From: Candidatus Methylomirabilota bacterium
Lineage (GTDB): Bacteria > Methylomirabilota > Methylomirabilia > Rokubacteriales > CSP1-6
Length of the DNA stretch: 24,068 bases
NCBI GenBank assembly: GCA_046726415.1
Contig: JBKPAK010000002.1
Span: forward strand, 1 to 24,068
Direction of reading: 5' to 3'
Below are positions 1 through 24,068 of this stretch, in pieces. The notes under the pieces are model-generated. The model saw only the letters and a program-made list of their open reading frames with translations. It was not told the DNA's origin and searched no databases. How positions within the stretch are numbered: position 1 is the stretch's first letter; every line of letters begins with the position of its first letter. The translations under genes and the position numbers were made by a program.

Positions 1-816
1 GTCCACGTGGCGGAGAACATCCCGCTGCCGCAGGTGGAGCTGCTCAAGCGCGGCGCCAACACCGACGTGGTCGCCATGAAAGGCGCCCGCATCATCATGC
101 ACAGCTTCAACCTCAGCAAGGACCCGTTCACCAACGTCAAGGTCCGCCAGGCGGTCAATCACGCCATCGCCCGCGACGTGGTCGTCAAGAGTCTGTTGCA
201 GGGCTACGGCCAGGCCCACGTGGGGCTGTTCGCGCCGGGATGGATGGGCGATGGCGCCAAGGTGGAGCCCTACAGCCTCAACGTGGAGAAAGCCAAGCGA
301 CTGCTGGCCGATGCCGGGCTACCCGGCGGCTTCGAGTTCGAGTGGCAGGTCACCGAGGGCGTGTTCCTCAAGGACCGGGAGATCGCCGAAGCTGTGGCCG
401 CGCAGCTCAAGCAGGCCGGCATCACCGCGAAGCTGAAGATCACCGAGCGGGCGACCATCTTCGCCAACTTCTTCGCCGGTAACTACGCCGTCATCTCCAC
501 CCAGTGGCCCACCACGGCCGATCCCGACCGCTACCTCCAGTGGCTGTTCATCCGCACCAAGGCCATCAACGACGCCAAGGAGGCCGACCTCGTCCGCCAG
601 ATGATGGGGGAGGCACGGCGCATCTTGGACCCCGCGAAGAGGGTTCAGAAGTACCAGGAGATGAACAAGCTGGTGTACGACTCGGCGATGCTCATGTTCG
701 TCCACGTCCAGGACGAGCTCTATGGCATCAACAAGCGCACCGGCTGGACTCCCTACCCGGTGCGCGCCATCGCCACCATGCACTGGTACGCGACACACCC
801 GACCATCAAGCGCTGA
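1..816 (+). CDS. ABC transporter substrate-binding protein, peptide/nickel (family 5) type, 5'-partial
   Basis: Frame is open from base 1; family-5 motifs PFTNVKVRQAVNHAI, KAKRLLADAG, IAEAVAAQLKQAGI; followed by two permeases. Confidence 0.9.
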   Translation, partial: VHVAENIPLPQVELLKRGANTDVVAMKGARIIMHSFNLSKDPFTNVKVRQAVNHAIARDVVVKSLLQGYGQAHVGLFAPGWMGDGAKVEPYSLNVEKAKRLLADAGLPGGFEFEWQVTEGVFLKDREIAEAVAAQLKQAGITAKLKITERATIFANFFAGNYAVISTQWPTTADPDRYLQWLFIRTKAINDAKEADLVRQMMGEARRILDPAKRVQKYQEMNKLVYDSAMLMFVHVQDELYGINKRTGWTPYPVRAIATMHWYATHPTIKR

Positions 817-882
817 GGTGCTGGAGTCCGCAGTCGGCAGCGCACAATTCAATGGCTGCGGACTCTAGATTAGGCACCGACC

Positions 883-1818
883 ATGGCCATCCTCCTCCTC
901 CGCCGACTGCTCCAGGCTGTGCCCGCCCTGATGGGCGTCACGCTGGTGGTGTTCCTACTGCTCCATGCGAGCGGCGACCCGACCCACTTCATGCTGCCTC
1001 CGGACGCCACCGAGTCCGAACGTCAGGCATTCCGCCGCGCCTACGGGCTGGACCAGCCGCTGTGGGTACAGTACGGGCGGTTCCTGGGGAACGCGGCCAG
1101 GGGCGACTTGGGACGGTCGTTCGCGTACCGAGCGCCGGCGGTGGAGGTGCTGATGGGACGTGTGCCCGCGACCCTGGAGCTGGCTCTCACCTCCACGCTC
1201 CTGGCGCTTCTGGTGGGCATCCCGTCCGGGGTGATCGCCGCCTTCCGCCAGAACTCGGCCTTCGACTACCTGGTGATGGTCAGCGCCACCCTCGGGCAAT
1301 CGATCGCCACCTTCTGGCTGGGCCTGATGCTGGTGATGTTTGTCTCGGTCCAGCTCGGGCTGTTGCCCGCCTCCGGGCGCGGGAGCTGGGCGCAGCTCAT
1401 CCTGCCGGCCATCACCCTGAGCACCTGGCTGTTGGCGCTACTGGCGCGTATGACGCGCTCAGCCGTGCTGGAGGTGCTGCGCCGCGATTACATCCGCACC
1501 GCGTACGCCAAGGGGCTCGAGCCGCGGGCCGTGCTCGTGCGCCACGCGCTCAAGAACGCGCTGATCCCAATCATCACCCTGCTCGGCGTGTCGTTCAGTT
1601 ACCAAATGGGTGGGGCCGTGGTGGTGGAGACGGTCTTCAACTGGCCGGGAGTGGGCACGCTGATGTTCGACTCGGTCCTGCGGCGGGACTACCCGGTGGT
1701 GCTGACCACGGTGCTGTTCGTGGGGCTGGCGTTCGTGGCGGTTAACTTCCTGGTGGACGTGCTGTACGGGGCGATCGATCCGCGCATTCGCTTGTCGGGG
1801 GTGTCGGGCTCGCGATGA
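883..1818 (+). CDS. ABC transporter permease, DppB/OppB-like
   Basis: GLDQPLWVQY, GDLGRS, EAA-loop region EVLRRDYIRTAYAKGL, VETVFNWPGVG, IDPRIR. Confidence 0.93.
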   Translation: MAILLLRRLLQAVPALMGVTLVVFLLLHASGDPTHFMLPPDATESERQAFRRAYGLDQPLWVQYGRFLGNAARGDLGRSFAYRAPAVEVLMGRVPATLELALTSTLLALLVGIPSGVIAAFRQNSAFDYLVMVSATLGQSIATFWLGLMLVMFVSVQLGLLPASGRGSWAQLILPAITLSTWLLALLARMTRSAVLEVLRRDYIRTAYAKGLEPRAVLVRHALKNALIPIITLLGVSFSYQMGGAVVVETVFNWPGVGTLMFDSVLRRDYPVVLTTVLFVGLAFVAVNFLVDVLYGAIDPRIRLSGVSGSR

Positions 1819-2720
1819 GCGCCCAAGCGGCCCGGGTGGTGCAGGTCTCTAGCCGGCCGGCCCTGCCCAAGGCGCTGGGCGCCGGGCTGCGCGGGCTCAG
1901 CCGTAGCCGGGCGGCCACCTTCGGGAGCATCGTGCTGGGGGTGACCGTGCTGGCGGCGACCTTCGCCCCGCTGCTGGCACCACGTGCCTACGACGCCCAG
2001 GACTTCTCAGTGGCGCTCCTCCCCCCGCTGGCGAGCATGGGCCACCCTCTGGGCACCGACCAGTTCGGGCGCGACATCTGGAGCCGCATCCTGTACGGGG
2101 CGCGGATCTCGCTGGTGGTCAGTTTGTTCGGCATGGTAATCGCAGCCCTGGTGGGCGTCTCGGCCGGACTGCTCTCCGCTTACTTCGGCGGACTGCTCGA
2201 CGCGGCGATCATGAGAGTGGCCGACGTGCAGCTCTCCTTCCCCTACCTGATCCTGGCTATCAGCATGATGGCGCTGCTCGGGCAGAGCCTGCCGCTGCTG
2301 GTGGTGGTACTCGCCGTGCGCGGCTGGGTCAACTACGCTCGCACCATTCGCGGGGTGGCGCTGTCGCTCAAGGAGGAGGAGTTCGTCACCGCGGCGGTGG
2401 TGGCGGGCGCCAGCCCGCTGCGGATCATCCTACGCCACCTGCTGCCGAACGTCATGGCGCCGATCATCGTCCTCAGTTCCTTCGAGGTGGCGGCGATGAT
2501 GTTGATCGAGGCATCGCTGAGCTTCCTCGGGTTGGGGGTGCAGCCCCCGGTCCCGAGTTGGGGCAGTATGATCTCCCAGGGCCGCGACTACATCTACACC
2601 CACTGGTGGATGCCCACCCTGCCGGGCGTCGCCCTCATGCTGGCGGTGCTGGGCGCCAACCAGCTCGGCGACGGCCTGCGCGACCTGCTCGACCCGCGGC
2701 TGCGCGGGACACGGCTGTGA
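1815..2720 (+). CDS. ABC transporter permease, DppC/OppC-like
   Basis: HPLGTDQFGRD, EEFVTAAVVAGAS, LSFLGLGVQPP, GDGLRDLLDPR; ATGA overlap with the upstream permease. Confidence 0.93.
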   Translation: MSAQAARVVQVSSRPALPKALGAGLRGLSRSRAATFGSIVLGVTVLAATFAPLLAPRAYDAQDFSVALLPPLASMGHPLGTDQFGRDIWSRILYGARISLVVSLFGMVIAALVGVSAGLLSAYFGGLLDAAIMRVADVQLSFPYLILAISMMALLGQSLPLLVVVLAVRGWVNYARTIRGVALSLKEEEFVTAAVVAGASPLRIILRHLLPNVMAPIIVLSSFEVAAMMLIEASLSFLGLGVQPPVPSWGSMISQGRDYIYTHWWMPTLPGVALMLAVLGANQLGDGLRDLLDPRLRGTRL

Positions 2721-2762
2721 GGCGGGAGGGCATTTTTCGTCATACCAGCGTTGAGAGAGCTG

Positions 2763-2969
2763 ATGCCGGCAGACAAGATCGCGATCACACTAGACCGAGA
2801 ACTCGTCAAGGAGATCGATCGCGGCGTGAAGTCTGGTCTGTACCGGAATCGCAGCCGCGCCATCGAGGAGGCGGTGCGGAAAGAGCTTGAACGGCACCGG
2901 CGTAGTCGCTTGACGGTCGGGGCGGGAAAGCTGGATCGCGGGCGGCACCGATGGCCTTCGGTCAGGTAA
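2763..2969 (+). CDS. Ribbon-helix-helix (CopG-like) protein, antitoxin-like; C-terminus probably degenerate
   Basis: KIAITLDRELVKEID...NRSRAIEEAV fits the RHH beta-alpha-alpha pattern; purine-rich GAGAGAG upstream of ATG 2763. Confidence 0.7.
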   Translation: MPADKIAITLDRELVKEIDRGVKSGLYRNRSRAIEEAVRKELERHRRSRLTVGAGKLDRGRHRWPSVR

Positions 2970-3162
2970 CGCGGAGCTCTCGACGTACGACGCTGACGCT
3001 TGCGGAGGGATCGCGGCGCGAAGCCTTCTACCGTGCCACGCTCTTCCCGGACGTGCGTGGAGCCGCGGCCGTCGGGGACACGGGGCCGAGCCCATGCGGA
3101 CCGCGGCCCGAGCGTGCCTGCTCGGGTGGCGCATCCCGTACAATCCGGGCGAGGAGATCGCC

Positions 3163-3526
3163 ATGCCTGACTACATCCCCAGCCCCAGACAGTGGGTGCG
3201 CGATCAGGTCGATTTGTACGAGAAGAGCGGGGGCACCGAGGGCACCACGCTTCGCGATACGGGCCTGCCGGTCATCATCGTCACCCACACCGGCAACAAG
3301 ACGGGGCGATTCGCTGATGCGCGTCCAGGACGGCGCTCGCTACGTGCTCGTGGGCTCGATGGGAGGAGCGCCAACGAACCCGGTCTGGGTTCACAACCTC
3401 CGCGCCAACCAGGCGGTGGAGATCCGCGACCTCGCCGCGGTGCAGAGCATGCGGGTCCGCGAGGTTGAAGACGAGGCCGAGCGCGCGCGGCTCTGGGCGC
3501 TGGCCGTGGCGGCGTTTCCACCGTAG
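3163..3526 (+). pseudogene. Deazaflavin (F420)-dependent nitroreductase family (Ddn-like), frameshifted and 3'-truncated
   Basis: GAGGAG RBS then MPDYIPSPRQWVRDQVDLYEKSGG...HTGNKTG; frame change near 3305-3315 to LMRVQDGARYVLVGSMGGAPTNPVWVHNLRAN; stops at AFPP* before the usual C-terminal RxIPV segment. Confidence 0.85.
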
Positions 3527-3591
3527 CCGCTTCGTGGAGCCAAAAAGTGGAGCCAGCGCGGAAGGCGGGTGATCAGAAGAACGGAACTGCC

Positions 3592-3645
3592 TGAAAAGGT
3601 TGGCTCCCCGGGCAGGTCTCGAACCTGCGACATCCTGATTAACAG
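3592..3645 (-). repeat. tRNA-Asn(GTT) 3'-half fragment plus 9 downstream nt, att-like copy 1
   Basis: Minus strand reads (GA)CTGTTAATCAGGATGTCGCAGGTTCGAGACCTGCCCGGGGAGCCA: anticodon loop, T-arm, CCA; no D-arm or 5' acceptor strand. Identical to 11103-11156. Confidence 0.9.
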
Positions 3646-4032
3646 TCCGGCTAGAGACCTGCGTACGGCGATGCATGACGAGCCAAGTACCCGAGATCCC
3701 CATGTTGCCGAGTTGCCGGACGAGTCGCTGCGTGGCTGGAATCCGGGTACGTTGGAACCATCATGGAACTACGACACGGCCCTCGCGAGAGGCATGATCC
3801 GGCTTCTCCACGCCTGGCCCACCGCCAGCCACGCACGGCCCGGGACTCGCCTTCGGCCGCACCGATCTCCACCAGGAACTACGTCCGTCCGCGACTCTGC
3901 CCACCTGGCACAGAGGGCTAAGGAGCCGACCGCTTTACTTCGACACTATCCCAGCTGCCAACCTCTTACGCCAAAGCTAGGCGGACGGGGTGTTGACGAA
4001 GGACAGGTCGTCCGCCCGTCAACGCCAAGATA

Positions 4033-4140
4033 AGGCTCGTTCAGGCGTCGCCAGGGTTCGGCCCTGACCGCCTTGAGCTTCGCACGCCCCCGCTGGCGCA
4101 TCGTCTGCCGCAGCACCGTGAACCAGCCCTTCCGCGTTCT
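4033..4140 (-). pseudogene. Group II intron reverse transcriptase/maturase fragment
   Basis: RTRKGWFTVLRQTMRQRGRAKLKAVRAEPWRRLNEP resembles the segment after the FDFLG motif in group II intron RTs (recognised from memory, not aligned). Confidence 0.65.
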
Positions 4141-4141
4141 C

Positions 4142-5161
4142 CTAGTACGCCTGGATTCGTACCCCGTCGGCGGAATCGCGGGCGTAGTTCTGGTCCTGGT
4201 ACCAGGCCATGTAGCTCGCATACGTGAACGGCTCGAACTTCGGCGGCCTCTCCGCGCTGATGCAGGTCGACAGGCACTCGATTGGCCAGTCGACGTGACA
4301 GTCGAAGAAGAACGGAATGGCGTACCGCTCGCGCCCCGACCGGTTGATCACCCGGTGGGGGGTCGCCAGGAACCGCTCGTTGGTCCAGCGCCTCAGCATG
4401 TCGCCGCCATTGACCAGGAAATACCCGTCCAGGGCCGGAGCGTCGATCCACGTGCCACTGCTGGTCCGGAGAGACAGGCCGGGGATCTTGTTCTGGGCCA
4501 GCAGCGTCATGAAGCTCGTATCGGTGTGGGGCGCGATGCCGAACTCGTTTTCCTCCACCACCGCGACGGGCGGATAGTGCGACATCCGCAAGGTGTACTG
4601 CGGCACGCTGAAGGCCTGAGCGAAGTAATCGACGGGTAAGTCGAGCGCGCGGGCGTAGATCGGGATCAGCTTGAGCGCGAGCGTCTCGAGGGCATCGCAA
4701 TAGGCCACCACGGTCTCGCGGAAGCCGGGCAAGCCCTCGGGCCATAGATTGGCGCAGCGGAAGCGCTTGTTGGCGATCACGTCTGGATGATCGTGGGGCA
4801 GGTCGCGCTTGACGAAGAATGCCTCGTTCAGGTTCGGCTTGTTGTCCGGATTGATTTGCGAATGCCGGGTGGTCGCCCCCTTCATCGGCAGGTAGCCGAC
4901 ATTGTGCTGGTTGCGCTTGACCTTGAGCTTCCGCTCGAGGGGGAGGGCGTGGAAGCGCGCGGCTTCGTCGAATACCCGGTCGCAGAGCGCTGCTGGCACG
5001 CCATGGCCGCTGATGAAGTAGAAGCCGATATGCTCGAGAGCGTGCCGCAGCTCTGCCGCGAGCTGCTCCAGCGCGCCGGGCCGGCCCGCGAGATAGGAAG
5101 CGAGATCCAGGATCGGGATCTCCTCCTCGGCGTTTCGGATCACGGCGGGGGCGAGGCTCAT
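4142..5161 (-). CDS. 2-oxoglutarate/Fe(II) oxygenase, isopenicillin N synthase family
   Basis: IPILDL and GFYFISGHGV N-terminal motifs; HxD (PHTD), distal His (TPHRV), RYAIPFF; GGAGG RBS before ATG 5161. Confidence 0.92.
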   Translation of the reverse strand: MSLAPAVIRNAEEEIPILDLASYLAGRPGALEQLAAELRHALEHIGFYFISGHGVPAALCDRVFDEAARFHALPLERKLKVKRNQHNVGYLPMKGATTRHSQINPDNKPNLNEAFFVKRDLPHDHPDVIANKRFRCANLWPEGLPGFRETVVAYCDALETLALKLIPIYARALDLPVDYFAQAFSVPQYTLRMSHYPPVAVVEENEFGIAPHTDTSFMTLLAQNKIPGLSLRTSSGTWIDAPALDGYFLVNGGDMLRRWTNERFLATPHRVINRSGRERYAIPFFFDCHVDWPIECLSTCISAERPPKFEPFTYASYMAWYQDQNYARDSADGVRIQAY

Positions 5162-5322
5162 GGCGGACCTCCAGTGCGGCGATTGTCGGCGCGCGAGGCG
5201 GCTGGTGTCAACGTTGCGCATCGATTCACACCTTCGGTGACCGAAGCCCAGGCTCGAGATCAGAAGTCACAGTGATCAATGCCTCAGGGGAGGTCGCCGT
5301 GACACGATCGAGCGTGCGGCAG

Positions 5323-5545
5323 TACGCGGCCCTGCGGGCCGTCGCTGCCGCGCTCGGCATGACCATCGGCAGTCTCTTCGCGGCCTCCGCGGCGCCGGAG
5401 CGGGTGGTGGTGCGGCGGAGCGAGCGGAAACGGCTCTCACCACGGCGAGGGATCACGTACGACTTGTAGACACCGGATCTCGCGGGGCCGATCGAGTTCA
5501 TCCTCAGCAGCTACGAAGTCGGTGCCTCGACCCGCGAGGAGCCCT
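5323..5545 (+). pseudogene. XRE-HTH/cupin transcriptional regulator fragment
   Basis: LRAVAAALGMTIGSLF (HTH end), VVVRRSERKRL, ITYDL*TPDLAGPIEFIL with in-frame TAG at 5467-5469; both ends missing. Confidence 0.65.
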
Positions 5546-5630
5546 CCCTCGTAGTACGCAAGCTCCAGCAGCTCGCGCTGTGCCGATTCGCGTACGCTGC
5601 GGAGCAGTGCGGGCTAGTGGGACAAGCCGA

Positions 5631-5783
5631 CTACCTCAGCAGGCCGGGCGGGCCGCGGCCAGGCTGCAGGAACTGGGCGACGGCGCGGCGGCCGATCCGC
5701 TCGCCCTGCTTGATCCGTCCTGGCAGGCAGAGCGGAAGTGAATGCCCGCGTAGACGCGGGAGTCGGCGCTCTCCTGTGAGGCG
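5631..5783 (-). pseudogene. Vanadium haloperoxidase/PAP2-like C-terminal fragment
   Basis: ESADSRVYAGIHFRSA matches the SRxxxGxHF motif; frameshift then IKQGERIGRRAV. Confidence 0.7.
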
Positions 5784-5873
5784 CCGGGACGACACGGCGC
5801 GTCGATGGGTCTGTTGACACGGCCGTCATCCCGGCCCCGAAAGGGGGCATAATCTCCGCACGAGGGCACACCC

Positions 5874-6668
5874 ATGGGCTGGCTCGATGGACAGGTAGCG
5901 CTCGTGACGGGCGGCGGTTCGGGCATCGGACAGGCGATCGTGACGCGCTTCGTCCAGGAGGGCGCACGCGTCGGTGTCATGGATCGCGTCGCGGCCCGGG
6001 TCGAGAAGCTCCAGGCCGAATTCGGCAAATCGGTCGTCGCGCTCGGCGGTGACGTCGTCCGACTCGACGACAACAAGCGGGCCGTCGCCAGGACCGTCGA
6101 GGCCTTCGGCCGGCTGGACATCTTCGTCGGCAACGCGGGCGTGTTCGACCGCGCGCTCCCCCTCGCCGACATTCCCGAGGACCAGCTCTCCGCCGCGTGC
6201 GACGAGCTGTTCGGCGTGAACGTGAAGGGATGCATCGTCGGCGCGAAGGCGGCCCTCCCCGAGCTCCGGAAGGCCAACGGCTGCATGATCTTCACCGCCT
6301 CCGTGGCGGGCATGAACTCGGGTGGGGGCGGCGTCATCTACACGGCGTCGAAGCACGCGGTGATCGGGTTGATCCGGCAGCTCGCCCTGGAGCTCGGGCC
6401 CCAGGTCCGCGTGAACGGCGTGGCGCCCGGCGGCACCAGGACCGATCTGAGGGGTCTGGCGGCGCTTCGCCAGGACGATCGGTCGCATTTCGCCGATCCG
6501 GACTGGGAGGAGGGGATGCGCGCGAACAATCCCCTGCACATGGTGCTCGAGCCCGCCGACCTCGCGGGCGCCTACGTGTTCCTCGCCTGCCCCAGCGCCC
6601 GAGGTATCACGGGGAGCATCGTCACGGTCGATGCGGGAAGCATGCTCCGGATGCGACGTCGCAGCTGA
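5874..6668 (+). CDS. cis-dihydrodiol dehydrogenase (BphB/HcaB-like SDR)
   Basis: TGGGSGIG, GNAGVFD, GGGGVIYTASKHAV, VRVNGVAPGG.TDLRG; directly upstream of the ring-hydroxylating dioxygenase genes. Confidence 0.9.
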   Translation: MGWLDGQVALVTGGGSGIGQAIVTRFVQEGARVGVMDRVAARVEKLQAEFGKSVVALGGDVVRLDDNKRAVARTVEAFGRLDIFVGNAGVFDRALPLADIPEDQLSAACDELFGVNVKGCIVGAKAALPELRKANGCMIFTASVAGMNSGGGGVIYTASKHAVIGLIRQLALELGPQVRVNGVAPGGTRTDLRGLAALRQDDRSHFADPDWEEGMRANNPLHMVLEPADLAGAYVFLACPSARGITGSIVTVDAGSMLRMRRRS

Positions 6669-6678
6669 GGAGGTTCCC

Positions 6679-7953
6679 ATGGCAGCCGATGTCTCCCGGT
6701 TGGTGGACGTCGAGAACGGCCGCATCAGTCGCCGCATCTTCGTCGAGCGGGAGATCTACGACCAGGAGCTGGAGCGGATCTTCGCACGCTGCTGGCTCTT
6801 CCTCTGCCACGCGTGCCAGCTCCCGCGGCCGGGTGATTTCTTCAGCACCTACATGGGCGAGGACCCCGTCCTGGTGGTGCGCGACGCCGAGGGCCAGCTC
6901 CGCGCGTTCCTGAACGTCTGCCGCCATCGCGGCAATCGGCTGTGCCGTGCGGATACGGGGAACGCCGCGACCTTCACGTGCGCCTATCACGGCTGGACGT
7001 ACCGCAACAACGGCCGCCTCGTCGGCGTGCCGTTCATCAAGGAAGCCTACTACGGCGAGCTCGATCGCGAACGGTGGAGTCTCGTGCCGGTCGCCCAGCT
7101 CGAGAGCTACAAGGGGTTGATCTTCGCGACCTTCGATCCCGAGGCGCCACCGCTGCGCGAGTACCTCGGCGAGATGACCTGGTACCTGGACGCGTTCTTC
7201 GACCGCCGCGAGGGCGGCAGCGAAGTCGTCGGCGGGCTGCACAAGTGGATCATGCCCTGCAACTGGAAGCTCCCCGCGGAGAACTTCGCCGGCGACGGGT
7301 ATCACGTCACGTGGAGCCACGTCTCCGCCATCCGCGCGGGGTTCGGCGGCGACTTCCGGGTCGGCACCGACCCGACGGGCACGGCGCTGTCGCCGGGCAA
7401 CGGCCACTGCGTGATGACCGTCGGCGCCGACATGAACGCCGACCCGCCGGCGCCGGAGATCCAGGCGTACGAGGAGAAGATCTTCCCGGACGTGGTGAAG
7501 CGGCTGGGTCCGCGCGCCGGCACCCTCAAACCGGTCGCCGGCACCGTCTTCCCGAACTTCTCCATGCTCAAGCCCACCTCGCGGACGTTCCGTGTCTGGC
7601 ATCCGCGCGGCCCCGACAAGACCGAGGTCTGGGCCTGGGTCTACGTGGACAAGGCCGCGCCCCCCGAGGTGAAAGACGCCGTGCGTCTGACAGGCGTGCG
7701 CGTCTTCGGCCCCGCGGGCGTGTTCGAGCAGGACGACATGGACAACTGGCAGGCGTGCACGCAGACCGGCCAGGGCGTCGTGGCCCGCCGCTATCCCTTG
7801 AACTACGAGATGGGTCTGGGACACGAGCGGTACGACGACACGCTCAAGGCCTGGGCCAGCGACTATCGCTTCAGCGAGAGCAATCATCGGCAGTTCTACC
7901 AGCGCTGGGCGCAGCTCATGGCGGCGGAGAAGTGGGCGGAGATCACGAGCTGA
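6679..7953 (+). CDS. Rieske aromatic ring-hydroxylating dioxygenase alpha subunit, copy 1 (BphA/HcaE-like)
   Basis: GAGGAGG RBS; Rieske CRHRG...CAYHGW; ENFAGDGYHVTWSH; FEQDD; FSESNHR. Confidence 0.95.
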   Translation: MAADVSRLVDVENGRISRRIFVEREIYDQELERIFARCWLFLCHACQLPRPGDFFSTYMGEDPVLVVRDAEGQLRAFLNVCRHRGNRLCRADTGNAATFTCAYHGWTYRNNGRLVGVPFIKEAYYGELDRERWSLVPVAQLESYKGLIFATFDPEAPPLREYLGEMTWYLDAFFDRREGGSEVVGGLHKWIMPCNWKLPAENFAGDGYHVTWSHVSAIRAGFGGDFRVGTDPTGTALSPGNGHCVMTVGADMNADPPAPEIQAYEEKIFPDVVKRLGPRAGTLKPVAGTVFPNFSMLKPTSRTFRVWHPRGPDKTEVWAWVYVDKAAPPEVKDAVRLTGVRVFGPAGVFEQDDMDNWQACTQTGQGVVARRYPLNYEMGLGHERYDDTLKAWASDYRFSESNHRQFYQRWAQLMAAEKWAEITS

Positions 7954-7974
7954 CAAGGTCGTAAGGAGCGCCCG

Positions 7975-9246
7975 ATGGGGACAGACCCTCTCGTCGACGC
8001 CGATCGCGGACTCATCAGCAAGCGGATCTTCATCGAGCGCGAGATCTACGAGCAGGAGCTGGAGCGGATCTTCGCCCGCTGCTGGCTTTTCCTCTGCCAC
8101 GAGAGCCAGATCCCGCAGCCGGGCGACTTCTTCAGCACGTACATGGGCGAGGACCCGGTCCTGGTGGTGCGCGACGCCGGCGGCCGGGTGCACGCCTTCC
8201 TGAACGTCTGCCGCCATCGCGGGAACCGGCTGTGCCGCGCCGACGCGGGCAACGCGACCACGTTCACCTGCGCGTATCACGGCTGGACCTATCGGAACGA
8301 CGGGCGGCTGGTGGGCGTGCCGTTCCACAAGGAGGCGTATTACGGCGCGCTCCCGCGAGAGCGGTGGGGCCTCATCCCGGTGGCGCAACTCGACAGCTAC
8401 ACGGGGTTGATCCTCGCCACGTTCGATCCGGAGGCGCCGCCCCTGCGAGAGTACCTCGGCGAGATGACGTGGTACCTGGATGCGTTCTTCGACCGTCGCG
8501 CGGGTGGGGTCGAGGTCATCGGCGGGATGCACAAGTGGGTCATGCCCTGTAACTGGAAGTTCCCCGCCGAGAATTTCGGCGGCGATGCCTACCACGTGCA
8601 GTGGACGCATCTCTCGGCCGTCAAGACGTCGTTCAGTGCCGGCGTGACGGCCCAGCCGAGCGCCACGGGCGCCATGGTCTCGCCCGGTCACGGTCACGTC
8701 GTGATCGCCGTCGGTCCGAACGACATCGGCGATCCGCCGGTGCCGGAGATCCTGGCCTACGAGGCGGAGATCCGTGCCGAGGTGGAGGCGCGCCTCGGCC
8801 CCCGGCGGCGCCTGGTCAATCCGATCGTCGGCACGGTGTTCCCCAACTTCTCGATGCTGCGCGCCACCTCACGGACGTTTCGCGTCTGGCAGCCCCGCGG
8901 GCCCGACAAGACCGAGGTGTGGTCCTGGCTCTACGTCGACAGGGCCGCCCCGCCCCATGTCAAGGAAGCCTTCCGGCTGGCAGGCGTGCGAGGCTTCAGC
9001 CCCTCGGGCACCTTCGAGCAGGACGACATGGACAACTGGCAGGAGTGCACGCGCACCTGTCGCGGCGTCGTGTCGCGCCGGTCCCCCCTGAACACCCAGA
9101 TGGGCCTCGGCCACGAGCGGTTCGACGAGAGCCTCAGCGCCTGGACGAGCGATTTCCGCGTGAGCGAGAGCAACCACCGGCAGTTCTATCGGCGCTGGGC
9201 CGAGCTCATGGCCGTCGAGCGCTGGGCCGAGGTCAAGGATGCGTGA
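7975..9246 (+). CDS. Rieske aromatic ring-hydroxylating dioxygenase alpha subunit, copy 2
   Basis: AAGGAG RBS; CRHRG...CAYHGW; ENFGGDAYHVQWTH; FEQDD; clear paralog of 6679-7953. Confidence 0.95.
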   Translation: MGTDPLVDADRGLISKRIFIEREIYEQELERIFARCWLFLCHESQIPQPGDFFSTYMGEDPVLVVRDAGGRVHAFLNVCRHRGNRLCRADAGNATTFTCAYHGWTYRNDGRLVGVPFHKEAYYGALPRERWGLIPVAQLDSYTGLILATFDPEAPPLREYLGEMTWYLDAFFDRRAGGVEVIGGMHKWVMPCNWKFPAENFGGDAYHVQWTHLSAVKTSFSAGVTAQPSATGAMVSPGHGHVVIAVGPNDIGDPPVPEILAYEAEIRAEVEARLGPRRRLVNPIVGTVFPNFSMLRATSRTFRVWQPRGPDKTEVWSWLYVDRAAPPHVKEAFRLAGVRGFSPSGTFEQDDMDNWQECTRTCRGVVSRRSPLNTQMGLGHERFDESLSAWTSDFRVSESNHRQFYRRWAELMAVERWAEVKDA

Positions 9247-9781
9247 AGGCATCCTCCGTGACGTGGAGCAGTTCCTATACCGGGAAGCGAGGTTGCTGGA
9301 CGAGCGGCGCTTCCACGAGTGGCTCGAGCTCTTCACCGATGACGTACGCTACTGGATGGCCGGGCGCAGCACGCGCTATCCACGCTCGAGCAAGGCCATC
9401 ACGGTGTCCGACCCTCAGCGGCTCCAGGAGTTGGAGGTGGCCGTGGAGGACGAGCTGGCGATCCTCGACGAGACCAAGGTGACGCTGGCCGGGCGCATCG
9501 CGCGCCTGGACACGGGGATGGCCTGGGCGGAGGATCCGCCGTCGCGCACGCGTCACATCATCACCAACATCGAAGTGGAGCCCAGCGACACGGCGTCAGA
9601 GCTCAAGGTGTACTGCAATTTCGTAGTCTATCGGAGCCGGGCCGAGACCGAGCAGGACTTCTACATCGGCGCGCGGCAGGACATCCTGCGGTCCGTCGAC
9701 GGCGGATGGAAGATCGCGCGCCGGAAGCTCGTCCTGGACCAGAACGTGCTCCTACCGAAGAACGTCAGCGTCTTCTTCTAG
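9239..9781 (+). CDS. Aromatic ring-hydroxylating dioxygenase beta subunit (BphE/HcaF-like)
   Basis: VEQFLYREARLLD, TGMAWAEDPPSRTRH, KIARRKLVLDQNVL.KN; overlaps the alpha-2 stop. Confidence 0.95.
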   Translation: MREGILRDVEQFLYREARLLDERRFHEWLELFTDDVRYWMAGRSTRYPRSSKAITVSDPQRLQELEVAVEDELAILDETKVTLAGRIARLDTGMAWAEDPPSRTRHIITNIEVEPSDTASELKVYCNFVVYRSRAETEQDFYIGARQDILRSVDGGWKIARRKLVLDQNVLLPKNVSVFF

Positions 9782-9914
9782 CCGGAAGCCGGGCCCGCGT
9801 CGTATGCGTAGGCCGCCGCAACGCTTCGGGCGAATGGTCGGCGTCACACCACAGCGTTACATTGGGGTCATGACTGAGATTCGGAGCATGATCGGGCGGA
9901 TCACGCCGCGCCTG

Positions 9915-10650
9915 TCCATCGCCAAAATGGTGATGGGCCGGCGGCCCACCCTGCACCATGAAAATCGGCTACCATGCCCGCGCGCCGTCGCCTGGACACG
10001 TCGACGATGTTTGGTAGCGCGAGTCCGAGCCAAAATTGACGTGGGAGCTTCCGGGACCCCGCATTGTTGCCTTCGAGCACGCCGAGCAAAGTCGTGAACA
10101 CGACGCTCCTCCGGGCGCCGGCGCCCATCGCCGCGGAGGTGAGGCCATGGAGCGGGTGATCGAGCGCTGCTGCGGATTGGACGTCCACAAGAAGACGGTG
10201 GTCGCGTGCGTGCGTCTGCCGGGCCGAACCAGCGCGCGCGAGCAGCACGTGCGGACGTTCGGCACGACCACGGCGGAACTGCTGGCGTTGCGGGATTGGC
10301 TGGGCGGATATGGCGTCACCCACGTGGCCATGGAGAGCACCGGGGTCTACTGGAAACCGATCTTCTACGTGCTCGAGGACGCGTTCACGTGTGTGCTGGC
10401 CAACGCCGCGCAGATCGCGCAGGTGCCAGGCCGGAAGACGGACGTCAAGGAGGCGTCTGGATTGCGCAACTGCTGGAGCATGGGCTCGTGCGGGGAAGCT
10501 TTGTGCCGCCAGCACCGATCCGCGAGCTCCGAGATTCTCACGCGCTACCGCGCCGCGCTGATCGGCGAGCATACCCGCGAGACCAATCGGCTCCAGAAGG
10601 TGCTCGAAGATGCGGGCATCAAGTCGGCGTCGGTAGCCAGTAACGTCCGC
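9915..10650 (+). mobile_element. Truncated IS110-family element: 5' non-coding end plus frameshifted transposase N-terminal half (ATG 10147)
   Basis: CCGLDVHK, AMESTGVYWKP, PGRKTDVK, then after frameshifts WIAQLLEHGL.RGSFVPP and LTRYR...NRLQKVLEDAGIK; GGAGGTGAGG RBS. Left boundary approximate. Confidence 0.85.
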
Positions 10651-10736
10651 GACCTGTCGTTCGCCAAAACCCGGACCGGCGGACAAGGGTTGATCGGAGG
10701 CTGATCTCAAGCCAATCTCAGCTTGATGATCACCCT

Positions 10737-10877
10737 TACCATCACGCGCGCACCCATCTCGCGCTCGACAAGGACGCACCCGATCTCCGGCCTATCGAGC
10801 TCCCCGCGGCGGGCACGATCGTGGAGGTTCCAGAAGTCGGCGGCCTGCACCACCGCTACCTCCGCCAAGCGGCGTAG
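10737..10877 (+). pseudogene. Integrase-core (rve) transposase C-terminal fragment
   Basis: YHHARTHLALDKDAPDLRPIELPAAGTIVEVPEVGGLHHRYLRQAA*. Confidence 0.8.
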
Positions 10878-11102
10878 TCCCAGCTGGTCTCGCAAGGGAT
10901 CCCTACCGCGAACGCGTCACGAGCGCGCTCACGCCGCCGACATGTCTCCGCCGCTCAGACCTCTGCGGTACCGGTTACAGGCGGGTCGATAACCTCTCGT
11001 CGTCAACTGCCGCCGACTCACCGACCCTCACCTGGGGGAGCCCGTCAGGCGACTCCGAAGGTCCGCCGAACGAGTCGGACGAGGTTATGGCGAAGGACAG
11101 GT

Positions 11103-11156
11103 TGAAAAGGTTGGCTCCCCGGGCAGGTCTCGAACCTGCGACATCCTGATTAACAG
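11103..11156 (-). repeat. tRNA-Asn(GTT) 3'-half fragment, att-like copy 2
   Basis: 54/54 identical to 3592-3645; identity ends at the anticodon loop CTGTTAA; 5' half absent. Confidence 0.9.
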
Positions 11157-11297
11157 CGAGTCTCAGGAGCACACTGCGCGGTACGGAGAAGAGCTAAGAC
11201 CGCGAGAACCTGAGAGTTGGCCGTGAGTGGTTGATCGCTGGGTGCGGCCTCGTTCGCCTGAGTTAGGCACCGATTTGGCACCGATCGCGGGACGGTT

Positions 11298-11352
11298 TTG
11301 CCAATCGGCGAAGTCGGTGGCCTGCATCATCAATATGTCCGGCAGGCCGCAT
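11298..11352 (+). pseudogene. Second rve-transposase C-terminal scrap
   Basis: PIGEVGGLHHQYVRQAA, homologous to the end of 10737-10877. Confidence 0.7.
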
Positions 11353-11654
11353 GGCTGCTTCTCGCCTGGCCGGCCCGGCGCACCCGGCCCTACCGCCTTG
11401 CCATGCGCTCCAGCGGACGGTTCGCGCGTTCCGCCGCCCACGTACAGTGGTCGAAATGCGGCTCGGCCCGCGCGTCGAAGCGGGGACGCAGGAGCGTAGC
11501 CCGCACAGACGGGTCTCCGAGGGCAGGGCCGGCCAACCAAACATAAGAGGACGAGCTTCTGCCGCTGGCCCCCGGGCGTGCCCGCTTCCGCCCCGCTCAG
11601 CGGGCACGACCCGTTTATGATGCTTGCGCTCACTGAGGTTGGTGGTGAGCGATT

Positions 11655-11760
11655 CGTCCAGGCAGGGGCAGGCCCTGAACGCGAGCGATGAAGTGTTCCG
11701 CATTGCCGGAGGGGAGCGGTAGCCCTGCTGGCGGAGCAGAGCATGGATGAGCGAGATGGT
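11655..11760 (-). pseudogene. IS110-family transposase internal fragment
   Basis: ISLIHALLRQQGYR / PSGNAEHFIARVQGLPLPGR aligns by eye with IALSRALLRRHGYVVPTGGAEAFARRVMTLGVPGR in the 14871-15914 transposase. Confidence 0.75.
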
Positions 11761-11877
11761 GAACATTGCAGCCGGTTCGCCGCAAATCTGCGGCGGATAG
11801 GTGTTAGGTGGTTAGAACCAAGTTGTGATCCGCTGGACACCAATACCAGACTGCTCGCTTCCCAGGGAGATCGAGTG

Positions 11878-13419
11878 ATGCGAAACGACGTCTTGATCAT
11901 CGGCGCTGGCCCTTCCGGGCTGTTCGCCGCCGCCGAACTCGCCCGCCACGGCGTGGAAGCGCGGCTCATCGAGCGGGAGGTGCGGCCGCACCGCGAGGCA
12001 CGCGCCACGGCGATCCAGCCCGGCACGCTCGAAATCCTGGATTCCGTCGGCCTGTTGCCGCCGTTCCTCGATGCCGCCGAGCGCGTCCGGTGTGCCCGCC
12101 TGTACGGCCCGGATATGGCCGAGCTTGGCGCGATGAGCCACGATGGCATCGACTGCCGCCACAAATTCCAGTGCAGCCTGCCGCAATACAAGACTCAGCG
12201 GATCCTCGAGGCGCATCTCGCGTCGCTCGGCGGGGTGGTCGAGCGCGGGGTCACGGCGACCAAGGTGGAGGTGGAGGCAGACGAGGTCCTCGTCGAGTTC
12301 GTCCACGCGGACGGCGCGGCGGAGACGGTCCGTCCGAGCGTCGTCATCGGGGCGGGCGGGGCGCACAGCGTCACGCGCCATTCGATGAACAAGCCGTTCG
12401 CGGGCGCCACCTACCGAGGGCATTTCCTCGTCGCCGACATCGGGATGGCGGGGCCGTTCCCGCGCGACGAGGCCGGCGTGATCTGCGGTCCCGATGGCCT
12501 GCTGCTGCTCGCGCCGCTCCCGGGCGGGCGCTGGATCAGTTTCCAGGACCTGGAAGAGGAGGTGGAGACCGTCTCTGCCGAAGACGTCATCGCCCGGGTT
12601 CAGGTACGGCTCGGTGGGAAGTATCGCCCCACCGACGTCGCCTGGTTCACGCCGTTTCGGATGCACCGGCGGATCGTCTCGCGCCTGGCGGACGGCCGGC
12701 GTTTTCTGATCGGCGACGCCGCTCACCTGTCGAGCCCGTTCGGCGGCGAGGGGCTCAACTCGGGCCTGCATGACGGCTACGACCTCGCGTGGAAGCTCGC
12801 CCTCGTCCTGCGCGGCCACGCGCGTCGGTCGCTCCTCGACGGGTATGCGGCGGAGCGCCTGATCGCGGACCGCCACGTTCTCGACGTTTCCGACCAGGTG
12901 CACACGTCGATCATCGACGTGGCGGACGCCGTCCGGCAGGGCCGCGAGGTGCATCCCGCGGTCGTGGACCCGATCGCGGCCGCGCTGCAGCGCAACGCGC
13001 GCGCCATGATCGACGTCGACTACGCGGGAAGCCCGCTCATCGCCGACTACGAGAGAACCGGGGCGGGCATCGAGGGGCCGCATCCCGGGCAGCGCTACCC
13101 GGACCGGGCACAGCTCGGGGGAACGTCACACCACGTGCTCGTGTTTGGACCCGTCACAGACGCCGCGTCGCTCGCGCGGCTGGACCGACGCTGGTCCAAG
13201 CTCGTGCAGATCTCTCACGATCCCAGTGTCGATCCCGCCCGCGCCGGCGTGCCGGCAGGCGGCGTGATCATGGTCCGCCCCGATGGCCACATCGGCTTTC
13301 GATACCCGTCCGCCCACGCGGGGGCGCTCACGGCGCTCGACCACCACCTCTTTTCGTATCTGATTCCGGACCCAGCCGTAGGTCCACTCGAAGAGGCGAT
13401 AGCGCATAGCAATGGATGA
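11878..13419 (+). CDS. FAD-dependent monooxygenase (group A aromatic hydroxylase, PheA/TfdB-like)
   Basis: GAGPSG Rossmann motif, GDAAHLSSPFGGEGLNSG, LAWKL, C-terminal VRPDGHIG; GGGAG RBS. Confidence 0.92.
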   Translation: MRNDVLIIGAGPSGLFAAAELARHGVEARLIEREVRPHREARATAIQPGTLEILDSVGLLPPFLDAAERVRCARLYGPDMAELGAMSHDGIDCRHKFQCSLPQYKTQRILEAHLASLGGVVERGVTATKVEVEADEVLVEFVHADGAAETVRPSVVIGAGGAHSVTRHSMNKPFAGATYRGHFLVADIGMAGPFPRDEAGVICGPDGLLLLAPLPGGRWISFQDLEEEVETVSAEDVIARVQVRLGGKYRPTDVAWFTPFRMHRRIVSRLADGRRFLIGDAAHLSSPFGGEGLNSGLHDGYDLAWKLALVLRGHARRSLLDGYAAERLIADRHVLDVSDQVHTSIIDVADAVRQGREVHPAVVDPIAAALQRNARAMIDVDYAGSPLIADYERTGAGIEGPHPGQRYPDRAQLGGTSHHVLVFGPVTDAASLARLDRRWSKLVQISHDPSVDPARAGVPAGGVIMVRPDGHIGFRYPSAHAGALTALDHHLFSYLIPDPAVGPLEEAIAHSNG

Positions 13420-13457
13420 TTCCCTCACGTCCCGTCAACTCCCGGAGACTTCGGCCA

Positions 13458-14227
13458 ATGCTTGACCGCGCCGGTCGATTCAGCCTGCAGGGCAAAAGAG
13501 CTCTGGTCACAGGCGCCTCACGGGGCATCGGCGCGGAGATCGCGACCGTGTTCGCCGACGCCGGAGCCGATGTCGCCATCGTGGGCAGAGATGCAGAGGT
13601 CCTCGACGCGACGAGGCAAGCCATCGCCGGCAAGGGTCGCCGGTGCGTCGCGATTCAGACGGACCTACGGACAGTCGAGGGCCCGCGCACCGCCGGCACC
13701 CGGGCCATCGAGCTCCTAGGAGCGGTGGACATCCTCGTGAACAACGCGGGCGTTTTTCATCGCGAGAGTCTGCTGGAGACCACGGTCGAACAGTGGGAGT
13801 AGACTCAGGCCGTCAATCTCCGGGCTCCATTCTTATGGGGGCAGCTCGTCGCGCCTGGCATGATGGCACAGCGGCGTGGCAAGATCGTCAATGTCTCGTC
13901 CCTGGCTGCCCAGGTTGGATGCGAGGGACATGCCGCCTACAGCTCCGCCAAGGGCGGGCTCAACATGTTGACGCGCGTCATGGCTGCCGAATGGGGGCCA
14001 TTCAACATCCAGACGAACTCCGTTGCGCCGACCGTCGTCCTCACCGACATGGGGAAGAAGGTCTGGGTGCCGAGGAGAAGAGCGCGCCCGTGAACGCGCG
14101 CATTCCACTTCATCGATTCGGGACGCCGCTGGAGATTGCAGACTTAGCTCTTTTCCTGGCATCGCCGGCTTCGGACTTCATCTGCGGCCAGGTCGTCTTC
14201 ATCGACGGCGGCTACAGCGCAGTATAG
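13458..14227 (+). pseudogene. SDR oxidoreductase (sugar/polyol dehydrogenase-like) with in-frame stop and frameshift
   Basis: TGASRGIG, NNAG, YSSAK, VAPTVVLTDMG, IDGGY; TAG at 13800-13802 and a frame change near 14070. Confidence 0.85.
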
Positions 14228-14369
14228 AAGTGCGGCAGGCATCGAGGTTCACGAATGTGAGACCGGGAGGAAGGCGCTTCGCCCCTCCCGCGGGCCCCCA
14301 GGGATGGTCACTGTGAGAGAAGCAGTCCTCGCAACTGAGCCTCGCCGCGAATACACGACCTATCTGTTC

Positions 14370-14416
14370 AGGCGCCCGAAGCTACATCCGAGCGACCGCC
14401 TCTTCTGGATTTGCCT
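14370..14416 (+). pseudogene. rve-type transposase fragment, left part, interrupted by the IS1111-like element
   Basis: RRPKLHPSDRLFWIC(L) joins in frame with 16022 onward. Confidence 0.75.
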
Positions 14417-14435
14417 TCTATGAAGCGATGGCCAG

Positions 14436-14441
14436 TGTCAA
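14436..14441 (-). promoter_or_regulatory. Outward-facing -35 hexamer TTGACA at the IS right end (candidate circle-junction promoter)
   Basis: Perfect TTGACA just inside the IR; IS110/IS1111 elements form a promoter across the circle junction. The -10 is not convincing. Confidence 0.55.
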
Positions 14442-14669
14442 GCACCAGCGCTCGGGTCAGGCGCTCCTTTGATCCTCTGCTTGTCCGGGCTTCTCTCCTC
14501 TTGGACGAATGAACGACGGCTGACCTCTCGGGGCCGTCAGTCTTCGCATCCACAATGCCGGGGCTGCCCCTCGCCCCTGGCTCACCTCGCCGGGCCCTCG
14601 GCCCCGGAACACGTCTCCGTTCTCATCCACACACCACCATAGGTTTACGGTCGACCGGGCGCTGCTCGC

Positions 14670-14830
14670 GAGGTTCATCAGCCTTCTATTCGCGCTCCGG
14701 GTGGCGTCGCGTCCCTTCCGCGCGCCGGCGCCTGAGAGGATTTCGGGGAGGGAGGGCGCCCTCTATCCGGCGGCTGTCCCGAGCGCAGCCAAGGCGAATC
14801 CTCGCGCTCACTCCCTCATCGAACCTGCAC
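14670..14830 (-). ncRNA. Predicted bridge/seek RNA of the IS1111-like element
   Basis: Four guide-like segments match the target and donor junction sequences, with enclosing stems; transcript ends unknown. Confidence 0.8.
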
Positions 14831-14870
14831 GAGCCTCCCTGTCGTCCCGTCATGCCGTGGCCCCCGTTCG

Positions 14871-15914
14871 CTACGCGGGCAGCGAGATGGGCGTAGAGGA
14901 TGCCGCCGCCGTCCAGCGCTGGGGCTCGTACGAGGCATCGTCCCGCAGCATCGCCCACAGAATGCCGGCCAGCCGGCGCGCCAACGCGACTGCGGCCACG
15001 GTCCGGCCCCGACGCGCTGCGATGCGCAGGGCCCAGGTGCGTAAGCCCACCGCCCGCGGATCGCGCAGCCGCATAATCGACAGGGCTGCCTGGATCAGCA
15101 GCCACCGCATCCGGGTGTTGCCTGTCTTGGTGATGCGCCCCCGCCGCTGCCCCTCCCCCGTGCTCCACTCCCCCGGCACCAATCCCAGGTACGCCTCCAC
15201 CTGGTGCGCCCGTCGAAACCGCGCCGCCTTGTCGAGGGTCGCCACGAACGCGGCCGCCGTGACCGGCCCGATGCTGGGCGCCGTCCGCAACCGTCGCACC
15301 CGCGGATCCCGTTCACTGATGTGTTCGATCTCCCCCTCGCAGTACGCGAGCTGGGCGTTGACCGTGCGCATCAGCGCCAGCAAGGGGCCCACCTCCGAGA
15401 GCAACCGCCCGGGCACCCCCAGGGTCATCACCCGCCGGGCGAATGCCTCAGCCCCGCCGGTGGGCACCACGTAGCCATGCCGCCGCAACAGCGCGCGGCT
15501 CAACGCGATGCTCCGCGTCCGCACCAGCGCGTCCCGGACCGCCAGCTGCGCCCGGACTTGTCGCTAGCCGTCGGAGAGTCGATGAGCCGGCCGATAGGCG
15601 CCGAGCACGTTGGCCTCGGTTAGCGCGCGCGCATCGCGCCGATCCGTCTTCACCTTCCGCGTGCGGGTGGCGTACATCGGAGCGAAGTTTGGGTCCGCCA
15701 CGATCACCTCGTGCCCCAGGCCCTCCAGGCAGCGAGCCACCCACTCGCTCTCCGTCGACGCCTCCAATAAGATGCGCGCCCGGGGGCGCGGACCCAACAC
15801 CTCCGCGAACCGCTCCGCCAGGGTCCGCACCCGGCGTTCGATCAGCTCACCGTCCTCCGTCAGGATGCAGATCTGCGTTTCCTTCTTGTGCACATCGATG
15901 CCAATATGGTCCAC
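14871..15914 (-). pseudogene. IS110-family DEDD recombinase/transposase with one in-frame TAG (15564-15566)
   Basis: GTG start with GGGGAGG RBS; GIDVHK, LLEAS, KTDRRDA, PSIGPVTA, YLGLVP.EWSTG, ITKTGN, VALARRL; the two listed ORFs are in the same frame. Confidence 0.9.
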
Positions 15915-16021
15915 GGCTGGCCTCCCCCTCTTCGCGGCTTCGACCGCGCATGCCCTTTGTGGGGACGACCCTACGCCACCCACGTTCCGAGCGGGTGGCC
16001 AGCCATCGCTTCATCCGATCT

Positions 16022-16230
16022 ATCCCGCTTGTGGGCAGAGTGGCGGCAGGCCCTCATCATCGTGACTCCAGACACCGTGCTTCGTTGGCACCGGGGCCGT
16101 TTTCGCGATTACTGGACCATGCTCTCACGGAGTCCCAAGGTTGGCCGCCCGTCGATCAACGCCGAGATCGTTGCTCTCGTCCGCAAGATGGTCGCCGCGA
16201 ATCCGCGATGGGGTGCGCCCCGAATCCATG
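16022..16230 (+). pseudogene. rve-type transposase fragment, right part
   Basis: SRLWAEWRQALIIVTPDTVLRWHR...GRPSINAEIVALVRKMVAANPRWGAPRIH(G); ends at the intron remnant. Confidence 0.85.
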
Positions 16231-16325
16231 GTAGGTCGAGGGCTGGCGCGGTACCTCATCGGGCCCGTCTCCAGCCCCCGCCACATCAAACGGCGCGAAC
16301 GGATTTCCCGTACGCCGCTTTCCGG
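16231..16325 (-). ncRNA. Group II intron 3' end (domains V-VI) remnant
   Basis: Minus strand AAGCGGCGTACGGGAAATCCGTTCGCGCCGTTT (DV with AGC triad and GAAA-type loop, 16288-16320), then GGGGCTGG...CCAGCCCTCGACCTAC (DVI with AC terminus). Confidence 0.85.
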
Positions 16326-16359
16326 CGACGCCGGCCAGGATGCGGTCCCCTGGGGGCCC

Positions 16360-17193
16360 CTACTCCTTCAGCCCCGAGAGTGCGATCCCGCGAACGAAGG
16401 CGCGCTGGAAGAACAGGAAGATGATCGCCGTCGGGATCATGCCGATGACGGCGATGGCCATGATCTCGTGGTAGGCGGCCGAGTCGATGCCCTCCATCTG
16501 GGCGAGCCCCAGAGGGAAGGTCTTGAGGGTGTCCCTCGAGGCCACGATGAGGGGCCACAGGAACTGGTCCCAGTTGTCGCGGAAGGTGAGGAGCGCCAGG
16601 GCGCCCAGGGCGGGCCGGCAGTTGGGCAGGATGATGCGCCAGAAGATGCCGCGCTCGCTGCAGCCGTCGAGCCGGGCCGCCTCGATGAGGGAGTCCGGCA
16701 GGTCCTTGATGTACTGGCGCATGAGGAAGATGCCGAAGGCGTCCACGGCGAGGGGAACAATGAGCCCCCCGTAGTTGTTCACGAGGCCCAGCCCGCGCAC
16801 CACGAGGAAGGTGGGCACCAGGACGATTTCTAGGGGCAGCATGAGGGTGCTCAGGATCATGCGGAAGGAGGCCTCCCGATAGGGGAAACGGAACTTGGCG
16901 AGGCCATACCCCGCCAGGCTGCAAAAGAGGAGGTTCCCCGCCATCACCGCGAGCGCGACCACTGCGCTGTTGAAGAAGTAGATGCCGAAGGCGCCGCGCG
17001 AGAGGGCGTCCGGGTAATTCGACCACTGTGGCTCCCGGGGAAGCCACCGGATGGGGAGCTCGAAGACCTCGCTGCTCGTCTTGAGGGAGGAGGAGAGCAT
17101 CCAGAAATAGGGCAGGAGCATCATCCCGATCCCGGCGAGCGTGAGGAGGGTCACCAGGCGCCCGCCCCAGAGGATCAACGCCTTCCTGTTCAC
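16360..17193 (-). CDS. Carbohydrate-type ABC transporter permease (MalG/UgpE-like)
   Basis: LIEAARLDG EAA motif, WDQFLWPLI, FQRAFVRGIALSGLK; GTG start overlaps the upstream TGA. Confidence 0.92.
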   Translation of the reverse strand: MNRKALILWGGRLVTLLTLAGIGMMLLPYFWMLSSSLKTSSEVFELPIRWLPREPQWSNYPDALSRGAFGIYFFNSAVVALAVMAGNLLFCSLAGYGLAKFRFPYREASFRMILSTLMLPLEIVLVPTFLVVRGLGLVNNYGGLIVPLAVDAFGIFLMRQYIKDLPDSLIEAARLDGCSERGIFWRIILPNCRPALGALALLTFRDNWDQFLWPLIVASRDTLKTFPLGLAQMEGIDSAAYHEIMAIAVIGMIPTAIIFLFFQRAFVRGIALSGLKE

Positions 17194-18146
17194 TCCACAC
17201 CCCTCCGGCGGAGCAACCGCAGCTGGATCAAGGTCAGGGCGAAGGCAAAGGCGAAAAGCACCATCGAGGCGGCGGCGGCCTCCCCCATCCGGTGGTAGGC
17301 GAACGCCGTGTCGTAGATGAAGTAGGGGAGCACTCTGGTGGTCCCGTTGGGGCCGCCCTCCGTCATCACCAGGGGGTTGAGGAAGACCTTCATGGCGGAG
17401 AGCAGCGACATGATCATGACGAAGAGGATGGTGGGCATGAGGAGCGGGATGGTGACGTGGATGAAGCTCTTCCACGGCCCGGCTCCGTCCACGGTCGCAG
17501 CCTCGTGATACTCCTTCGGGATGGATTGCAGCCCCGCCAGGTAGATGACGCCGAAGAGCGGGATGCCCCGCCAGATGCCGATGAGGATGAGGGCGGGTAG
17601 GGCCGTCTCCTCGGTGGCGAGCCAGTTGGTGCGCCCGACCCCTACGGAGCCGAGGAGGGTGTTCACCACGCCGAGGGGGTTGTACATGAACTTCCACACC
17701 AGGGCGACCACGATCTGGGACATGGCAATGGGGAAGAAGTAAGCCAGGCGGATCAGCGACCGCCCCTTCATCTGGCGGTTGAGGAGCAGGGCCAGTCCCA
17801 TCGCGAGGAACCACTCTGGGATCGAGACCCCGAACATGTACTTAACCGAGACCCAGAACGACTGGTGGAAGAGGGGGTTCCCCCAGACGGCCCGGTAGTT
17901 CTCCAGCCCGTGGAAGACCGGCGGGCTCATGAGGTCGTACTGGTAAAAGCTCAGCCGGAACGCCTCGAACATGGGGTAGAACTTGAAGGTGATCAGGTGC
18001 AGGAGCGCCGGCAGCACGAACAAGAAGCCCGCCCAGCAGAGGCGGGTCTGGAGGGAAAGCTTCCTCCAGCCCGCCGCCTGCAGGAGCGATTCCAGGAACC
18101 TCGGCCAGGGCTGAGCCCGGGCGGGCGCAGCCTGCTCTTCCGCCAT
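17190..18146 (-). CDS. Carbohydrate-type ABC transporter permease (MalF/UgpA-like)
   Basis: GLENY, YLAGLQSIPKEYHEAATVDGA, MTEGGP. Confidence 0.92.
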   Translation of the reverse strand: MAEEQAAPARAQPWPRFLESLLQAAGWRKLSLQTRLCWAGFLFVLPALLHLITFKFYPMFEAFRLSFYQYDLMSPPVFHGLENYRAVWGNPLFHQSFWVSVKYMFGVSIPEWFLAMGLALLLNRQMKGRSLIRLAYFFPIAMSQIVVALVWKFMYNPLGVVNTLLGSVGVGRTNWLATEETALPALILIGIWRGIPLFGVIYLAGLQSIPKEYHEAATVDGAGPWKSFIHVTIPLLMPTILFVMIMSLLSAMKVFLNPLVMTEGGPNGTTRVLPYFIYDTAFAYHRMGEAAAASMVLFAFAFALTLIQLRLLRRRGVE

Positions 18147-18160
18147 GCCGGACGACCCGC

Positions 18161-19447
18161 CTACTGCTTAGCCAGGGCCGCGTCGATCTCCCGGCAGGCC
18201 TGGTCGAGGGAGGCCTTCGGGTCCTCGTTCTTCAGCACCACCCTCTCCATCGCCCGGTGCATGGCGTCGCTGATCTCGATGAAGTAGGGCGTGCGGGTGA
18301 CGTAGTTGCCCGTCGAGATGTCGTTGATGAACACATCGAGGTAACGGGTCTTCCTGGCCTCGTCCATCCCGGGCAGCTCCAGGAAATTCGCGCTCGGGTA
18401 GGGATAGGAGGTCTTCTCGTACCACTCCGTCGGGTTCTTGATGATGTGGCGGATCAAATCGTGCACCGCCTTCTGCTTCGCCTCGGGAATCTGGGGGTTC
18501 ACCGCGAGGGCGAAGCCGTAGACCACGCCGACGGGCTTCTGGGGGTTCACCTGTGGGAAGGGAACCACCTTGACGTCCTCCATCACCTTGGGGCCGAACT
18601 GCGCCACGCTGCCGGCGTGGGTGATGAACATCGAGACGCGGCCCTTGGGCAGGTCATCGGCGGGCAGCGCGTTCGTGCCGACACTCACCGTCGGGTCGGA
18701 GATCTTGTACTTGTGGACATACATGGACCGCACCTGCATGGCCTTCACGCCCGCTTCGCTGTTCGCCATGCACTTCCGCCCCGAGCGGTCCAGGATGCTC
18801 CCGCCGTACTGCCGGATGAGGCCTTCCATGTACCACATGGTCCAGGCCGAGGAGTGCATCGAGAAGTCGAAGGCCTCGCGCACCATCGTGTTGCCCTGCA
18901 TCCGCACCAGCTTCTGGCCCACCCGGCCGATGTCCTCCCAGGTGCGGGGGTAGTCCTTGTCGGGGTCCAGGCCCGCCTCCTGGAAGTGCTTCTTGTTGAG
19001 GTAGAGGCTGAACGTGGAGGAGATCACGGGCACGGCGTAGAGCTTGCCCTCGTGGATGTAGCCCTCCAGGGCTCCCGGTAGATAGGTCTTCTTCATGTCC
19101 TCGAGGTTCTTGAAGCCCAGCCACTCGGGCCGGATGGGCGCCAGGACGTCCTTCGTGGTGAAGCTGGGGAGCAGGGTGTCGATCACCGTGAACATGTCGG
19201 CAGCAGACTTCGTGGAGAGCGCGGCGGACAGCTTCTTGAAGTAGGGAGTCATCGCGAAGACCTCGTACTGGACCTGCATGGTCGGATTCTTCTTGTTCCA
19301 ATCGGCCACCAGCTCCTTCGAGTAGTTGTTGTGGGGCGGGTTGCTGTGCTCCCACCAAGTGATGTTCACCTGCTGGGCGGCCGCCGGCCCACCCAAGAGC
19401 ACCGCAGTCAGGCCGAGCGATAGACACGCCATGAGGAACCGCCGCAT
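18161..19447 (-). CDS. ABC transporter extracellular solute-binding protein (family 1)
   Basis: Signal peptide MRRFL...PAAA|QQ, GKLYAVP, LYLNKKHFQEAGLDP..PRTWED; GGAGG RBS. Confidence 0.92.
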   Translation of the reverse strand: MRRFLMACLSLGLTAVLLGGPAAAQQVNITWWEHSNPPHNNYSKELVADWNKKNPTMQVQYEVFAMTPYFKKLSAALSTKSAADMFTVIDTLLPSFTTKDVLAPIRPEWLGFKNLEDMKKTYLPGALEGYIHEGKLYAVPVISSTFSLYLNKKHFQEAGLDPDKDYPRTWEDIGRVGQKLVRMQGNTMVREAFDFSMHSSAWTMWYMEGLIRQYGGSILDRSGRKCMANSEAGVKAMQVRSMYVHKYKISDPTVSVGTNALPADDLPKGRVSMFITHAGSVAQFGPKVMEDVKVVPFPQVNPQKPVGVVYGFALAVNPQIPEAKQKAVHDLIRHIIKNPTEWYEKTSYPYPSANFLELPGMDEARKTRYLDVFINDISTGNYVTRTPYFIEISDAMHRAMERVVLKNEDPKASLDQACREIDAALAKQ

Positions 19448-19685
19448 GGTTCTGCCTCCTTCTTCACCTGTGTTCATCGCGGGCCGGTCCGCGGCGCATG
19501 GGGCGCGGGCCGAAGGAAGGCGCCGCGCCGGGAAGGGATCAGCCCGTCAGGAAACCCTCGACCCCATCCGCGGCACTCCGGACTAAATGAAAAACTCCGC
19601 TGGATTATCGCGGGTTCGGGGTGTCCGGACCGGCGCCCAAGTTCCGGGATGGGTGTCCTTCCTTCCATGGTCGGGGCCCCGCGCC

Positions 19686-21108
19686 CTAGACGCAGCGCGG
19701 GCGCCTGGTGCGAATCTCGGGCGTGGCCTCCTCGTAGGCGTGGGCGGCGGCGAGGACGCGCGCCTCGCTCCACTCCGGCCCGACGATCTGGAGGGAGAGC
19801 GGAAGCCCCTCCTGGTCGAAGCCCATCGGCAGTGAGACGGCCGGGCAGCCGGTCAGGTTGTGGGGGCTCTGGAAGGACCGATGGATCCACACCCCGTCGT
19901 ACTCCTTGCCGTTAACCCGCGCCTTGAGGGTGGCGATGGGCGGGGCCGTGCACGGCATGGAGGGGAGCAAGAAGGCGTCGGCTCCCCGGTAGAACGCGGC
20001 CACCTCGCGGCGCAGCAGCTCCCGCTCGCGCAGGCCGCGTACGTACTGGTCCGAAGTGATCTTGAACGACCACGCCAGGCGCTCCCGCACATCCGCCCCG
20101 TAGCCCTCGGGGTTCTTCTCGAAGAAGGGTCGGTGGAACTCCGCGTACTCCGGCCCTGCGACCGCGCGGAACAACTCGGTGAACCGGGCCCCGTGGGCGA
20201 AGGGCACCGTCTCCACCTTTGCGCCTAGGTCCCGGAAGACCCGGACCGCTTCCTCAAAAGCGCGCTCCACCTCGGCGTCTACCTCGGCGTTCGCGTAGAA
20301 GTCGGGGCAGAGGACGAGCCGGAGCCCCCGCACTCCCCGCTCCCAGTTCGCCGTGTAGTCAGGCACGGGGACGTCCCGGGAGGTGCAATCCCTCGGATCG
20401 TAGCCCGCCAGGGCCTGGAGCACCAGGCCCGCGTCCTGCGCCGTGCGGGTCATCGGGCCCAGGTGGTCGAGGGTCAGGACGTTCGGGCACACCCCCGTGA
20501 GGCTCACCCGGCCGTGGGTGGGCTTGAGCCCTACGATCCCGCACAAAGCAGCGGGGTTGCGGATGGAGCCCCCCAGTGTCCGAGCCCAGGGCGAAGGGGC
20601 AGAGCCCCGCCGCCACAGCGGCGGCCGAGCCCCCGCTCGAGCCCCCGGTGACGCGGTCGAGCTTCCAGGGATTTCGCGCGGTCCCATAGTGGGGGTTGAC
20701 GGTGGTGGAGGCCGAGGCGAACTCGTGGGTGAGGGTCTTGCCCAGCAAGATGGCTCCCGCCTGCCGGAGGCGGACGATACAATCCGCATCCTCAGCGGGG
20801 ACGTGATCGCGGAAGAAGCTCGAGCCGTAGGTGGTCCGGACCCCGGCCGTCTCGATGATGTCCTTCGCCCCGTAGGGAACCCCGTGGAGCGGCCCCCGCC
20901 AGCGCCCGGAAGTAATCTCGGCCTCGGCCAGCCGGGCCTCCTCGAGGGCGCGGTCCCCTGTCAGAGTTAAGAAGGCCGAGAGCCCAGGGTTCAGGGCCTC
21001 GATCTTGCGCAGGTGGGCCTCCACCACCTCGACAGGGGAGACTTCCCGCCGCCGGATGCGCCCCGCGAGATCGTGAACGCTGAGATAGCACAGATCGCCG
21101 TCGCCCAT
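19686..21108 (-). pseudogene. Amidase signature family enzyme (GatA-like), +1 frameshift in a G6 run (may be a sequencing error)
   Basis: PLHGVPYGAKD, GGSSGGSAAAV, GSDTG|GSIRNPAALCG.VGLKPT, GLPLSLQIVG; 6 G (plus-strand C 20569-20574) where 5 keep frame. Confidence 0.9.
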
Positions 21109-21357
21109 CGTCCCCCCTTTCGGCGAGCCGCCTCCCGCCACCTGCGAGACCGCGGCCGCCCGCGGCAGGGCGGTGATCTCGGCGTTGACGGGCGGTCGGC
21201 TCATCATGGATCGACCGGAGAACTTGGTCCAGTGCTCGCGGCGCGGCCGCGGAATCTGATAAGGTCAACCTCCCTGGGCCTTCCGCGGCGTGACGCGGCT
21301 TCGGGCTGGAGCGAGCCGTGATCGAGGAGGCCGTGTGGGACCGAAGCTGGGAACGGG

Positions 21358-22104
21358 ATGAATCGGCTGGCCGGGAAGGTGGCCATCGTCACCGGCGGCA
21401 ACACGGGTATCGGTCGCGCGGTCGCCCTCGGCTACGCCGCCGAGGGCGCCGACGTGGCGGTGGCGTGGATCGCGCAGGAGCCGGAAGCCCACTCGCTGGT
21501 CCAGGCGATCGAGAAAATGGGCCGCCGAGCGCTCGCGGTCCGCACCGATGTCAGCAGCGAAGCCGACGTCAGGGCGATGGTTGGGGCGGTACAGGACAGG
21601 TTCGGCCGGATCGACATCCTGGTCAACAATGCTGGCATTCAAAGGGCTCAGGCCATCACCGAGATGACGGTGGATGATTGGGAGCGGATGATGGCCGTTC
21701 ATATGCGGGGCGCCTTTCTTTGTTGTCGGGAGGTCGCGAGGGTGATGATCGCCCAGAGGAGCGGCCGCATCATCCTCCTGACTTCTCAGCTCGCCTACAT
21801 CGGCCGGCCGCGCTATACGGCCTACTCGGCGGCCAAGGGCGGCCTGCTGACGTTTACCCGCGCGCTGGCCCAGGAGCTGGCCCCGCACGGTATCCTGGTG
21901 AACTCCGTCGCCCCGGGGCTGATCGACACCGGCTTCGACCCCTTGCCCGAGGAAGCCAAGCGCGCTCATGCGGCATCGCTGCCGCTCACACGCCTGGGAA
22001 CGACCGACGACCTGGTCGGCGCCTTCGTCTTCCTCGCCGCCGACGAGAGCCGCTACTTCTGCGGTCAGACGCTCCACCCCAACGGGGGCGAGATCATGCC
22101 TTGA
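21358..22104 (+). CDS. SDR family oxidoreductase (FabG-like)
   Basis: TGGNTGIG, NNAG, YSAAK, VAPG, GQTLHPNGG. Confidence 0.92.
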   Translation: MNRLAGKVAIVTGGNTGIGRAVALGYAAEGADVAVAWIAQEPEAHSLVQAIEKMGRRALAVRTDVSSEADVRAMVGAVQDRFGRIDILVNNAGIQRAQAITEMTVDDWERMMAVHMRGAFLCCREVARVMIAQRSGRIILLTSQLAYIGRPRYTAYSAAKGGLLTFTRALAQELAPHGILVNSVAPGLIDTGFDPLPEEAKRAHAASLPLTRLGTTDDLVGAFVFLAADESRYFCGQTLHPNGGEIMP

Positions 22105-22140
22105 ACCGGCCGCCGACGCCGGTACGAGGGACGGTTGCCG

Positions 22141-22859
22141 ATGAGAATTCTCGTGCTCAACCCCAACAGTTCCGATGCGGTGACTGGTGCGATCATGCAG
22201 TCGGCTCGGCGCGCAGCCGGGCCTGCCACCGAGCTGATCGGTGTCACCACCAAGGGAGGCACCCGCAACATCGACTCGGCGTTCGGCGACTACCTCTCCG
22301 GGGCGTTCGTGTGTTGCGCACCGGCCTGGAGGCTGTCGAGGTGCACAAGCCCGATGCCGTCGTGCTGGCAGGCTTCGGCCGCGTCGGCATCGACGCGCTC
22401 AAGGAGGCCATGGCTATCCCGGTGGTGTCGATCGCCGAGGCCTCGATGGCCATGGCCTGCCTGCTCGGCCATCGGTTCACGACGCTGACCATGCTGCAGC
22501 AGTTCATCCCGTATCAACAAGACCTGGTTCGCCTCTTCGGCTTCGAGGCCAAATGCGCCTCGGTGCGGGCCATTAACATCAACGTCGAGGAGTGCGTGAT
22601 CGAGCGCGAGCGGACGCTCGTGGAGCTGAAGGCTCAGATCCAGCGAGTCGTGGCTGAGGACCGGGCGGAGGTCGTCATTCTGGCCTGTGCCGGCCTGTGT
22701 GGGTACGACATGGAGCTGACCCGGCTCGCCGGCGTGCCCGTGCTCGACCCGGTGGCGGTGAGCGTGAAGGTGGCGGAGAGCTTGGTGGCGCTGGGCGTGA
22801 GTCACTCCAAGATCCGCAAGTTCGCCCATCCCCCCCAGCCGCTCGACCACTACCTTTGA
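22141..22859 (+). pseudogene. Asp/Glu/hydantoin racemase-fold protein, frameshifted near 22310
   Basis: MRILVLNPNSS, IPVVSIAEAS, AEVVILACAG, VPVLDP; frame shift at the GTGTGT run. Confidence 0.85.
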
Positions 22860-22915
22860 AAGAGGTGCGCTCCCATGGGCCTCGGACCCGTACCACACTG
22901 AACACAGGAGACGTC

Positions 22916-23488
22916 ATGGCAGCCAAGCGAATGATCGCGCCCGGCGGTAGGGCGGGACCCATCGTCGTCGTGCGTCTGGCCTATGGAGATCTGCTGCTCG
23001 AGTCGCTCGAGGAGATCTGCCGTCGCCTGAAGATCCGCAACGGTGTGATCCTCACCGGCTTCGGCAGCCTCACGGACTTCTCGGTGACGGGGGTGCGCGG
23101 ACCGGAGTTCCCACCGCGCCGCTTCTACAACCGGCGGACGCCGCGGGGGATCGAGATCATCGCCATGAGCGGGGTCATCGCAAACTATCACGTCCACTCG
23201 CACGTCGTCCTGTGCGACCCGACCCGAGCCTTCGGAGGACACCTCGAGCGCGGCTGCCGGGTGCTCTCGCTGGCCGAGATCGCCATCATGCGCGTGAACG
23301 GCGTCAGGCTGGCACGACGGCTCGACCCCGTTACTGGACAGACGCTGCTTCAGCGCATGGTAGGCCCCGAGCGCGACGGTGGACCCAACAAGGACGGAAG
23401 CCTGGTGACCGTCGAGCGGCGCCTGGCCCGTCGGAGCCGCCCCGATGTCGCGGGAGCCAGGTCCAGGCCCGCCCGCAGGACGCGCTGA
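22916..23488 (+). CDS. PPC/DUF296 domain protein
   Basis: RLAYGDLLLESL, GFGSL, EIIAMSG, HVHSH, GGHL; AGGAG RBS. Confidence 0.85.
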   Translation: MAAKRMIAPGGRAGPIVVVRLAYGDLLLESLEEICRRLKIRNGVILTGFGSLTDFSVTGVRGPEFPPRRFYNRRTPRGIEIIAMSGVIANYHVHSHVVLCDPTRAFGGHLERGCRVLSLAEIAIMRVNGVRLARRLDPVTGQTLLQRMVGPERDGGPNKDGSLVTVERRLARRSRPDVAGARSRPARRTR

Positions 23489-23491
23489 CGG

Positions 23492-23895
23492 CTACGGGAC
23501 GACCGTCCCTCCGCGCACACCGGCCCGCACCTCGGCCCGCGGGCGCATGCAGAGATCGACCGCGGCGCGGACGAACACCTGGACGCTCCGGGTGAGGTCG
23601 TCCACGTTCGCCTGCTCGCCCTCCTGCTGGTAGTAGCCGGAGCCGCCGCCCCGAGCTCGCCCTTGCGGTCCATAGCAGATCGCGGGAATGCCGGCGCGCG
23701 TGAGGGCGGCGGTGTCAGCGTGCCAGCCGTCCCAGGTCACTTCGGCGTCGCTCCCGTGAACGGCTGGTGGGCGGCGGCCAGCCCGCGGACCACCGGCTCG
23801 CCCGGCGAGACCTCGGCGCCGAGCGCGGTCTGGGCGATCGCCAGCTCGGTCGCGAGCTTCGGGTCCTTGGCCTGGACCTCGCGGAGCACGCCCCG
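23492..23895 (-). pseudogene. M20 metallopeptidase/deacylase C-terminal remnant
   Basis: EVSPGEPVVRGLAAAH, frameshift, then ADTAALTRAGIPAICYGP...EQANVDDL; N-terminal part replaced by a transposase scrap. Confidence 0.65.
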
Positions 23896-23902
23896 TAGCT
23901 CC

Positions 23903-24009
23903 CGAGGACGGCGAGTTGATGGCGCAGCGCCACGTTCTCGAGGGCGATGGCCGTCGACCCGAAGAGCAACGCACGGAGGAACGTCGAGAGAGACGAACAG
24001 TGGGATCAT
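23903..24009 (-). pseudogene. rve-type transposase N-terminal fragment
   Basis: MIPLFVSL / FLRALLFGSTAIALENVALRHQLAVL. Confidence 0.75.
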
Positions 24010-24068
24010 TGTGGCTCCCGGCCCAGCGGTCGCGTCGGTGCCTCGACTCTACGCGGCCTAGAGGGAGG

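Follow-up and report, generated by a model that had tools for sequence, protein, structure and literature searches.

A predicted bridge RNA or seekRNA of an IS1111-type element, with guides that follow target flanks across related elements

Introduction

Of the catalogued IS1111 elements, 93.0% have a bridge RNA predicted in their right end (PMC11208160), and for four of the elements experiments have demonstrated seekRNAs (PMC11187229). In these accounts the IS1111 subgroup is marked by a long downstream non-coding region and by subterminal repeats (PMC11187229; PMC11208160). The IS1111 RNA, as described there, comes from the region downstream of the gene and carries its match to the top strand of the target 5′ of its match to the bottom strand, an order that is reversed in IS110-type elements (PMC11187229). 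For IS621, the left target is given as 7 bases plus the core, with a short right target (PMC11208160), and handshake guides are described that, once the strands have been exchanged, pair with the DNA of the partner (PMC11208158).

Here we analyse a locus in the window, by which we mean the whole 24,068-nucleotide stretch of DNA that was studied. Judged from its sequence, a region on the minus strand very probably encodes a guide RNA of this kind, a bridge RNA or long seekRNA, belonging to an IS1111-type element of the IS110 family. The features of the locus are collected in Table 1.

Table 1. Coordinates of the features of the locus, in positions of the window
Feature	Position	Strand	Description	Basis
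IS1111-type insertion sequence	14417..16019	-	1603 bp; bordered on either side by one CT, which is AG on the minus strand. Plus strand: flank 14407-14414 ending GGATTTGC; CT 14415-14416; element; CT 16020-16021; ATCCCGC flank from 16022	Empty paralogous sites, metagenome contigs, family end rule
Left subterminal inverted repeat	16002..16014	-	ATGAAGCGATGGC; 5 nt inside the left end	Inverted-repeat search
Right subterminal inverted repeat	14420..14432	-	GCCATCGCTTCAT; 3 nt inside the right end	Inverted-repeat search
Transposase gene	14871..15914	-	GTG start at 15914; 347 codons and stop 14873-14871	
Bridge RNA or seekRNA, about 171 nt (predicted)	14664..14834	-	Basal stem, 14834-14821 with 14675-14664, encloses target-binding and donor-binding arms	Fold, consensus fold of four paralogs, covariance model, pair counts
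Target-loop closing stems	14748..14817	-	GAGGGAG 14817-14811 with CUCCCUC 14754-14748; GCGC 14807-14804 with GCGC 14759-14756	
Hairpin GGCUG...CAGCC between target guides	14772..14790	-	Helix 7, paired in 90.6% of cells	
Segment 1, equivalent of left target guide	14792..14801	-	GGAUUCGCCU; same sense as the plus-strand flank GGATTTGC-CT, 9/10	
Segment 2, equivalent of right target guide	14763..14771	-	GCCGGAUAG; 8/9 to the reverse complement of CT-ATCCCGC; 6/6 in the covarying part	
Segment 3, putative left donor guide	14734..14741	-	AUCCUCUC; 6/8 to ATCCGATC; weakest of the four	
Segment 4, equivalent of right donor guide	14683..14689	-	AUAGAAG; same sense as right end plus core, ATAGA-AG; 7/7 to the reverse complement of CT-TCTAT	
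TTGACA (putative promoter part)	14436..14441	-	With a 17-nt spacer and GAAGAT across the joined ends	
Left remnant of the interrupted gene	14368..14416	+	rve/HTH_32 transposase gene of another insertion sequence; continues at 16020-16231	Similarity to paralogs

Results

The limits of the element could be placed with single-base precision. In the same genome, two paralogous sites without an insertion have the sequences ...GGGGTTTGC-CT-ATCGCGGGTGTGGGCAG and ...GGGTTTTC-CT-ATCCCGGGTGTGGGCAG, each with a single CT, so that the empty site holds one CT. In contigs from soil-metagenome runs, 14414 is followed directly by 16020, so that 1605 bases are passed over and 2 letters fit either side; three such contigs were found in run X1, two in X2 and one in X3, their sides at the joint being short (18-40 letters) and some of the joints possibly stemming from paralogous genes. 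A loose contig end in X3, after 14416, reads exactly ATCCCGCTTG. The empty site that the first-pass annotation had rebuilt from the letters is thus the one that paralogous sites and contigs display. As in other IS1111 elements, there is no target duplication: CT stands once in the empty paralogous sites and contigs, and on both sides when the site is occupied. The subterminal repeat is perfect over 13 bp, within the 7-17 bp of the subgroup, and its core motif TGAAGCGGC is common to most relatives. The non-coding part is likewise distributed as in IS1111 elements, with 454 nt downstream of the gene (14870-14417) versus 105 nt upstream (16019-15915).

Translated through an internal stop codon, the transposase gene matched Pfam PF01548 at 44.9 bits (cut-off 29) and PF02371 at 78.4 bits (cut-off 21.3), the DEDD domains of the IS110 family, and an intact paralog (C326) scored 264 bits against a cut-off of 140 under NCBIfam NF033542, 'IS110 family RNA-guided transposase'. 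The GL-P----TG motif, a hallmark of IS1111, is present. Candidate motifs for the catalytic D, E, D, D residues and for the Ser/Thr-Gly of the C-terminal finger (GIDVHK, LEAST, ADPN, TDRRD and GLVPGEWSTG) are visible in the translation, with residues assigned by eye, and their acidic residues are invariant in three paralogs. Judged by the anatomy of the element and the domains of its transposase, this is an IS1111-type member of the IS110 family.

The element interrupts the N-terminal coding part of a gene for another transposase. The Pfam domains rve_3 and HTH_32 were found on an intact paralog of this target gene, and HTH_32 on its right part in the window; the target-gene transposase scored under the IS481 and IS3 cut-offs. 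A subfamily of the element in the same genome (C79) inserts 12 bp upstream in paralogous genes, and its guides are changed to match.

The predicted RNA begins about 35 nt past the stop codon, on the transposase strand. Because the basal stem encloses both arms, the RNA would measure about 171 nt; the first-pass annotation had set its span at 14670-14830, which is slightly short, and the structure it had proposed stands, closed by the basal stem at about 14834-14664. Folded as a single sequence, the region gave no better energy than its shuffles (z = -0.10; 88 of 200 shuffles fold as well), so that it is covariation on which the structure rests. The genome's own paralogs share 55-74% protein identity; of these, C27 and C326 have intact copies, C79 a frameshifted one, C232 a truncated one and C303 a decayed one. 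The four that keep the 3′ region combine a constant scaffold with variable loop strands, and their MAFFT alignment holds 8 compensated pairs, with stem changes such as GAGGGAG/CTCCCTC versus GGGTGGG/CCCACCC.

A scan of one genome per prokaryote species returned 277 stretches encoding relatives, from which 79 loci were kept; going by record titles, the relatives lie mostly in assemblies of Rokubacteria, Gemmatimonadota, Myxococcota, Acidobacteriota and Chloroflexota. A covariance model (R1) built on the four own-genome paralogs gave 78 matches, spread over 77 of 83 sources, every match lying on the transposase strand shortly 3′ of the gene; at least two of the six sources without a match (L045 and L075) reach a contig edge right after the gene. 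In the alignment derived from R1 (A3), which is fitted to the model and so favours the model's pairs, 89.5% of cells held standard pairs, versus 34-47% when the partners were slid by 1-3 columns. Both sides had changed in 30 of its 41 pairs, and none of 500 shuffles reached its covariation score. The stems that close the target loop (helices 5 and 6) were paired in 92.1% and 100% of cells, with both-side changes in 9 of 11 pairs, and helix 8, which would pair segment 3 with segment 4, in 75%. The closing stems and the hairpin between the target guides, both proposed earlier, are thus in the predicted fold and kept by compensatory changes in relatives. Two U-G pairs are conserved, in 68 and 71 of 76 rows, and conserved U-G pairs fit an RNA of this strand. 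Searching 13800-16600 on both strands against Rfam 15, with E up to 1, gave no match. A promoter scan of the linear element found no site, and there is no T-run terminator at the end of the RNA, the sole terminator-like site (15790-15775) lying within the gene. Of 24 sequencing runs retrieved for this stretch, none is recorded as RNA.

Read on the minus strand, the four guide-like segments lie where the first-pass annotation had placed them, with the matches it had counted (9/10, 8/9, 6/8 and 7/7). They occupy two internal loops of the covarying structure and are not folded into its stems. The first-pass assignment of the whole to the target-loop and donor-loop layout of IS110/IS1111 agrees with the order of the two target matches, which is the order published for IS1111 seekRNAs in the account of PMC11187229. 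When the mononucleotides of the 454-nt downstream region were shuffled 20000 times, 77 of the shuffles equalled the match of segment 1 and 2744 that of segment 2, and only one contained both target matches (9/10 and 8/9) in order and 10-45 nt apart. The guides would imply a preferred target of about GATTCGC-CT-ATCC; the 13-mer target that they spell occurs in the genome nowhere exactly, at 5 places with one mismatch and at 134 with two. Past segment 2, bases 14762-14760 occupy the place where relatives match the first bases of the left end, and past segment 4 the bases GC (14682-14681) equal the first two bases of the flank. Both extensions look handshake-like; they sit 3′ of segments 2 and 4, where IS621 has its handshake guides according to PMC11208158.

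We compared guides with flanks across the relatives after anchoring the ends on the subterminal repeat with at most one substitution (left: core, six bases, TGAAG; right: TTCA, four bases, core). This anchoring drops the window copy, and the covariation test is therefore independent of it. Anchoring with up to two substitutions misplaced several elements (L003, L019, L086, L038, L070 and L032), and the counted tests allow one at most. Segment 1 matched the reverse complement of its own right flank (8 bases plus core) at 6.22 of 10 positions versus 4.01 after permutation (0 of 20000 permutations as high, n=64), and at 6.30 versus 4.00 among unique guides (0/20000, n=40). Segment 2 followed the left flank (4 bases plus core; 5.30 of 6 versus 3.62; 0/20000, n=60), and segment 4 followed the right end over its final four bases (3.83 of 4 versus 3.30; 0/20000, n=65). 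For segment 3 and the first six bases of the left end the difference was small, 4.17 of 6 versus 3.91 (reached by 4 of 20000 permutations, or by 44 with unique guides; n=60); its excess at single positions was likewise small, and the second core base was matched in 0.33 of unique guides. The first-pass annotation had taken all four segments for guides; among the relatives, segments 1, 2 and 4 do follow the flanks or the right end, whereas segment 3 does so weakly.

Element by element, segment 1 matched at least 7 of 9 positions in 48 of 64 elements (non-cognate pairs: 556 of 4032), and segment 2 at least 5 of 6 in 51 of 60 (715 of 3540). Sixteen of the 64 elements scored 6/9 or lower with segment 1; some of these are register or indel artefacts of fixed-length extraction (L035, L048, L031) and some have altered right ends (L014, L022). 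The own-genome paralog C326 matches its flank poorly, 4/8 by eye. The elements for which both ends were available represent 47 distinct target classes, with 40-46 unique guides. The four guide bases of segment 4 were identical to those of the right end in 58 of 65 elements, across TAGA, CAGA, GAGA, TACA, TAAA and CAAA, and the core variants AT (L088, L048) and GA (L056, L061) were mirrored in it. When segment 1 was set against the wrong flank or the wrong strand, the numbers of permutations, out of 20000, that scored as high were 1036, 1951 and 19429. The corresponding control for segment 2, against the reverse complement of its own flank, was reached by only 37 of 20000, a result that we provisionally attribute to partly palindromic, CTAG-like targets.

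The position-wise profiles define how far each guide reads. Segment 1 matches the flank from position -7 to -1, at frequencies of 0.62-0.85, and both core positions at 0.82. Those of segment 2 cover positions -4 to -1 (0.72-0.96), partly -5 (0.54), and the core (0.91, 0.96), and continue onto the first bases of the left end (0.89, 0.83, 0.52 and 0.76, versus 0.31-0.51 in non-cognate pairs). Segment 4 matches the right end and core and, more weakly, the first two flank bases (0.69 and 0.55 versus 0.49 and 0.33 non-cognate). Segment 2 gave a clear signal with 4-6 flank bases plus core and no enrichment with 7-8, because the extracted loop strand is only 11 nt long and cannot fit that register.

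As assembled, the window copy is unable to make a full-length transposase. Its gene has a premature in-frame TAG at 15566-15564 (codon 117 of the translation), where paralogs have CAG, CAA or CCG, and next to 15511 it lacks one 6-base tandem-repeat unit, two codons that the paralogs possess. We give about an even chance to the reading that the RNA gene is genuine and this copy a dead relic, immobile alone, whose guide is idle or used with a transposase from intact paralogs. Besides the two defects, the element is present once in the genome, the next best DNA match reaching 83% over part of its length, and carries about 150 extra, unique bases between RNA and right end, the 229-base stretch at 14436-14664 having no match elsewhere in the genome or in the fetched relative loci. 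Intact paralogous transposases with 72-74% identity are encoded on C27 and C326, and the account in PMC11187229 reports that seekRNAs are not strictly tied to closely related transposases; the window RNA might, speculatively, be used by them in trans. Against the relic reading, the sole contig over the defect region in each of runs X1, X2 and X3 (three of the four runs; X4 has no coverage there) has G at 15566, so that the codon in the gene is CAG, and behind 15511 it contains six bases that the window lacks; these contigs otherwise differ from the window at 1-2 letters, and none shows the TAG. An intact allele thus exists in the soil, and the two defects may be private to the strain or assembly errors, the best-matching runs possibly including the source sample so that their contigs are not independent confirmation of either reading. 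One A at 14741 is moreover absent from the contigs of all four runs, a hint that the window sequence contains small errors or changes private to it. The first-pass annotation had spoken of a programmable recombinase; the term may well suit the family and the intact metagenome allele, and is not demonstrably true of the window copy with its nonsense codon.

A second alternative concerns the division of labour within the RNA. The target loop alone might guide, as in short seekRNAs, with the ends recognised mainly by the protein on the subterminal repeats and the matches of the second arm partly structural or a by-product. The weak covariation of segment 3 is in keeping with this, and the ends are highly conserved and hence offer few informative changes. 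Also in keeping are the pairing of segment 3 with segment 4 in helix 8 in three quarters of cells and the abundant RNA of ISEc11, ISPa11 and ISKpn4, which according to PMC11187229 is a short form of 82-96 nt with the target matches. However, segment 4 follows every four-base variant of the right end (0 of 20000 permutations reaching the observed agreement), it carries the altered cores, and the second arm is conserved as well as the first. We therefore consider guidance by the target loop alone improbable. That the 3′ structure is a terminator, an mRNA stability element or a protein-bound DNA site with flank matches due to chance is still far less credible, since the unremarkable fold energy and the missing Rfam match, which would suit it, are set against guide-flank covariation over many unique guides and target classes (no permutation in 20000), a pair of target matches recreated in a single shuffle of 20000, conserved U-G pairs that favour RNA, and the lack of a T-run terminator at the RNA's end.

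Discussion

The anatomy of the element, the conservation of its RNA and the covariation observed both within stems and between guides and flanks point to a two-armed guide RNA. In the mechanism that we propose, the RNA would be transcribed from the transposase strand and fold into a basal stem with two arms. The 5′ guide of the first arm has the sequence of 7 flank bases and CT and would pair with the other strand of that flank; the 3′ guide would be complementary to CT and 4-5 bases of the other flank. The core is AG on the transposase strand, to which the 5′ guide is complementary, the 3′ guide being complementary to the other strand. The two guides would thus address different strands of the target, with an overlap at the core. 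The second arm would carry the sequence of the right end and core in its 3′ strand and a partial match to the left end in its 5′ strand. By analogy with IS621 and ISEc11, the RNA-bound transposase would join the circle junction ...ATCCGAT-CT-TCTAT... to the target GGATT(C/T)GC-CT-ATCC, and strand exchange at CT would follow without duplication of the target; transcription, binding by the protein and catalysis are all carried over from those systems. Across the joined ends, TTGACA-N17-GAAGAT would make a sigma-70-like promoter that forms only in the excised circle. The motif TTGAC lies at most 45 nt from the right end in 52 of 58 relatives, and at the same distance in 44.

Tentatively, and with considerable doubt, we would read these results together as a clade of naturally diversified IS1111-type guides. 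In this clade a handshake-like extension of up to 4 bases would follow the right target guide, switches of the core from AG to GA or AT (on the transposase strand) would be mirrored only in part in the four guides, and the guides of the own-genome paralogs would track how one and the same prey diverges in sequence, namely the part of an rve-type transposase gene that encodes the N-terminus. Such tracking suggests one insertion sequence that specialises in disrupting another.

RNA-guided IS110/IS1111 recombinases are under development as tools for the insertion of DNA without double-strand breaks, and well-annotated natural orthologs are of practical value for that reason. The family described here offers about 77 related elements and at least 47 natural target classes, with a guide code of 7 + 2 bases on one side and 4-5 + 2 on the other, and it comes from soil phyla that are poorly represented among the elements studied. 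For annotation, such RNAs can be read directly from sequence, and Rfam 15 so far misses them. The biology is ordinary, one insertion sequence inside another.

Among described systems, the seekRNAs of ISEc11, ISPa11, ISKpn4 and ISPst6 (Siddiquee et al. 2024, PMC11187229) are like the present one in several features, and it is on features that the likeness is judged. As that report describes them, those elements have subterminal repeats and, downstream of the gene, a long non-coding region; their transposase has about 340 amino acids and the GL-P----S/TG motif (PMC11187229). It also describes two RNA stretches that match opposite target strands and overlap at the insertion point, the top-strand match lying 5′, and insertion without duplication (PMC11187229). 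Unlike those four, the element here is predicted from sequence and belongs to uncultured soil lineages, its nearest relatives bearing the titles Rokubacteria, Gemmatimonadota and Myxococcota. Its conserved, two-armed RNA of about 171 nt corresponds to what PMC11187229 calls the 'long' form, not to the abundant form of 82-96 nt.

IS621 (Durrant et al. 2024, PMC11208160; Hiraizumi et al. 2024, PMC11208158) is described as having target and donor loops, each with left and right guides that include the core, and the RNA here shares this organization. Also alike, going by PMC11208160, are the CT core, the left target of 7 bases plus core and the right target of 4-5 bases. The handshake guides of IS621 have counterparts here in extensions matching the partner DNA, as does a promoter found solely across the joined ends, which in our element is a prediction (PMC11208160; PMC11208158). 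In contrast to IS621, with its RNA 5′ of the gene, the RNA here lies 3′, the subterminal repeats are long and both arms share a common basal stem. With the transposase strand as reference, the CT core stands on the other strand than in IS621, which is how the published IS1111/IS110 reversal looks from the side of the RNA. The handshake-like match after the right target guide spans 2-4 bases in the relatives, whereas the account of IS621 gives two positions, 81-82 (PMC11208158).

The IS110-type element ISEc21 targets a conserved codon region in transposase genes of the IS3 family, so that, as here, the target lies within the transposase gene of another insertion sequence, and a relative of ISEc21 with altered guide bases is reported to occupy a correspondingly altered site (PMC11187229). 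It differs in having its RNA upstream and, as far as the account in PMC11187229 goes, no long subterminal repeats; the target gene here is of the rve/HTH_32 kind and falls below the IS481/IS3 cut-offs. Overall, on the evidence of sequence comparison, the element fits the description of IS1111 bridge RNAs and seekRNAs in every feature tested, the left donor guide with weak support, and its layout is the one already published for these systems.

Guide-RNA copies elsewhere in the genome and in relatives

Four more copies of the guide-RNA structure, scoring 101-132 bits, were found in the genome from which the window derives (table). For the copies on contigs C230 and C255, no transposase homology was present in the 1500 bases upstream, and because of this absence they look, from sequence, like 5′-truncated remnants or orphan RNA genes. 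For the copies on C260 and C253 the upstream sequence is short, and no transposase homology was found in the available 172 and 320 bases, respectively. The C260 copy stops at the contig edge; the C253 copy lies close to the contig start. Where the right end of a copy was found, its first guide matched the flank at 8/9 positions (C260) and 6/9 (C230).

We noted a poor fit (4/8) between the first guide of the intact paralog on contig C326, AAATGTTC-CT, and its present flank at the right end, TAAAATGC-CT. Three close relatives of this paralog (loci L018, L016 and L020) occupy ...ATGT(T/C)GC-CT sites that fit their own guides. The C326 copy may sit at an off-target site, or may adjoin a small deletion.

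A further relative, locus L044, carries two identical guide-RNA regions (2572-2739 and 3339-3506) on the same strand, 767 bases apart, which may represent a tandem or nested arrangement.

Right end and surroundings of the window element

In the window copy, 242 nt separate the guide RNA from the end of the right subterminal repeat, a distance that is mostly 65-105 nt in relatives. The intervening stretch had no counterpart elsewhere in the genome or among the fetched relatives, and some metagenome contigs skip 129-232 bases in this region.

The interrupted rve/HTH_32 transposase gene is itself decayed: its frame is lost after ...WGAPRIHG, and its similarity to the intact paralogs on C314, C164, C270, C309 and C215 ends at ~16231. 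Judged from translations alone, the neighbouring genes appear ordinary and unrelated to the element; they comprise a long FAD-type oxidoreductase-like ORF, two membrane permease-like ORFs and a short-chain dehydrogenase-like ORF split across two frames.

Coordinates of the features described (contig given where outside the window)
Feature	Location	Strand	Basis
Neighbour ORF region	11743-13419	+	translation alone
Neighbour ORF region	13416-14227	+	translation alone
Neighbour ORF region	16360-18146	-	translation alone
Interrupted rve/HTH_32 transposase gene	14368-14416 and 16020-16231	+	similarity to intact paralogs
Stretch from guide RNA to right subterminal repeat	14436-14664	-	
Guide-RNA structure copy	C260:10009-10174	-	within 101-132 bits
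Guide-RNA structure copy	C230:20107-20272	+	within 101-132 bits
Guide-RNA structure copy	C253:321-485	+	within 101-132 bits
Guide-RNA structure copy	C255:6314-6484	-	within 101-132 bits

Core dinucleotide variants

The core on the transposase strand is GA rather than AG in five relatives (L056, L061, L054, L089 and L076) and AT in two (L088 and L048). In L088 the altered core is seen in segments 1 and 4, a target guide and the right donor guide, while segment 2, the other target guide, still carries AG, so a change of core does not always reach all four guides together.
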